From a virus (taxonomy: Duplodnaviria > Caudoviricetes), in IMG/VR virus record IMGVR_UViG_3300013121_000017, positions 128,001 through 192,000 of that record: DNA of 64,000 nt; one strand, given 5' to 3'. Under the pieces are notes generated by a model. It worked only from the letters and a program-made list of their open reading frames with translations. It made no database searches and was not told the DNA's origin. This document shows positions 1-64,000 of this stretch, piece after piece. Numbering within the stretch: the first letter of the stretch is position 1; each line of letters begins with the position of its first letter. The translations under genes and the position numbers were made by a program.

Positions 1-20
1 TCCTCAGCAAAGAGGAATCG

Positions 21-248
21 GTGGGCAAACCACTGCTTGACCACAGCAGCGGCCTGATGTTCCGCATGGGGCCGAACGGCAGCAACCTCGCTGACTTCGA
101 CCTAACGCCCACTGACGTGGACACACTGGCGCGGGCGTTGGACGCCACGCACTTCGTCTACGTCCTTTCGCCGACCCTGGAAATGGCCGAGGATGAGAAG
201 CAGAGGACTCTGCAATACATCCGGCAGTGCAAAGCCATGATCAAGTAA
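21..248 (+). CDS. hypothetical protein
   Basis: ORF with GAGGA SD upstream, codirectional with the next genes. Confidence 0.6.
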   Translation: MGKPLLDHSSGLMFRMGPNGSNLADFDLTPTDVDTLARALDATHFVYVLSPTLEMAEDEKQRTLQYIRQCKAMIK

Positions 249-267
249 CCCGCAGTGGAGTTCCAAG

Positions 268-1479
268 ATGGACTTCAGTCGATTCATTCCGCAGAAGATG
301 ATCCCGTCTCTCCACTGGCTGGGGCGACGTAATTGGATCGAGTACGGCGACATCCCCGACCGCCGACAGGTCTGGGGTCGGCCCAAGGAACTTGTCTTCC
401 TGAAGCCGGGTGAGACGCAGGCGACCGTGGGCCTCAGAACCCTCGGCGAGAAGATCAGCGTCCTCGGCGACTTGCAGGCCACGCAGCCCGCCCAGGAGTG
501 GATGCGTCGGCCCGAGAAGATGTACGTCACGCACGACGAATTCAAACGTTATCCGAAGGACTTCTGGGAGGAGACACAACGGATTCTCCAGTGGCTCAGT
601 CACAACGTCGTCAGCACCTTCCTCATGTACAGCATGAGTAAGGCTCTGGCGGACGGCCCCAAGCTCTTCCGCGCCACGACGCAGCAGTGCCTGGATCTCG
701 CCAGCGACGAGAGCGAGATGTCCTGCGACTACCCGTTCAGCGACTACCTGCAACCCTACCCGGTGTACATCCTCGAACTGCCCATCGAGTACCAGAACCG
801 GCTGAAGACGATGTTCAAGACCAACGTCGTGCCGACGCACGTCTTCTGCCAGCACGAACCGAACAAGATCATCACGGTATCCGCATTCTTCAGCGTGGAC
901 AACGTCGTCACCCACTTGACCCCCAACCGGGCCGAGTACGAAACGCTGGAAGACGCCATCATCAGCAACCGCCGCCGACGCCCGGTGTCGGCAGACACCG
1001 TGGACCCAACAGCTTACGTTGACGCCGACTTCGACGTGGCTGAAACGGTGCAGCGGCTTGCCATCAACTTCGGCATGTGGATGACCTTCATCGGCACGCA
1101 CATCAAGGGGCCGCTGGAGCCGGAAGAAGCAGCGCGGCTGAAGGAGATCGCCAAGCTGAAGAGCGCGAAGCCGGCCAAGCAGCGGCGGGCCGCAAATGCC
1201 CGGCAACAACTGATGAGCAGCCTGCAACTGGTCTGCTTCAATCAGGTGGTGGAGTTCCACGACGAGATCGTGGAAATCGACACACGTCCCGAACACCAGG
1301 GCGGCACGCACCGCTCGCCGAAGCCGCACCGCCGCAAGGCCCACTGGCGCAATCAGGCGTGTGGCCCCAAACAATCCGAGCGGAAGTGGATTCCGATCAA
1401 GGCCGTGATGGTGCGGAAGCACGCCTTCGTGGGCGACGTTTCCCACCTGACCAGCACCTACATCACCACCAAGAAGTAA
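268..1479 (+). CDS. hypothetical phage protein
   Basis: 403-aa ORF with C-terminal SPKPHRRKAHWRNQACG motif common in uncharacterised phage proteins. Confidence 0.75.
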   Translation: MDFSRFIPQKMIPSLHWLGRRNWIEYGDIPDRRQVWGRPKELVFLKPGETQATVGLRTLGEKISVLGDLQATQPAQEWMRRPEKMYVTHDEFKRYPKDFWEETQRILQWLSHNVVSTFLMYSMSKALADGPKLFRATTQQCLDLASDESEMSCDYPFSDYLQPYPVYILELPIEYQNRLKTMFKTNVVPTHVFCQHEPNKIITVSAFFSVDNVVTHLTPNRAEYETLEDAIISNRRRRPVSADTVDPTAYVDADFDVAETVQRLAINFGMWMTFIGTHIKGPLEPEEAARLKEIAKLKSAKPAKQRRAANARQQLMSSLQLVCFNQVVEFHDEIVEIDTRPEHQGGTHRSPKPHRRKAHWRNQACGPKQSERKWIPIKAVMVRKHAFVGDVSHLTSTYITTKK

Positions 1480-1488
1480 AGGGACGCC

Positions 1489-2028
1489 ATGAACGACGCA
1501 GAATTCAAAAAACGGTTGCGAGAAACACGGTTCGTCGTGGACGCCACGCATGACGAAATGTTCATGTTGTGGGAGAAGTTCTCTGACGAGGCCATGTACA
1601 AGAACCCGCACTTCAACAAGTTCAGGTTCGAGCAGATGAACCCCGGCGTGTCGCAACAGATCGGCACGCTCGACAATCGGCCCGTCTGCATCAGCCTGTT
1701 CTGGTGGAAGATCAACGGCGTGCAGATCATGGTCGTGGAAGGCACGTCACAGGTGGTCGATCACCTGATGATCGAGAAGTGGTTGGAGAAGCACTGCGCC
1801 CCGCGATGGGACAAGGGGACGCGGTTGGCACACTGCAACGCCGCCAACTTCCACCACGTTCTCGACTTCGTCCAGAACGAAGGCCGGCTCCCGGTGGACA
1901 ACGAAGAACAAGAGCGTCTTGACGCCCTGCGGGTTCTCGATAAGCTGGCAGCAGACCGGCAGGAAAGCCGCAACGCAGCCCTGGTCACGCTGGTGCGTTT
2001 AGCGGCGGCAGATCGAAAGCTTCCCTGA
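1489..2028 (+). CDS. hypothetical protein
   Basis: 179-aa ORF directly following the previous gene. Confidence 0.7.
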   Translation: MNDAEFKKRLRETRFVVDATHDEMFMLWEKFSDEAMYKNPHFNKFRFEQMNPGVSQQIGTLDNRPVCISLFWWKINGVQIMVVEGTSQVVDHLMIEKWLEKHCAPRWDKGTRLAHCNAANFHHVLDFVQNEGRLPVDNEEQERLDALRVLDKLAADRQESRNAALVTLVRLAAADRKLP

Positions 2029-2353
2029 CTGCGGCCCAGCCAGGGAAGCCTCCGAAATTACGGTCATCAATGTAGACGGCGGCATAGACCTTCCTACCGG
2101 GTTTGTCGCGGAACTCGTCCTCTGGTCTGTTTTCATTCACCGAGGCAAACTCGACGCCGTGCTTCCTCATGAAGTCTACAGCTTCAGTGAGGTAAGCACG
2201 GCGACTTTCATCCTCCCGGCAGGTGTTCAGGATCAGGATGTGACCGGCGGCTCCCAGATCACGCAGCGTCTCCGCTGCGCCGTCCAGAAGCTCGCCGATC
2301 TCTGGGAACTTGTGCTTGCAGATCGTGCCGTCAAAATCAACGCTTATCAGCAT
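1985..2353 (-). CDS. HAD-superfamily hydrolase (BT0820-like)
   Basis: DFDGT motif I, TCR motif II, YIDDRN motif IV. Confidence 0.85.
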   Translation of the reverse strand: MLISVDFDGTICKHKFPEIGELLDGAAETLRDLGAAGHILILNTCREDESRRAYLTEAVDFMRKHGVEFASVNENRPEDEFRDKPGRKVYAAVYIDDRNFGGFPGWAAVREAFDLPPLNAPA

Positions 2354-2561
2354 CGCTATCTTTCTTGGGCGACTTGGGGTTCATGGCCCTGATCAACGAC
2401 CATCCAATGTAAACACACAAAAGGATGCCGACGCAGAAAAGGATGCCGTAGAACCAAACTGCTTCATGGAGGACATCGCCGAGACTTTGTCCACCAACGG
2501 ACACGCACAAGACGACAACGACCGCGAAGATAACAAGGTCGAGAAGAAGTCTCTTCACCAT
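2337..2561 (-). CDS. small membrane protein
   Basis: two hydrophobic segments; SD GGAGG; overlaps neighbours. Confidence 0.65.
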   Translation of the reverse strand: MVKRLLLDLVIFAVVVVLCVSVGGQSLGDVLHEAVWFYGILFCVGILLCVYIGWSLIRAMNPKSPKKDSDADKR

Positions 2562-3451
2562 TACCTCCTGTCGATTTTGACGTTGTAGGTTCCCTCGGAC
2601 TTCCCATTCCAGGGATTCTCGACAATCTTGAGATACAACTGACCGGGCTGGTCAATCGTCTTCTCTTCGCCGATGAGAAAAGGCGGGCCGTTTTGGTCGA
2701 TCTTGCCGATCAATGCGCCGGCCATGAAGCTGCTGCCCCTGCCAGCCTGTGGCGACCCCTTCGGCGTGGCTTTGTACTGGCCCGGTGTCTGCGGCCACAA
2801 ATCGACCGTGCCGCTGGCCGTCACACGCAGTTTCGACCCCGATGGAAGGGTCACGACCAGCTTCCATTCTTCGTCGGTCACGACGGTCGTGTGCGTCGTG
2901 ATCAGGTTGGCAATCGTCTTGATGTTGGCGACCTCGATGTCGAGTTCGCCGAGAATGCCCTGCTTGACCTTGATGGTCTTGTTGATGATCCGGCCCTTGA
3001 CGCGGCCATCCTCGCTCTCAAAATAGTCGAAGAGCTTGTCCTTGCTGGGCTGTGCTTCCTTCCACCACGTCTCGATCCGCCGCTTCACTTCCAGCTTCCC
3101 ACTGACTTCAGCCTCTGTCGGCATTAGAAGGAAAGCACGGTCGCCGATCTGCCCGAGGTAGTATTGCGCACTTTCACGGTCCTTGTACTTGGGGGAATCG
3201 AGGCCGTTGAACGCCTCCTTGACCCGTTTGGCCTCGTCTTCCGTGAGGTTGTATCCCAGGTTGGCGATTGCCAACTCCGAGCCAGGAATTTTGAGGACAC
3301 CGTACTTCGTTTTCACGTCGAAGACGACACCGGAGATGTCGGCGTTCAGGACGGAGCCGTCGATCAGGACGATCTGGGTTTTGGTTCGGGCTTCCTGGCC
3401 CATGAGGACGCCAGGAACGAGCAGCAGAGCGATGCACAGGAAACGGGTCAT
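2561..3451 (-). CDS. secreted protein with HEAT-like segment and C-terminal beta domain
   Basis: signal peptide MTRFLCIALLLVPG; LDSPKYKDRESAQYYLGQIG HEAT-like helix; GGAGG SD before ATG 3451. Confidence 0.7.
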   Translation of the reverse strand: MTRFLCIALLLVPGVLMGQEARTKTQIVLIDGSVLNADISGVVFDVKTKYGVLKIPGSELAIANLGYNLTEDEAKRVKEAFNGLDSPKYKDRESAQYYLGQIGDRAFLLMPTEAEVSGKLEVKRRIETWWKEAQPSKDKLFDYFESEDGRVKGRIINKTIKVKQGILGELDIEVANIKTIANLITTHTTVVTDEEWKLVVTLPSGSKLRVTASGTVDLWPQTPGQYKATPKGSPQAGRGSSFMAGALIGKIDQNGPPFLIGEEKTIDQPGQLYLKIVENPWNGKSEGTYNVKIDRR

Positions 3452-3509
3452 GGTATGACCTCCGGTGGGCGAAAGCGGGAGAAATTGACGATGGAAAACA
3501 CTCTCCTTT

Positions 3510-4112
3510 TTACCCGTCAATCTTCCCTTCATCCTTTGCTACAGCGGACAGTGCATCATCGTCAAAAAAGAAGGTGTCGTCAAGCTCAAGTAGACGCTCC
3601 AGGGCGACAGCAGTCCATTTGCCGTAGACGAACTTGTACTTGAACGCATGCCCTTCAAGTTCCTCGCTGTGAACGAAGGCGAGCCAGGGCCGGCGAGTCT
3701 TCTTCCAGAGCAACATCGGCTTGCGGTTGACCCCCGGTCGTCTGCCGTCCTTACTGGCCTGCTCAAGGAAGCCGTTAAGCTGCCCTGAGTCCTTCAGCAT
3801 GCACAGATTCAGGTCGATGTCGTCGTAGCCGTTCTTGCTCTCCAGAACCCATTTGAAACCCTTCGGACAGCATAGATCGCCAGTGAGTGTGTCTTTGGCG
3901 TGCTTGGGCAGGTTCTTGACTTGGCCCCAGCGATTGCCCGAGCCTAGCGAACGGCTGAAGCCCTCGCCGAATCGCGCGACAAACAGCTTGACGAGTTCCC
4001 GCTCGGCCCGCTTGCCCTTCTTGCCGCCGTCAACCTTCTTCTTTTTCTTCTTGGACTCGTCAAAGATGTCATCGACATCCAGGCCGTCGTCATTGATGTC
4101 GTCAGGGTTCAT
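3510..4112 (-). CDS. Holliday junction resolvase (PD-(D/E)xK)
   Basis: KGKRAERE...GSG...GDL...ESKNG pattern typical of phage resolvases. Confidence 0.8.
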   Translation of the reverse strand: MNPDDINDDGLDVDDIFDESKKKKKKVDGGKKGKRAERELVKLFVARFGEGFSRSLGSGNRWGQVKNLPKHAKDTLTGDLCCPKGFKWVLESKNGYDDIDLNLCMLKDSGQLNGFLEQASKDGRRPGVNRKPMLLWKKTRRPWLAFVHSEELEGHAFKYKFVYGKWTAVALERLLELDDTFFFDDDALSAVAKDEGKIDG

Positions 4113-5182
4113 TATCGCTCCAAATCTCTCCGCACTCCTTGCAAATCTTGATTGATGTTGTGAAGTAGTGTAACCACTTCATTGTAACCTTGCGGCGTCA
4201 GCGAGTTTTCGCTCTCAATCTGAGCGTACTCCTTGTCGATCTCATCCAGCGTTTCCCGCAGCATGGTCATGACGTTGGCCATCTCCGAGTTCTTGCCCAG
4301 CGGCTTCACGTCCGGGCCACGCAGAATCTTGACCCGCTGGCCGTCATGCTGCCACGGCACGGGCTGCTGCTGATTGACAGAAAACCGCCGGTAACGAATG
4401 TCCTCGCCCTTCAAACCGAACATCCACACTTCCTTGGGCGTCAGATCGTAAAGCTTGTGCCGGGCGAAGCCCGGCATACGCCGCAGTTCGTGGAGCGAGT
4501 TGACCCCCGCCGTCCAGATTTCCGGCGTCGAGCAGAACCAGATCTGGCCCAGGCTTTCCCGTGTGTCGGCAACCCAGATGGGCCGATGTTCATTGCGAAA
4601 GAGCCACAGCCGCTTCTCCTCGGGGATGTTCTCGGCGACGGCGGCAGCCATGTGGCCGACGTTGATGAATGAGAAAATGTCCTTCAGACCCATCAGTCGC
4701 GCGGCCACGTCCGCCGGCTCGCCGGGGAACTTCGCGGCAGCTTTGGCGGCGTCGGCCCCCACGATGATCCGCATCAGGATTTCCGAATCACAGCCCGACT
4801 CGACCTCATACTTCCTTCGCAGGGCCGCGTACTCGGCGTCCGTCACCCTGCCGTTGTGGATCAGGGCGAGGGTTTGTTCTTGATTCAAGAAAGGGTGGTT
4901 GTTCTTGTTGTCCTCGGGCGGTCCCATGCCCTGGCTTGCGCCACGGGCGTGCATGATGAGCATCTGACAGTTCTTCTCGCCAAGCGATTTCCACGGCTCC
5001 TGGCGGACGTACAAGGCCGACCGAACAGGCTGTTTGTGGTAATGGATCGTGTCCCCTTCAGAGCCATAAAACCCTGATGCGTCAATGCCACGGGACTCAA
5101 GTCGCTCGAAAAGTCTTCCTGCAAGTTTGAATGTCAAGGCGGGGTTCTTTGAAACCCCGATGTATCCGGCAATCCCGCACAA
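4112..5182 (-). CDS. class II glutamine amidotransferase
   Basis: N-terminal MCGIAG (TTG start), RGIDASG, HAR, NNHPF, HNG, CDSE motifs. Confidence 0.9.
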   Translation of the reverse strand: MCGIAGYIGVSKNPALTFKLAGRLFERLESRGIDASGFYGSEGDTIHYHKQPVRSALYVRQEPWKSLGEKNCQMLIMHARGASQGMGPPEDNKNNHPFLNQEQTLALIHNGRVTDAEYAALRRKYEVESGCDSEILMRIIVGADAAKAAAKFPGEPADVAARLMGLKDIFSFINVGHMAAAVAENIPEEKRLWLFRNEHRPIWVADTRESLGQIWFCSTPEIWTAGVNSLHELRRMPGFARHKLYDLTPKEVWMFGLKGEDIRYRRFSVNQQQPVPWQHDGQRVKILRGPDVKPLGKNSEMANVMTMLRETLDEIDKEYAQIESENSLTPQGYNEVVTLLHNINQDLQGVRRDLER

Positions 5183-5190
5183 GTTTCACC

Positions 5191-5769
5191 TCACATGCCC
5201 ATAGGAGTTGGCGGCGGCGGCTGGCCAGTGCCGGCCCCTGGCGTCGGTGGCGCTCCCGCGTTTGGATCGAGGGGGTTCGGATCGGCTGCTGGTGCAGCCC
5301 CACCCGGCGCAGGCGGGGTTTCCGGCGGCTTGTCTTCTGGAGGATTCTTTTCCTTGTCGCTGGTTGCCTTGTCAGAAGTGTCTGGATCGTCCGACGTGTT
5401 GGCCCCAATCTTGTTGATCGGCACACCCATCTTGCCAAGCACCTTCTCTAGCTCGCTGGAGGCTCCCGAGATGACTTCTTCCAAGCCTTCGCGTTCCTCG
5501 ATTGCCTTCATCATAGCCACGCCAATCTTCTGGAGCGGCTTGAGGAACTTGAGTTCGTCTTTCGGCCAGTGTGTGTGCAGGACTCGGCGGATTTGATTGA
5601 CGATCTTTTCGGCGTAGCGGACGAGACTGCGGCTGCCCATGCTCTTGGCATCGTCGCGCAGTTCTTGCAGAGCGGTTAGAATGTCGCCCATCTTGCCGCC
5701 CAGGTAGACCCGGTTTTCCAGCAAGATGAAGTCTTTGAACCCGAACTCATCCCAATTTGGTACAGCCAC
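5191..5769 (-). CDS. hypothetical protein with Pro-rich tail, probably virion-associated
   Basis: GFKDFILLE N-terminal motif; low-complexity C-terminus. Confidence 0.7.
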   Translation of the reverse strand: MAVPNWDEFGFKDFILLENRVYLGGKMGDILTALQELRDDAKSMGSRSLVRYAEKIVNQIRRVLHTHWPKDELKFLKPLQKIGVAMMKAIEEREGLEEVISGASSELEKVLGKMGVPINKIGANTSDDPDTSDKATSDKEKNPPEDKPPETPPAPGGAAPAADPNPLDPNAGAPPTPGAGTGQPPPPTPMGM

Positions 5770-5787
5770 GTTCCTCCATTCGGTACT

Positions 5788-7452
5788 TCATTGTAATTCA
5801 TCTTTCACGACCACGTCCCCGGATGTCACAGCCTGAAGTCGCTTCAGGCCAGCCTCCATAAGGCCCAGGAACAGCGGGGCCGGCGACATCAGACGGCTGC
5901 GGAACTCCGGGTGGGCCTGCGTACCGATGTAGTAGGGGTGGACCGTCCGATCCAGTTCCATCACTTCTACCAGCCCCGACTGCGGATTCTTGCCGCTGAC
6001 CTTGAAGCCCTTCGCAGCCATCCCTTCTAGGTAGGCCGGATTCACTTCATAACGGTGTCGATGTCGCTCGCTAATCAGCTTTTTCCGGTACAGATCGTAA
6101 GCCAACGAGTCCTTCACAAGCTCGCAGTCGTAGGCTCCCAGCCTCATGTTGGCCGACTTGTCGGTCAGTTCCTCCTGGCCGGCGACGAAGTGGACGACCG
6201 GGTTAGGCGTCTTGGCGTCAAACTCAATAGAGTTTGCGTCCAGCGTTAAGACGCTGCGGGCGAACTCGATTACGGCACATTGCAGACCCAGGCAGATGCC
6301 GAGGAACGGCAACTTGTGTTCCCTCGCCCACTTGGCCCCGCGAATCTTACCCTCAACCCCACGGCAGTCAAAGCCGCCCGGAACGATTAACGCATGGAGA
6401 TCCTCGAAAAACTTCCCCAGGCCACGTTTGCAGTTCTCTACGTCCTCCGCAGAGATCCAATGGATGTTGACGCGGGCGTTGATTGCGGCAGCCGAGTGAA
6501 CGAGAGCTTCCTTCAATGACAGGTATGCCTCATCACAATTCTCGATGTACTTGGCCAACACTCCGACATGCACTTCCGGCAGATCAGGCGCGACCATCTT
6601 CTCGCAGACTTCCTTGTGTTTCTTGATGTTGATGCCGTTCCGCCCAAAACGGAAACGATCAATGATCAAATCATCCACGTCGCGGCTGTAGAACTCCATC
6701 GCGACGTGGTACAGAGTCTTCACGTCGGGCGCGGCGAAGATCGCCTTCCGGCGTACCCCCGTGAGGTGACCGATCTTGTCCAGAATCTTCGGCGGCAGAT
6801 CGCGGTCGCCGGGGCAGCGGCAAAGCAAGATGTCAGGCGTCAGGCCGAAGCTCTGGAGCATCTCGATGGACTGCTGGAGCGGCTTGGTTTTGAACTCCCG
6901 AATCGTGGGAACCCACAGGATCGGCGCGACGTGAACGATCATCACGTCATCGAAGTTGTCGTGCTTGAACTGCCGCACGGCCTTCAAGAACGGGCCGCTC
7001 TCGATGTCGCCCACCGTGCCGCCGATCTCGACAATGACGCAATCCTGGCCCTCGCCGAGCATCCTGAGCCGGTCCTGAATCTTGTCGGTGACATGTGGGA
7101 TGAGTTGAACGGTCTGGCCCAGGTACTTCCCTTCCTTTTGCTCGGCAAGAAGCTCCTCATAGACTTGGCCGCTGGTGAGGATGTTCTTGCTGGAGACTTC
7201 GACGCCCATGATGCGTTCGTAGGTTCCCAGGTCGAGATCCGTTTCGCTGCCGTCGTCGCAAAGGAACACTTCCCCGTGTTCACGGGGCGAGAGAATGCCG
7301 GCATTGACGTTGAGGTAGGGGTCGAACTTGACCGGCAATACCTTCAAGTCCCTCATCTTCAAAAGGAGGCCCAAACTGGCGGTGCTAACACCCTTGCCAG
7401 AACCAGAATAAACGCCACCCACGACGATGATGTACTTGCTTGACATTGCCAC
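5788..7452 (-). CDS. pyrG: CTP synthase
   Basis: KFDPYLNVNAG, EHGEVF, GGTVGDIES, GICLG, RHRHRYE, HPEF motifs. Confidence 0.97.
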   Translation of the reverse strand: MAMSSKYIIVVGGVYSGSGKGVSTASLGLLLKMRDLKVLPVKFDPYLNVNAGILSPREHGEVFLCDDGSETDLDLGTYERIMGVEVSSKNILTSGQVYEELLAEQKEGKYLGQTVQLIPHVTDKIQDRLRMLGEGQDCVIVEIGGTVGDIESGPFLKAVRQFKHDNFDDVMIVHVAPILWVPTIREFKTKPLQQSIEMLQSFGLTPDILLCRCPGDRDLPPKILDKIGHLTGVRRKAIFAAPDVKTLYHVAMEFYSRDVDDLIIDRFRFGRNGINIKKHKEVCEKMVAPDLPEVHVGVLAKYIENCDEAYLSLKEALVHSAAAINARVNIHWISAEDVENCKRGLGKFFEDLHALIVPGGFDCRGVEGKIRGAKWAREHKLPFLGICLGLQCAVIEFARSVLTLDANSIEFDAKTPNPVVHFVAGQEELTDKSANMRLGAYDCELVKDSLAYDLYRKKLISERHRHRYEVNPAYLEGMAAKGFKVSGKNPQSGLVEVMELDRTVHPYYIGTQAHPEFRSRLMSPAPLFLGLMEAGLKRLQAVTSGDVVVKDELQ

Positions 7453-7486
7453 ACCCTTATATACGAAAGTTGCTTGTCAACCCATG

Positions 7487-7514
7487 AAAAACCCGACCCT
7501 TTCAGGTCGGGTTT
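7487..7514 (-). terminator. intrinsic terminator
   Basis: AAACCCGACC/GGTCGGGTTT stem with a U-tract on the minus strand. Confidence 0.65.
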
Positions 7515-7549
7515 ACCCTCTTCATCATACGAAGTTTCAGTAAAGACCG

Positions 7550-9025
7550 CTACTTCAGATGAGTTGACAAGCCGCGAAACTGCTTGGTGAGTTTGTATTG
7601 CATACAAGGGAGGACAAACGACTTGATCAAATCGAAAAAGTCATCTCGGGCGTCTTTGTTTAGCCCCAACCACCAATACTCTGCCTCTCTTCCAGTGTTC
7701 TTGTTGAGTTTGGTTCCGTGCCGAACTTTGACATCCTTGATCCCCCATTCGTATGCAAGCCACTCAACCAGCAACTCGTTCTCCTGTTTAGAGAACGAAT
7801 GAGTCGCGATGTTGCAAGAATAGGTGTCAGAAGCACAAGACCCATCATCCATGTACCAGACCGCCAACCCCACAGGATGGTCGATTTCATCGAGCCAATT
7901 CATGCCAACTGTCTTCCGACCTTCTGCGCCGCAGTAAATGGTGTCATACGCAGAACGCATGCTTTCAAACCCAGTCGTATTGAACCTCCACTGCGGCCCG
8001 CCGTACCCGTCACGATTAGAGTGCCAGCAAGGAGGAGTGTCAACAAACCGTTTGAGTTGCTCGTAGAGCCAAAACACATAATCCTTCTGAGCTTCGCAAT
8101 GGTTGATTCTAAGACTGGCGTAATTTGGGGATCGCCTCAAGCCGCCATCGCCCAACAAAGTGCCATAAAAGATGTTCCTCTCCCATTCTGTAAGAGCCGA
8201 GGAAAAATTGGCCTTCTCACATCCGCAGTCTTGGACCCCCTGGAACCTGAGTTTATGAGCCGCGACAACACATTTGTTGCCACAGTCACACAAACACGAC
8301 CAGCCATAACTTTGGCCCTTCATCCAATGAGATGTTTTTTCCAACACCACCAGTTTGCCGAACCTCTGTCCTGTGAGATCGACAACCAAACCACCAGGGT
8401 TATCAGAAGTACCTCTTACTCCATGCCGACGCAAATATGCTGCTTGACAGCGAATCGTTCCATCGTCCGTAAAAGGCTTTCCGCAATTTGGCCGCAACAT
8501 CCTCCTGATACTGCGAGAGGCAAATGTACAATTCAAGCCGCATTCACAAACACAGTCCCAGGTCGCCTCCCCCCATTTGCTTGTCGCACTTCTACCGACG
8601 ATCTTGAGGCTGCCAAGTTGCTTGCCTGTCAGATCAATCAACACGGCAGCAGGCTTGTAGCACTTTCCACATGTCTTGGTATGACCCTGACGCAGAGAGT
8701 TGCCACAAGTAGAAAATTCATTGCCGCAGTCACACCTCATCAGGTATTTTCGTTGTCCATGTTTGTTGTAACCGTCTTGAGCCAAGACTACAAGTTTGCC
8801 ATATCTTTCCCCTGGATGCACGGTTGGACTCGGGCCGGGGTGCTGACCGCAGCCACAACTTTTTGTAACGCCGTTTCGTAAAGATTGACCCCAAGTGATT
8901 GTTATGTTGCCACAATCACATTGACACTCCCATCGGGGACGTGCTTGCCCGCCAGAGATCAGATTTTCGGCCCTCTTCAGGACAACCAATTTGCCGAATC
9001 TCATGCCGGTCAGGTCAATCAGCAT
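7550..9025 (-). CDS. LAGLIDADG homing endonuclease with four N-terminal Cys-rich repeats
   Basis: repeats like DLTGxRFGKLVV...WxCxCDCG; GTLLGDGGL and WYMDDGS motifs. Confidence 0.85.
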   Translation of the reverse strand: MLIDLTGMRFGKLVVLKRAENLISGGQARPRWECQCDCGNITITWGQSLRNGVTKSCGCGQHPGPSPTVHPGERYGKLVVLAQDGYNKHGQRKYLMRCDCGNEFSTCGNSLRQGHTKTCGKCYKPAAVLIDLTGKQLGSLKIVGRSATSKWGEATWDCVCECGLNCTFASRSIRRMLRPNCGKPFTDDGTIRCQAAYLRRHGVRGTSDNPGGLVVDLTGQRFGKLVVLEKTSHWMKGQSYGWSCLCDCGNKCVVAAHKLRFQGVQDCGCEKANFSSALTEWERNIFYGTLLGDGGLRRSPNYASLRINHCEAQKDYVFWLYEQLKRFVDTPPCWHSNRDGYGGPQWRFNTTGFESMRSAYDTIYCGAEGRKTVGMNWLDEIDHPVGLAVWYMDDGSCASDTYSCNIATHSFSKQENELLVEWLAYEWGIKDVKVRHGTKLNKNTGREAEYWWLGLNKDARDDFFDLIKSFVLPCMQYKLTKQFRGLSTHLK

Positions 9026-9575
9026 TAAATCTCTCCGCGACCAGCCGGCACATCTCGATGAAGTACCCCTGATCATAGATCCGCTTCATCATGTTGACAT
9101 CCTTGTGAATCCACTGAATGTTCCCGCGAACATACCCCTTTGACGAGTCGATTCTGTCAAGCGAGGCGGTGTGCGGATCTCCAGTCAGGCGACTGTAGTT
9201 GATCGTGAGTGGCAGGCCAGTAAGGGCGCACTTCCTGTCTTGTTGAAGGAACCGCTTCCATGCGTATTTCATCGTGATGTCAAACTCAACCGGAATTCGC
9301 CGTCCCTTGCCACCAGCAGCCCCGCGTTTGATCGCATCCCAATAGTTGCCGCTGATGTCGCCGTAACCACGCCACTGTTTGTGGCGTCGTCCCTTCCGAC
9401 GATGGCAACCACAACTCTTTGAGTTGCCCTGGACCAGATGGGTTGAAAGGACGGCTTTCTTGTTACCGCAGCGACACTCACACTCCCAGTAAGTGTCACG
9501 ACGACCCTCTACCCGCACACGTCGGAGAACCTTCCAGAACCCGACCGTCTTACCTGTGAAGTCTTGACGAAGCAT
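9015..9575 (-). CDS. HNH-family homing endonuclease
   Basis: WECECRCG repeat; SLDRIDSSKGYVRGNIQWIHKDVN motif. Confidence 0.85.
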   Translation of the reverse strand: MLRQDFTGKTVGFWKVLRRVRVEGRRDTYWECECRCGNKKAVLSTHLVQGNSKSCGCHRRKGRRHKQWRGYGDISGNYWDAIKRGAAGGKGRRIPVEFDITMKYAWKRFLQQDRKCALTGLPLTINYSRLTGDPHTASLDRIDSSKGYVRGNIQWIHKDVNMMKRIYDQGYFIEMCRLVAERFNAD

Positions 9576-9624
9576 ATACCTCCTCTGGTTGTTGACATTA
9601 TAGCGCGACCACCAGAGGAGGTAT
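9576..9624 (-). promoter_or_regulatory. SD-sequestering hairpin with TATAAT in the loop
   Basis: perfect 14-bp inverted repeat ATACCTCCTCTGGT/ACCAGAGGAGGTAT abutting the HNH start codon. Confidence 0.7.
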
Positions 9625-9630
9625 TTGTCA

Positions 9631-11904
9631 TCAAATCAAGGTGCAGCTTCCTCCTGAACACGCCCATTCTTGCATGGGCTTCGTCGTGTCTTCCTCCTCG
9701 ACCATCGCGGTGTAGTCCACGTCCTTGTAGGTGCGGGAAAGCTCGCACCACGTCCGCCAGTTCTCGACTTCCTTCATGGCGTAGGTCAACTGCTTGACAT
9801 CGCCATCGAAGTAATCGTTGGCCAGCGTCTTGGCGTTCTCAATCCAGTCGATCTGGTGTCTGTAGCTCTTCAGCAGCGACTCGTACACATCCATAGCGAT
9901 GTGTCGATCCTCGATGTAAAGGTGGTCGTCGCTCGCTGGCGGGACCGGCTCCGTCAACGGCTTGCCAAAGCCCAGAAGCGAAGAGCAGGCGTCATGCAGC
10001 GTGTTGAACGACAGTTTGGCCTTCTCGATCATGCCGTCGAGGAACAGGCTGCCGGGGCCGTACATCTTCGCGATCTCGGTGTGCGTGTGGACGATGCACA
10101 TGGGAGCCTGCGGGAAGTCCAGATCGCCGGTGTGCGACAACAGACTGATGCCTGCGAAATACTGGCGGTTGTCGTAGATGTACCGCGCAACGGTATCCCA
10201 CTCGTCGTCTTCGACCGTGATCGTGTTGCTGACGTTGTGCATGAGCCACGGCTTCGTGCAGCGGTCCTTGACCCTGCCCGCCGCAACCCAATTCTGCTGC
10301 GTCAACTTGACGTAGTCCAGCAGTTCGCACGCCTTCATGTTGTTCTTGGTCTTTGCCCCGTCTTCGACCTCGACACAGAAGGTCACGATCTCGTCGGTAG
10401 CCTTCCAGACGCTCTGCTCGACGGCCTGTGGGTTGACGGTCTTGAAGAACTGAAGCACTGGCTCCAGCTTGTTGCCCTGTGCGCGACGAAGGTAACGCTT
10501 GGCGTGGTGGGGGTGGACGCCACTGGCGGTCCCCAGGACGCAAGAAGCCGTTCCAGACGGCTTCACGCAGGTCGCACGGGCGGTGGGGTTCACACCGATG
10601 CGTGGTGCGATGTCGGCATTGACCTTGATGATCAGACGAGCCATCTCACGCTGAAGCTCGGGATCGAAAGCAATCTCGGGATGGTCCATCATGCCGGTGA
10701 TAGACACACCGAGAAGGGCTTCCTTGTCCACGATTCGCTTGCTGACGGGGCCGAGGTACTCGAAGTCCGTGTAGCCTGCTTGGCATGTGCCAATGATGGC
10801 TGCGGCACGGGCGGCGATCTCGAAGTCGGCCTTCGTCTTCAGCTTCTTGCCGTTAATCTCACACAGGTTGCAGAAGTGCCAGCCGCTGTTGCCGAACTCG
10901 TCGTAGCCGTACAGGCCGATTTCGACACACGGGTTGTACAGAGCTTCTTCGTCTTCCACCCAGATGAAACCGGGTTCACCGAACTGGCGGACGGACGAGA
11001 TCAGCGCATGGAAATCTTCCCACTTGACCTTGTTACGCACCAGCACAGCCGAGTTATTGCTGCGACCACGCTGCGGGTTCTCGGCCATCCAGTTGCCGGT
11101 CTTGGACTTGATCATCTCCATGTCATCGAACGAAAACATGCAGAGAGTCGCTGACCGACGCACGCCGCCGGAAAGAACTGCATCACTGGCGTGCATGACG
11201 ATGTCATAGGCGTCGATGGGACGAAGACGCTTGCGGCCCTCGCCAACGAGCTTGTTCAGCAGGCCGCGAATCAGTTGCAGCGATTCGCGTAGGGGGTCTG
11301 GGCCAGGAGCCTTACCGACACCGGATGCCAGGACGCTGCCCTTCTTGCGGATCAGACTGAAGTCGAAAACGACTTCGGCCCCGGCCCACTCGGGGAAGTC
11401 CGGGTGCGGCATGTACGTCGCCAGCAGGATGCCTAGAGCGTCGGGCCAGCCTTCGATGGTGTCGGGGATCTGGAATACCAGCTTGCCCTTCGGGAAGCTC
11501 AGGTCGGCGTGGAAATCAGGTATCTTGGCGACGTGGTGCTTCTGCACAGAGAAGCCACAGCCGCAGCCGCACAAAAGCAGCCAGAACGCTTCTTGGAAGA
11601 AGCGAACGCGGTCGCAGTAGGATGCAGTGCAGTTATAGAGGCGAGCGTTCTTCTTCTCAATCGGCTCGCCGCCGAACTGCAACGCGCGTTGTGAACCGAG
11701 AACTCGCTTGGGGCGAACTTGGTCGAACGCCCACTTGATTTCCTTGGCGATTTGGGGGTAGCGTCTGAGGTGCATTTCCTCGACGCGGGATACCGCTTCA
11801 AACCATGTTTCGCGGCGTTTCGCGGCCTTGTTATGCCGTGCGTATTTGCTCCAGTAGGTGTAGTCTTGCAGTGCCTTCAACGACATGATACCAGTCTCCT
11901 TCAT
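9631..11904 (-). CDS. nrdJ: ribonucleotide reductase, probably class II (B12-dependent)
   Basis: YNC, GGVRRSA, NPCVEI, CNLCE, TCVKPSGT, C-terminal CSGGSC; no nrdB in window. Confidence 0.85.
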   Translation of the reverse strand: MKETGIMSLKALQDYTYWSKYARHNKAAKRRETWFEAVSRVEEMHLRRYPQIAKEIKWAFDQVRPKRVLGSQRALQFGGEPIEKKNARLYNCTASYCDRVRFFQEAFWLLLCGCGCGFSVQKHHVAKIPDFHADLSFPKGKLVFQIPDTIEGWPDALGILLATYMPHPDFPEWAGAEVVFDFSLIRKKGSVLASGVGKAPGPDPLRESLQLIRGLLNKLVGEGRKRLRPIDAYDIVMHASDAVLSGGVRRSATLCMFSFDDMEMIKSKTGNWMAENPQRGRSNNSAVLVRNKVKWEDFHALISSVRQFGEPGFIWVEDEEALYNPCVEIGLYGYDEFGNSGWHFCNLCEINGKKLKTKADFEIAARAAAIIGTCQAGYTDFEYLGPVSKRIVDKEALLGVSITGMMDHPEIAFDPELQREMARLIIKVNADIAPRIGVNPTARATCVKPSGTASCVLGTASGVHPHHAKRYLRRAQGNKLEPVLQFFKTVNPQAVEQSVWKATDEIVTFCVEVEDGAKTKNNMKACELLDYVKLTQQNWVAAGRVKDRCTKPWLMHNVSNTITVEDDEWDTVARYIYDNRQYFAGISLLSHTGDLDFPQAPMCIVHTHTEIAKMYGPGSLFLDGMIEKAKLSFNTLHDACSSLLGFGKPLTEPVPPASDDHLYIEDRHIAMDVYESLLKSYRHQIDWIENAKTLANDYFDGDVKQLTYAMKEVENWRTWCELSRTYKDVDYTAMVEEEDTTKPMQEWACSGGSCTLI

Positions 11905-11999
11905 GCTCTTAGATTTCGAGGGACGGTATCTAAGAGGGGGCGGTCAATTTTTGGGGTTATTATGTCACTCAGCCGAGGCAGCTTGAGCGAACACTTGTG

Positions 12000-14021
12000 T
12001 TAAGCCTCAGCGAGGCTAGACGTTCCGTCTTTCATTTCCAGCCAGATCGTGTCACAACCACTGAGAAGGGACAGTAGATCATGATCGTGGGTCGTGACGA
12101 AAACTTGTTTGTCCTTCGACATCTCACAGATCATGTTGTAGATCCCCTGCACACCGATGGGGTCGATGTTGGTCGTGACCTCGTCAAGGAACACCACTGA
12201 CGGGCTGGACCCTGTATTTAGGGTCTGGATGTGGGCAAATGCCTGAGAGACAGACAAATTGAGCCGACGCCGCTGTCCGTTCGACAGGACGTGATAGAGG
12301 AACGCAGTCCCGTCTGGCGGGTTGCGTTCAATGCGATCTTCCAACTGGTCGTTGAAAGTCAGTGTCAACTTGTTGTCAATCAGATACTGCAACCAGTACG
12401 CGACCCTGGAGTTGAGCGCGGGTACGATGCCCGAGACAACGTAGCGACGGATGCCGTTGTCGCCGAAAGCCTTGATCCAGTAGTCGAGGTATGGCTGATC
12501 GTCCTCACACTGCTTGATTTCCTTTTCCTTGGTTTCACAGGCTTCCTTCTTGTCGGTCAGATCCTGTGTGGCGTCAGCGAGAATCTGTTCGTAAGGACTG
12601 ACGCCTTCCAGTTCTTCCTTGCGTTGAAGGATCTGTTGCTGGGCCTGCTCGATCTTCTGTTGGAGCAATGCGATCTTCTTGTCGATGTCGGGCTTGGGAA
12701 CCGCCGCAAGACGGCGGACTTCCCGCTTCAACTCGTTGACTTCCTCCTGTGCCGTGTCGAGTTTGTTCTTGGCTTCACTGAGCTTTGCCCGCATCAGATG
12801 CACTTGCTTCGTCTTGGCCTCATGCTTGCTCTTGAAGTCCTCTGCCTTGGTTTTGGCTTCCAGGGCGGCAGCCTCAAGCTCGGCGATGGACTTCTCAAGC
12901 TCGTCGGTGACGTGTGTGCAATTCGCCTCGTCAACAGTTCCGTAGCAAGTCGGGCATTTCGAGCCGGCGCGTTCGCGAAGATCCTTCAACTCCATCCGCT
13001 GATGGCCGGCATCATTCTGGTTCGACTGCATCACCTGAACGGCTTGCTTGAAGGCCAGAGCCAGCGTCCCTTCGTCCTGAAGAATCTGGTGGTACTGTTC
13101 CGTACCAGCGTCGATGATGGCGGCGATCTTGGTGACCCTGGCTTCCTTCTCTTGCAGCTTCTCTTCCGCTGCGGGAAGGGCTTCCTGGGCTTCCTGATAC
13201 GCCAGGGCCGCTTTGCCGGCGTCGGAGGAAGCTATGTCTTCCTTGGTCTTGCCGATGAAGTCTGAGAGAGTTTTGATTTCACTCAGCTTCTTCACCCGCC
13301 AATCCTTGGTCTGGCGTTGGATTTCGGCGACCCGGACGGTCATGGTGTCGCGGTCGTGGATGAGCAACTCGTATTCGCGCGACAGCAGTTTGAGCTTGTC
13401 CTTGTTGGCCTTGGACATTGCCTTCGCGTTCTCGGAGTATTCCCGATACTTGTCGAGCGACAGCAGGTTCTCAACGATACACCGCTTGGCTGGTGTGTCG
13501 CATTCGAGGAAGGCATTGCTGTTGTCGTCGGTGAAGACGACGACGTTGACGAACGTCTCGTAAGACATGCCAACGATGTCTTCGATGGCTTTCTGCGTGG
13601 CCGGCATGCCGCCGAGGGTGAGTTCGGTAGCGTCGTTCCAGTTGCCCTCTGCACTACGCCAGAGTCGCAACGAGTCTGGCTTGCGTGTGCGAACAACGCG
13701 ATAGTCGTCCCATCGAACCTCGACGTAGAGTTTCTTGCCGGTCTTGTTGTGGATCACGTCGCCGTGACCGATCTTCTTCGGACGCTTGATCGTCTTGCCG
13801 AACAGACCGTAGACGATGAGTTCTGGAACAGAACTCTTGCCAGCCCCGTTGCTTGATTCCTTCGCAGCGGCTGCCTCTTCGTCCCCGGACGCGGACACGT
13901 CAAGGTTTCGGCCCCGGATCAACACAATGTTGCCGAGGTTCTCGAAGTTGATCTCAAGCCCTTCATCGCCAAAGCAAAGAAAGTTCTTCGCCTTGACGTA
14001 TTTGAAAACATGTTTCTTCAT
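12000..14021 (-). CDS. SbcC/Rad50-like recombination ATPase (T4 gp46-like)
   Basis: NGAGKSS Walker A, coiled coil with CPTC hook, LSNGQ signature, FLDE Walker B. Confidence 0.93.
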   Translation of the reverse strand: MKKHVFKYVKAKNFLCFGDEGLEINFENLGNIVLIRGRNLDVSASGDEEAAAAKESSNGAGKSSVPELIVYGLFGKTIKRPKKIGHGDVIHNKTGKKLYVEVRWDDYRVVRTRKPDSLRLWRSAEGNWNDATELTLGGMPATQKAIEDIVGMSYETFVNVVVFTDDNSNAFLECDTPAKRCIVENLLSLDKYREYSENAKAMSKANKDKLKLLSREYELLIHDRDTMTVRVAEIQRQTKDWRVKKLSEIKTLSDFIGKTKEDIASSDAGKAALAYQEAQEALPAAEEKLQEKEARVTKIAAIIDAGTEQYHQILQDEGTLALAFKQAVQVMQSNQNDAGHQRMELKDLRERAGSKCPTCYGTVDEANCTHVTDELEKSIAELEAAALEAKTKAEDFKSKHEAKTKQVHLMRAKLSEAKNKLDTAQEEVNELKREVRRLAAVPKPDIDKKIALLQQKIEQAQQQILQRKEELEGVSPYEQILADATQDLTDKKEACETKEKEIKQCEDDQPYLDYWIKAFGDNGIRRYVVSGIVPALNSRVAYWLQYLIDNKLTLTFNDQLEDRIERNPPDGTAFLYHVLSNGQRRRLNLSVSQAFAHIQTLNTGSSPSVVFLDEVTTNIDPIGVQGIYNMICEMSKDKQVFVTTHDHDLLSLLSGCDTIWLEMKDGTSSLAEA

Positions 14022-14029
14022 GCCAAGCC

Positions 14030-14743
14030 CTAGCCTTTAATCGCCGATGAAGGTTCGGTAGACATAGTCTTCTTTTCAGGCTTCGTTGTCAACAAGGGTT
14101 TTCCCGGTTTGACGATAGAGCCTAAAACCCCCACCTTCTTCGATTCTGGTTTATCAAGACCAACGGCAGTCAACCGCTTCAAGCTCCTGGGGTCTGCATA
14201 GTAGTCATCCGTCTGATGGGCGTCGTAAACGGGCATGAATTCGACGGATGACAGAGCGGAACGAAACCAGGGGAAGAACTCGGTGAAGTAGCTGACGAGG
14301 TTCAACTCAAAGTACGGCGGCTTCAGGCCAAGTCCGAATGACATTTCCGCGACACGATGAAGCATGTCGATCAAGTCAGCCGGCGCAGCCCAGAAATCCT
14401 CGTACACTGGCGATTTGCCTGAAAACGGCTGTTGGCCCCGAGCCATGCCGCCACGCTCAATCACCGCGAACTTTTCCGCTGCCGCCTCGAATACGGCGGC
14501 GGGGTCCGACTGAAAACGAACATGCGGGGCCGCGTACAGGAAAACCCCGTCCAATTTCGCCAGTTGTGCCAACACATTGCCTTCGTACAGGATGAATTTT
14601 ACCCCCTCGCCATCGAGAGGGACTGTAGACAGGACGAGAATGTCCGCCTTGCCTTTGTGTTGGCTGACTGATTCTAGCCAGCGTTTTCCATGAGCGATCC
14701 AAGTGTCCTTGGTGAAGGCTCCGACGATGTAATTTTTGTTCAA
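14030..14743 (-). CDS. hypothetical protein
   Basis: 237-aa ORF between gp47 and gp46. Confidence 0.65.
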   Translation of the reverse strand: MNKNYIVGAFTKDTWIAHGKRWLESVSQHKGKADILVLSTVPLDGEGVKFILYEGNVLAQLAKLDGVFLYAAPHVRFQSDPAAVFEAAAEKFAVIERGGMARGQQPFSGKSPVYEDFWAAPADLIDMLHRVAEMSFGLGLKPPYFELNLVSYFTEFFPWFRSALSSVEFMPVYDAHQTDDYYADPRSLKRLTAVGLDKPESKKVGVLGSIVKPGKPLLTTKPEKKTMSTEPSSAIKG

Positions 14744-15807
14744 GCTGCCTCTTCGTGTTCGATGATCTTCTTGCCGAAATCAAGCAATCGCGGCTCGGCC
14801 AGACCCTCGCAACCGGCCTCTTTGATGTACCGTTCTAGCATCTTGTCTTCCGACTGAAGGATGGCGAGGGCGTCCTGTATTACATGAGTGTCCTCTTCAA
14901 CCTTCCTGTGCAGTTGACGGACATTGACCGTGGCAGCACCCTTGGCAGACAAAAGCTCTCTTCGGAGCTTTGCCACATCCACCGCCGACATGTCGTCACA
15001 AATTAACGTGACGAACGCCCCCTTCAAGTCGTACTTGTCAAGCTGGTCGGCTCGCAAGTAGTAGTGTTTGGGGCTGAAGTCGTTTTCGACGTACTCCTTG
15101 TCGCCAGTCTCGCAATCGAGGATGATGACGTGCTTGTCCTGAAACGCCTCGCCGAAGCTCAACTGAAGCGGGCTGCCGATGTACTCGACCTTGCCGTTCA
15201 GGATCTGCGACGAGTGGTAGTGGCCCAGGAAGGTGTATTCGTAGCGGTCAAACAACTTCGCCGACACAGGGACCATCTCGCCGTCGTGTTCGATCACCAC
15301 GTCAGAAATGGTTCCAGCAGAGTTCAGCTTCGCACCATCGATGGACAGGTGGCCCAGGCAGTATTTCGCCGGCTCGTCGTATTCGCCGAGGGTTTCCAGG
15401 GCGGTGATGGGGTCGTGCGTGAATGGAATGAAATCCCACTTCACGCCGCCGACAGTGCGGCGTTCGATGCCGTCGATGATGAAGACGCCGGGGAGAGACT
15501 GGAAGGGGGTGACGCTGCTGACCGATGTGCAGTCGTTGTACCACAGGTCGTGGTTGCCGAGCAAAAGATAGAACTTCACCTTGCCGGTGCAGTTCTTACG
15601 CAGCACCTCGTAGACCTTCGTGTACGTCAACACGTCGATCTTGCTGCGGTCGTGAAGGAGATCGCCACCAAAGAGGATCTCGTCAATGTTGTTCTTCCGC
15701 GCAACCTGAAACACCCAGTCCAGGCATTCAAGACAATCCTTGAGGCGGTCGGCTTTCTTCTTGTGCGGGTGAACGTGAACATCTGAGAACAGCAGAATCT
15801 TCGACAT
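14740..15807 (-). CDS. SbcD/Mre11-like nuclease (T4 gp47-like)
   Basis: SDVH, GGDL, GNHD, GHYH metallophosphoesterase motifs; start MSKILLFSD at 15807. Confidence 0.93.
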   Translation of the reverse strand: MSKILLFSDVHVHPHKKKADRLKDCLECLDWVFQVARKNNIDEILFGGDLLHDRSKIDVLTYTKVYEVLRKNCTGKVKFYLLLGNHDLWYNDCTSVSSVTPFQSLPGVFIIDGIERRTVGGVKWDFIPFTHDPITALETLGEYDEPAKYCLGHLSIDGAKLNSAGTISDVVIEHDGEMVPVSAKLFDRYEYTFLGHYHSSQILNGKVEYIGSPLQLSFGEAFQDKHVIILDCETGDKEYVENDFSPKHYYLRADQLDKYDLKGAFVTLICDDMSAVDVAKLRRELLSAKGAATVNVRQLHRKVEEDTHVIQDALAILQSEDKMLERYIKEAGCEGLAEPRLLDFGKKIIEHEEAA

Positions 15808-16318
15808 CTTCCTTCTCCCAAGTGACTTTGTACGGCAGAGGCCCGAACTTGAGTTCCGCATAGTGCCAGATGTTGCACACCTTGCAGAGGATTTCCAAGT
15901 CCTCGATGCTACGCTCGCCGGTCAAAATCTTCTGGTAGAAGACTTGACTCTTTCGACCGACTTCTTTCAATCCGCCGCCGTTTTTGTGGTTGATCTCCAG
16001 CAACTCGATTCGATCACAGCCGCATCGCACACATCGAAGAGCGGCATCAACAGCCTGCAAAACGCGAAGACGCCGACGCCTGTTGTGCGCACGCCAACTC
16101 TCTTCGTACTTTTCTGGATTCTTGGCTTTCCACCGTCGCATGCTCTCTTGGTCGCGATCTCGGTGCTTCTTCCGCCAAGCCAATCGGTAGGCTAATCGGC
16201 ACTGACGACAGGAAGAATCCTTGCCGTCTTTGGCCTTCTTGTTTTTGTTGAACTGGTCCAGCAGCAAAATCTGCTGGCAGGTGTGACACGTCTTTTCCAT
16301 GACGTATTGTAGCGACAT
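15728..16318 (-). CDS. HNH-like homing endonuclease
   Basis: CHTC/CRQC zinc motifs, CVRCGC...EINHKNGGG...LCKVCN. Confidence 0.8.
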   Translation of the reverse strand: MSLQYVMEKTCHTCQQILLLDQFNKNKKAKDGKDSSCRQCRLAYRLAWRKKHRDRDQESMRRWKAKNPEKYEESWRAHNRRRRLRVLQAVDAALRCVRCGCDRIELLEINHKNGGGLKEVGRKSQVFYQKILTGERSIEDLEILCKVCNIWHYAELKFGPLPYKVTWEKEDVEDSAVLRCSRSPAQEESRPPQGLS

Positions 16319-16328
16319 CCGCGACAGA

Positions 16329-16364
16329 AACGTGAATGTCGCTGACGAGCAGGACTTTTGACAT
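16329..16364 (-). pseudogene. orphan 5' fragment of the gp47-like gene
   Basis: GGAGGT SD then MSKVLLVSDIHV, paralogous to MSKILLFSDVHV. Confidence 0.65.
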
Positions 16365-16469
16365 TGGGACTACCTCCGACAAATAGATGAAAGATGGACT
16401 TGAAGATCCCCCTTCATCATACCGTCTTAAAGAAAGAAGGGTTCGATGTCAAGTCGAACCCTTCTGAGG

Positions 16470-16763
16470 CTATCCCTGTTTGTTCTGTCCGCCCGCTCCG
16501 CTGAGGTACTTTTCGAGTACGTCCCAGACGTTGGTGGACTTGAGTTTCTGCGGTCCTTGACCGCCTGCCCCTCCTGGCGCACCAGGGGGACCGCCCATGC
16601 CGCCACCGGGCGGCGGGCCACCCATAGGAGGACCACCCATAGGTGGACCACCGGGCGGCGGGCCACCAGCAGGTGGACCACCGGGAGGTGGTGCTGCTCC
16701 ACCGGGCGGCGCGGCGTCTTCCATCAGCTTCATCAGGTTCAGGTATTGGCCAAAGGACTTCAT
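16470..16763 (-). CDS. small Gly/Pro-rich protein
   Basis: MKSFGQYL start, GGPP repeats, TACATA box 5 nt upstream. Confidence 0.75.
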   Translation of the reverse strand: MKSFGQYLNLMKLMEDAAPPGGAAPPPGGPPAGGPPPGGPPMGGPPMGGPPPGGGMGGPPGAPGGAGGQGPQKLKSTNVWDVLEKYLSGAGGQNKQG

Positions 16764-16881
16764 GCCCTTATGTAGCGAAGAAAAATCGGAATCCGCGCGA
16801 ACATTCCTGACCCGGCCAGCGTCATAGAAGAGGACGCCGACGAGGCCCGCCGACTTTTTTTCGGAAAAACGGTGAGGCCAC

Positions 16882-16912
16882 TTGACGAGAAAAGAAATCG
16901 GCGTACTATATA
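16882..16912 (+). promoter_or_regulatory. promoter of the tRNA operon (sigma70-like, overlapping a TATATA box)
   Basis: TTGACG 16882-16887, TACTAT 16904-16909. Confidence 0.65.
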
Positions 16913-16969
16913 AGGTAACGCGGCAGAGGCTGCGGAATTTTCACCAACACAGAATTAGACAACACGACC

Positions 16970-17059
16970 ATGCACGTTTTCTCACTCAGTCTGTTTAGCT
17001 TGTCGTTGTCGTCCCTTTATCTGGGACGAGACGCTGGTTCTACGGACATGAGTGGGTGA
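16970..17059 (+). CDS. attenuator leader peptide MHVFSLSLFSLSLSSLYLGRDAGSTDMSG
   Basis: 15 consecutive F/S/L/Y codons upstream of a terminator and a Leu/Ser/Tyr/Phe tRNA array. Confidence 0.8.
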   Translation: MHVFSLSLFSLSLSSLYLGRDAGSTDMSG

Positions 17060-17085
17060 ACAAAAACACCACACGACTGAAACCC

Positions 17086-17129
17086 GAAGACCCGCGTCAT
17101 CAGACTGAAGACGCGGGTCTTTTTGTTTT
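17086..17129 (+). terminator. attenuator terminator (3:4 hairpin)
   Basis: GAAGACCCGCGTC/GACGCGGGTCTTT stem followed by a T-rich tract. Confidence 0.85.
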
Positions 17130-17144
17130 CATGGGGGTGCTTCG

Positions 17145-17480
17145 ATGTGGTTCAAGAGGTCGATCAGGATCTTGGTGAACGAGGGCAAGCGGGACGAGGC
17201 CAACTACAAGTTGTGCTTGAAGTTCCACATCAGCATGGCACATGCTGACGACATCATCAGGGAACTGGACCAGTACCAGTGGCATGTACGCCGAATCCCA
17301 GGAATGGACGACTTCATCAAGAAGACGCTGGCGGGTGATCCGAAGGCGTTGGTGACGGTTGTAAAGCGAATCAGGGAAGTGACTGCTTGGGGCTTGCTGG
17401 AATGCAAGCTGTACATGGAGGACGTAACGAAGGGCTTGAAGCCGTGGCCGGTCCCGCTCAATGAAGAGGGGGAAAATTGA
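17145..17480 (+). CDS. protein with ribosomal L7/L12 C-terminal-like motif
   Basis: VVKRIREVTAWGLLECKLYME resembles [20 protein letters not shown]. Confidence 0.6.
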   Translation: MWFKRSIRILVNEGKRDEANYKLCLKFHISMAHADDIIRELDQYQWHVRRIPGMDDFIKKTLAGDPKALVTVVKRIREVTAWGLLECKLYMEDVTKGLKPWPVPLNEEGEN

Positions 17481-17647
17481 AGAAGGTCACGGACGAAGAG
17501 ACGAAGTCATGGATGACGAACCGCGACAAGAAGATGCAGCCGAAGCCCGGCATGTTCTGGTGTGACTGCGATTGCAATCACGTCTGGGCATGGAAGAAGT
17601 GTGAACTGTGTCGGCGGCGAGTTGGCCGGCGGCGGTTCAAGAAGTGA
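17477..17647 (+). CDS. small Cys-rich (zinc-ribbon) protein
   Basis: TTG start, 56 aa, WCDCDC...CELC. Confidence 0.5.
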   Translation: MKKVTDEETKSWMTNRDKKMQPKPGMFWCDCDCNHVWAWKKCELCRRRVGRRRFKK

Positions 17648-17649
17648 TT

Positions 17650-17733
17650 GCGGGAGTGGCGGAACTGGTAGACGCGCAAGCCTCAGAAGCTTGTGGCCGC
17701 AAGGCCGTGTGGGTTCGAGTCCCACCTCCCGCA
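17650..17733 (+). tRNA. tRNA-Leu(CAG)
   Basis: cloverleaf, loop CTCAGAA, long variable arm. Confidence 0.95.
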
Positions 17734-17741
17734 CTGACAAG

Positions 17742-17772
17742 CTCGACTCTGTCGAGTCTGTTCTTTGACAAC
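17742..17772 (+). promoter_or_regulatory. boxA-like antitermination site with preceding hairpin
   Basis: CTCGAC-TCT-GTCGAG hairpin then TGTTCTTTGACAAC. Confidence 0.6.
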
Positions 17773-17877
17773 TGGGTGAGACAACAAAACGGTCCAGGGT
17801 CGTCAAGGTCCGGGCTAGATAGACGGGGGTGCTACCCCCGCACTACAACCCTGATCTTGACGATCCAAAGGACTGGC

Positions 17878-18132
17878 ATGAACATGAACGTTTGGTACGA
17901 GTACAAGAGGATGAAGGACGCTTTCCCTATGGGAACAGAAGTCATCCTGCGGCTGAAACCAATCGAAGAATACTTCGAGTTGATTTGGGCTGCCGATGCG
18001 GTTGGAAGAGTGATCGGGTACAATATCCACAAGTCACTCGTCATCGTGGAATTCGACAACGGAGCAGTGATGCACGTTGGAATGAAACTTCTCGAAAAGA
18101 CCGCGAACCTGATGCTTGATATGGAGATCTAG
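17878..18132 (+). CDS. hypothetical protein (paralog of 21716..21949)
   Basis: shared W...KxMKxxFPxG and VIGY motifs. Confidence 0.65.
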   Translation: MNMNVWYEYKRMKDAFPMGTEVILRLKPIEEYFELIWAADAVGRVIGYNIHKSLVIVEFDNGAVMHVGMKLLEKTANLMLDMEI

Positions 18133-18245
18133 TCATGTACCAACAAGAGTTCTCCAACGGCGACACCCATACGCCGTGGTTAATGTTCCTCATCGTCCTG
18201 ATCGCACTGTCGTGTGGTTTCGGACTGATGTTACTTGGGTGATAT

Positions 18246-18329
18246 GCCGAGATGGCGGAACTGGTAGACGCAGCAGACTCAAAATCTGCCGCTCGAAAGA
18301 GCGTGAGGGTTCGACTCCCTCTCTCGGCA
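18246..18329 (+). tRNA. tRNA-Leu(CAA)
   Basis: cloverleaf, loop CTCAAAA. Confidence 0.95.
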
Positions 18330-18331
18330 CT

Positions 18332-18481
18332 GGTCGGATGACAGTAGGACTACATTGCAAAACTGCTGGCCGAAAGGCCGTTCGGGTGCAAGTCCCGACG
18401 CTGCTCGCAAGGGTGGTGTGGTGAAACAGCAGACACGGCAGTCAGGGGAAACCCATGAAGTCTTGCGACTTTTTGCCGACC
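18332..18481 (+). ncRNA. YrlA/Y-RNA-like permuted tRNA mimic
   Basis: GGTCGG/CCGACC terminal stem; variable arm and T arm precede a GCAA-closed acceptor stem, then the D arm. Confidence 0.75.
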
Positions 18482-18486
18482 TAAAT

Positions 18487-18570
18487 GCGGATGTGATGGA
18501 ACTGGTAGACTTCCAAGGTTGAGAGCCTTGGGCCTTTAGTGGCGTGTGGGTTCGAGTCCCACCATCCGCA
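18487..18570 (+). tRNA. tRNA-Leu(GAG)
   Basis: cloverleaf, loop TTGAGAG. Confidence 0.92.
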
Positions 18571-18576
18571 CTGCTT

Positions 18577-18658
18577 GTATCGGTTGGGCATTGGCAAGCC
18601 CCCCTGGCTGTAACCCAGGTGCTTTCGAGCTTTAGAGGTTCGACTCCTCTCCGATACA
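18577..18658 (+). tRNA. tRNA-Tyr(GTA)
   Basis: cloverleaf, loop CTGTAAC. Confidence 0.92.
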
Positions 18659-18660
18659 CT

Positions 18661-18718
18661 CGACCGGGCCTGGATGCCCAACGGATTGGTGCGGGTTCGA
18701 TTCCCAAGCCGGTCGCCA
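18661..18718 (+). other. truncated tRNA-like element
   Basis: CGACCGG/CCGGTCG stem, GGG-TTCGATT-CCC T arm and CCA end; no full D or anticodon arm. Confidence 0.5.
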
Positions 18719-18720
18719 AC

Positions 18721-18802
18721 GGGTGAGATGTTCCAATGGTGGGACACCAGACTGTAAATCTGGCGCGTTTACGCACGGTGGGTTCGATCCCCACCTCACC
18801 CA
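18721..18802 (+). tRNA. tRNA-Tyr(GTA)
   Basis: cloverleaf, loop CTGTAAA. Confidence 0.92.
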
Positions 18803-18805
18803 CTT

Positions 18806-18887
18806 GGGTCTGCTAGTGCTGTGGGAAGCCAGTCTGGCTGTAAACCAGACGCTTTCGAGATAGGGGGTTCGATTCCTCACAGACCCA
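18806..18887 (+). tRNA. tRNA-Tyr(GTA), weak D arm
   Basis: GGGTCTG/CAGACCC acceptor, loop CTGTAAA. Confidence 0.8.
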
Positions 18888-18893
18888 CTGAAT

Positions 18894-18966
18894 GCCTACC
18901 AAGCTAATCTAGTGAAAGCGGATGCCTGAAGAGCATCATAGCCCGGAGCGTAACCGGGGGTAGGCA
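18894..18966 (+). tRNA. tRNA-Phe(GAA), atypical T loop AGCGTAA
   Basis: GCCTACC/GGTAGGC acceptor, loop CTGAAGA. Confidence 0.82.
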
Positions 18967-18968
18967 CT

Positions 18969-19095
18969 GGCCGGTATGCAGTAGGGGATTACATGAGCAA
19001 CAGCGACTCGGGGGGTTTCAAAGCTCCCTTGTGCCGGTGCGATTCCGGTGTCCTGGGGTAAAACCTGGGGTTATCTCCTGCAATTTTGATCGGCC
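18969..19095 (+). ncRNA. YrlA/Y-RNA-like tRNA mimic
   Basis: GGCCGGT/ATCGGCC stem, GGGGATTACA...ATCTCCTGCAATTTTG module flanking D, anticodon and T arms and a closed acceptor-like hairpin. Confidence 0.7.
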
Positions 19096-19099
19096 TTAT

Positions 19100-19172
19100 G
19101 GACAGCAAGCTAATCTGGTGAAAGCGGAGGTCTGAAAAGCCTCATAGCCCGGATCGAAACCGGGGCTGTCCA
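19100..19172 (+). tRNA. tRNA-Phe(GAA)
   Basis: GGACAGC/GCTGTCC acceptor, loop CTGAAAA. Confidence 0.88.
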
Positions 19173-19400
19173 CTACTTCTTCTGAACGAGCTTGCGAAGG
19201 TCGGAAGAAGACTTGGAAGGATTCCTGATGATCTCCTTGACGAGATCGTCGCCCTTGCCGTTGCTGACTTTTGACCAGACAGATAGCAACGTGGTACGGT
19301 TGTACTTCTCGGCGAGGCCGCGAATGCAGTTGACGAAAGACTCAACGCACTCAACGTCGCTGCTTGAAGTTTCGGTGAGGAACTGGTCGAATGTGTCCAT
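19173..19400 (-). CDS. small late protein, antisense within the tRNA array
   Basis: MDTFDQFLTE start with TACATA 6 nt upstream; fills the gap between two tRNAs. Confidence 0.7.
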   Translation of the reverse strand: MDTFDQFLTETSSSDVECVESFVNCIRGLAEKYNRTTLLSVWSKVSNGKGDDLVKEIIRNPSKSSSDLRKLVQKK

Positions 19401-19420
19401 GAAGGATATGTAGTTTGCAC

Positions 19421-19509
19421 GGATAGGTTTGCACATTGGCAAGTCAGACTCTTTGCTAAAGAGTTCCACCCTGAAAGGGGTGGTGCAGGTTCGACTCCTG
19501 TCCTATCCG
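19421..19509 (+). tRNA. tRNA-Ser(GCT)
   Basis: loop TTGCTAA, long variable arm, G73. Confidence 0.9.
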
Positions 19510-19512
19510 CTT

Positions 19513-19599
19513 GGAAGAGTTGGTACATTGGCAAGTCCGCTCGTCTCGAAAACGAGTCTGCCTGAAAGGGCAGTGCAGGTTCGACTCCTGTCTCTTCCG
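19513..19599 (+). tRNA. tRNA-Ser(CGA)
   Basis: loop CTCGAAA, long variable arm, G73. Confidence 0.92.
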
Positions 19600-19602
19600 C
19601 TT

Positions 19603-19791
19603 ATGGTCGAGTACGAGATCAAGAAAGGCAGCAAGCACCAGAACAGGTCTTGCCGCTTCTGTGGTGGTAGAATGACACCGGGAAGGAAGTTCGTCCTCGA
19701 CCCGGAAGTCTTCGATGGGCATCTGCCCGCGATCTTCCATCCGCAGTGTAGAACAGCCTGGGTTAAGCGTGGCAAGAAGCCGCTGAAGTGA
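19603..19791 (+). CDS. small zinc-finger-like protein
   Basis: CRFCGG...HPQC. Confidence 0.55.
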   Translation: MVEYEIKKGSKHQNRSCRFCGGRMTPGRKFVLDPEVFDGHLPAIFHPQCRTAWVKRGKKPLK

Positions 19792-19793
19792 AT

Positions 19794-19880
19794 GGAGCAG
19801 TTTGCACATTGGCAAGTCAGTTCGCTTGGAAAGCGAATACACCCGAAAGGGTGTTGCAGGTTCGACTCCTGTCTGCTCCG
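19794..19880 (+). tRNA. tRNA-Ser(GGA)
   Basis: loop TTGGAAA, long variable arm, G73. Confidence 0.92.
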
Positions 19881-19883
19881 CTT

Positions 19884-19953
19884 GATGGCCCCCGGATGGT
19901 GATTCGGTGGCAGATGCCAAAGCCGTAAGTCGGGTTCGACTCCCTGGTCATCA
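19884..19953 (+). pseudogene. degenerate tRNA-like element
   Basis: GATGGCC/GGTCATC acceptor and GGG-TTCGACT-CCC T arm; poor anticodon stem. Confidence 0.5.
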
Positions 19954-19976
19954 CCTAGCACGAAAGCGAGAATGAA

Positions 19977-20306
19977 ATGGATCTGATCAAGTACGACGAC
20001 TTCGCCAAGCTGGACCTTCGGGTCTGCACCATCAAGGAGGCGTCAGCCGTCGAAGGGGCCGACAAGCTCGTCCTGCTCAAGCTGGACGATGGGACCGAGG
20101 CAGGCCGGCAGATCGTGGCCGGCATCAAGAAGCACTACTCGCCCGAGACGCTCATCGGCACACAAGTGATCGTCGTGGCGAACTTGGAACCGCGCAAGCT
20201 GCGTGGGATCGAGAGCCAGGGCATGTTGCTGGCAGCCAGCAACGGCGAGGAACTGGCCCTGTTGCAGCCGCAGAAGCTGATCGCGGCAGGCAGCAAGGTC
20301 GGATAA
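19977..20306 (+). CDS. tRNA-binding OB-fold protein (Trbp111/MetRS C-terminal-like)
   Basis: FAKLDLRV...RQIVAGI...NLEPRKLRGIESQGMLLAA. Confidence 0.92.
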   Translation: MDLIKYDDFAKLDLRVCTIKEASAVEGADKLVLLKLDDGTEAGRQIVAGIKKHYSPETLIGTQVIVVANLEPRKLRGIESQGMLLAASNGEELALLQPQKLIAAGSKVG

Positions 20307-20312
20307 CGACCC

Positions 20313-20399
20313 GGAAGGTTTGGTACATTGGCAAGTCCGATGGTCTTGAAAACCATTACACGGGAAACCGTGTTGTCGGTTCGACTCCGACACCTTCCG
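20313..20399 (+). tRNA. tRNA-Ser(TGA)
   Basis: loop CTTGAAA, long variable arm, G73. Confidence 0.92.
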
Positions 20400-20401
20400 C
20401 T

Positions 20402-20554
20402 ATGACAGACGAGGACTTCGAGATCGGTGGCTGCGGCTGCCTCGCAATACTCCTGCTGGTCGCGTTGACCATCGGGATCTGCGTCTGGAAGTACCACAAT
20501 CCGACGCCTCCAAAGCGTCATGTTCAGGTTGAAGTGTGCAGGATGACATGTTAA
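20402..20554 (+). CDS. small membrane protein
   Basis: MTDEDFEIGGCGCLAILLLVALTIGICVW. Confidence 0.5.
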   Translation: MTDEDFEIGGCGCLAILLLVALTIGICVWKYHNPTPPKRHVQVEVCRMTC

Positions 20555-20787
20555 GGGTCATCGAGTGTGTCGAATCAAGGTACGACGTGAAGCCATTTGA
20601 AGGTTACACGTTCGACCAGATTCTTCAACTCCTTCAAAAGAACGAGGCACAAACGCTGAACGACCCGACAACGGGCGAGAAGGGAGTTTACATTCCCACG
20701 CCACGTCAACAACCGGGTGTCAAGCAGATCGCGGCAATGGTTCCACACAGGGACCGAAACAGAACTGTTACTTACGGGTGTGACTAA
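20536..20787 (+). CDS. hypothetical protein
   Basis: ORF in a tRNA spacer. Confidence 0.45.
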   Translation: MQDDMLRVIECVESRYDVKPFEGYTFDQILQLLQKNEAQTLNDPTTGEKGVYIPTPRQQPGVKQIAAMVPHRDRNRTVTYGCD

Positions 20788-20874
20788 CGGAGATGGCTGG
20801 TATGCCGGGCGGCTTTATAGTATCCGATTGCGGCCTATGCCAGACTGTGTCAGGTTCGATTCCTACCACGCCCA
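20776..20874 (+). ncRNA. 99-nt atypical tRNA-like RNA, copy 1
   Basis: GGGTGTG/CACGCCC acceptor, TTCGATT T loop. Confidence 0.6.
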
Positions 20875-20877
20875 CTT

Positions 20878-20976
20878 GAGTGCGACTCTGGAGATGCTGG
20901 ACACACCGGGCGGCTTTTCATGGTTGCCGATTGCGGTTCCTGTTCGGCTGAGTTGGTTCGACTCCAACAGCACTCA
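20878..20976 (+). ncRNA. 99-nt atypical tRNA-like RNA, copy 2
   Basis: GAGTGC/GCACTC acceptor, GTTGG-TTCGACT-CCAAC T arm; shares internal motifs with copy 1. Confidence 0.6.
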
Positions 20977-20980
20977 CTAT

Positions 20981-21139
20981 GTTCCGTTGGTGTAAAAAGG
21001 CGACGGATAGCGTCTGTCGCAGTCACTTGTAAACTGCCAGCACAGGAGGGTCGCGAACCTCCCCCGCAGTGTACCTTGGGACTCAGCACGGCTCCTCTGG
21101 AGGGAGACAGGGCAGGTGCGAACCCTGCACGGGACACCA
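20981..21139 (+). ncRNA. tRNA-like RNA with ~90-nt structured D-loop insertion
   Basis: GTTCCGT/ACGGGAC acceptor plus ACCA, GTGT/GCAC D stem, GCAGG/CCTGC T stem. Confidence 0.65.
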
Positions 21140-21153
21140 TACAAAGGCAAGTT

Positions 21154-21324
21154 ATGAGCGTGATTCAACGCTGTGAGATCAAGCGGCACGAACCCTTCAA
21201 AGGTGATGCGTGTCCTGAATGCGGGAAGATCCAGGCGAACAGCCAGTTCGCCGGATGGCTTGTCATGGGATTCATCTTCCTGGCAGGCGCGTTGGCGTGG
21301 ATGTTCCTGGCCAAGAAGTTCTGA
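21154..21324 (+). CDS. small zinc-ribbon membrane protein
   Basis: CPECG followed by a TM helix. Confidence 0.55.
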   Translation: MSVIQRCEIKRHEPFKGDACPECGKIQANSQFAGWLVMGFIFLAGALAWMFLAKKF

Positions 21325-21328
21325 TTGA

Positions 21329-21400
21329 CCCACTCTGGTGTAGTGGTCTGCACATGATGCTGAAAACATCGGGGTCTGAGTTCGATTCTCAGGGGTGGGA
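21329..21400 (+). tRNA. tRNA-Phe(GAA)
   Basis: CCCACTC/GGGTGGG acceptor, loop CTGAAAA. Confidence 0.85.
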
Positions 21401-21402
21401 CT

Positions 21403-21530
21403 GACCGGATGACGACAGGGATTACACTCTCGAAAAGTGTTCTACGCAAGTAGATGTAGGTTCGATTCCTACCGTCGCAAGACGAGGTGGATATTGGCTT
21501 GCCACTACGTCTCTGACATTTTTGCCGGTC
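21403..21530 (+). ncRNA. YrlA/Y-RNA-like permuted tRNA mimic (Ser-CGA-like body)
   Basis: GACCGG/CCGGTC stem; order anticodon arm, variable arm, T arm, CGTC-GCAA-GACG, D arm. Confidence 0.8.
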
Positions 21531-21536
21531 TAATTT

Positions 21537-21662
21537 GACGGGGTAGCTTAACGGTAGAGCGCTAAAAGCGATCTCAGCAACTTGTTGCCCGAAAGGGATG
21601 ATCCGTTGGGATTACATTCCTCTGAAAAAGGAGAGGTACTGGTTCGACTCCAGTCCCCGTCA
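21537..21662 (+). ncRNA. tRNA-Phe(GAA)-shaped RNA with the Y-RNA-like module inserted between D and anticodon arms
   Basis: GACGGGG/CCCCGTC open acceptor; 55-nt insert 21562-21616 closed by CCC-GAAA-GGG. Confidence 0.75.
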
Positions 21663-21715
21663 CTCAAAACAGATGCCCGCAACCTCCACTACATAACATG
21701 TAATTAGGAGGAACT

Positions 21716-21949
21716 ATGATCAACCCGTGGGCAGACCTAGCAAAGATGAAACGTGACTTCCCCATCGGCGTTCTCGTCGTTGTTGACGAGGATGTCACAG
21801 ATGGCGCGGACGACATCGGAGGAATGATCCTCAAAGTCATTGGCTACGAGATCGAGCAAGGATGGCTAGAACTGGTCAGTGAGAACGGCAGAGAATTCGT
21901 TCTCTACCCAGACGAGATCACAAGACACTATGAAAGCCAAGTGTGCTAG
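21716..21949 (+). CDS. hypothetical protein (paralog of 17878..18132)
   Basis: GGAGG SD; shared motifs with the paralog. Confidence 0.7.
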   Translation: MINPWADLAKMKRDFPIGVLVVVDEDVTDGADDIGGMILKVIGYEIEQGWLELVSENGREFVLYPDEITRHYESQVC

Positions 21950-21956
21950 ATAGTGC

Positions 21957-22400
21957 ATGGACTTCCGACACTGGCTAGAAGCAACTGAACAGCCCGAACC
22001 GAATCCGCTCCCGCCCGAAGCAAAGATCGAGCGGTCGCAGGGCGACGGCTGGAAGATCACGACCCCTTACGGCTACATCGACTACCGCCACAACCCAGAA
22101 GACGGCAACAACGAGATCTGGTGGGTGGAATCGAAAGTACGCGGCAAGGGCTATGGCAAGAAGCTCGTTGACCTAATGCAAATGGCCCACCCCGCAGCCA
22201 GCATCGGTTGGGGAGTGACGACGCCGGAAGGTAAAGACCTCCGCGACAGTTGGCACAAGAAGAACCCAGGAGTTGAAGCATACAACGGCGCGTTTGAGGG
22301 ACAGTTCGACCCCTCGGGCAACAACTACGGAGAAGACGAATCGGACGAAGACTTCGAGGATGAAGACGAGGACTGGGAGGACGAAGATGATGACTTTTGA
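21957..22400 (+). CDS. GNAT-like acetyltransferase with acidic tail
   Basis: VRGKGYGKKL acetyl-CoA motif A. Confidence 0.7.
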   Translation: MDFRHWLEATEQPEPNPLPPEAKIERSQGDGWKITTPYGYIDYRHNPEDGNNEIWWVESKVRGKGYGKKLVDLMQMAHPAASIGWGVTTPEGKDLRDSWHKKNPGVEAYNGAFEGQFDPSGNNYGEDESDEDFEDEDEDWEDEDDDF

Positions 22401-22629
22401 CCAGTTCTTGGATGAGAAGACCGCCGACCTGAGATGGCCAGGAGACTGTAACGCCAAAACACTCGACCGCAAGGCTGAAACCGACCGCTGCTACATCGAG
22501 CCGGGCCACAGCCACGACAAGGTCAAAGATCGCCAGTTCGGCACTACAGTAACAGTGATCCCCAGACACAAGGCCGTAAACCCGTACACTTGCAAAGCGA
22601 TCATAAGGGACTTGCAGAGGAGTTGTTGA
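22387..22629 (+). CDS. HicA-like RNase
   Basis: GHSHDKV...TVIPRH...YTCKAIIRDL resembles HicA GSH...VPxH...GTxxxIxK. Confidence 0.6.
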   Translation: MMTFDQFLDEKTADLRWPGDCNAKTLDRKAETDRCYIEPGHSHDKVKDRQFGTTVTVIPRHKAVNPYTCKAIIRDLQRSC

Positions 22630-22823
22630 TGATTCCCCCTGGAACCATAGTCGAAGCAATTCACGGCTGGTGGAAGGGGACTTACGGCGAAGTGGAAGAG
22701 CCGGACAAAGACAACCCCGAAGAGAGTTCGATAGTCCTCTTCCCGTGTAGAATCATCAGGGACGGCAAACTGTACACGGAAGCCAGAGTCAACATGCCGA
22801 ACGCTTGGCTGAGGTTTCAGTGA
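22629..22823 (+). CDS. hypothetical protein
   Basis: ORF coupled to both neighbours. Confidence 0.55.
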   Translation: MIPPGTIVEAIHGWWKGTYGEVEEPDKDNPEESSIVLFPCRIIRDGKLYTEARVNMPNAWLRFQ

Positions 22824-23161
22824 ACATCCTTTTTGTCTGTTCGCGAAACAAGAAACGAAGCCCGACAGCCGAGACAATTTTCTCGGGAGTCAAAGGCATA
22901 GAAGTCGCGTCGGCAGGGACGGCCAAGGACGCCGAAGAACAAGTGACCCCAGAACACCTCGAATGGGCGAACCTGATCTTCGTGATGGAGTCTTACCATA
23001 AGGTGAGACTCACCGAGATGTACGGAAGACATCTCAACGGCAAACGGATCGTGTGCCTGAACATCAAGGATCGATTCGAGTACATGGATAACGAACTGGT
23101 CGCTTTACTGCGAGCCAGAGTGACTGCGGTTGTGGCGGAACTGGTAGACGCGCAAGCTTGA
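22820..23161 (+). CDS. low-molecular-weight protein tyrosine phosphatase-like protein
   Basis: ILFVCSRNKKRS P-loop, SAGT; 3' end overlaps a tRNA. Confidence 0.88.
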   Translation: MNILFVCSRNKKRSPTAETIFSGVKGIEVASAGTAKDAEEQVTPEHLEWANLIFVMESYHKVRLTEMYGRHLNGKRIVCLNIKDRFEYMDNELVALLRARVTAVVAELVDAQA

Positions 23162-23209
23162 GGGGCTTGTGGCCGCAAGGCCGTGTGGGTTCGACTCCCA
23201 CCAACCGCA
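23126..23209 (+). tRNA. tRNA-Leu(GAG)
   Basis: cloverleaf, loop TTGAGGG. Confidence 0.93.
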
Positions 23210-23211
23210 CT

Positions 23212-23466
23212 ATGAAGAATGCGAAGACTGAAAAACAGAAGAAGAAGGAAGAGAGACGCAGGAACAAAGGCACAATCGCCGTGTACGCACTGTGCGACTG
23301 CGGCTGTTGTACCGCGAAGATGCGGTTCAGGTCTGAAAAATCAGCCCTGGAAGCGTTCAAGGCTGCCGGCTTGAAGAACTCGGCCACAATCACGGATGAT
23401 CAGGGTACGGTTCATGAAGGCATCGACACGTTCTACGGGTTGAGCCTGACAGATACGCGGATGTGA
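23212..23466 (+). CDS. small Cys-rich protein
   Basis: CDCGCC motif. Confidence 0.55.
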   Translation: MKNAKTEKQKKKEERRRNKGTIAVYALCDCGCCTAKMRFRSEKSALEAFKAAGLKNSATITDDQGTVHEGIDTFYGLSLTDTRM

Positions 23467-23540
23467 TGGAATTGGTAGACTTCCGGTCCTCAGAAGGCCG
23501 GGCCTTTAGTGGCGTGTGGGTTCGAGTCCCACCATCCGCA
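23457..23540 (+). tRNA. tRNA-Leu(CAG)
   Basis: cloverleaf, loop CTCAGAA. Confidence 0.92.
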
Positions 23541-23555
23541 CTACTAGATAGGGTC

Positions 23556-24338
23556 ATGAACTTCAAGCAATGGATCGAGTCCCTGGAACTCATGGCCCTG
23601 CGGTCGCACCTCAAAAACCCGTCGATGGACATTGCGGGCCACGGCTGGGATCTACTGAGTTGGCGCGGCGGCAAAGCAATCATGAAGCGTCTGGGTATCG
23701 ACCCAGGCAAGTTCAGGACTGCGATGGAAGAAGGCGAGGAAGAGTTCTACACGATGGCCGACCGAATCGGCAAGGGCATGTCCCGTGATGAACAAGAAGA
23801 CTTCCTGGCCTACATGAACCAACACAACCCAGGCGACGTGCCAACACACTCGCTGATGGACCTGCAATCACAAAGAGGACGCAAGGGCTATCTGCCGCCG
23901 ACAACTTGGCTAATCCACTTCAGCGATGACGCCGAGAGCGTGGCTGACGAAGGGTTGACACAGGGCCAAGGTGACATCGACAAATTAGCCCTCACAGTTC
24001 ACCAAAGCAAATACGAGAAGCAGTACGGCGGGTACAACTTCGCCTTCACTGCCGATGGGCGACACGCCCGACAGGCAGCACGAAGCGGTAAGTATGGACA
24101 GAACGCTGTGATGTTTCAAGCATCCGGCATCCCGGTTTACCACTACAGTGACGAGGAAGATCAAGTGGTAGTCTGGGGCAAGGATGTGCCGGCGAGCAGA
24201 ATGGTCTTGCTCACCAATGACGGCGGGGACTGGACTGTCCGTAGCCGCAAAGGAGGGAGAGATCCCTTCACAGGAGATTTCGACAAAACGGTTGCCTGGG
24301 TCATGAAGAACTACAACCAGTACAGAAGGGTTCTATGA
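23556..24338 (+). CDS. hypothetical late protein
   Basis: MNFKQWIE start with TAGATA 5 nt upstream. Confidence 0.75.
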   Translation: MNFKQWIESLELMALRSHLKNPSMDIAGHGWDLLSWRGGKAIMKRLGIDPGKFRTAMEEGEEEFYTMADRIGKGMSRDEQEDFLAYMNQHNPGDVPTHSLMDLQSQRGRKGYLPPTTWLIHFSDDAESVADEGLTQGQGDIDKLALTVHQSKYEKQYGGYNFAFTADGRHARQAARSGKYGQNAVMFQASGIPVYHYSDEEDQVVVWGKDVPASRMVLLTNDGGDWTVRSRKGGRDPFTGDFDKTVAWVMKNYNQYRRVL

Positions 24339-24826
24339 CCTCGCAAGAGAAATACCGGAAAGCAATCGCCGACCGACCGACCAACGAAGAACTCAAATAC
24401 TGGGCGACCCTGGAACACAGAGCCGACGAGATTCAGAAGAAGGTGTTCGACGCTGACCTCGAAGAACGCAACGACCGATTCAAGATCTGGTTCGAGGAGT
24501 ACAAGCGTCAGCGGGTTTGTATGAGCAACGGCGTCGAGTTCATGGACTGGAAGAAACAGTTCGATGAAAGCGTCAGAATTATGTCCAGCCTGGACCCCGA
24601 CAAGATCCAGATCAATGTACTGCTGGCATGCTTCGAGGCCGACGAACAAGCCGGCGTAGCCGCCCTAAAATACGTTCAGGAGAACGAGCCTGAGATCCCC
24701 GACCCCGAGATGGTCGAACAACAGGCCCAGGCACGAAAGTGGATGGATGACATGGAAAAGGCTGACCAATTACACCGTGCAAGGATTGAGGCTGTGAGAT
24801 GCGGTTTGATGTACGACGGAGATTGA
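24335..24826 (+). CDS. hypothetical protein
   Basis: ATGA-coupled ORF. Confidence 0.7.
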   Translation: MTSQEKYRKAIADRPTNEELKYWATLEHRADEIQKKVFDADLEERNDRFKIWFEEYKRQRVCMSNGVEFMDWKKQFDESVRIMSSLDPDKIQINVLLACFEADEQAGVAALKYVQENEPEIPDPEMVEQQAQARKWMDDMEKADQLHRARIEAVRCGLMYDGD

Positions 24827-24830
24827 TTAC

Positions 24831-24912
24831 GGCCCTGTGGTGGAACAGGTAGACACACTCCTCTTAAAAGGGAACGCCAATAGGCATGCGGGTTCGACTC
24901 CCGCCGGGGCTA
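24831..24912 (+). tRNA. tRNA-Leu(TAA)
   Basis: loop CTTAAAA, variable arm. Confidence 0.9.
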
Positions 24913-24966
24913 CTAAAAATCCTGGGTTAAGGCGTGTATCAGTACACCCTTTTCACAGGAGAGACG

Positions 24967-25170
24967 ATGAGATTTCAAGATTGGGTTGGAAAGAGAAGTG
25001 AGTTTGGAAGAGAACTGCGGGATGAAAGAATCCAGCAGTTGACCGATCAGTGGTGGCAGGCTAAAGTCGATCAAGACTACCGGCGTGCCAAGTCCATCGA
25101 GGACGAACTGAACCTGAAGTATGACACCGTCGTTGATATGGGCGGGTCTTCAATCTTCGGGGATTTGTGA
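24967..25170 (+). CDS. hypothetical protein
   Basis: AGGAG SD, MRFQDWV start. Confidence 0.6.
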   Translation: MRFQDWVGKRSEFGRELRDERIQQLTDQWWQAKVDQDYRRAKSIEDELNLKYDTVVDMGGSSIFGDL

Positions 25171-25171
25171 T

Positions 25172-25252
25172 GGCCATGTGGCGAAACGGTATACGCGCTG
25201 GTCTTAGAAGCCAGTCCCGAAAGGGTTGAGGGTTCGACTCCCTCCTTGGTCA
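25172..25252 (+). tRNA. tRNA-Leu(TAG)
   Basis: loop CTTAGAA. Confidence 0.92.
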
Positions 25253-25265
25253 CTTAGAATGCAAT

Positions 25266-25529
25266 ATGGAAATCACAAGCACACTGATCAAGGACATGAA
25301 ACAATGGCTCGGCGAAGCCGGGCTGAAGTTCTTCCGTGATCTTCGCGACAAACACGGCGACTCTTTCGGAACCGCCGTGTGGATGGAAGGTAACATCCCT
25401 CACCCAGTTCACTTTCGTGAAGGCATGCAGGTGCGTAACAAACTCAGAGACTTGACCAGCGGTAGCTGGACAACTCATGAGTATGACGACAACTGGGCCG
25501 CAGTCATCGCGGCATGCCTTGACGACTAA
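25266..25529 (+). CDS. hypothetical protein
   Basis: 87-aa ORF. Confidence 0.65.
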   Translation: MEITSTLIKDMKQWLGEAGLKFFRDLRDKHGDSFGTAVWMEGNIPHPVHFREGMQVRNKLRDLTSGSWTTHEYDDNWAAVIAACLDD

Positions 25530-25599
25530 GGAGGAGCAGTATGACCTACTTGCAAACGCCCTTTTAGGTTAGCCATTTCGGCTGCCGAAAGGAGCAAGT

Positions 25600-25806
25600 A
25601 TGTGTCTTCGCAACATCCGCACCACTCAGGAGCGGCGTGCCAATCAGGACGGCCAGTGGGTCGTCAACGACTTCGGCATGAAGATCAAGATCCGGGGTCG
25701 CCGTCTCAAGCTTCCCAACGCCTGGGATGACATCCCTCGCCGCGACTGGAACCACCGCAGTTGGAAGCGTCACCGTCTCACCCAGTACCACATCATCGAA
25801 GCCTAA
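25600..25806 (+). CDS. small basic phage protein
   Basis: RTTQERR...LPNAWDD...SWKRHR pattern; SD present. Confidence 0.7.
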   Translation: MCLRNIRTTQERRANQDGQWVVNDFGMKIKIRGRRLKLPNAWDDIPRRDWNHRSWKRHRLTQYHIIEA

Positions 25807-25811
25807 CGTAG

Positions 25812-25842
25812 GGGCGTCCAATTAGGACGCCCTTTTTCTTTT
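25812..25842 (+). terminator. intrinsic terminator, probable end of the tRNA operon
   Basis: GGGCGTCC/GGACGCCC stem plus T-tract. Confidence 0.75.
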
Positions 25843-25858
25843 GACCGCACTATAATGA

Positions 25859-26290
25859 ATGCGGCACAGCCAAGAGGAACACATGAAAGCAGTCGAGTGG
25901 GCAGACAAGTTCAACGCGGGCGTCTCTTCGGATGAGTGGGTTTCCATTCTCGAAGAGTACGGCAAGGAAACTGCGGACTTGATCGCCCTCCGGTCCAAAA
26001 ACTCTGACTTCAAGACCAAGCTCTCGGCCATGCACGGAGCCGTCAACGAACAGCGGAACAAGTTCCGCGCCGTGGTCGGCAAGGTTCCCAACCTTGCACC
26101 TGAGCGGTTTGAAGAACTGCTCCCGGTCCACGCCAAGGAGTACGTCGATCTGAAGGCCAAGGCCGACAAGAAGCCCGAAGAAGGCAAGGCCGAAGAAAAG
26201 GCCGGCGACGACGGCAGGAAGATCGCCAACCAATCCAAAAAGCCATATCACAACAGAAACCGTTTCGGCGGTAAACCCAAAGCCGCCTGA
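25859..26290 (+). CDS. hypothetical protein
   Basis: 143-aa ORF after TATAAT. Confidence 0.65.
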   Translation: MRHSQEEHMKAVEWADKFNAGVSSDEWVSILEEYGKETADLIALRSKNSDFKTKLSAMHGAVNEQRNKFRAVVGKVPNLAPERFEELLPVHAKEYVDLKAKADKKPEEGKAEEKAGDDGRKIANQSKKPYHNRNRFGGKPKAA

Positions 26291-26309
26291 TTCATGCCTA
26301 TATAACGGC

Positions 26310-27002
26310 ATGAACAACGGGCTTGCATTCAGATCCTGGCTACTGACCGAAGAAGAGTCATGGCATAAGAGCAAAGGACTTCATGTCTTCTTCGACATGA
26401 ACGAGACGCTCGTCGCCACGATTGAAGTCGGCTGGCTCAAAGACTGCCCCGGCAATGCCAACTACGCACCTTTGCTTCGCCCCGGCATCGATCCACACCC
26501 TGGCGTGACTTCCATCCAATGGAAGGGGCAGAAGGTTCACGTTTTCCCGCGTCCCGGCCTACGCGAATTCCTCGAAGAGTGCAAGAAGTTCGCTTCCATT
26601 CACATCCTCAGTCATGGAGAGATTGGTGAAGTCCGCAGAGTAGTCAAAGCCCTGAAGCTCACCGATCTTTTGCCCGAGAGTGAACTGCACTCAACCCGCC
26701 TTCTGGCTCCGGGTGATCTCGAACGTAAGTACGAACTCGACAACACCAACTGGGTGTTGGTCGATAACCTGTGGCCGACAACCGCCGAGATGATCAACAA
26801 GATGCGTATCCTGGGATTGAACTTCCCAGGCAAGACGCCGAGCGAGGAAGGCGAACTCGTATCCACGGTCGGCAAAAATCGCTTCGTCAACGTGAAGGAA
26901 TACCGGACTGAGATTGCCGAGAATCAGGACTACGAACTGTATCGCGCCTTGGGCGAGATCAAGAAAAAGCTTGGCTTACCGCTGGGAAACAAGAAGGGCT
27001 GA
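26310..27002 (+). CDS. HAD/NIF (FCP1-like) phosphatase-family protein
   Basis: FFDMNETL, RPGLREFL, LVDN. Confidence 0.75.
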   Translation: MNNGLAFRSWLLTEEESWHKSKGLHVFFDMNETLVATIEVGWLKDCPGNANYAPLLRPGIDPHPGVTSIQWKGQKVHVFPRPGLREFLEECKKFASIHILSHGEIGEVRRVVKALKLTDLLPESELHSTRLLAPGDLERKYELDNTNWVLVDNLWPTTAEMINKMRILGLNFPGKTPSEEGELVSTVGKNRFVNVKEYRTEIAENQDYELYRALGEIKKKLGLPLGNKKG

Positions 27003-28034
27003 TGCGACCTTGCTCTTGATGTCGCTGAAGACCCTCTCAATAGATCGGGTTGAATCGATCTTCACAAACGACGGAACCTTACGCAACTCACGGTCGTAAA
27101 CCTTCTTCTGCATGCCCATGTAAATCGGACAGCTTTCTTCCTTGGATTCCGCGCCAGTTACGTCCATGCCGGACGAGTAGTGCTTCAGACCCTTGGAATC
27201 GCCGGCTCGCTGACATGCCAACTCCGTACCAACCGAAATGTAGAACAGGATGTCCGGTTCGCGGAGGTCGCTGTACATCTCTCGGACGAATAGTGGCTTG
27301 ATGCCGTGAGCAGCGTCACGGGCCATGCTGGTGTACCAGTAACGGTCACAAACGACAACCTTGCCGGACTCCAGGGCTGGTTTGATTTCCGTTTCGTAAC
27401 GGTGGATCATGTCGGCGGCATGCAAAAGATTGAACAACTTGGGAGTCAATTCCCTGGCATCCTTCGCCTTGTCAATCGGCTTTTCGAGCAGCGGCGAACT
27501 ACGCCACTTTGAGTGAACATAGTCGATGCCGAGTTCTGCAAGCCACTTGCACAACATGTCGATCTGTGACGTTTTTCCGGCCCCGTCCAATCCCTCGAAG
27601 ACGATCAGAAGGCCGCTGTCCTTTTTCTTGAGGAAGTCGCTGAAAGTTCCAGACAGGTGATTACCAAACAGTTTGCGAACACCCTCGGAAACAATGACGT
27701 TATGGCCGCGTTCGAGAGCCGGAACCTGGGTGATCTTGTACCAGCGTAGTTTGGCAATGTCGTCGTCCGGCTTTAGCTTCACGTCGGCATCCACCTTGAC
27801 GCAGAACGAATGGATTGTCTTCTTGCCGTCTTCGGTCGTGTGGAGTTTGGTCAATTTCTGGACATGGATGCCAGTTTCCTCTCGCACTTCGCGCACGGCT
27901 GCCGCATGAGGGGATTCACCCTTGTCGAGTCTGCCACCGGGCAGTACCAAAGAGTCGTCATGGCGAGTCCCGATGAGGACTTCTATAGCCCCCTTATTCT
28001 GCCGGAAGATCGCCACGGTTGAGATGTCAGCCAT
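26976..28034 (-). CDS. tmk: Nudix hydrolase-thymidylate kinase fusion
   Basis: Nudix box GG...AAVREVREETG; EGLDGAGKT and CDRY TMK motifs. Confidence 0.9.
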   Translation of the reverse strand: MADISTVAIFRQNKGAIEVLIGTRHDDSLVLPGGRLDKGESPHAAAVREVREETGIHVQKLTKLHTTEDGKKTIHSFCVKVDADVKLKPDDDIAKLRWYKITQVPALERGHNVIVSEGVRKLFGNHLSGTFSDFLKKKDSGLLIVFEGLDGAGKTSQIDMLCKWLAELGIDYVHSKWRSSPLLEKPIDKAKDARELTPKLFNLLHAADMIHRYETEIKPALESGKVVVCDRYWYTSMARDAAHGIKPLFVREMYSDLREPDILFYISVGTELACQRAGDSKGLKHYSSGMDVTGAESKEESCPIYMGMQKKVYDRELRKVPSFVKIDSTRSIERVFSDIKSKVASALLVSQR

Positions 28035-28099
28035 GCCCGTATATAATGGTCACGTCGCACTATCTTAGAGGCGACTTCAACCAAGAAAGGAAACCCCAG

Positions 28100-28623
28100 A
28101 TGAGAGACTGATTCAAGAGAAGATCGAGAAGTGTCTCGACTTCTTTCACTCGCAACTCCGGTGCATCCACGGACACACCGTCAACTCAGGGCTGATCGAC
28201 ACGCTTCGCGTCCCGTACCACGGGCAGAAAGTCCCCATCCGGCAACTCGGCTGGGCCTGCGAACGCGGCAATGTCATCGCCATCTCACTCTACGACCCGA
28301 CCATCGTCGGGGCGACACTCCAGGCCGTCAAAGAGGCCGGGCTTTCGGGCTACACCGCAAAGCATGAAGTGATCGTCAGCATCCCCAGGCCGACAACCGA
28401 AGACATTCAACGCAACCAAAAGCGAGTCCGTGAACTTGGCGAGGACGCCAAAGTCGCGGTGCGGAAGGTTCGTCAAGAATTTCGGAAATCGAGTGAAAAA
28501 CTTCCCGAGGATGAGCGTAAGAGAATAGAGAAGGAAATTCAGGCCGAGATCGACAAGGCCATTTCCCGCATCGACTTTGACGCAGCCGCTAAAATTGAAG
28601 CACTTGACATCAAGGGCTTCTAA
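28100..28623 (+). CDS. frr: ribosome recycling factor with out-of-frame start (ATG AGA GAC TGA, body in the -1 frame from ~28108)
   Basis: IQEKIEKCLDFF...GLIDTLRVPYHG...IPRPT...EDAKVAVRKVRQ matches RRF along its length. Confidence 0.8.
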
Positions 28624-28635
28624 CAGAGTTGCGTC

Positions 28636-28848
28636 ATGATTCCTGGGAACTGCTTAATCTGTGCCGTCCTGATTTGGATCTGGACCGGCGGAACAATCAT
28701 CCGAACATACCGTCCCGGCACAAGGATTCCCCACTGGGTTGTCCTTGGCCGGGATGGTCATGTACGTCACTTCACCGTCGTGAAAGACTTATTGCCGTAC
28801 CCGCTTCACTCGATCATTTTCCTGGGTCGGTTTGAGAGGATCGGTTGA
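28636..28848 (+). CDS. hypothetical protein
   Basis: 70-aa ORF. Confidence 0.5.
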   Translation: MIPGNCLICAVLIWIWTGGTIIRTYRPGTRIPHWVVLGRDGHVRHFTVVKDLLPYPLHSIIFLGRFERIG

Positions 28849-29517
28849 TCAGCGACGGAATAAGTTTCGGAGTGCGGGCAAGGGGTTCAGACCGAACCCT
28901 AAGCATGGCCCCCACGGATCGTATTCCGGCAGCCCCTGCATCTCACGAAACTTCTTGTAACCAGGGTTGCCCATCTCGTTACCGTTGCCTTCCTCGGTGA
29001 TTTTGTCCAAGACTTCTTGGACCTCTTCCTTGGTGAAGCCCTTGTTGCGGAGCGTCTTGATCAGCAATCCCGTAGCGTCACGGGTCTTGAAATTGTTCGC
29101 GTCCATGTTCTCGTCCATTTTGGTCGAGTCACCGCCCGCCGCCGTGTAGTAGTCGTTGGCGTCCGATTCCTTGATCTCCATCGTCTTGCCGCTTTTGAGC
29201 TTGAACGACTTCATTTCGTACAAGCCCTGGATTCCAGGGATCTCTTTCTTGCTGTTCAACACCGAGTAGTAACTGCCGAGAATGCGTCCGCCACGGGCAG
29301 CGATCTCAGGATCGCCGCTATTTGCCGCTTTACGCATTGCCTTGAGGCCGGCGTAGTCCATCTTGGCGAGGGCTGCTGTAGCTTTTTCTCGGGTACGAAA
29401 ATCATCGTCGCCCATCAACTTGATGAGCTTCTCCTGTTCTGCCGTGATTTCAGGAGCATCCTTGATTGGATCGGCATCCTGTGCCAGGGCCAAGGACAGA
29501 AAAAGTGCTAAAAACAT
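28849..29517 (-). CDS. secreted HEAT-like protein
   Basis: signal peptide; LMGDDDFRTREKATAAL...DPEIAAR. Confidence 0.75.
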   Translation of the reverse strand: MFLALFLSLALAQDADPIKDAPEITAEQEKLIKLMGDDDFRTREKATAALAKMDYAGLKAMRKAANSGDPEIAARGGRILGSYYSVLNSKKEIPGIQGLYEMKSFKLKSGKTMEIKESDANDYYTAAGGDSTKMDENMDANNFKTRDATGLLIKTLRNKGFTKEEVQEVLDKITEEGNGNEMGNPGYKKFREMQGLPEYDPWGPCLGFGLNPLPALRNLFRR

Positions 29518-29550
29518 GGTCGCCTCCAGTAAGGCGCGAACCATCTTGGA

Positions 29551-30630
29551 TCAAGAATAGAAGGCGTGAATGAGGTCTACCACCTTTTTCGCGTCTTCTA
29601 GCGTCATGCCGGGGTGAAGCGGGATGTTGAGTCCCTCTTCTGCCAGTCGCTCCGTGTTTGGCAACACCACGTCTTGCTGTCCGTAGATCGGCAGGTGGTG
29701 AAGCGGCGCATACCGAAGCGTTGAATACACGCCATTGTTCTTCAAATGGTGGGCGAGCTTGTCACGATGCTTACACCTAATGAAATAGGTGAAGCGTGAA
29801 TGTGATGCCAGTAAATCAGGCAGTGAAACGAAAAACAGATGTTGCTGGTAGTAGTTCCAGATCTGATTGCGTCTCGCCTGAAGTTCTGGGAGCCGTCTCA
29901 ACTGCTCCAGGGCGATGCCGGCGCACACGTCGTTGCAAAGAACCTTCGGGAAAATGCCGTGTACGGGTGGTTCCCACCAGCGTGCTTCTCCTGTCGAGGC
30001 GAAGCCACTTTTGCCGACGCCACAGTACCGAAGATCTCTTGCCCGCTGACAGATCTCTTTCGACCCGGTCAATCCGCCGCCTTCTGGACATGCAAGGTTC
30101 TTGACGGCGTCGTAGCTGAAAATGCCAACCGCACCCTTCGAGCCGCACGCTTTCCCATCAGGGAAGTCGGACACGACGGCATGGGCCGCATCCTCGATGA
30201 CAGGCTCGCCAAGGGCCATGATTGGATCAATGTCCACCGGCCTACCTGCATAATGGACTACCATAACAGCCTTGGTCTTCTTTGTAAAGACAGCTTTGAC
30301 TGTTTCACAGGTGACGTTCTGCGTGCCGTAGTCAACGTCACAGAAGACGGGGCGATGACCACACAAGGCGACGGCCTGCGAACACGCAACCCAGGTGAAT
30401 GAAGGTATAATGACATCGGACCCAGGCGGAAGGTCAAGCAGGTGGACTGCAAGGTGCAAAGCAGAGCTTCCGCTCGACACCATGACGAGATCGTTGAGCC
30501 TTCTGGCTGCCGCGAATTCCTTCTCAAATTGCTGGACGACCGGCCCGGCCCCCATCCAGTTTTTCTGGAGGCTCTCGCCGACCCGCAGATATTCGCCGAT
30601 GCCGGTCGAAGAACCGAAAACGTTGATCAT
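29551..30630 (-). CDS. DegT/DnrJ/EryC1/StrS PLP aminotransferase
   Basis: SSGSSALH, VHYAG, IEDAAHA, SYDAVKNL. Confidence 0.92.
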   Translation of the reverse strand: MINVFGSSTGIGEYLRVGESLQKNWMGAGPVVQQFEKEFAAARRLNDLVMVSSGSSALHLAVHLLDLPPGSDVIIPSFTWVACSQAVALCGHRPVFCDVDYGTQNVTCETVKAVFTKKTKAVMVVHYAGRPVDIDPIMALGEPVIEDAAHAVVSDFPDGKACGSKGAVGIFSYDAVKNLACPEGGGLTGSKEICQRARDLRYCGVGKSGFASTGEARWWEPPVHGIFPKVLCNDVCAGIALEQLRRLPELQARRNQIWNYYQQHLFFVSLPDLLASHSRFTYFIRCKHRDKLAHHLKNNGVYSTLRYAPLHHLPIYGQQDVVLPNTERLAEEGLNIPLHPGMTLEDAKKVVDLIHAFYS

Positions 30631-30656
30631 TGAACCTCCCCTGGAGGATTATAGTC

Positions 30657-31319
30657 ATGAATCTTGTCTTGTTCGGAAACAACCAAACTGCTGCTGTGGC
30701 GTGGGCCTACTTCTCGGAGTTTTCGGTCTACAGGGTCGTGGGCTTCACGGTTGACAGCGGCTACATGACGGGGCCGCGACACCCTCAGATTGACCTTCCA
30801 GTGGTCCCCTTCGAGGAAGTCGAAAAACACTTCTCGCCGAAAAACCACATGATCTACGTCTCGGTTGCTTTCCAGAGCCTTAATCGAGTGCGAGAAGCGA
30901 AGCTTCAGCAAGCCAAGGCCAAAGGATACAAACCAGCATCCTTCATCAGCCCTCACGCCAAAATCTCGAAGTACGCCAAGATCGGCGAACACAACTTCAT
31001 CATGGAAGACAACAACATCCAGCCCTTCGTTGAGATTGGAGACAACAACATCATCTGGTCTGGCAACCATATCGGGCATCACACCAAGATTGGCAACAAC
31101 AACTTCATCGCGTCCCATGTCGTCATTTCTGGCAGCGTCACGATTGGCGACCACTGTTTCTTCGGTGTGAACTCAACTATCAGAGACAACATCTCCATCG
31201 CCGACGAGAACATCATCGGTGCTGGTGCATTGATGACCAAGAACACAGCATCGGGCGAGGTCTACTTCGGCCAGCGTGCAACACTGGCTGACAAACCCAG
31301 CAGCAAGGTGGTACTTTGA
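30657..31319 (+). CDS. hexapeptide-repeat acetyltransferase (NeuD/PglD-like)
   Basis: left-handed beta-helix repeats, NHIGHH. Confidence 0.9.
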   Translation: MNLVLFGNNQTAAVAWAYFSEFSVYRVVGFTVDSGYMTGPRHPQIDLPVVPFEEVEKHFSPKNHMIYVSVAFQSLNRVREAKLQQAKAKGYKPASFISPHAKISKYAKIGEHNFIMEDNNIQPFVEIGDNNIIWSGNHIGHHTKIGNNNFIASHVVISGSVTIGDHCFFGVNSTIRDNISIADENIIGAGALMTKNTASGEVYFGQRATLADKPSSKVVL

Positions 31320-32233
31320 AATTCAAGCGAATCAAAAACATCTACGTCAACGACGGCAGCTTTGAGTGGCGGAAAACACACGCCCAGGCTCCCTTCCCTT
31401 ATCGTTTGGACAACGGCCTGTGCCGCTTGTTTTTTACCACAAGGGACAGCCACAACTGCGCCCACCCAACTTACCTCGATTTCGACATGGACAGAATGGA
31501 GGTTGTTCAAGAGCCGCCCGGCCCGCTTTTGGTCCCAGGCAACCCCGGCTGCCACGATGACGCTGGCGTGATGTCGGGCTGTGTGGTCAAGGACAACGAC
31601 AGATATTTGTTGTACTACCTCGGCTGGTCGTTGCAAGTTGCCGTGCCACATCAAACATCAATCGGCGTGGCAGTTAGCAAGAACATGATGGACTGGACCA
31701 GATACTCCGAAGGACCGATCTTGTCCCGGTCGATCTATGATCCGCTCTCGGTTTACATGCCCTTTGTCACAAAAGTTGCCAATGATTGGTGGCGTATGTG
31801 GTATGTCAGTGGCGACCCGTGGCGAAATGTCAACGGGGCTGTTGAATGTGCCTACACCAAACTGAAATACGCCGAGTCAAACGACGGCATTCACTGGAAT
31901 TGTCGTCCAGAGCCGATCTTGGTATTCCAAGACCTGATCGCCAGACCAAGCGTCAGGTACGTCAACGGCGATTTTGAGTTGATGTTGTCCGTCCGTGGGA
32001 TAGACGGATTCAGGACCAACAAAGAAGCAGCTTACCGGCCAGTCCTGTTCCGGTCGCAAAACGGCATTACCAACTGGAAGAGTGAAAATGTCGATATGGC
32101 CCCCTCGGAGAACGAGTGGGACAGCATCATGACTGCTTACGGCATCCTCTATTCCCACCACGCCAAGAATTACCTTTTCTACAACGGTAATGGGTTTGGC
32201 AAAACCGGCATTGGGATCGCGGTGGAGACATGA
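31316..32233 (+). CDS. five-bladed beta-propeller glycosidase-like protein
   Basis: DDAGV, YLLYYLGW, YNGNGFGKTGIG. Confidence 0.75.
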   Translation: MKFKRIKNIYVNDGSFEWRKTHAQAPFPYRLDNGLCRLFFTTRDSHNCAHPTYLDFDMDRMEVVQEPPGPLLVPGNPGCHDDAGVMSGCVVKDNDRYLLYYLGWSLQVAVPHQTSIGVAVSKNMMDWTRYSEGPILSRSIYDPLSVYMPFVTKVANDWWRMWYVSGDPWRNVNGAVECAYTKLKYAESNDGIHWNCRPEPILVFQDLIARPSVRYVNGDFELMLSVRGIDGFRTNKEAAYRPVLFRSQNGITNWKSENVDMAPSENEWDSIMTAYGILYSHHAKNYLFYNGNGFGKTGIGIAVET

Positions 32234-32934
32234 TTACAACCGTCTTGCAACCGGCCTTCTTGCCCTGGCTCGGCTATCTGTCCATGATCAGGATGTCCGA
32301 CACGTTCGTCTTATATGATGACGTGCAGTTCTTTCGTTGGTTCGTCAACAGAAACAAACTCAAAGTTGACGGCAAAGAGAAGTGGCTAACTGTGCCTGTA
32401 TGCAGTCACCGCGACTTGATTAGCCAGACGAATATCTCCTACAGCACAGACTGGATGAATCAGCATCTTGAAACCATCCGGCATGCTTACAGCAGGGCCA
32501 CAAATTTCAAGGAGGGCTTCGATTTGGTGAGAACAATATACAAAAAGTTCGACACCATTTCGGAGTTGGCTGTTCACTCGGTGAGAACGACCTGTGATTA
32601 TCTCGGGTTGAAAACCAAGCTGACGCTTTCCTCAGAGCTTGCTGTCTCAGACAGTGGCAAAACACAGAGACTTATCGACATCTGCCACGCAACAAATGCC
32701 AGGATTTACCTGACGGGCTATGGGTCCAGTAATTACATCGAGCCGGACCTGTTTGAAAAAGCGGGCATGAGAATGCTCTTTTTCAAATACGAGGAGAAAC
32801 CACGACGCCAGCTTGGGGAAGGATTTGTGCCGTATCTTTCGTCCATCGACGCGATCATGAACAACTCCAAGGAAGAGGTCTTGTCTCTCATTTCAATGAG
32901 GCCAGTTCTCAAAATCCAAGCGGAACTTACATGA
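32230..32934 (+). CDS. WbqC-family protein
   Basis: QPAFLPWLGY, DDVQF, NRN, LSSIDAIMN. Confidence 0.9.
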   Translation: MITTVLQPAFLPWLGYLSMIRMSDTFVLYDDVQFFRWFVNRNKLKVDGKEKWLTVPVCSHRDLISQTNISYSTDWMNQHLETIRHAYSRATNFKEGFDLVRTIYKKFDTISELAVHSVRTTCDYLGLKTKLTLSSELAVSDSGKTQRLIDICHATNARIYLTGYGSSNYIEPDLFEKAGMRMLFFKYEEKPRRQLGEGFVPYLSSIDAIMNNSKEEVLSLISMRPVLKIQAELT

Positions 32935-33653
32935 AACTCATCAGGAAAAAGAAAGAGATCTTCTTCGGAATCGAGATCATCACATGTAACCGGAAAAAGT
33001 ACCGGCCCATCAAAGAACTTGTTTCCGAAACGCTGAGATCCGTTGTAGAACAGCGGTATCCGCATTGGCGTGTCTATCTCGTCGGCGACCATTACGAACC
33101 CGAGGAAGAGTTTCGTCAATACACAAAAATCATTCCGCGCGAAAAGCTGGTGGCCTACAACTTGAAAGGCCACACTCCAGAAAGAGAGATTTTCAAGAAC
33201 CCAAACCATCTAGCACGCATTGGCGGCAACAAAGCCATCAATTTCTGTCTCGACCTGATGGAGTCTACCGGCATACGCTACACCGCGCGTCTTGACGATG
33301 ACGATCTGTGGACCCCATATCACTTGGAAGCATTACGGGATGAGTTCGTCAAATTCCCATCTCCAGCCTTTGTGTGTACGATGAGCAACTTCAAGTACAC
33401 TGGTATCTTGCCGGCATTCAAACCAGACGAAGAAAGAAGACCAAGAATCACAACGCTGGCGTGCAATGTTGCTGCGTCATCGGTTGCCTGGGACATGAAG
33501 AGGGTTCCGTTGAGATACAGACGAAACCTGATAGACATAGCGTGGGAAGGTCAATACGGTGATGCCGACATGTGGACATCGATAGAACAACATTGTCACA
33601 GACACGGATACGGAATGTCGATTTCACCCAATGTGACCGTGGAGGTTAGATGA
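32931..33653 (+). CDS. glycosyltransferase family 2
   Basis: SVVEQRYPHW, RLDDDDLW. Confidence 0.8.
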   Translation: MKLIRKKKEIFFGIEIITCNRKKYRPIKELVSETLRSVVEQRYPHWRVYLVGDHYEPEEEFRQYTKIIPREKLVAYNLKGHTPEREIFKNPNHLARIGGNKAINFCLDLMESTGIRYTARLDDDDLWTPYHLEALRDEFVKFPSPAFVCTMSNFKYTGILPAFKPDEERRPRITTLACNVAASSVAWDMKRVPLRYRRNLIDIAWEGQYGDADMWTSIEQHCHRHGYGMSISPNVTVEVR

Positions 33654-34396
33654 AGAACGTTTGTTTTGGCGTCAAGATTCTGACGTTCAACAACCCAAAC
33701 AAACTGAAGCCGATGAAGGAATATGTCGAGGAAGCTATCGACTGCGTTCGGCGGCAAACCTATCCACACTGGAAGATCCTTCTGATTGGCGATCACTACG
33801 AGCCTCACAGCGAGTTCGTTCAACTGTCACGTCTCGCACCCAAGGACAAAATCGTAGCCGTGAACCTGCCGCGCTCTCCAGAAAGAGAGATTCACACCGG
33901 CTATAACCTCTGGTCGTGCGGCGGCATGACTGCCTTCAACTTCTCACTAGACTTGGCGAACGAGCTTGACCTTACACACATCGCCAATTTGGACGATGAC
34001 GACATTTGGTTTCCACGCCATCTGGAATTCCACGCCGATAGCTACAACACAGACCCGAACGTCGTGATGGTACTGACGCATGGCCATTTCAAGTTGCCAA
34101 ACAACATTTTGCCCAAACACTGTGACGCGCCGCGTCCGTTCTTCGACCAGTCCCCGGTATGGCCGGAAAAAATGGGCAGCATAGCTGGCAACTCTTGTAA
34201 CTGTGCTTGCTCATGGGATTTCAAGCGAGTGCCACTGCGAATAAAGAATACAGTCGAAACGACTCCTTGGGCCAAACAGGCTGGAGATTTTTGGTTTTGG
34301 AAGGAATTTGAGACGATGGCTGTGAAGGGAGGGTATCGAATGGTTCTGCGTCCCGAGATCACGGTTTTCCAGAGACACACCCATCGGGAAAGTTGA
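33650..34396 (+). CDS. glycosyltransferase family 2 (paralog)
   Basis: VRRQTYPHW, NLDDDDIW. Confidence 0.8.
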   Translation: MKNVCFGVKILTFNNPNKLKPMKEYVEEAIDCVRRQTYPHWKILLIGDHYEPHSEFVQLSRLAPKDKIVAVNLPRSPEREIHTGYNLWSCGGMTAFNFSLDLANELDLTHIANLDDDDIWFPRHLEFHADSYNTDPNVVMVLTHGHFKLPNNILPKHCDAPRPFFDQSPVWPEKMGSIAGNSCNCACSWDFKRVPLRIKNTVETTPWAKQAGDFWFWKEFETMAVKGGYRMVLRPEITVFQRHTHRES

Positions 34397-34442
34397 CTTT
34401 GTGCCGCGACAACAACTGTGCTATGCTACTAGATAGCCATGC

Positions 34443-34478
34443 GGAGGGTTAGCTGGCGGTCCAGCAGGCGGACTTATA
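34443..34478 (+). pseudogene. orphan 5' half of a TAT-anticodon tRNA
   Basis: TAGCTGGCGGTCCAGCA...CTTATA parallels the intact copy at 34859. Confidence 0.55.
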
Positions 34479-34513
34479 CTGCGAAGAAGGTAGATGAGCC
34501 GCATAGATAGGAC

Positions 34514-34894
34514 ATGCCATCAAAATCCCCCGAGAAGAACCGAGAGTACCAGCGAGCATGGTTTGCGAAGCACAAGGAAGTCCAAAAAGCTCGCAACAAA
34601 GACAACCGCAAGAAGAAGCTGCAATGGTTTTCCGAATACAAATCAACTCTGAAGTGCGTTAAGTGCGGCGAATCTCACGTCGCCACGCTTGACTTTCACC
34701 ATCGCGACCCGACTATAAAAGAAGACGGAATCGGCCTCCTGATACGGAGAGCCTGGAGTATCGAACGGATACTCGAAGAAATCGCCAAGTGCGATGTGCT
34801 TTGCAGCAACTGTCACCGGAAGCTACACTACGAGGAATGCACTGGACAGTTTGCTTATCGAGCGGTAGCTGACGGCCAGCACGCAGCCTTATAA
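34514..34894 (+). CDS. HNH endonuclease
   Basis: CVKCGE...LDFHH...CDVLCSNCHRKLH. Confidence 0.88.
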   Translation: MPSKSPEKNREYQRAWFAKHKEVQKARNKDNRKKKLQWFSEYKSTLKCVKCGESHVATLDFHHRDPTIKEDGIGLLIRRAWSIERILEEIAKCDVLCSNCHRKLHYEECTGQFAYRAVADGQHAAL

Positions 34895-34947
34895 ACTGCT
34901 TAGGGTCTGATAAACCCGAGAAGTGGGTTCGACTCCCACCCGCTCGA
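34859..34947 (+). tRNA. tRNA with TAT anticodon (Ile AUA) and long variable arm
   Basis: CGAGCGG/CCGCTCG acceptor, loop CTTATAA, GTGGG-TTCGACT-CCCAC. Confidence 0.8.
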
Positions 34948-35016
34948 CTTAACTCCCTTGCCCTCTACTTCAAACACCCGCTCGTCTTCCTATATACCGC
35001 AAAGGAAGGTGAGCGG

Positions 35017-35652
35017 GTGCTTTCATTTCAACAGTACATCAGACAGGCCGGCGACGAGCGACTGCTGGAGCAGATCGCCCGGAACATGGTCGTGTCCGGC
35101 CACACGATAGAAGACACTTTTCAGTTCCTGCCACAGACCTTGAATGAAGGCTTCTTCCGCCGCCTGGGCGCAGCCTGGAGGGCTTTCTGGAACCCTGATC
35201 AAGAAACCTACACACGCCAGCAAGTCGAAGAATACGTCGCCAAACAAACCCAGGCTATTCAAGCACAACTCCAAACCATGCTGAACGAGCTTGGAAAGGC
35301 TGGTACGGACAAAGCAGCTATTCAGCGGATGCTGGAAAAAATGAACGCACACTTCTCTGGTGTTGCGGCCACGCTTGACCATGCAGCAGAAGTGGATCGA
35401 GCTATGGCTACTCGATCCGGCGGTGGCGAATCCGCAGACGTGACATTGCCGCCAGACCCAGGCGGTGCATGGGATGCTTTGCAAAAGATTCCGGCAATCC
35501 AAAGATCTGAAGCACTAAATACTTGGTGGAACGGTCTGCCGGCTCCAGACAAAGAGAAGATCCTGAAGCTACTGGGACTCGAAGGAGTCGCGGTAGAGGG
35601 TCGTCACTTGAGAAAGCCGCTTGAAGCCGCACGGGCTGCGGGAAAGATTTGA
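35017..35652 (+). CDS. hypothetical late protein
   Basis: TATATA box upstream; LSFQQYI start. Confidence 0.7.
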   Translation: MLSFQQYIRQAGDERLLEQIARNMVVSGHTIEDTFQFLPQTLNEGFFRRLGAAWRAFWNPDQETYTRQQVEEYVAKQTQAIQAQLQTMLNELGKAGTDKAAIQRMLEKMNAHFSGVAATLDHAAEVDRAMATRSGGGESADVTLPPDPGGAWDALQKIPAIQRSEALNTWWNGLPAPDKEKILKLLGLEGVAVEGRHLRKPLEAARAAGKI

Positions 35653-35683
35653 CCATCCCTCATAGATAACCCAAGAGGTGAAC

Positions 35684-36331
35684 ATGACAGATTTCGGTCG
35701 TAAAGACTTCGGGGCAGCCCTGAAGATGCTTCTCGAAGCCAAGCCAGCACCAGTTCCGGCAGAAGACGACCCGGAGGCTGATGAAATTGGCGTTGGTGGA
35801 GGAGCATTTTCTGCCTCTGCCAAGGCCAAGGTGAAGGGAGCGGGAGAACTCGACGCCCTCACTGACAACAAGACAGGCATCGCCGCACAACTCAAGGAAT
35901 TCGCAAAGCTCTGGAAGGGCGTAAAGAAGGTCATTGTTGACCAGTCTGAGAACGCCGCCAAGCAACTCGAAGCATTCGCCGCCGCCAACCCAGGCATGGT
36001 CTACTCTGGCAAGAAGACAACCAGGGCTGATGCTACGGCAGCAGCCGGCCTCGGTAAAGAGGCGGAAGCAGGTGCTGTGGATAAGTTTGACCGCGCCGCA
36101 GCCGCCGGGGACCGTGAAACAGCTACCACAAGCACTGGCAAGGTCAGCAAGCTCAGTGGTGCAGACATTGCTGGTTCGAGAAAGGGCAAGAGGGTTTCGA
36201 CCTTCGCGGCTCCTGACGCCGGTGCGACAGACAAGGCTGTGGATGATCTCGCCGCATCGCAACGGACTGGTCCTGCGGTTGAACGTGAGCGGGCGAGACG
36301 CAACATTGCCGCGAAGAGGGGGACAGTATGA
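35684..36331 (+). CDS. hypothetical Ala-rich late protein
   Basis: TAGATA box, GAGGT SD. Confidence 0.7.
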   Translation: MTDFGRKDFGAALKMLLEAKPAPVPAEDDPEADEIGVGGGAFSASAKAKVKGAGELDALTDNKTGIAAQLKEFAKLWKGVKKVIVDQSENAAKQLEAFAAANPGMVYSGKKTTRADATAAAGLGKEAEAGAVDKFDRAAAAGDRETATTSTGKVSKLSGADIAGSRKGKRVSTFAAPDAGATDKAVDDLAASQRTGPAVERERARRNIAAKRGTV

Positions 36332-37089
36332 AAGACTTCGCAGATCTACTCAACGAGATGGTCGTCCTCGGCAACGGTATTGCCGTGGTCTTGAACGAAG
36401 AAGGCGAGGGCGACGATGATGCCGCAGAAGTGCCGGGGAAGGCATTGTCGCTGCCGGCCATGATCAAGATGCTCCGCAAGATGGCCATCAAGGTCAAGGA
36501 GCAGGCCGACATCATGGACCAGAAGATGGACGGCATGCTCACCGCACTCGGCGTCAGCATTGACGATGTGGAAACCCAATTCTCCGGTCTGAGACACTTG
36601 ACCGATGAACAGCAGGCACACATCACCAAGATCACGACCGAAGCGAACACCCGCATCAAGAAGCTGAAGAAGGATCTGGCTCCGTTGGCGAAGCTCAAGG
36701 GTCTGAAAGACATGGACAGCGTTGACAAGCTCATCCAGCGTGTCAACACCCTCGACGCCGAATTGAAGCAGAAGCAACTGGAAATGGATACCCAGAAGCA
36801 GGAGTACGAGGATCTGCTCGACTACTACGAAGACATCATGATCGACATGAAACATGCCGAGATGGAAGCGAAGCGTCAACTCCAGAACGCCAACGCCGCC
36901 ATGACAGGTGCGTGGGAACACGCTGTCGCCGAATTGGAAGAGGAAACAAAGAAGCCGCTGACCGAGTCGGCCAAGCCCAAGAAGAAAAAGAAGCGTCCCA
37001 AGGACTACCAGCACTACGGCACGTTCAACCTGAACGAGCATCTGGCAAAAGCCAGAGAAAAGCTGCCAAAGGCCAAGGGCGACTGGTAA
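36328..37089 (+). CDS. hypothetical coiled-coil protein
   Basis: MKDFADLLNE start. Confidence 0.75.
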   Translation: MKDFADLLNEMVVLGNGIAVVLNEEGEGDDDAAEVPGKALSLPAMIKMLRKMAIKVKEQADIMDQKMDGMLTALGVSIDDVETQFSGLRHLTDEQQAHITKITTEANTRIKKLKKDLAPLAKLKGLKDMDSVDKLIQRVNTLDAELKQKQLEMDTQKQEYEDLLDYYEDIMIDMKHAEMEAKRQLQNANAAMTGAWEHAVAELEEETKKPLTESAKPKKKKKRPKDYQHYGTFNLNEHLAKAREKLPKAKGDW

Positions 37090-37094
37090 CAACG

Positions 37095-37124
37095 AAAGAG
37101 CGGCGAGCAATCGCCGCTCTTTTT
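37095..37124 (+). terminator. intrinsic terminator
   Basis: AAAGAGCGGCGA-GCAA-TCGCCGCTCTTT TT. Confidence 0.8.
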
Positions 37125-37138
37125 GCATAGATAGTTGC

Positions 37139-37549
37139 ATGATCTCTTGGAAAGAATGGCAGGGCGAAAAGCCAGCCAACGTCAACCCTGATGCGCCAAA
37201 GCAGAAGAAGTGGAAGGCGACCAAGGCGGAAGTAATGGAGTTCTGGAAGAAGACCAGACCCGACACCCCGCTGATGATGACGCCTATCCCCTACGACCAC
37301 AAAGGCTCGACCTACCAGAAGGACGGAATCCGCGTCACTGGCAGCAAGGAATTCATTGCGTCTACAATCGCAAGGCTAAAGGAATTCATCGCTTACGAAA
37401 ACCCGGAAACGAAGCTCATGCTCGTCTACCGGGAGACTCAGCCGGCCATCAATCCCGGCGACCGTGCCACATACGTCTTCTACCTTCAAACCAAGCAAAG
37501 AGGTAAGAAAGCGGAAAGAAATGACGTTGCATCACCCTCGATGACGTGA
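37139..37549 (+). CDS. hypothetical late protein
   Basis: TAGATA 5 nt before ATG. Confidence 0.7.
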   Translation: MISWKEWQGEKPANVNPDAPKQKKWKATKAEVMEFWKKTRPDTPLMMTPIPYDHKGSTYQKDGIRVTGSKEFIASTIARLKEFIAYENPETKLMLVYRETQPAINPGDRATYVFYLQTKQRGKKAERNDVASPSMT

Positions 37550-37659
37550 TAGCCTCAAATTAAGTCATGGAGGCCACACGTCCTCCGTTGTAGCCGCTAC
37601 AATTCAGGTGAGCCGCCCGAGTACGGAACCGGCAGAAGCCAAAAACTGGAGGAACTACC

Positions 37660-37851
37660 ATGCTCGTTTTGAGCCGCAAGAAGGGTGAGAAGATCATCAT
37701 TGACGAGAGGATCACCATCGAGGTGGTCGAGATCAAAAACAAGCAGATCCGTCTCGGATTCGAGGCTGACAAGAACATCCCGATCCGCCGGGCCGAAGTG
37801 CCGGCACGGGAAGGTCAAGTCCCGCCTCCTGCGAACAACTCTGACCAGTGA
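37660..37851 (+). CDS. csrA: carbon storage regulator CsrA
   Basis: MLVLSRKKGEKIII...IRLGFEADKNIPIRRAE. Confidence 0.93.
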   Translation: MLVLSRKKGEKIIIDERITIEVVEIKNKQIRLGFEADKNIPIRRAEVPAREGQVPPPANNSDQ

Positions 37852-37927
37852 AGTCATCGCTGCTTCCGGCAGGATTTGATCTTGTCAATCCTGCCGGAAG
37901 CGGTAGACTGTTCGCCGAAGGGATACG

Positions 37928-38365
37928 ATGCCTGAAATCTTCGAGGTCAGCCCCGGACTATACCAGGGCAGCCATCATCGTCACCTGCCAGATTACATCG
38001 AAGCAGTGCTGAACGTTGATTCGCGGGCCGCGTTCTACAAGACCGAGAACCTGCAATACACCCACATGCCGATCATCGACGGGCCGGACCCCGGCGAAGA
38101 ATGGCTTGAGCGAGCGTTGACGGTTCTGCGTGACTACCGGACTGCCAACCTGAAGACGTTCATCCATTGCCAAGCGGGCATGTCCCGCAGTGTATTCGTA
38201 ACCGCTGCTCTGTTGATGCGTGAACAAGGCATCACCCGAAGAGAGGCCATCAAGCTGATCGATTCCAAGTCGCACTTCGCCGACCCAGCACCGGCCTTCC
38301 TCATGGCACTGGACAAGTTCTACGAGAAGGAACGGAAGGCAAGGGAAGCCGAAGCATCCTCGTAG
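37928..38365 (+). CDS. dual-specificity phosphatase
   Basis: IHCQAGMSRS CX5R motif. Confidence 0.9.
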   Translation: MPEIFEVSPGLYQGSHHRHLPDYIEAVLNVDSRAAFYKTENLQYTHMPIIDGPDPGEEWLERALTVLRDYRTANLKTFIHCQAGMSRSVFVTAALLMREQGITRREAIKLIDSKSHFADPAPAFLMALDKFYEKERKAREAEASS

Positions 38366-38375
38366 GATCTATGCT

Positions 38376-38771
38376 ATGTCGCTACACGATGTTGAAGACA
38401 TCCTCGATTCCTGGGAATCAACCGGACTACTTCAGGACTGTCCTGATCGTTTCAACATGGCCCTCTGCCTGGACACGCAACGCCGGGCCAACGAAAAGTA
38501 CGATCACACGCCGCAGTTCAACCGGGTATCCATCCCGGCCATCCTCAACATCTGCAAGAAATCTCCCGATACATTCCAGGGTCTGGTAGAGAGCGAATGC
38601 TCTGACGTTTATCGTCTCGGGCCAATGCCATGTGGCGATGACGCCGACGTGTGCGCCAAACTCGTCATGCGAGTCCTGAACCTCAAGCTCGACATGATGT
38701 ACTTCGGCGGCATGACGCTCAAAGACGGGATGGTCTACATCCTCACGGATCGCGTTGATTCCAGCACATGA
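38376..38771 (+). CDS. hypothetical protein resembling a major capsid protein N-terminal segment
   Basis: WESTGLL...MALCLDTQ...FNRVSIP. Confidence 0.55.
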   Translation: MSLHDVEDILDSWESTGLLQDCPDRFNMALCLDTQRRANEKYDHTPQFNRVSIPAILNICKKSPDTFQGLVESECSDVYRLGPMPCGDDADVCAKLVMRVLNLKLDMMYFGGMTLKDGMVYILTDRVDSST

Positions 38772-39163
38772 CGACGGAACCGTCCGTCCATGTCGCCGAG
38801 AGCCGAATCCTGGGTCGGCTTCGGAACCTTGCCGCCGATCTCGGAATCAATTCGTCGCAACAAGCCAGACAGCATGTAGCGACGTAAACTCGGATCGGAT
38901 TCAGATACGGCTTCGTCGGCCTCGCCGCTGAGTGAGTTGAAGATAGAGACAAGATCATGGGCCAGGGCGTCATCGTCGCTCTGGCTCGCTTTGTTTGAAC
39001 ACCGTTGAAGGGCGTCCTTGAAGTTGTTGATGTGAGGTAGAATGTCCATGCCGGATGATTCGCGACTGGTGGACTGTACCAGGGCGCGACCGAGATTGAC
39101 CTTGGCGTCCATCAAGTCTTCATCGAAAGGCTTCAGTGTGAGCCACTGGGTAAATTCGAGCAT
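38735..39163 (-). CDS. hypothetical late protein
   Basis: MLEFTQWL start, TACATA 5 nt upstream. Confidence 0.65.
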   Translation of the reverse strand: MLEFTQWLTLKPFDEDLMDAKVNLGRALVQSTSRESSGMDILPHINNFKDALQRCSNKASQSDDDALAHDLVSIFNSLSGEADEAVSESDPSLRRYMLSGLLRRIDSEIGGKVPKPTQDSALGDMDGRFRRHVLESTRSVRM

Positions 39164-39234
39164 GCAGGTATGTAGAGAAAGAAGCACTCGAAAACGGGGA
39201 TGACATCAAGCCCTAAAAGTGAGAAAATAGACCG

Positions 39235-40053
39235 ATGGACAAGATCATCCTGAAAACCCCCGAGCAGATTGACGGCATACGCCGAAGCTGTCAAGTTGCC
39301 GTCAACGTGTTGAAAGGCATCAAAGACTATGTCCTGCCCGGAATGCGGACCTGTGAACTCAATACCTTGATTGACATAGCCATGCGTCGGATGAATGCCG
39401 TCCCGGCGACCCTAAATTACAAGGGCTATCCCGCCTCGGCATGCGTGTCGGTCAACAACGTGATCTGTCACGGGGTTCCCAACAAAAGAGTCCTCGAATG
39501 GGGTGATGTTGTCAAGATTGATGTGACCACCATCGTCAACGGCTACTACGGAGACACCTGCTACACCTGGGTCGTTGGACAACCCACCTCAGAATCGCAC
39601 AGGATCGTCGCTGCGGCCCGCGCCTGCCTCTGGGCGGGCATACGGGCCGTTCAGCCTGGGAAGCCGCTAGGAGCGATTTCCAGGGCCGTCAGGTTGACCG
39701 CCGACCAATACCGTTGTTCGGTGGTACACCAGTTCTGCGGCCACGGAGTAGGAATCGCCTTCCATGAACCGCCAAATGTGGTGTATGACTCGCTGGTGGG
39801 GTCTGCGGGGCCAATAATGACGCCTGGAATGACGTTCACCATCGAACCTATGATCAACGCCGGTGTCGCAGAAGCGGTGGTGGATGCGGCGGACGGCTGG
39901 TCGGCTTACACGGCTGACGGCAAGTTGTCAGCACAGTTTGAACACACTGTTCTTGTTACCCGAACCGGCTGTGAGGTTCTGACAGACTGGGGTGACGAGA
40001 AGACCTTGTTACCCCAACTGAGGCTACCGGAGGAAATATGGCGATCACACTGA
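39235..40053 (+). CDS. map: methionine aminopeptidase type I
   Basis: ICHGVP, KIDVT, GDT, GHGVG...HE, TIEPMIN, QFEHT. Confidence 0.95.
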   Translation: MDKIILKTPEQIDGIRRSCQVAVNVLKGIKDYVLPGMRTCELNTLIDIAMRRMNAVPATLNYKGYPASACVSVNNVICHGVPNKRVLEWGDVVKIDVTTIVNGYYGDTCYTWVVGQPTSESHRIVAAARACLWAGIRAVQPGKPLGAISRAVRLTADQYRCSVVHQFCGHGVGIAFHEPPNVVYDSLVGSAGPIMTPGMTFTIEPMINAGVAEAVVDAADGWSAYTADGKLSAQFEHTVLVTRTGCEVLTDWGDEKTLLPQLRLPEEIWRSH

Positions 40054-41111
40054 CCGATGAACAGAAAGACGTTGTTCGCAAGATCGTCAAGGGCGTCAAG
40101 ACCGGCAACGAACAAGTTCAGACCTTGGGCGGCTACGCCGGTACGGGCAAAACCACGATCACGACGACGCTACACGCCTTCTTCCCGAACTTCGCAACCT
40201 GTGCCTTCACCGGCAAGGCAGCGTCCGTGATGCGTAGTAAAGGCATGGAGTCAGCAGCTACGATCCACAGCACCATCTACTTCCCACAGAAGGACGAGGA
40301 CGGCAAAACGTTCTTCTACCCGAAGCCGAAAAGCATGCTCGGTTGCGACGGCTTCCTTGTCGATGAAGCATCGATGGTCGGTCGAGACGAATACAACGTG
40401 ATGCTCGACTACGGTCTGCCCATCGTGTTCATTGGCGACCACGGACAGTTGGAGCCGGTCGGGTCCGACGTGAACGTGATGAAAGACCCAATGTACACCC
40501 TGGAGAAGATCCACAGGAACGCCGGTGAGATTGCACACTTTGCCGAACACATCCGCAAGGGCGGCGATGTTCGCCGCTTCCACACCAGCGGCAAGGTTCA
40601 AGTTGCGGACGCATCGGACGCGACGGACGACATCATCACCAACACGGATCAAATCATCTGCGCCTTCAACTCGACACGCAAGGGCGTGAACAACAACATC
40701 CGCCGGCTACATGGTCGAGGCGAAACGGTGGAAGAGGGCGACCGCATCATCTGCCTGAGAAACAACAAACAGGATCAGGTCTTCAACGGCATGCACGCCA
40801 CGGTGTATCAGGTGGACTTGAAACGTCGCAAGATCACTATCGACCTTGACGACGGCGAACGAAAGTGGGATCTGCCATTCTGGCCCAAGCAGTTTGACTC
40901 CGAGTCCACGTTGACTGATGTGGACTACCAGATCAATCTGTTCGACTTCGGCTACTGCATCACCGCGCACAAAAGCCAGGGGTCAGAATGGGACAACGTA
41001 ATCGTGTATGAACAGGTCTGCAAGAAGTGGGATCATGCTCGATGGGCTTACACAGCGGCCAGCCGCGCCAAGAACGGCCTCATCTGGCTCTGTCCTAGCA
41101 AGAGATGGTGA
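40038..41111 (+). CDS. Dda/RecD-like SF1 helicase
   Basis: GYAGTGKT, DEASM, GDHGQL, TAHKSQGSEW, YTAASRA. Confidence 0.92.
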   Translation: MAITLTDEQKDVVRKIVKGVKTGNEQVQTLGGYAGTGKTTITTTLHAFFPNFATCAFTGKAASVMRSKGMESAATIHSTIYFPQKDEDGKTFFYPKPKSMLGCDGFLVDEASMVGRDEYNVMLDYGLPIVFIGDHGQLEPVGSDVNVMKDPMYTLEKIHRNAGEIAHFAEHIRKGGDVRRFHTSGKVQVADASDATDDIITNTDQIICAFNSTRKGVNNNIRRLHGRGETVEEGDRIICLRNNKQDQVFNGMHATVYQVDLKRRKITIDLDDGERKWDLPFWPKQFDSESTLTDVDYQINLFDFGYCITAHKSQGSEWDNVIVYEQVCKKWDHARWAYTAASRAKNGLIWLCPSKRW

Positions 41112-41114
41112 TTC

Positions 41115-41849
41115 ATGAGTGAGAAATACTACACCGTTCTGGAATACGCGAAGTTGAAGGGCATCGACATCGATGTCACTTCCGCATGTTCGCACGGAAG
41201 GATCTTGACCAAGATGTCCAAGGCGGACGGCAAGACGCCTGTTCCCGTCAAGGATGTCGATTACGGTTCCGTCAACTCCTACCCCGAGTACATCCTCGAC
41301 CTGTACCTCCAGGCTGGCAAGCTCGTCAAACGAATGCCAGAAATGCCCTTTGGCTGCTACAAAGGACAGCCCATCGACCGTGTGGATATTCAGTATCTGC
41401 AATGGTTCGCAGAGAACATCGACGGACACACCGCGTTGATAGAGACGATCAAAAAATACCTCGAAACCCCAGAGGTCGCAGCCAAAATCCAAGCGGCAGA
41501 AGAAGCGAAGGACAAAAGACGCGCGAAGGTCGAGGCCAAGGCAATGGCCATGTCTTCCCTGCGTAAGTTCGCGGACTTCAACGAGGCCACACTCGCCGAC
41601 ATGCGAACGAAAACCAAGTGGAAAGAGATGGGCTACAAGTTGATGCCGGGACAGTACCCATCTGGCCAAACTCAGGGGTGCGAACTGTACCACCGATCCC
41701 AGGTCGAGATGACAGTCGCCCTGAAACAAGAAGAAGAGGAACGCCTCAAGGCCATTGAGGTACTCGACCAGATTCGATCCCAGCAAAATGACAGCTTCAA
41801 TGACTTCGTTCGAGAAATAGAAGAGGCTCTCAACCCAGAGACTCTGTGA
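41115..41849 (+). CDS. hypothetical protein with MPFG-YKG domain
   Basis: MPFGCYKGQPI...YLQW. Confidence 0.7.
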   Translation: MSEKYYTVLEYAKLKGIDIDVTSACSHGRILTKMSKADGKTPVPVKDVDYGSVNSYPEYILDLYLQAGKLVKRMPEMPFGCYKGQPIDRVDIQYLQWFAENIDGHTALIETIKKYLETPEVAAKIQAAEEAKDKRRAKVEAKAMAMSSLRKFADFNEATLADMRTKTKWKEMGYKLMPGQYPSGQTQGCELYHRSQVEMTVALKQEEEERLKAIEVLDQIRSQQNDSFNDFVREIEEALNPETL

Positions 41850-41915
41850 AGCTTCTGTGAACTTACAGCCCGCCTCCTTTGTCGCGGTCTAAATACTGAG
41901 ACAAAGGAGGTCACA

Positions 41916-42674
41916 TTGGAAAACATACTCATCAGCGATATTCACCTTGGGAGCGATGTCTGTCAAGCAGATGACTTGTGCCATCTCCTAAAGGACATCG
42001 ACCCCGATGTCACAAAGAAGCTCATCATCGTAGGCGACATCTTCGACTCCATCGACCTGCGCCGGCTCAGGAAACACCACTGGAAGGTTCTGTCGCACAT
42101 CCGCCGGCTCGCCGACAAGATCGAAATCATCTGGCTGGCTGGCAACCACGACGGCCCCGCCGAGATCGTTTCTCACTTCCTGGGTGTGCGGGTGTACGAG
42201 GACTGCATTCTTGAGAGCGGCGGCAAGAACTTCTACATCTTGCACGGTCACAAGTACGACAAGTTCATCAACGACCGTCCGATCCTAACAGCAATCGGCG
42301 ACTTCTTCTATTGGCTGTTCCAGAAGATGGACCGCAGCCACTACGTCGCCCGCATGGCCAAGAAGAGCAGCAAGCACTACCTCCGTAACACCGTGTTGAT
42401 TCGGGAAGAAGCGGTGGAGGACGCCTTGAAGAACGGTTGTGACGGCGTGGTGTGTGGTCATACCCACTGTGCCGAGATCACGCCGGTGAAAGTCAACGGA
42501 AAGACCATCACTTATTGCAACACCGGATGTTGGACGGAGAAGCCCCCTACATACATCGTCATCGACGGTGGGGTTCCCCGTTTGGAGGTCTATGTCAGAA
42601 AAAGTGATCCCGTTCAGTGTGGGAGTGATCTCGGCGTACAACCCGCACGGGAAGAAAGCCAAGCCGAAGGATAA
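41916..42674 (+). CDS. LpxH-like metallophosphoesterase
   Basis: SDIHLG, GDIFD, GNHD, HG, CGHTH, NTGCW. Confidence 0.85.
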   Translation: MENILISDIHLGSDVCQADDLCHLLKDIDPDVTKKLIIVGDIFDSIDLRRLRKHHWKVLSHIRRLADKIEIIWLAGNHDGPAEIVSHFLGVRVYEDCILESGGKNFYILHGHKYDKFINDRPILTAIGDFFYWLFQKMDRSHYVARMAKKSSKHYLRNTVLIREEAVEDALKNGCDGVVCGHTHCAEITPVKVNGKTITYCNTGCWTEKPPTYIVIDGGVPRLEVYVRKSDPVQCGSDLGVQPAREESQAEG

Positions 42675-42963
42675 CAAGACGGCCCAGGACATGTTGAAGT
42701 CCGAGATCGACGGCATGCGACTGAAGTATGTCGAGCGGGACGGCGCGTACATGGGGCATCAGGAAAAACACCTTCTCATCAAAAACATCTCTCGCCGTGA
42801 GCTTGTCAAGCTGGCCGGTAAGTACCTTCAAGTCGCCGTTCTTTATGGAGAAAGGGATGGAGAAGACTACCGTTTCGACTGGATCGAGGCAGGAAAAACG
42901 GTAAAATACAAGAAGGCGAAAGCGAAGTGGCCGGTCGATCTCCCACGGTTTGACAATACATAG
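42592..42963 (+). CDS. DUF3293-like protein
   Basis: ISAYNPHG...N...E...YLQVAVLY. Confidence 0.6.
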   Translation: MSEKVIPFSVGVISAYNPHGKKAKPKDNKTAQDMLKSEIDGMRLKYVERDGAYMGHQEKHLLIKNISRRELVKLAGKYLQVAVLYGERDGEDYRFDWIEAGKTVKYKKAKAKWPVDLPRFDNT

Positions 42964-42966
42964 GGT

Positions 42967-43110
42967 ATGGAAAAAATCAGATGTGTGTGGGCCTCACTTG
43001 ATGAAGCCCTGCAACACTGTAAGTGCAAAGACTTCAAGCCCATCAAACCGAAGGTGCGGCCCGTGACGAAGCCCCGAAAACCAGTGAAGACGGGCGGAAA
43101 TGGCAAGTAG
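42967..43110 (+). CDS. small basic protein
   Basis: TACATA 4 nt before ATG; overlaps the start of the next gene. Confidence 0.4.
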   Translation: MEKIRCVWASLDEALQHCKCKDFKPIKPKVRPVTKPRKPVKTGGNGK

Positions 43111-44530
43111 ACTCACGGTATTCAACGACTTCTCTTTTCTTCAGACGGACAACCTCCATCTGAAGTCGAAGCTCTACCACGCACTCAGACACCGTGAACG
43201 AAACTACTTCCACAGTGCCGCCTACAAGGCCAACCGCTGGGATGGGTTCATCAACTTCTTCACCATTGAGTCGGGAAAGTTCATGACCGGGCTTCTGCCT
43301 GAAGTCATGCTTGCCCTGAAGCGATCCGAAGAGGAATACGAGTTCATCGACAAGCGAAGTGACATAACCTTCGCCTACGAAGAGATCCCGGCCAACTTCC
43401 TCCAGCAGTGGCAACAACCCGGCCAGGATCTGATTACTCTCGAAGACTACCAGTGCCAACTCACCGAGGCTGCGATGAAGTATCGTCGCGGCATCATTTT
43501 CGCGCCTACATCTGCCGGCAAGACCCTGGTTATGGTCTGTATGGTGCGAGCCATCAAGCCCGGCACGCCCACCCTCGTTCTCCAGAATCGACGCGGCCTT
43601 GCCCAACAAAACTACGACGAGCTTGTCAGCCGTGGCGTACCCAACGTCGGAACGTGCTGGGGCGGTGCGATCAAGCCGAACGTCATCACCGTAGCAACCG
43701 TACAGTCGCTGGAGAAGATCAAGAACCTGCTGCCGCACTTCAAGGTGCTGCTGGTGGACGAGATTCACGACATGATGTCCACGCAGCCAAAGAACGTCTA
43801 CAAGGCGATGAAGGGTGCGTGCTTCCGTGTCGCCATGTCGGCCACGCCGTTCAAGTACGGCGAGACGGACAAGGTCCAGAAGTACATGGTGAAGGGTTTC
43901 TTCGGCCCGGAGCTTCTGATTGAAGCGGCGAAGGAAGATGGCGGCAGGCTGACCACCAAGGGCTTGCAGAAGCGTGGCCGGCTCTCGAAGAGTCACTGCA
44001 CCTTCTTCCCGGTGCGTGAGCCGAACCTCGAATACGAACTGTATCAGGACGCCGTCACTTTCGGCATCGCTGAGAACTTCGACTTCCACCACATGGTCAA
44101 GAAGCTGGCCCTGTCCCAGAAGGGTCGCACCTTGATCCTTGTGGAACGCATCGCACACGGGGACGCCCTCAACAACTTGATTCCTGGCTCCCTGTGGGTT
44201 CGCGGCCAGGACAACGACACGACTCGCAAAGAGGTCGTGAGGCAGCTTCAGGTCAACGAGAACTGCATCGCGATTGCGACACAGGGCATCTTCAACACCG
44301 GCATCAACGTCTTCATCCACTCGCTCATCAATGCGGCGGGCGGACAGGCCGAACACCAGATCATCCAGAGGATGGGTCGTGGTCTTCGTACCGCCAAGGA
44401 CAAGACGATGCTCCAGTATTACGACTTCATCTTCTACAACAACGAGTACCTGCTCAAGCACAGCAAGAAGCGTATCCGCACCCTCAAGCAGCAGGGCCAC
44501 GAAATCGAGTTCAAGGACTTCGACCTATGA
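43100..44530 (+). CDS. UvsW-like SF2 helicase
   Basis: APTSAGKT, DEIH, SAT, QRMGRGLR. Confidence 0.92.
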   Translation: MASRLTVFNDFSFLQTDNLHLKSKLYHALRHRERNYFHSAAYKANRWDGFINFFTIESGKFMTGLLPEVMLALKRSEEEYEFIDKRSDITFAYEEIPANFLQQWQQPGQDLITLEDYQCQLTEAAMKYRRGIIFAPTSAGKTLVMVCMVRAIKPGTPTLVLQNRRGLAQQNYDELVSRGVPNVGTCWGGAIKPNVITVATVQSLEKIKNLLPHFKVLLVDEIHDMMSTQPKNVYKAMKGACFRVAMSATPFKYGETDKVQKYMVKGFFGPELLIEAAKEDGGRLTTKGLQKRGRLSKSHCTFFPVREPNLEYELYQDAVTFGIAENFDFHHMVKKLALSQKGRTLILVERIAHGDALNNLIPGSLWVRGQDNDTTRKEVVRQLQVNENCIAIATQGIFNTGINVFIHSLINAAGGQAEHQIIQRMGRGLRTAKDKTMLQYYDFIFYNNEYLLKHSKKRIRTLKQQGHEIEFKDFDL

Positions 44531-44874
44531 ACCCAGTCTGGCTTTTGATGATCCCGGCGTTCGCATTCTTCTGTGCCGGCGCGTACTGCTCGTACACCAA
44601 AACAGTCCGCGACAGTTGGATGTACTTGCCGAGCTTCGTGATCTTGACCATGCTGTGCGGCTGGTTGTGGGTTGTAGGTTCTCGCCATCTGGGTAAAGAC
44701 GGAGACGCCACCAAGGAGATCATGTTCTTCTCCTTGGTGTGGGACGTACTAATGATCGCAGCTTACTATGCTCTGCCCTTGATTTTCAAGGGGGAGGGCT
44801 TCAACTGGCAGGCATACGTTGCCGCCGGTCTTGCCATGATCGGCATTGTCTGGTTCAAGCTGGCCACTGGCTGA
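44527..44874 (+). CDS. four-TM membrane protein
   Basis: four hydrophobic helices. Confidence 0.7.
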   Translation: MNPVWLLMIPAFAFFCAGAYCSYTKTVRDSWMYLPSFVILTMLCGWLWVVGSRHLGKDGDATKEIMFFSLVWDVLMIAAYYALPLIFKGEGFNWQAYVAAGLAMIGIVWFKLATG

Positions 44875-45672
44875 AATGACCTTCCGAACCATGTTTCCCT
44901 GCACCTCAACCAAGCCCTTCATCAAGCATCGCTTGAGAGCGGCCTTATAGAGGACACGCAACGCCCGCCGCAGACTTTTCTCCTGCGAGCATGTCGGCCT
45001 CACCTGAGCGTTGTTTTTCTTTGCCGAATAAGATCTCTCCCACTGCTGTCTCTGTGTCGAGATCGTGAGCAGATTGTCCGTGCTTTCGATCTTGCGGATG
45101 CCCTCTTGCACACTGGCCTGACTTGTCCAAACGGTAGGAAAGTATTTCTCAGTGTCGAGGTAGATGCCAGCCATCTTGATGACACCTGGGCTGGCATTCT
45201 TCATGACACACTTGTCCTCATCAAGAGGAGTCGTGATGGCCTTCTCGAATGTCCACCCCTGGCTTAGTCGCTTGTGAATGGTGTTAGCCTTGATCTTCAC
45301 GACCTTGCTCCACCCCGTCACAGTAAGAGACTTACCTTGGTAGGTGTACTTGATGTTCTTCCTAATGTTCTGTCGCCTGAGCCTGATGTTGATCTTGGCA
45401 GGATCGAACTCCTTGCACATGTAGCTCTCGATCAGACGCGCGATACGGCGTCGGCCACGATCAATCTTGATAGACAGTGGTTCGGACTTTTTCGGGTTCT
45501 TGGATCGACTGAGTTCTTGCTCTCTGGCGCGACAAGCGACGATGTCGTCCACCATAGGTAGGAAAAGCATGTAAAACACACGCCTTGAAACCCAGCCTTC
45601 CTCGTTCAACCAGTTTTTCTTGTCAAGAAGAATAGCCTCAGCCATTCGCTTGAGATCTGATGTATCGAGCAT
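44749..45672 (-). CDS. hypothetical DNA-binding protein
   Basis: TYQGKSLTVTGWS...TIHKRLSQGWTFEKAIT endonuclease-associated HTH-like segment. Confidence 0.6.
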   Translation of the reverse strand: MLDTSDLKRMAEAILLDKKNWLNEEGWVSRRVFYMLFLPMVDDIVACRAREQELSRSKNPKKSEPLSIKIDRGRRRIARLIESYMCKEFDPAKINIRLRRQNIRKNIKYTYQGKSLTVTGWSKVVKIKANTIHKRLSQGWTFEKAITTPLDEDKCVMKNASPGVIKMAGIYLDTEKYFPTVWTSQASVQEGIRKIESTDNLLTISTQRQQWERSYSAKKNNAQVRPTCSQEKSLRRALRVLYKAALKRCLMKGLVEVQGNMVRKVISASGQLEPDNADHGKTGGNVCLPVEALPLENQGQSIVSCDH

Positions 45673-45737
45673 GTTGTGATCCTCCGAAATTGCACCAACC
45701 GACACGGGCAGTTTCCGTGTCGGTTGGTGCGAATTGG

Positions 45738-46736
45738 TTATCCGACGACCGGCTTTTTGCCCTGGCACTTGCCGAGCAATTCGCCGAGTTCCTTGTGGAG
45801 AACACTCACCCGAGTAACCTCCTCGGGAGTGAGGGTCTGGGCGGTGTTGCTGTTTGGCATGCGGAGGATGGCGATCAGCTTGTCCACTCGGTTGAGAAGC
45901 TCGGTCTTGGAGAGGACGTTCCGGCCACTCTTGAGAGGCAGATCACCGCCGTTGGTTTTCTGCTTGTGAATGGCCACGAAGCGGTTGGGGATGTCAGCGA
46001 GCAAGGCGCGTTGCTCGTCCGGGGTCTTGCAGGCCCGGTACGCATCACTGAACGCCTTGATCTGATTCGCGGTGACACCCGGAGAAGCGATTGCGGCCTT
46101 GGTCATCTCCTCGGCCACGATCAGGGTGACCTGTCGTTTCGCTTCGCCCAGAGCCTTCTTCACCGTCTCATGCAGCGTGCCGGCCTTGGGAAGCGTGCCG
46201 AAACACTGCTGGAAGGTGCGTTCGTCAATCACGTCACGAAGCTGACTGCGGGAAACCCCGAACAGCTTGGCGGCGTGGTCCACGGACATGCCGAACGTTT
46301 CGACTTCCGTTGCGGCGTGGTTGAGCTTCACCGCAGGCATGTTGCGTTCGCCATTCTTGTCGTTGGCGGTCTTGGTGAAGTGACGCCTCATCGTGTCGGA
46401 AGGGAAATTCACGACGTAGGCGTTCACAAACTCGGCGTCCTTGCTCAACTCGTAGCGGTGGTTGGTTACGACGATTGCAGGGAACTTCTTTCCCTTCTGC
46501 AAGTCCTTCTCCATCGTGTCGAGCCAGTCCTGAATCAACGGCTGTTCCAGCCGCGCCTGATTCTTCAGACTGGCAGAGCGGTCGATTCTTGACCGCTTGA
46601 GCTTCACGAAGTTCCACTGACCGGAGGGCGGGTCGATGTCCTTGGCACATTCGGTGAGGCCGAGCCTCAGCAGTTCCTGCTCCAGCACCTCATCACGCAG
46701 AAGGCTGGAATGGGCGATGCTGATCGAGTTCTTCAT
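45738..46736 (-). CDS. hypothetical protein (possible ParB-like/HTH)
   Basis: 332-aa ORF with SD; HAAKLFGVSRSQL HTH-like segment. Confidence 0.65.
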   Translation of the reverse strand: MKNSISIAHSSLLRDEVLEQELLRLGLTECAKDIDPPSGQWNFVKLKRSRIDRSASLKNQARLEQPLIQDWLDTMEKDLQKGKKFPAIVVTNHRYELSKDAEFVNAYVVNFPSDTMRRHFTKTANDKNGERNMPAVKLNHAATEVETFGMSVDHAAKLFGVSRSQLRDVIDERTFQQCFGTLPKAGTLHETVKKALGEAKRQVTLIVAEEMTKAAIASPGVTANQIKAFSDAYRACKTPDEQRALLADIPNRFVAIHKQKTNGGDLPLKSGRNVLSKTELLNRVDKLIAILRMPNSNTAQTLTPEEVTRVSVLHKELGELLGKCQGKKPVVG

Positions 46737-46877
46737 GTGATCTCCTGATTAGAAGACTTGAAGGGTGGGCAGATGACAATGAAAACACTACATGTCAATC
46801 ACCTTCATTGCTGATTGACAGTATAATGGACTGCGCTGACCAAGGCAAATCGAAAAAGCTGAATTTGGGGGAAGGTC

Positions 46878-47279
46878 ATGAAAAGGACGGTCGAGGAGTG
46901 GTGTGCGAGAATGTGGAGAGGCATGAAGAGCCGGGTGAAAAATCGGCCCACCTACGCGGACGTGGAGATCAGATGCAGCCGCAGCGAATTCATGATCTGG
47001 GCAATGCCCAGAGTGCGTGCCTTCCTGTACTTCAACCCCGACCAGACGCCCTCCCCAGATCGAATCAATGACGGCCACTACGATTTGGGGGACATGCGGA
47101 TAATCGACGCAGACGAGAACCGGCGGCGATCACGGTTCATCGCTAAGTACCTGAAGCTAGACAAGTTAGAGACGGAAGACGAGAAAATTGAGGTGCTGGC
47201 AATCAATACTGTAGCGACAATGAAGCACGCCGGAATCGACAAGAAGAAGTTCATCGATTTCTTGCAGACCAGAATATAA
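46878..47279 (+). CDS. degenerate HNH-like protein
   Basis: WRGMKSR...SPDRINDGHYDLGDMR...EN. Confidence 0.6.
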   Translation: MKRTVEEWCARMWRGMKSRVKNRPTYADVEIRCSRSEFMIWAMPRVRAFLYFNPDQTPSPDRINDGHYDLGDMRIIDADENRRRSRFIAKYLKLDKLETEDEKIEVLAINTVATMKHAGIDKKKFIDFLQTRI

Positions 47280-47282
47280 TGA

Positions 47283-47477
47283 TCAGATGTATCGTGGGCC
47301 GTGCTTTCTCTCGAACTCTTCTTCCTCGGCGTTCGCGCGATCCACTTCTTTCTTCTCTTTGATGCCGGCGTTCCAGGCCATCTTCAAGAGGATCTCCAAT
47401 GCGTCCCGGCTGAAAGTGTATTCCTTCTTGCCGGGAGGCACGGATTCTTTCATCCACCGCTCGAATGCGTAGCTCAT
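47283..47477 (-). CDS. hypothetical protein
   Basis: coupled small ORF. Confidence 0.55.
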   Translation of the reverse strand: MSYAFERWMKESVPPGKKEYTFSRDALEILLKMAWNAGIKEKKEVDRANAEEEEFERKHGPRYI

Positions 47478-48142
47478 AGGTAGTTTTTTTCGAGCTTCCT
47501 TGCCCGCCCTTTCATCTCTTCGAGTTCCCTCTCCAGTGCAAGCACACGCTGCTGCGTGGCATCGAAGTAGTCGTCATAGCTGACCCACTGGAACCGCATG
47601 AGCATGTCCGAGATGGTCTGCTCGGGTACGCCGTGGACGGTCTTTTCGCACAGCATCTTGGCGATCTCGCCCGCCTTGACGCGGTCCTGCTCCATATTCT
47701 CCTGCTTCTTGGCCAGGAGGAACGGCAAAACCGTTTCCTTCCACCACGGAGAATCCGGGTAGACGAAGTGGACCGCGTAGCCGTGATCCAGGGCGTAGTC
47801 GAGGTAGATGCGGAAGCCCTGAAGCGAGATGTTCGTGTTGTCCACGATGATGGACTTCGGGAACGTCTTGTCCTTCCACGGTTCCTTCATGCAGGCCAAC
47901 ACTTTGGCCTCGCAGTCGCGGTGGCCCAGGTGAGCCTTCTGAGGCGTCCAGTTCTTCCGGTACTCCTCACCCTCACCGTAGAAGTGATCCGCCGAGAAGA
48001 TCGGGGCGTTGCGAAGCCGCTCGGACAGACGCTGGGCGCGGTGGCTCTTCCCCGTGCCGGGGATGCCACGCATGACGTAGAGATCCAGAGCCTGCCCCTG
48101 ACCGCACATGAACAGTTCCATGTCGAAACCGTGCGTCAACAT
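47474..48142 (-). CDS. P-loop kinase (AAA_33/N4BP2-like)
   Basis: RGIPGTGKS, SADHF, IVDNTN, HGVP. Confidence 0.85.
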   Translation of the reverse strand: MLTHGFDMELFMCGQGQALDLYVMRGIPGTGKSHRAQRLSERLRNAPIFSADHFYGEGEEYRKNWTPQKAHLGHRDCEAKVLACMKEPWKDKTFPKSIIVDNTNISLQGFRIYLDYALDHGYAVHFVYPDSPWWKETVLPFLLAKKQENMEQDRVKAGEIAKMLCEKTVHGVPEQTISDMLMRFQWVSYDDYFDATQQRVLALERELEEMKGRARKLEKNYL

Positions 48143-48339
48143 GAAGTATCCTCCATTGATTCCCATTCGAGACTCCACCACGGCGCATCTACGTCACGAT
48201 AGACAAGACGCGGCTTCTTGTAAAGAGGTTCGTCTTGTTTTCGCTCGCCGTACTTGAACTTGTGGTAGAAGATCAGCCCCTTGGGAGACGGCAAAGGCTG
48301 TACGGCCAACAACTTACCGGCGATGAGGGTCGAGTTCAC
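48136..48339 (-). CDS. mini-protein resembling a major capsid protein segment
   Basis: LIAGKLLAVQPLPSPKGLIFY...FKYG. Confidence 0.6.
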   Translation of the reverse strand: MNSTLIAGKLLAVQPLPSPKGLIFYHKFKYGERKQDEPLYKKPRLVYRDVDAPWWSLEWESMEDTSC

Positions 48340-48530
48340 TTGTCCTTCTTTTCGACCTGGGCCTCAAGCTGTTTGACTCGTTCCTTCAAGTCCTTGTAGT
48401 CCTCACCGGCAGTCCTGATCATGAAGATCAACAGGCCGAAAATAAGTAACGTCATGATTGCACCAAGGCAACCGGGGCTATTTGCCTCACGCTCTTTGCG
48501 GATGATCTCTTTGACATCCCATTCAGTCAT
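48336..48530 (-). CDS. small membrane protein
   Basis: GCLGAIMTLLIFGLLIF TM plus coiled coil. Confidence 0.6.
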   Translation of the reverse strand: MTEWDVKEIIRKEREANSPGCLGAIMTLLIFGLLIFMIRTAGEDYKDLKERVKQLEAQVEKKDK

Positions 48531-48532
48531 GG

Positions 48533-49447
48533 TTAGTTCCCGTGCCAGGATTCGATGAAGCGGACAGTGCCGCTGTTTGACCGCATGAAGACACTGTGGG
48601 TGATCGGCCCGCGACCGTCCCACCGCACGCCCTTGAGCATCGAGCCATTCGTGATGCCGGTCCCCACGAAGCAGCAAGGCCCAGCAACCAGATCTTCAAT
48701 TCCCAGGATAGGCTCGCCCCAGTCTGGACAATCGTTCGGCCAGACCTGTCCTTGGAAGTGGCCTCCCATGCACTTGATTGCAGCCGCCGTGATGACGGCC
48801 TCGGGTGCGCCACCGATACCGTACTGAATGTCGATGCCAGAGTCAGGCAGACATGCAGCGATACCGGCTGACACGTCACAGTCCTGAATCAGCTTGAGAC
48901 GAACACCCAGCTTGCGAGCCACGGCGACGAAGACATCATGACGGGGACGCTTCAACATGCACACCGTCAACTGGTTTAATGGCTTGTTGAGCCAGTCGGC
49001 AGCGAGCTTCAGATTGTAATCTAGCGGGTGTTCCAGAGATAGACCGGCTTTGGCGAGCCTGGGACCACACGCCAGCTTGAGCATGTAGTGGGCTTCGGTC
49101 GTGAACATAGTGTTGTGGCCAGAGAAAGCCATAACACTCAGGGCTTCAGGTCCGCCCTCGGCAGTAGGTGTCGTTCCCTCGATTGGGTCCACGGCGATGT
49201 CGTAGAGAAGGTCGGGACCAGACCCCACGAACTCACCCTGAAAGAGGCCGGCTGACTTGTCTTTCTTGCCTTCGCCGATCTTGATCTCGGCGCGAATGTT
49301 GAGAGAATCGAGACGCTTTCGCATGGCATCGACTGCCGCTGTGTCTGCGGCAATCTTGTCGCCAGATCCAACCCACCGAGATGCCGAAATAGCGGCAGCC
49401 TCGGTTACACGAACCATTTCAAGTCCGATGTTCTTCAGAGAGTCCAT
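48533..49447 (-). CDS. glpX: class II fructose-1,6-bisphosphatase
   Basis: VRVTEAAA, IGEG, DIAVDPIEGT, RPRH, GGAPE, TGITNG. Confidence 0.93.
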   Translation of the reverse strand: MDSLKNIGLEMVRVTEAAAISASRWVGSGDKIAADTAAVDAMRKRLDSLNIRAEIKIGEGKKDKSAGLFQGEFVGSGPDLLYDIAVDPIEGTTPTAEGGPEALSVMAFSGHNTMFTTEAHYMLKLACGPRLAKAGLSLEHPLDYNLKLAADWLNKPLNQLTVCMLKRPRHDVFVAVARKLGVRLKLIQDCDVSAGIAACLPDSGIDIQYGIGGAPEAVITAAAIKCMGGHFQGQVWPNDCPDWGEPILGIEDLVAGPCCFVGTGITNGSMLKGVRWDGRGPITHSVFMRSNSGTVRFIESWHGN

Positions 49448-49526
49448 ACACGATCCCCAAGATGAAGTGTTACTTGTGCTACAGGTCGGCAACAAGTACC
49501 AACCTCGCACGACGGGTTACTTCATT

Positions 49527-49916
49527 CTACGGAGCGGTAGGCGTTGGAGTCGGAGATGGAGGCGGCGTGCCAGGAGCGGGCTTCTGAGCCGATGAGTCAT
49601 CATCCTTGCCCATGACCTTGCCGATGTTGACAGGCTCGGCGGTCAGCACATCGAGCAGTTCACCAAGCCGCTTGTTCTGCGGTTCGTTGAAGAGTGCCTG
49701 GGCGTTTTTCTGGACTTTGGGAGAGAGTTTCTTCCAGAGAGCGGAAGACATCAAGGTCTTCGACACGTTGTCGAGATCGAGTTGTTCGAGCGGGATGTCC
49801 TCGCCGGTCTTGTCGTTGATGGTATCGTCAAGACCCATGTTGGAAATAAGAACTGTACGGAGGTGCTTGCTCTCGTCAGCCTCCCGCAGTATGCAGTAAT
49901 CGCGAAACGTCTTCAT
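49527..49916 (-). CDS. hypothetical protein
   Basis: MKTFRDYCILRE start. Confidence 0.7.
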   Translation of the reverse strand: MKTFRDYCILREADESKHLRTVLISNMGLDDTINDKTGEDIPLEQLDLDNVSKTLMSSALWKKLSPKVQKNAQALFNEPQNKRLGELLDVLTAEPVNIGKVMGKDDDSSAQKPAPGTPPPSPTPTPTAP

Positions 49917-49953
49917 GCCTGTATTATATGGTCCTGGGCCGCTAAATAAGACG

Positions 49954-50793
49954 ATGAGAACCACGACATTCCGAGAATGGTTGGCAAAGTCCCCTGAAGA
50001 CTTGTACGGAATCGACCCGGAACAAAACATTCCGGCTGAGATCCGTCGTATGCGCCGCGCCGAGAACTACGACAAGCCCGGCGGCAACCTGTCGCCATCC
50101 AAGCTCATGTCTGAGCTTGTGAAGATGGGTCCGGTCAACAACAAACAGCCGCAACGGTTATGGAATGACGTGGTGGGCTATGGCGATCACGAACGCCCTG
50201 GAGCTTTGCTGGCAACCATGACGCCGGCAGGAAGTATCCGCATCAACATCCGCAAGTTGGCCATCGACCTCGAAGGTACAAAGGTGTGGACGTTGAAGAA
50301 AGTGATTCCGTTGGTCGATCAGATAGATGTCAAGGATCGTGGCGACATCGCCGAAACTGGCCTCGCTTACGAATACCATGAAGCCATCGAGCGGATTGAC
50401 GGCGCAGAACATGACGCACCCAAGAACGACTTCAAGAATACCGAAACACTCGCTTTGAAGATCGCGGCGGCTGCCAGGAGGAATCATCCCTCGGTGATGC
50501 ACTACGCCGGCATCCGCAAACATGATGAACACCACTATCAGATCTACTTCCAGTACCGTGGTCACGGGGCTGGTGGCGACACGCCGGGGCAGAGCTTCCT
50601 TGAACAATTTGACATCCATGTCAAGTATTACCCCCAGCGTGGGGTGCTACGGTCGTGGGGTGGTGAGGTTCAGTCCCCCAAGAAAGGTCACAGATGGAAA
50701 CTGATGCCATCTGAGTGGGACGAGTATTTCATGCCGACCCAGCCGATGGAAGAGATCACCGAGGCCGTCATCCAGTCTTTTGTGATTTACTGA
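49954..50793 (+). CDS. hypothetical late protein
   Basis: TAAATA 5 nt before ATG; TFREWL. Confidence 0.75.
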   Translation: MRTTTFREWLAKSPEDLYGIDPEQNIPAEIRRMRRAENYDKPGGNLSPSKLMSELVKMGPVNNKQPQRLWNDVVGYGDHERPGALLATMTPAGSIRINIRKLAIDLEGTKVWTLKKVIPLVDQIDVKDRGDIAETGLAYEYHEAIERIDGAEHDAPKNDFKNTETLALKIAAAARRNHPSVMHYAGIRKHDEHHYQIYFQYRGHGAGGDTPGQSFLEQFDIHVKYYPQRGVLRSWGGEVQSPKKGHRWKLMPSEWDEYFMPTQPMEEITEAVIQSFVIY

Positions 50794-51458
50794 TCTTTCG
50801 GAAACAAGTTCCTGTACTCTTCGATCACTTCCGGCTTTGTCACGCCCGAGAGTACCGTCACCTTTGCCCCCAACCTCTGAAGGGTGGGAGATAGTGCGAC
50901 AAAGTAGGGCCGGATGAACCCGAACTTGAGCCACTTGTCAATCTCGCCTGACGTGAACCGCTTCTCAAGAAATTGAGGGGTGATGTCTTCGCCGTACTTC
51001 TTGAGGAAGGCCAGACTGGTTTTCAGATCGGAACGAACCATCTCCATCGAGACTTTTTCTTCTTGTGGATCAGCATTGCCAGCCCGACGTTCGCGGGCTG
51101 CCTTGATCCACTTCTGGTAGAGTCCCCAACGACGTTCGGCTGCCGGGCCGACACACATGTTCGGGGTGACGTAGCACTCCTCATCGTTCTTCTTGCAGAC
51201 GTACAGTTGCGCCCTCATCCAGAACTTCAAATCGGCCAGGGCAACGATACCTCTGGTCCGCCGAATCATTCTGATCATGGCCTTGAATAGTGCTGATTTC
51301 CTTGGATCGCCTGTCCTTCTGAGCGTGTTGCCCGGCCCGAGCCTCATGTCTGGAAAATACTCAACAGTCAGCTTCTGCCATAGCAGCGAAAGCTGGTACG
51401 CCTGAGTTTCCTCTTCTGTCATCTCGAACTGAAGAGGGATGCTGAATAGATCGTCCAC
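50787..51458 (-). CDS. hypothetical protein
   Basis: 223-aa ORF with GAGGT SD. Confidence 0.7.
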   Translation of the reverse strand: MDDLFSIPLQFEMTEEETQAYQLSLLWQKLTVEYFPDMRLGPGNTLRRTGDPRKSALFKAMIRMIRRTRGIVALADLKFWMRAQLYVCKKNDEECYVTPNMCVGPAAERRWGLYQKWIKAARERRAGNADPQEEKVSMEMVRSDLKTSLAFLKKYGEDITPQFLEKRFTSGEIDKWLKFGFIRPYFVALSPTLQRLGAKVTVLSGVTKPEVIEEYRNLFPKDQ

Positions 51459-51636
51459 GTCGCACCTCGCCTTTGGCCTTCCCGGTCACCTTCAGCTTAT
51501 GTAGACGCGCACCCGCCTCTAGCGAATTCGCCAGTTCGGAGTCCGACATAACCTCAAGAGAGGCAATGTACTCGGATTCGGTTTGCATGTCTAGTTCCCT
51601 TCTTTCAAAAAGCGCTCTTGCCAGGAGAGCAGCCAT
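51361..51636 (-). CDS. small hypothetical protein
   Basis: TATAAT 5 nt before ATG; alternative start at 51588. Confidence 0.4.
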   Translation of the reverse strand: MAALLARALFERRELDMQTESEYIASLEVMSDSELANSLEAGARLHKLKVTGKAKGEVRRGRSIQHPSSVRDDRRGNSGVPAFAAMAEADC

Positions 51637-51753
51637 GACGTATTATACCACAAACCCGTCTTCTCCTTCAAGACGAAGACAGGGTTCCCGTCCATGTTAC
51701 GCGCCTTCATGACTAGATGCAAAAGTGTACAGTAGTGTACACGTCATTTGGAA

Positions 51754-51782
51754 TTGACGACGTAAAACATGGGGACTACACT
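51754..51782 (+). promoter_or_regulatory. sigma70-like promoter
   Basis: TTGACG-17 nt-TACACT. Confidence 0.7.
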
Positions 51783-51834
51783 ACCACTACCGACACTACC
51801 GACTACTACCGACTACTACCCAACTACTTCGACT
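51775..51834 (+). repeat. CTAC/ACTACCGAC tandem repeats
   Basis: ctacactaccactaccgacactaccgactactaccgactactacccaactac. Confidence 0.85.
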
Positions 51835-52282
51835 CGGAGTGCATCCGCCTAAAGATGCCTTGTGCCTACCGTGGCTAGTACCCGCTGTTGTAGGTGCATG
51901 TCAAGCCGTGCGGCTGAAACCTGTGAGGGGCTTCGCTCTACTTAGCCAAAGAAAAGGTGTCGGCGTCCTGCGCCGGCATGGATCGGACCACCGGGGCCAA
52001 TCCTATCCTCACAAGTGTTACGAGGTCAGCGGCTGACCACCCCCTAAAAAAGCTGTCGGGGGGCTTGTACTGTCGTCTCGTCACTTTAGGCTCACTTTCT
52101 TCGTGATCCGTCGAGCCGCGAAGTCTAACAGACGGGTAATGCTTGAACGCATAAGCGACGGTTTGGTCAGAAACGTTCCAGTAGCACAAAAAACAGGTAC
52201 GCATGCTCAGAGTACCCATCCTGGGTAATCTCCAAGGTATGCCTTTGCAGTAGGAGTGGGTTCAATTCCCACTCCATTTTTT
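51789..52282 (+). ncRNA. candidate ~490-nt non-coding RNA
   Basis: bounded by the promoter and GGAGTGGG-TTCAATT-CCCACTCC-ATTTTTT; no credible ORF. Confidence 0.5.
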
Positions 52283-52478
52283 ACTTGCAAAGTCAACTCC
52301 CTTAGAGACAGCCACCCGGTATGCGCAGAATAAGATTAGAAGGGAAAAACCCGAACAGGTGTACACTCCCCTTCACTCCCCTCACACACCCGTATCTATT
52401 CCTATCTCCCCTTGAGTGCGGACTGGTGAAGTGGCCTGGAATCGCCTATGATGGTGAGGACATCATGAGGCGAGAAAA

Positions 52479-53819
52479 TTGGATAGCACCTACACCGAAC
52501 TCAGTTTCCTGTTGAATGCTGCGACGAAAGAGGGGAAGGCGATCTACCTTCACCTTGAACCGGCGGTGTGGGACATTACGGACCCGAAGTCGGAAAAGAA
52601 CCTTGCTGTCTGCACGCCCGAGTCTCGCTTCACGATCCCTTTGGTTGACAATCTGCCGTTCATTTTCGCGGCACTCAAGCATTCAATCCTGGCCGAGGGT
52701 CGCATCGTCATCGGGTGGGATCTCAAGCCGATGTTCTCATGGTTCAAGAGGAACCTCAAGAATGCCGATCTGCCCAAGCTGAAATACTTCGATTTGAAGT
52801 TGCTGGAACACTACTCGGGTGTGAAGCTGGCAAAGCCAGCGACGTTTGATGAAGCTCAGACCCGCGTCAATTCGGTAACGAAGCAGGACAACTGGACCCA
52901 GGCTACGACCATCTGGCAGAAGGTGATGAAGCCTTTGGCCATGACGGTGATTCCGTCCATCGAGTGCGAAGGCGTCTTGAACATCGAGCGTGAGGCCCGT
53001 GTACACCCGTGCTACGAGATTGAAGCCCAGGAGAACGGGCGGATGTCTTGTACGGCTGCGTTCCAGTGGGGCGTCAATGCCTTGACCATTGGCGATGAGC
53101 TTGGCTCAAAGCTCAGACCGCGTCACCTTGATGATGTCTTCATGTACTTCGACTACCAGAACATGGAAGTCGCGGTGTTGCAGTGGCTGGCCGAGGATGA
53201 CGACCTTGGCGAGATCCTGGCCGGCGATGCCGATGTGTACGAGACTTTGTTCAAGAGGATCATCGGCGGTCAGCACCAAAATGCGCGTAAGTTCGCCAAA
53301 AGTTTCTTCTTGCCGACTATCTATGGTATGTCGGCATCGGGGCTTGCTGAGAAATGCAAGCTGCCGGAACGGCTCGCTCAGACTGTCATCCACCGTCTCA
53401 ACGAGCAGTTTGCGAAATCCTTCCGTTATGTCGAACGCTTCCAAGAGGACGCCAAACAAGGCGTCGTCCGTGACCACTTCGGGCGTAAACGTTTCTTTTC
53501 AGATGCGTACCACAAGGCCCGAAACACTGCCATCCAATCCCCGGCCACGGCAATTTGCCTTGAGCGATTAGTCGCTCTACACACACTTAATGTCTCCCCT
53601 GTCCTGATGTCGATTCACGACGGTTTCGTTGTGTCGGCTAACCCCAGGAACGTCACCGACGTGTACATGGCGGTGAAAGAGTGCCTGCAAGCCGAGTCAA
53701 GCTTGGCTCCGGGCCTGAAGTTGAAGGTGTCTTGCAAAGCAGGACGTAGCCTCGCAGACAAGGAGATGACGCCTATAATTGCACATGGTTCCCCTACGGT
53801 CCCAGAAGGAGAAAGTTGA
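52479..53819 (+). CDS. compact family A DNA polymerase
   Basis: motif A DYQNME, motif B RKFAK...IYG, RDHFGRKR, IQS, motif C IHDG. Confidence 0.85.
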   Translation: MDSTYTELSFLLNAATKEGKAIYLHLEPAVWDITDPKSEKNLAVCTPESRFTIPLVDNLPFIFAALKHSILAEGRIVIGWDLKPMFSWFKRNLKNADLPKLKYFDLKLLEHYSGVKLAKPATFDEAQTRVNSVTKQDNWTQATTIWQKVMKPLAMTVIPSIECEGVLNIEREARVHPCYEIEAQENGRMSCTAAFQWGVNALTIGDELGSKLRPRHLDDVFMYFDYQNMEVAVLQWLAEDDDLGEILAGDADVYETLFKRIIGGQHQNARKFAKSFFLPTIYGMSASGLAEKCKLPERLAQTVIHRLNEQFAKSFRYVERFQEDAKQGVVRDHFGRKRFFSDAYHKARNTAIQSPATAICLERLVALHTLNVSPVLMSIHDGFVVSANPRNVTDVYMAVKECLQAESSLAPGLKLKVSCKAGRSLADKEMTPIIAHGSPTVPEGES

Positions 53820-54373
53820 AGTCAATCCTTGATGTTTGGAAAGTAACACCAGACGAATACAACCAGTTGGACAAGGCATTCGGACAACTCTGCTACTACG
53901 CGGCGTGGCAACTCTCAAGGAAGAACACGAAGAACAATCACCAGAACGACCTCGAAGACTTCTACCAAGAACTCGTCTTCTCGTTGCTCAGGGCAGGAGC
54001 CTACACCAAGCGTCAGGTCTACATCGAGGCAAGCCTCGCTGCCTGCGCGGAACACGTCAAGGACGACTTCTGCCGTAAGATCCTTGACGGACTTCAGGAT
54101 CTTTGGAACAATCGCACCCGTCACGGGGCCAACAGGCAGAAGTTTGGCCCACGCCAGGAAAAGATGCTCGACCGTCTTCTTGCGAAGGTCGTGCCGGTCG
54201 AGCAGAGGCCGTCGAAGGACCGTCCGCTTGAAATCGACGCCAAGTTCGCACGATACTGCAAGCAGATCGTGTGGAACCAGCAGCGGTCGATGGGCAAGAA
54301 GATCACCCGTGAAAAGCCGCTCCGTGTCGGCATGGTTTCTCTCTCGGAGTTCGATTACCTGGGGAGTCTGTAA
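53816..54373 (+). CDS. hypothetical protein, possibly sigma region-2-like
   Basis: QLCYYAAW...DLEDFYQE...KFARYC. Confidence 0.55.
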   Translation: MKSILDVWKVTPDEYNQLDKAFGQLCYYAAWQLSRKNTKNNHQNDLEDFYQELVFSLLRAGAYTKRQVYIEASLAACAEHVKDDFCRKILDGLQDLWNNRTRHGANRQKFGPRQEKMLDRLLAKVVPVEQRPSKDRPLEIDAKFARYCKQIVWNQQRSMGKKITREKPLRVGMVSLSEFDYLGSL

Positions 54374-54909
54374 TGGAAGAGGTCAAGAAGAAGTTCGTCG
54401 TCATCTACGCCTACGATCCGTCATACCCGGACAAAGTGCTGCTCGTTCAGAAGGACCGACCCGCATGGCAAAAGGGATGCCTGAATCTCCTGGGCGGCAA
54501 GGTAGAGCCGGGGGAGTCGGAGCTTGAGACGGCCCTGCGTGAACTGAAAGAAGAGAGTGGCTTGACGGTCAAGTCAATTCATCGCAAGCGGCGTGGCGGA
54601 CACCCTGACGTGAAGTTGATGGGTGCTATTGTCAGCGAAACCAGTATGGTGTATTGTGTGTCATTGCCCGTTGACAGCACAGTCACGCTGAAGCCTCGTA
54701 AGGGCGAGACGGAAGTAGCGCAGTGGCACGATTGGGAAGTTGTGAAATCCGACCCCCGACTGATGCCGAACCTACGATGTGTTATCCCCATGATCAAAGC
54801 CGGCGTCACCGGCTGGTTCCTTAGTGGGGGTGCAATAGCCGAGGCGGTGTACGAGGCGAACATTCGGTTTCTGCTGGATGCGCCAGTACCACACAAGCCA
54901 GAGGAATGA
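54373..54909 (+). CDS. Nudix hydrolase
   Basis: GGKVEPGESELETALRELKEESG. Confidence 0.92.
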   Translation: MEEVKKKFVVIYAYDPSYPDKVLLVQKDRPAWQKGCLNLLGGKVEPGESELETALRELKEESGLTVKSIHRKRRGGHPDVKLMGAIVSETSMVYCVSLPVDSTVTLKPRKGETEVAQWHDWEVVKSDPRLMPNLRCVIPMIKAGVTGWFLSGGAIAEAVYEANIRFLLDAPVPHKPEE

Positions 54910-56543
54910 CAATGGCGAACCTCATGCCGGAAGAAGAACAAGTCATCCAGAACCTGCTCGCTTCCGTCAAGGGGGAAAATCCCGTCCGCTTCGGGTGGGA
55001 CGAAAACTTCCAACGGCGGCTCCTGTCCTTGTTGCTCACCGACACCTACTTCCTCATCCAGTCACAGTCCCTGATCAAGTCGTCGTACTTCACCAATGAA
55101 GCACACGTTTTGGCGTGTGACGCCCTCTTCGAGTTGTTCGCGAAGTACAAGTCAATCCCTGAGAAGTTCATCTTGCTCCAGGCGGTGCAAGACAAATTGA
55201 AGGGGCGTGATGATGCTGTCAAACTCGCCTTCATGGCCGAGGTTGAGAGTGTCTACGACTACTACGTTCCCGGCCTCAGCACCCGCGAAGTGTTGTTGGA
55301 TCGTCTGACGACCTTCAGTCGCGCCCAGTCCACACGCATGGCCTGCAACAAGGTCATGAAGATGATCCTCGACAAGCCGGAAGACGAAAAGACGTGGACC
55401 GAGGTCGATGAGATCCTGCGAGAGTCGTTGCTCGTCCAACGCGGCATGGATGTCGGCTTCGAGTATTTCCTTTCGATTGACGAGATGTTCCGCAAGATGA
55501 AGGAGCAGCAGGAAGCAGGCGAGAAGTTCACCACCGGCATCGACTGGATCAATGAGCGGTTGTCTGGCGGCACGCCGAAACGCGGCGAGCTTTATGCCTG
55601 GATTGGTCTGCCTGGACGCGGCAAGTCCATGCTGTTGGCCCAGGCCGCGACTGACAACGCCAAGCTCGGCCACAAGGTCTGTTACATCTCGTTGGAGATG
55701 GACGATCTCGAAGTGGCGAAGCGTATTACGGCCCAGTTCACCGGCAGCGATGTGAACTACCTGTGGGACAACCGGGAAACGATCAAGCAGGAGATCGATT
55801 TCAGAAACAAGACTGCCACGGAGCAGGGCGGTGAAGTCAACAATCTCATCATCCGCCAGTTCCCAGGCGGCACGGTCGATGTCAACTTCGTTCGCGCCTA
55901 CGTTGCCCACCTGAAACTCTACGGCTTCAAGCCGGACGTTCTGATCATCGACTACGCCGGTGAGTTCAAGGAAGATCCGAATATCCCAGGCTGGGAAGCC
56001 AAGTACCGCATCATGCGTGACCTGCGGGCGATGGCGATCATGGAGAACATGGTCATCTTCACCGCCGTCCAGCCGAACAAGACCGCTGCCGAATTGACGG
56101 AACTGCATCAGTACATTGACGAATCCAACATCGGCGGTTCGTTCGACCAGTTCAAGCCGCTCGACGGCTTCTGGTCGATCAACCAGTTGACGTGTGAGAA
56201 AGTGGCGAAAGTTGGCCGGGTCTTCATCATCAAACACCGCTCTGGCAAAAGCCAGGAAGCGTGTTGCGTGGAGTTTGACTATTCGTCTATGCGAATCAGT
56301 CGTATCGGAAATGACACGCACACGAAGCGTGTGCAAGCTCACGCCGCGAATGCGGCTCAAGACATCGACAACTCATCGAAGTTCAGCCCGAAGGGCGGCG
56401 GTGCGAAACGCAAGAAGCAGGAACCTTACGACCCCAACAAGTCAGACAAGATAGAGCCAGATACTTGTACATACGATCCGGGTGAAGGGAAGACGGATTC
56501 CGCCGGCCAACCACCCAAAGAAAACCCACAAGAACAGGAGTAA
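54906..56543 (+). CDS. replicative DnaB-like helicase (T4 gp41-like)
   Basis: GLPGRGKS, ISLEM, IIDY, TAVQ, IKHR. Confidence 0.9.
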   Translation: MTMANLMPEEEQVIQNLLASVKGENPVRFGWDENFQRRLLSLLLTDTYFLIQSQSLIKSSYFTNEAHVLACDALFELFAKYKSIPEKFILLQAVQDKLKGRDDAVKLAFMAEVESVYDYYVPGLSTREVLLDRLTTFSRAQSTRMACNKVMKMILDKPEDEKTWTEVDEILRESLLVQRGMDVGFEYFLSIDEMFRKMKEQQEAGEKFTTGIDWINERLSGGTPKRGELYAWIGLPGRGKSMLLAQAATDNAKLGHKVCYISLEMDDLEVAKRITAQFTGSDVNYLWDNRETIKQEIDFRNKTATEQGGEVNNLIIRQFPGGTVDVNFVRAYVAHLKLYGFKPDVLIIDYAGEFKEDPNIPGWEAKYRIMRDLRAMAIMENMVIFTAVQPNKTAAELTELHQYIDESNIGGSFDQFKPLDGFWSINQLTCEKVAKVGRVFIIKHRSGKSQEACCVEFDYSSMRISRIGNDTHTKRVQAHAANAAQDIDNSSKFSPKGGGAKRKKQEPYDPNKSDKIEPDTCTYDPGEGKTDSAGQPPKENPQEQE

Positions 56544-56546
56544 ACC

Positions 56547-57176
56547 ATGTCTGATCTGCCCGGATTCGGAGAGAAGCGAACATTCACCCTGGACGGCAAC
56601 GAGATCGTCCTTGACCCCGCGAACCTCAAGTTCTCGGACCCCACCCTGAACCAATTCTTCGAGTTGGTGTCAGGATACTGTGACTACTACGGCCAGAAGC
56701 TGGCCGACGCCAACCGTGCCGTCGCCAAGGCGGAAGCCCTTTTTGAGCGACTGTACATCCAGAAGTTCAGGGAGTTCCGTGAAGGTGTCGGCGGCGAGTC
56801 TGGCAAGAGCGAGAAAACCAGCGAACTCTACGCCAAGTCTGAACCCGAGGTCGTCAAGGCAAAGGCCGGCGTCCACGAAGCGACGTTCATCCGCGACTCG
56901 GTCTGGAACCACCTGAAAGCCTTGAACGCCGCTCGGGAAGACGCTCACAATCGCGGCCACTTCCTTCGCAAGGAGCTTGACAAGCTCAACATGGAGGTGC
57001 GTGCCACGACGTATGAGATGTCGCATTCAGCCGAAGAGCCGCAACAAGGGCCAACCATCAGCGAGCCGGTTCAACAGCGAAGTGGCGTTCAGAAGAAACG
57101 AAGCTGGCCCCGTGAAGACGACCCGGAAATGGAAGCCCTGTTCCAGCAGGCACAGGCAAAACAGAATGGAGGGTGA
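56547..57176 (+). CDS. UvsY-like recombination mediator
   Basis: helical protein adjacent to the helicase; weak resemblance only. Confidence 0.5.
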   Translation: MSDLPGFGEKRTFTLDGNEIVLDPANLKFSDPTLNQFFELVSGYCDYYGQKLADANRAVAKAEALFERLYIQKFREFREGVGGESGKSEKTSELYAKSEPEVVKAKAGVHEATFIRDSVWNHLKALNAAREDAHNRGHFLRKELDKLNMEVRATTYEMSHSAEEPQQGPTISEPVQQRSGVQKKRSWPREDDPEMEALFQQAQAKQNGG

Positions 57177-57178
57177 AG

Positions 57179-58762
57179 ATGACCAAGCCGTTCTACATCA
57201 CCACGGCAATCGACTACCCCAATGCACTGCCGCACATCGGAACCGCCTTCGAGAAGGTCGGGGCCGATGTGCAGGCTCGCTTTCAGGAGATGCTCGACCG
57301 CAAGGTCTACTTCCTGATGGGGAACGACGAGAACACCCAGAAGGTCGCCCGTGCTGCTCACAAGCAAGGCGAGGAAGTCTGTCGCTACGTCAACGGCATG
57401 GCGGCGAACTTCAAGCACGCATGGCGACGGCTGGACATCGGGTACAGTCGATTCTGCCAAACCTCAGAGATCGTTCATCACGACTTCTGCAAGAAGTTCG
57501 CCCAGCGGGTGATGGACAATGGGTACATCTACTCGAAGCTTTACGAGGGGCTGTACTGCGCCGAGTGCGAGGAGTTCAAGCAGTCGGTTGTCAACGGTGA
57601 ATGCGAAACACACCCAGGCATTCCACTCCAGACTCGCAAGGAGCGGAACTGGTTCTTCGCCTGGAATCTGTTCAGGGAGAAACTGCTCCAACTGTATGCC
57701 GACAAGAAAATCAGGATCTACCCGGAGCATCGCCAAACGGAGATGGTCAAGTTCATCGAGAGCGATCTCAAGGACATCTCGATCAGCCGCCAGAACCAGG
57801 GGTGGGGTATCGAGGTTCCGTGGGACCAGTCCCAGGTTCTGTACGTCTGGTTCGACGCCTTGTTGAATTACCTGACGTTTGCAAACGGCAACTGGCCTGC
57901 GGACGTGCATGTGATCGGCAAGGACATCGTCCGATTCCACGGTGCGTTGTTGCCTGCCATGATCATGGCGTACAACGCCAACGTCATGGAGGAGACTCAC
58001 AAGGACGCCCTGGCTTTGCCGCACACGATCTTCTCGCACGGGTTCATCTGCAAGAAGACGGCGACGGGCTTGACGAAGTTCAGCAAGTCGGGGGAGAACC
58101 TCGGCCCGGCTGGGCTGGTGGATGCGTTCGGCTCGGACGGCTACCGTTATACGTTCATGAAGGCCGCGAATTTCGCCGACGACGGCGAATACGAGTTCGG
58201 CATCTTCGCCGAGACTTACAACGCGGACCTCGTCAACAAGTACGGCAACTTGTTCAGCCGCGTCTGCCGTCTTGGTCTGACGAAGCTTGGCGGTGTCATT
58301 CCCGGCGTTACCTACGTTCCGACACAGGGGTTGCCGCCGGGCGGCAAGAACTTCAACCCGCCGACGCTCGGTGCGGTCAACGTGTGGGCTGATCACATGA
58401 GGAAGTTCGAGTACCGGGACGCCCTCGTCCTTGTCATGGACATCGTGGATCAGACGAACAAGATGCTGGATGAACGGAAGCCGTGGGCCGAGGACGCGGT
58501 GGATGTTCCTGGGACGTTGGCCATCGCTGCCCGCGCCGTCAAGGCGGTGGCTGGCATGCTCGGGCCAGTCTGTCCCCAGACCAGCAAGATCGTCTGGGAC
58601 ACCCTTCAGTACGACGGCGACCCAGGCTTTGACAAGCTCTGTGTTGAGACGATTGAAGGGTACGTCATTTCCAGTCTGCCATTGACTATTGACCAGAATC
58701 GGGTACAAGAAGGGAAGGTTCCTATCTTGTTTCCCCGATTCAAGGTCAAGGAAAATGGTTGA
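57179..58762 (+). CDS. metG: methionyl-tRNA synthetase, short form
   Basis: YITTAIDYPN...HIGT, ISISR, YVWFDAL, GKDI...FH, KFSKS. Confidence 0.93.
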   Translation: MTKPFYITTAIDYPNALPHIGTAFEKVGADVQARFQEMLDRKVYFLMGNDENTQKVARAAHKQGEEVCRYVNGMAANFKHAWRRLDIGYSRFCQTSEIVHHDFCKKFAQRVMDNGYIYSKLYEGLYCAECEEFKQSVVNGECETHPGIPLQTRKERNWFFAWNLFREKLLQLYADKKIRIYPEHRQTEMVKFIESDLKDISISRQNQGWGIEVPWDQSQVLYVWFDALLNYLTFANGNWPADVHVIGKDIVRFHGALLPAMIMAYNANVMEETHKDALALPHTIFSHGFICKKTATGLTKFSKSGENLGPAGLVDAFGSDGYRYTFMKAANFADDGEYEFGIFAETYNADLVNKYGNLFSRVCRLGLTKLGGVIPGVTYVPTQGLPPGGKNFNPPTLGAVNVWADHMRKFEYRDALVLVMDIVDQTNKMLDERKPWAEDAVDVPGTLAIAARAVKAVAGMLGPVCPQTSKIVWDTLQYDGDPGFDKLCVETIEGYVISSLPLTIDQNRVQEGKVPILFPRFKVKENG

Positions 58763-59528
58763 TCCAGTCAACTGCACAAACTTCTCCAGGGACCAATACG
58801 CCCTGGAGGAGTATGCACTCTTCAGCATATTGGTAGCGAACAAGCCCGCCCTCCGTACCGCGTCGATGCTGGACAAGCTGCTCAAATCGCTTCCAGGCAA
58901 GCTCCCCTTCAAGAAACTAGCCAAGTACAGTCTCGCTGAGATGCAGGAACTGCTCAAGAAGTGGCGGTTCGGCTGCCATACAATGAAGGGGCGGGGTCTT
59001 CACCAACTTGTCAACAAAGGTCTTGACCTGAAGACGTGTTCTGTGGATGATCTTGAAGAGATATGTGGGATCAGCAAGAAGACATCCCGCTTCTTTTTGC
59101 TTCATAGTCGGGAAGGTCAACAGTACATTCCGCTCGACACCCACATCCTGAAGTTTCTGCGGGATCAGGGGATTAAGAAAGTCCCCAAGACGACGCCGTC
59201 GTCCAACAAGAGATACTGTGAACTAGAAGCTCACGCCTTACGATTTGCGAAGGAGCGGAACATGACGCCCGCCGAATTCGACTTGTCTGTTTGGCGGCAT
59301 TACAGCGGCAACACGAAAGCCGAGGAACGTCATGACGCAGATCAAGGAACACCACGTCAAGAAGTACATGCGACTCGCCAAACAGGTCGGCGAGGACAAC
59401 AACCCGTGCTACTCAAGACACATCGGGGTCGTGATCGTCAATCCAGCCCACCACAGGATCGTGGGGACCGGGTACAACGGCCCGCCAAGGGACACGCCTC
59501 ACTGCGACGACGCGGAGTACCTGCGTGA
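58755..59528 (+). CDS. HhH DNA glycosylase-like protein
   Basis: LEEICGISKKTSRFFL...LDTHILKFL; the frame runs on into the next gene. Confidence 0.8.
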   Translation: MVDPVNCTNFSRDQYALEEYALFSILVANKPALRTASMLDKLLKSLPGKLPFKKLAKYSLAEMQELLKKWRFGCHTMKGRGLHQLVNKGLDLKTCSVDDLEEICGISKKTSRFFLLHSREGQQYIPLDTHILKFLRDQGIKKVPKTTPSSNKRYCELEAHALRFAKERNMTPAEFDLSVWRHYSGNTKAEERHDADQGTPRQEVHATRQTGRRGQQPVLLKTHRGRDRQSSPPQDRGDRVQRPAKGHASLRRRGVPA

Positions 59529-59952
59529 TGTCGTCTATCCTCAACTGACCGAAGACGAGAAGGCGTACTTCCGACAGAACAGCAATCCAATCAATTTCGA
59601 GACGCTGGAGTGCGAAGGCTTTGTCGCAACCGCCGCCAACTGCAAGACGTGTCCGAGAAAGCTGGTCGGTGCAAAGTCAGGGCAGCGACTTGAATTATGT
59701 TCGTGCGCCCATGCCGAAACGAACGCGATCACGAACTCAGGACAGGATCTGAAGGACTGCGTGATGTTTTGCTGGTGCGGCGTGCCGTGCTACGAATGCA
59801 CCAAGCTCATCATCAATTCTGGAATCAAGACTGTCTACGTCATTAACTGGGGAGCCGACTACAGCACGGGTAGTCGCTGGCTCTTCAAGAAGGCTGGCGT
59901 GACGATACACGAACACCTGCCTGCCTACTACCTCGAAGGAGAGGCCGCATGA
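59332..59952 (+). CDS. dCMP deaminase family protein
   Basis: TGYNG, HAETNAI, PCYEC. Confidence 0.9.
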   Translation: MTQIKEHHVKKYMRLAKQVGEDNNPCYSRHIGVVIVNPAHHRIVGTGYNGPPRDTPHCDDAEYLRDVVYPQLTEDEKAYFRQNSNPINFETLECEGFVATAANCKTCPRKLVGAKSGQRLELCSCAHAETNAITNSGQDLKDCVMFCWCGVPCYECTKLIINSGIKTVYVINWGADYSTGSRWLFKKAGVTIHEHLPAYYLEGEAA

Positions 59953-60185
59953 TCGTGCTTCACGAAGACGACACCCAGATTCTCCGTTGGAATGGCCGCA
60001 GTGTTCAGCTTGAGAACAAGAAAACTGGGGTCGTCGGCGTGATGGAGATTGATGGCCCCACGGTCATTTTCGGCAGTCTGAGCCGGATGGAGTTGCTCCA
60101 CATCCAGGGAAATGTGGTTGTTAGCTGCTTTGCCGATGAACCTGCGGGAAATGACGACGAAGAATACGAAGATGAGGACGTGTGA
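59949..60185 (+). CDS. hypothetical protein
   Basis: ATGA-coupled ORF. Confidence 0.6.
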   Translation: MIVLHEDDTQILRWNGRSVQLENKKTGVVGVMEIDGPTVIFGSLSRMELLHIQGNVVVSCFADEPAGNDDEEYEDEDV

Positions 60186-60339
60186 GAATAGATAGAGTAC
60201 CTGTCTTCGTGCGAGCTACCAACTGTTCACCCCGTTCGTGAAAGCGGGAGAGATCAGATGCCGCACCGGAATTAGGCCGTCACGACCTTGTTGGCGCGTT
60301 GCCATCCAGGGGCCGAATGCCAATAGTCTGAAAAAGACG

Positions 60340-60376
60340 AGTAAGGGGTGCAGAGTGCTGCACCCCTTACTTTTTT
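60340..60376 (+). terminator. intrinsic terminator
   Basis: AGTAAGGGGTGCAG/CTGCACCCCTTACT plus T-tract. Confidence 0.8.
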
Positions 60377-60382
60377 ACAGGC

Positions 60383-61003
60383 ATGACCACCGCCGAACTC
60401 AAGTCCCAGATCGAAGACTTTCTCTCGAAGCCGTTCAATGCCAGGGTACTTCTCAACACCGCCCGGCTCATCAACGAGAACGACCGCCGTGCCTCGGCCT
60501 ATACCGATCCCAACTACATTCCCTTCTATTACCATCTCGGCAAGCTGATCAAACCCAAATCCGTGGTCGAGATTGGAGTGCGTCTGGGCCTCACCGGGTC
60601 TGCATTGGCGTGGTCTTGTGGTTCCATCGAGCGGTATTTGGCTTTACAGGAGTCGAACGCGACGGACTATTACTCGATTAGGCTGGCCAGGGCTAACATC
60701 CGCGATCATTTCAAGGGTGAGCTATATACCCACGTCGGATCTGTTGAGGATGACGAGTTTTCGGCTCTGCTGGAGGCTCAGGAGTGGGATCTGGCGATCA
60801 TTAACGACGAGGTCAGTTATGATCGCCACCTGCTCCTCCTTGAAACGGTGTGGGAACGAATTGCGATGGGTGGGTGGCTCGTATGCGACTATGTCGAGAG
60901 TCACCGTCCTGCGAGACGAGCATGGGATGGATTCTGTAAGGCTAGGAACCGGACACCCGAGTTCATCAGCACCAGATACGGCGTATCCATCGTGCAGAAA
61001 TGA
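60383..61003 (+). CDS. class I SAM methyltransferase-like (Methyltransf_24-type)
   Basis: VVEIGVRLG, WDLAII, GGWLVCD. Confidence 0.75.
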   Translation: MTTAELKSQIEDFLSKPFNARVLLNTARLINENDRRASAYTDPNYIPFYYHLGKLIKPKSVVEIGVRLGLTGSALAWSCGSIERYLALQESNATDYYSIRLARANIRDHFKGELYTHVGSVEDDEFSALLEAQEWDLAIINDEVSYDRHLLLLETVWERIAMGGWLVCDYVESHRPARRAWDGFCKARNRTPEFISTRYGVSIVQK

Positions 61004-61009
61004 AAGGGG

Positions 61010-61768
61010 ATGAGACAAATGGGATATGAAATCGTTTTCAGCTACTTCGAGGAGATCGAAGGTAGCGATGGCGAGTACAATCGGGACGAGACGAAGACCA
61101 TGAAGAAGCGGATCGGTGATCCGTATGAAGAGGTCACGCTCGACAGGTGTGCTGGCGCTATCCTGGCACAACTGGCACGTCGCGACATCTGGGTAAAAGA
61201 TGTTGATGTGTACGAGGTGTCAAAGAAGAAGATCGCCTACAAGGCATCCAAAGGGTCCATAATCCTGAAGAACAAGAAATACCGCATGGACGGAAGTGCG
61301 GAGATCATCTCTCAGGAAATTCAAGAAGGCCCAACAACTCCCTCTAATACTGCCGTTGCCCTGGTCCCCGAAGGCGGGCAGCAAATGGTTCCCGCACCTG
61401 CCAGTGGCGGTGGACACCCGCACAATCGTGGTGTTCTCAGACCAATCAAGTGGGTCATGTTCCAGCCGTCCTACAAGCCGGACGACGCGGCAGTCAAGGC
61501 GAAGCTAAAATTACTCAGGTTCACCGTGGACAAGAAGTATCCTGTGTTTGCCGAGCAACTTCAGGCCAATCAAGTTGGGATGGCCTATCGGACCATTGAT
61601 GACTTGGGTCGCGAACAGTTGGTTTCCGACGAGTATTTTGTTCCGGCGGACGCTCAGTTGCTTATGGACAGGGAACTTGGCTTCAGCGAAAGCCCGGACA
61701 AGCGAGATGGTGGCGTCCTCCAGTGGGGCGGGGCCATCCGAGAAGACAACATGCCGAAACTGAGGTGA
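61010..61768 (+). CDS. hypothetical protein
   Basis: 252-aa ORF in operon. Confidence 0.75.
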   Translation: MRQMGYEIVFSYFEEIEGSDGEYNRDETKTMKKRIGDPYEEVTLDRCAGAILAQLARRDIWVKDVDVYEVSKKKIAYKASKGSIILKNKKYRMDGSAEIISQEIQEGPTTPSNTAVALVPEGGQQMVPAPASGGGHPHNRGVLRPIKWVMFQPSYKPDDAAVKAKLKLLRFTVDKKYPVFAEQLQANQVGMAYRTIDDLGREQLVSDEYFVPADAQLLMDRELGFSESPDKRDGGVLQWGGAIREDNMPKLR

Positions 61769-61772
61769 TTGA

Positions 61773-62234
61773 ATGGCAAGTGAAAAGCAAAAGTTCAAGA
61801 AGCGGAAGGAACGCGAACGGGCCGTAGCCGCCAAGATGTTGCGTCGGCGTGAGGCCATCCGCAAGGCCAAGAAGGAAGAGCAGGCGAAGGAAGCGGCTCT
61901 GGAGAAGGAATACTTCGAGCGGCGCGGCGACCCGACTTTGACGGAAGAGCAACGTAACGACATGTTGGAAAAGCTCACCGGCAAGGCGGTCAAGAAGTTG
62001 ACGCCAGAGGAAGTCGCCCAGCGTGACCAAGTCATCATTGCCCGCCTCAAGGCAAACATCGCCTATCTCGAAGAGCTTGAGAAGCAGTACCTCGCCGAGA
62101 AGGAAGCTCGGGAATCGACCAACAAGATCCTTGAGACTCAAGGGGCTGTTACAATGGAAGAGAAGCTCGAACTGATGAAGAAGATGCAGCAGGACAAGCT
62201 GAAAGACAAACCGCCCGAGATCATCATCCCGTAG
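61773..62234 (+). CDS. hypothetical charged helical protein
   Basis: 153-aa ORF. Confidence 0.7.
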   Translation: MASEKQKFKKRKERERAVAAKMLRRREAIRKAKKEEQAKEAALEKEYFERRGDPTLTEEQRNDMLEKLTGKAVKKLTPEEVAQRDQVIIARLKANIAYLEELEKQYLAEKEARESTNKILETQGAVTMEEKLELMKKMQQDKLKDKPPEIIIP

Positions 62235-62242
62235 GAGGAAGA

Positions 62243-62635
62243 ATGTTTGCTTGGCTAAGAAAGCTGTACTGGAAAGGTGAGATCCCACCGAAGCCGTGTG
62301 AAAAGACCCTCGACTGGCCAGATGAAGAGGAATGGGTCTTCAACTACGAGACGTGGCGTTGGGAGGCTGAGTTGAAGGAAAATCCCTTCAGCGACGGATG
62401 GGAAGAGAGATGGGAAGCGGTTGAAGAAAACGCCCCCGTCAACCTCGATGACATCCCCCACGCCGTTATTGTGGAAGACAAACCTTCACACGTTTGTTGC
62501 GGGGGCCACTGTCATATCGTTCAAGCACCTCCGGTTGTGTCTGTAGTCCAGACGGAGCCGCCGCCGGTCTTGTCTGTCGTGGAAACTGACGTGCCAAAAG
62601 CCCCGAGTCAGGAACCAGTCATCGTTTCGCGCTGA
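62243..62635 (+). CDS. hypothetical protein
   Basis: GGAGG SD. Confidence 0.6.
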   Translation: MFAWLRKLYWKGEIPPKPCEKTLDWPDEEEWVFNYETWRWEAELKENPFSDGWEERWEAVEENAPVNLDDIPHAVIVEDKPSHVCCGGHCHIVQAPPVVSVVQTEPPPVLSVVETDVPKAPSQEPVIVSR

Positions 62636-62658
62636 AACCCCCTTCAAGAGTAGAAAAC

Positions 62659-62695
62659 AGGAGCGACCAGAAAAATCTGGTCGCTCCTTCTTTTT
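62659..62695 (+). terminator. intrinsic terminator
   Basis: AGGAGCGACCAGA/TCTGGTCGCTCCT plus T-tract. Confidence 0.75.
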
Positions 62696-62730
62696 GGTCT
62701 TTACAAGTCAGGGGTATTGGACGATTATTG

Positions 62731-62836
62731 TGGTTGTCACGGAGACGTGACGCCCTGTCATGTTTGACGGGGCCAACCGACTACTACCGTCTCCACTACC
62801 GTCTCACTACCGTCACACTACGAAAGGACTACCGTC
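62731..62836 (+). promoter_or_regulatory. structured and repetitive SSB mRNA leader
   Basis: two hairpins then ACTACCGTC repeats up to the ATG. Confidence 0.65.
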
Positions 62837-63904
62837 ATGGCCAAGATCGAATTCGAGGCATTGGACCTCAACGAGATCGCCAACGAAGCACAGCGGGCCA
62901 ACACCGACCCGCGCCAGAAGAAGGGCAACGCCGACTACTTCTTCATGGAGAAGGATGGCTATGCCATCATTCGCTTCCTCCCCAAGATCAAGGGAACCCG
63001 CTTCTTCCAAGAGACGCGGATACACGCCCTCAACAGCGGCTCCAACAAGCGTCAATTCCACTGCACCCGTGTCCTGACCAAGAAGCCGGACGGCAAGACC
63101 GTCTGGATGCCGCCCCAGGACGGCCCGGACTGCGTCATCTGCAAGTATTACAACCACCTCTGGCAGAAGGGCGACCGCCTCTCTGGCAAGGCGAAGGAAG
63201 ACATGCAGAACGCGGCTCGCAAGCTGCGTCCCTACGAGCGGTACTACTACAACGTCATCGTTCGTGAGTACCTCAACCCCACCACGAAGAAGGTCGAGAA
63301 GAACGCCGGCCCGCTCATCTTCTCCTGCGGCAAGGAACTGCACGCCAAGATCATGACCGCTATGGTCGGCGACACGCAGACCGGCATCAAGAAGCTCGGC
63401 GACATCTCGCACCCGGTCACGGGCCGCGACTTCCGCTACGTCAAGAAGACGGTCACTGGTTCGGGCGGCATGCAGTACGCCAGCTACGACCAGTCCACGT
63501 TCGAGGATGTCTGCCCGCTCGGCTCGGACGACGAGATCCAAGACTGGATGGGCAAGCTCCACAACCTCGCTGGCCTCCGCAAGCTGGCCGACGAAGCGAC
63601 GATGAACCGCGCCCTGAAGGTCCACCTGGGCGTTCTGCCGCCGGAAGACGACGACTTCGACTACAGCCAGTTCGAGGGCGGTTCCGCCGGCAACGGCGGT
63701 GAGTCCGAGTTCGCGGAGATGGACCGCAAGTCCACCTCCACCACCGTGGCAGTGACCGAAGCCCCGCCGGCTGCCAAGAAGCCGCTGGTCAAGCAGGAGA
63801 AGACCGAGAAGCCCGTCTCCGACAAGAAGGAGAAGGGCGCACCGCTCGATCTCGCCGCCGACCCGGAGTTCATGGCGGAACTCGACAAGCTCGACAATGA
63901 ATGA
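62837..63904 (+). CDS. single-stranded DNA-binding protein (T4 gp32-like)
   Basis: GYAIIRFLP, DCVICKY, YYYNVIV, GRDF, YDQSTF, acidic tail. Confidence 0.88.
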   Translation: MAKIEFEALDLNEIANEAQRANTDPRQKKGNADYFFMEKDGYAIIRFLPKIKGTRFFQETRIHALNSGSNKRQFHCTRVLTKKPDGKTVWMPPQDGPDCVICKYYNHLWQKGDRLSGKAKEDMQNAARKLRPYERYYYNVIVREYLNPTTKKVEKNAGPLIFSCGKELHAKIMTAMVGDTQTGIKKLGDISHPVTGRDFRYVKKTVTGSGGMQYASYDQSTFEDVCPLGSDDEIQDWMGKLHNLAGLRKLADEATMNRALKVHLGVLPPEDDDFDYSQFEGGSAGNGGESEFAEMDRKSTSTTVAVTEAPPAAKKPLVKQEKTEKPVSDKKEKGAPLDLAADPEFMAELDKLDNE

Positions 63905-64000
63905 TTTCTGGCGGTGCTGTGACCCAAGTGGCGTCGTCTTACTGACCCAGAACTCGATGTCCAGTACCGCCAGTCAATCAGTCGGATGGCGATGATGGCC

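Follow-up and report, generated by a model that had tools for sequence, protein, structure and literature searches.

An array of Leu, Ser, Tyr, and Phe tRNA genes in this phage is very probably governed by a multivalent, ribosome-mediated transcription attenuator. The element is of the classical attenuator type; what is new is its output, tRNA genes. Its anatomy, the selection on its codons, the match between leader and array, and a switch that depends on ribosome position are shown by sequence and computation, while translation of the leader and switching in vivo are inferred. The original prediction had recognized the layout of trp, his, and pheM attenuation; every defining feature of that layout that was examined is met computationally, although the segment assignment needs a correction concerning the protector hairpin. 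The window analyzed here (64,000 nt) is part of a linear record of 261,680 bases, estimated to be ~52% complete.

Table 1. Features of the attenuator, its tRNA operon, and sister leader-array pairs in two relatives.
Feature	Location	Strand	Details
Sigma-70-type promoter	16882..16909	+	-35 at 16882-16887, -10 at 16904-16909; start site unmapped; both hexamers conserved in relatives
Leader ORF	16970..17059	+	29 codons
Protector (anti-antiterminator) hairpin	16976..17061	+	34 pairs, -45.2 kcal/mol; in the untranslated leader, control codons paired with segment 2
Control codons 4-18 (segment 1)	16979..17023	+	Leu/Ser/Tyr/Phe exclusively
Apical 7-bp hairpin (1:2 of the original prediction)	17009..17029	+	Antiterminator-compatible
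Segment 2, antiterminator 5′ arm	17030..17045	+	Pairs with 17084-17098, 13 pairs
Segments 3 and 4, intrinsic terminator hairpin	17084..17129	+	Predicted; U tract 17120-17129
First two genes after the terminator	17145..17647	+	111 aa and 56 aa, no known function; missing from many relatives, where a tRNA directly follows the terminator
tRNA array	17650..25253	+	8 kb; Leu x7 (CAG x2, GAG x2, CAA, TAA, TAG), Ser x4 (GCT, CGA, GGA, TGA), Tyr x3 (GTA), Phe x3 (GAA)
Stand-alone tRNA-binding OB-fold protein (PF01588)	19977..20306	+	Within the array; conserved in L004, L006, L011
Terminator, likely end of transcription unit	25810..25844	+	
G012 array L/S/F	L195, L211		Leader match 72% (residues 4-23)
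G012 array A/E/G/M/P/V	L193		Leader match 95% (residues 4-23)
G012 array C/D/G/H/I/K/N/Q/R/T/W	L194		Leader match 95% (residues 4-23)
G018, two more leader-array pairs	L196, L197		Leader match 95% (L196), 60% (L197)

The leader itself reads as originally described, with codons 4–18 specifying only Phe, Ser, Leu, and Tyr through 12 different codons. No longer run of this kind than these 15 codons exists in any of the record’s six frames (the runner-up has 11), and L/S/Y/F residues make up 21% of its long ORFs. Codons 2–17 contain 14/16 L/S/Y/F codons, compared with 8.1 in base shuffles (p = 1e-4), and base composition therefore does not explain the run; the other two frames of the same codons give counts of 5 and 6. 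Leader codons directly match 9/11 anticodon types of the array, and the claim that each Ser anticodon has a cognate leader codon is true for 4/4. Leu TTA and CTA are absent from this leader and present in homologous ones. Leaders favor TAT (89% of Tyr codons) and TTT (68% of Phe codons), compared with 16% and 14% in the phage’s long genes, a preference that is merely suggestive because relatives vary in base composition. The ribosome-binding region is weak and A-rich in this genome, with clearer purine-rich sites in several relatives.

Downstream, ARAGORN identified 16 tRNAs between 17650 and 25253 (Leu x7, Ser x4, Tyr x3, Phe x2), and a third Phe tRNA at 18894–18967 was detected at a relaxed threshold, in agreement with the 17 tRNAs, restricted to these four amino acids, that had been counted initially. 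Additional degenerate tRNA copies are also Ser, Phe, and Leu, except for one weak Gly-like element, and small ORFs and tRNA-like elements are interspersed throughout. The array may contain internal promoters, and the PF01588 protein is a possible chaperone of the array tRNAs. In seven relatives the first tRNA lies 9–25 nt behind the terminator, implying that the conserved target is the tRNAs and not the two intervening small proteins; regulation of these proteins alone was rejected on this ground. Only five homologues of the 111-aa protein were found, and a search with it in viral contigs gave no match. Its gene (17145–17480) has a faint match to the Ribosomal_L12 C-terminal domain (E 0.006, below the cut-off).

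Homologous loci were retrieved by synteny through the neighboring SbcD gene, which led to relatives of up to 530–595 kb, including GenBank LR756511.1. Start and stop codons are present in 24/24 distinct homologous leaders from these related giant phages (SbcD 42–74% identical). The leader is retained in five close relatives, where it differs by synonymous substitutions, exchanges between Leu CTN and TTR codons, and in-frame indels (one-codon deletions). Leaders of distant relatives (SbcD 42–55% identical) have 18–33 codons and an ATG or GTG start; their codon order is scrambled and their terminators are unrelated, and each precedes a Leu/Ser/Tyr/Phe array. Codon order and terminator sequence thus diverge among homologues, whereas frame and composition are conserved. 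The L/S/Y/F content was frame-specific, beyond base composition, in 21/23 leaders tested. When codons 2–17 were pooled, 290/368 (79%) were L/S/Y/F, compared with 165 (45%) in shuffles; the observed total is slightly low, the wrong ORF having been counted for locus L102. The original prediction was to be abandoned if homologues kept only pyrimidine richness without a match in frame or codons to their tRNAs. This was not the case, as homologues retain the frame, change synonymously or in frame, use purine-rich AGY Ser codons, and match their own arrays.

A uniform scan (short ORF, 11/14 L/S/Y/F, terminator within ≤125 nt) matched 20/22 loci with L/S/Y/F tRNAs and 0/144 loci without them (2.19 Mb). 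The two misses are L040, which has a leader found by eye, and L143, a single lone tRNA. Leader-bearing genomes are scattered over the SbcD tree among genomes in which no leader was seen (8 changes; most records are fragments). Because loci are related and partly duplicated, these counts overstate independence.

The match between leader and array extends to other amino acids. The suggestion that leader codons should co-vary with cluster content was borne out in relatives G012 and G018, where arrays for other amino acids carry leaders matching their own arrays (Table 1). The complete 572-kb genome of G012 has three arrays, each with its own terminator and leader. The leader match listed in Table 1 is the share of leader residues 4–23 drawn from the amino acids of the array concerned. 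Leader matches to other-class arrays were ≤20% in these two genomes, and the score of the leader-array assignment was equalled by only 2/720 permutations. Since genomes of this type are related, this shows matching and not the number of independent events. Leaders L099 and L029 have two Cys codons each, and genes with Cys anticodons occur in the arrays behind them: ARAGORN called two tRNA-Cys in L099, and L029 has a single tRNA-like gene; for two leaders with one Cys codon, no Cys tRNA was detected in their arrays. The leader of a second array in G011 falls beyond the contig start. At one G012 array, the promoter is separated from the leader by two or three tRNA genes, Met(CAT) among them (L194:15176-15340, minus strand), which would therefore be made whatever attenuation does. 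No second leader copy was found in the phage’s own record, from which additional arrays are possibly missing given its estimated completeness. The L/S/Y/F restriction may partly reflect the family’s splitting of its tRNA set into operons, as tRNAs for the remaining amino acids are encoded in arrays of their own in complete relatives.

The hexamers of the proposed promoter are present ahead of the ORF, and their support comes from conservation of both in relatives, because promoter-like matches in the region are at chance level (6 found, 5.5 expected). The naked leader is predicted to fold into the 34-pair hairpin followed by the terminator, in a region of very high stability (z = -6.4). The terminator, initially placed at 17086–17129, is a GC-rich hairpin of predicted -24 to -25 kcal/mol plus the U tract, and the 2:3 pairing forms the antiterminator as claimed. 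However, the 7-bp 1:2 hairpin, which had been thought to exclude the antiterminator, is compatible with it; the excluding structure is the much longer protector. The apical hairpin is a possible pause hairpin, an inferred role.

Ribosome occupancy was modeled with constrained folds in which covered bases were unpaired and the transcript ended before segment 4, using a free-energy metric that replaced a noisy pairing-probability metric. All folds are at equilibrium and stand in for a kinetic switch. Capture of segment 3 amounted to 10–15 kcal/mol with the A site on codons 5–17. With the A site upstream of codon 4 or downstream of codon 18, it was only 4–6 kcal/mol; it fell from 15 kcal/mol at codon 17 to 6 kcal/mol at codon 19. 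Folding with and without constraints, a check proposed beforehand, thus upheld an antiterminator that forms only while a ribosome occupies the control run, but not the exclusivity of the 1:2 hairpin. Similarly, translation to the stop codon had been expected to occlude the antiterminator; in the folds, the antiterminator is lost earlier, once the ribosome is past about codon 18. Here and in most homologues, capture falls off where the control run ends; in short-tailed leaders it does so at the stop codon. Compared with shuffled spacers, capture in this genome was 12.0 vs. 5.9 ± 2.0 kcal/mol (0/60 shuffles), and it exceeded shuffles in 20/26 loci; in 6/26 loci no antiterminator above shuffles was seen at the single stall position tested. 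When only the footprint was masked, the contrast was ~5 kcal/mol here, best on codons 4–12, and larger in L003 and L006. Over six sequences, base pairing in the protector is preserved at 94.5%, and 14 alternative pair types occur. Antiterminator pairs are near-invariant in close kin, making covariation there uninformative. In L006, a terminator pair changed in a compensatory manner from C-G to T-A, and that T also gains a partner in segment 2.

Taken together, the folds suggest how the switch could operate. RNA polymerase would initiate at the promoter and a ribosome would load onto the leader. With ample charged tRNA, the ribosome would pass codon 18 and cover segment 2, allowing the terminator to form. 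Slow decoding at any codon for Leu, Ser, Tyr, or Phe would hold the ribosome on approximately codons 5–17, where it would block the 5′ strand of the protector and leave segment 2 free to capture segment 3, and the array would be transcribed. In the absence of translation, the long protector hairpin would hold segment 2 and transcription would terminate. The array tRNAs would refill the pool sampled by the leader, forming a negative feedback loop. Given 12 codons and 9/11 matched anticodon types, we infer that nearly any isoacceptor shortage could be sensed.

Other readings of the element can be weighed against these data. It could be an untranslated structured RNA, either an sRNA or a protein-bound switch, with the L/S/Y/F reading a by-product of a pyrimidine-rich pairing strand, as the stable fold, the kept protector pairs, and the weak ribosome-binding site might suggest. 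Yet base shuffles and the other frames give half the L/S/Y/F count, codons for Pro, Cys, Arg, and Val are scarce where a pyrimidine-rich strand should supply them, AGY accounts for 42/128 Ser codons in leaders, start and stop codons are preserved in 24/24 leaders, and other arrays are preceded by purine-rich leaders. Pure pyrimidine bias was rejected, and we regard the structured-RNA reading as very improbable. We place no more weight on a nascent-peptide attenuator independent of tRNA supply, whether through TnaC-like, ligand-dependent arrest or as a functional small hydrophobic peptide. The peptide is indeed hydrophobic and hydroxyl-rich, with a C-terminal part conserved in close kin, but this conserved tail overlaps RNA segment 2, distant kin keep composition only and not residue order or C-terminus, and leaders of sister arrays are polar. 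An arrest leader of the TnaC or SecM type was rejected in the absence of a position-specific arrest motif, with order and C-termini differing in distant homologues.

Somewhat less remote, though still improbable, is a general translation-stress sensor, in which the array would be turned on by any stall in the responsive codons (from antibiotics, ribosome damage, or uncoupling), with codon identity of minor importance. Any stall on codons 5–17 yields an identical model fold, translational stress induces a cyanobacterial tRNA array (PMC8421152), and uORF sensors of general ribosome stress are known (PMC12121999). However, the composition of each leader follows the amino acids of its own array, and a generic sensor would need neither that nor a leader for every array; moreover, an untranslated leader is expected to terminate because of the protector hairpin.

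The tRNA-responsive attenuator favored here can be compared with known systems. It shares with the amino-acid operon attenuators (trpL, hisL, pheL, leuL) a promoter, a short ORF with control codons, a 1:2 protector, a 2:3 antiterminator, and a 3:4 terminator. Multivalent members of that group include thrL and the ilvGMEDA leader. The phage element differs in that its output is tRNA genes and not biosynthetic enzymes, and in that it samples four amino acids, most isoacceptor codons about once each, where theirs is a one-codon run. The features that define attenuators are present: a short ORF lies between promoter and first regulated gene, and its control codons are more frequent than chance predicts and correspond to the function under regulation; an intrinsic terminator is predicted 3′ of the leader; and, computationally, the antiterminator shares segment 3, the protector shares segment 2, and the spacing is such that a stall on control codons frees segment 2 and passage covers it (less strongly with footprint-only masking). 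The element departs from the trp/his/phe/ilv/pheM subtype, whose regulated genes serve to synthesize or activate the amino acid, as tRNA genes, a tRNA-binding protein, and small ORFs without known function lie downstream. T-box riboswitches are alike in answering tRNA charging with a terminator/antiterminator switch, but they bind one uncharged tRNA directly and have no leader ORF. A T-box was rejected here, no Rfam family having matched 16700–17650 at E up to 5.

In the pheL attenuator, a control-codon stall leads to read-through, and fast or absent translation to termination (PMC3082878). In E. coli, the pheM attenuator of pheST, encoding PheRS, places a part of the translation machinery under leader-peptide control by charged tRNA, as in the phage, but pheM controls the synthetase for one amino acid, whereas the phage element controls the tRNAs themselves, for four (PMC5371410). 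The nearest inducible tRNA array is the trn operon of Anabaena PCC 7120 (L-array), a silent array repressed by TrcR and induced by impaired translation (PMC8421152; PMC10272220). There, a repressor protein acts at initiation and no codon-specific leader is involved; the word “attenuation” is absent from PMC8421152. No attenuator of a phage tRNA array was known when the element was first noticed, and a literature search on phage tRNAs with attenuators, leader peptides, or antitermination likewise found none on a tRNA array or in this phage role (subscription journals were mostly uncovered).

The trigger can only be inferred. Loss, inactivation, or shortage of tRNA, through host tRNA-attacking defenses or infection demand, is likelier than amino-acid starvation, because extra tRNA cannot replace a missing amino acid, the four amino acids have no common biosynthetic pathway, and several tRNAs of the array show unusual anticodon-loop flanks as well as redundant variants. 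Two papers document host defenses that act by depleting tRNAs and are countered by phage tRNAs, which replace those destroyed in the host, with Tyr, Leu, and Ser tRNAs named as targets; this further supports tRNA loss or shortage as the trigger (PMC11555353; PMC10264068). The cases given there are tRNA-Tyr of T5 and SP15 against retron Eco7 PtuAB, tRNA-Lys against PrrC, and mycobacteriophage anticodon-loop variants. Unlike in the array described here, a strong promoter drives those tRNAs, and no sensing switch is described in the passages concerned. Whether giant phages possess a built-in surveillance of host tRNA attack is more speculative, and we hold the idea at slightly below even. Each operon’s leader would sample nearly every decoded codon, a host defense that cleaves or inactivates one isoacceptor would switch on just that replacement block, and the Leu/Ser/Tyr/Phe grouping (with Cys in two relatives) would mirror a shared vulnerability, for instance long variable arms or decoding of U-starting codons. 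The grouping comprises three long-variable-arm families plus Phe, and it may stem from a historical partition of the tRNA set and not from a specific threat, since the remaining tRNAs of complete relatives lie in sister operons.

Why phages carry tRNA genes has been debated for 50 years, the alternatives being codon compensation and replacement of destroyed host tRNAs (PMC10264068). A codon-matched attenuator would make phage tRNAs an on-demand reserve whose signal is slow decoding of their own codons. The array retains anticodons for TTA and CTA, just 1% and 3% of Leu codons in the phage’s long genes, a pattern more in line with replacement than with codon compensation. A type of control familiar from amino-acid and synthetase genes would extend to viral tRNA genes, and the leader could serve as a short, portable reporter of failing tRNAs during infection or defense activation.

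Near-identical DNA occurs in wastewater runs. A DNA-pattern search of viral contigs found one relative only, and one of metagenome contigs found no relatives (one further match was due to chance). RNA runs X1–X3 (metatranscriptome contigs) contain near-identical pieces with flat, unstranded depth of ~2–7 over genes of both strands, and their tRNA peaks derive from other organisms; without a readable start, end, or strand, this coverage is evidence neither for nor against the attenuator. A HEAT-repeat protein of the window has its nearest look-alikes in Planctomycetota clusters (score 0.89), a host lead only. Contigs with the phage family’s SbcD occur inside bacterial MAGs of Acidimicrobiaceae and Bacteriovoracaceae (L185, 271 kb; L187, 546 kb) and are probably mis-binned phage genomes.

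Several unusual RNAs were also noted. The phage encodes a tmRNA outside the window (G000:C1:233616-233996), with a strong terminator downstream of it. Within the array, tRNA-like elements at 18332–18481, 18969–19095, 21400–21530, and 21536–21665 have a common short module in the place of the D-arm, the last being a tRNA-Phe(GAA) body with a ~55-nt insert between D and anticodon arms. Two further elements (20785–20975 and 20978–21140) are tRNA-shaped but lack a clear D stem or carry large inserts, and loops like theirs recur in L004, L006, L008, and L011. In some relatives, Leu anticodons (CAA, TAG, TAA, CAG) are carried on a short class I variable loop (L031:11195-11346, minus strand; L078/L202; L033; L208; L190; L206). 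The usual form of tRNA-Leu in bacteria has a long variable arm. Some relatives also carry tRNAs whose wobble base is A (Phe AAA, Ser AGA; L027:7833, L202:16702, L093:2735), and such tRNAs are rare in bacteria. Outside the array, a lone tRNA with a TAT (Ile) anticodon and a long body lies at 34859–34948; UAU allo-tRNAs have been described (Mukai et al., PMC5389517).
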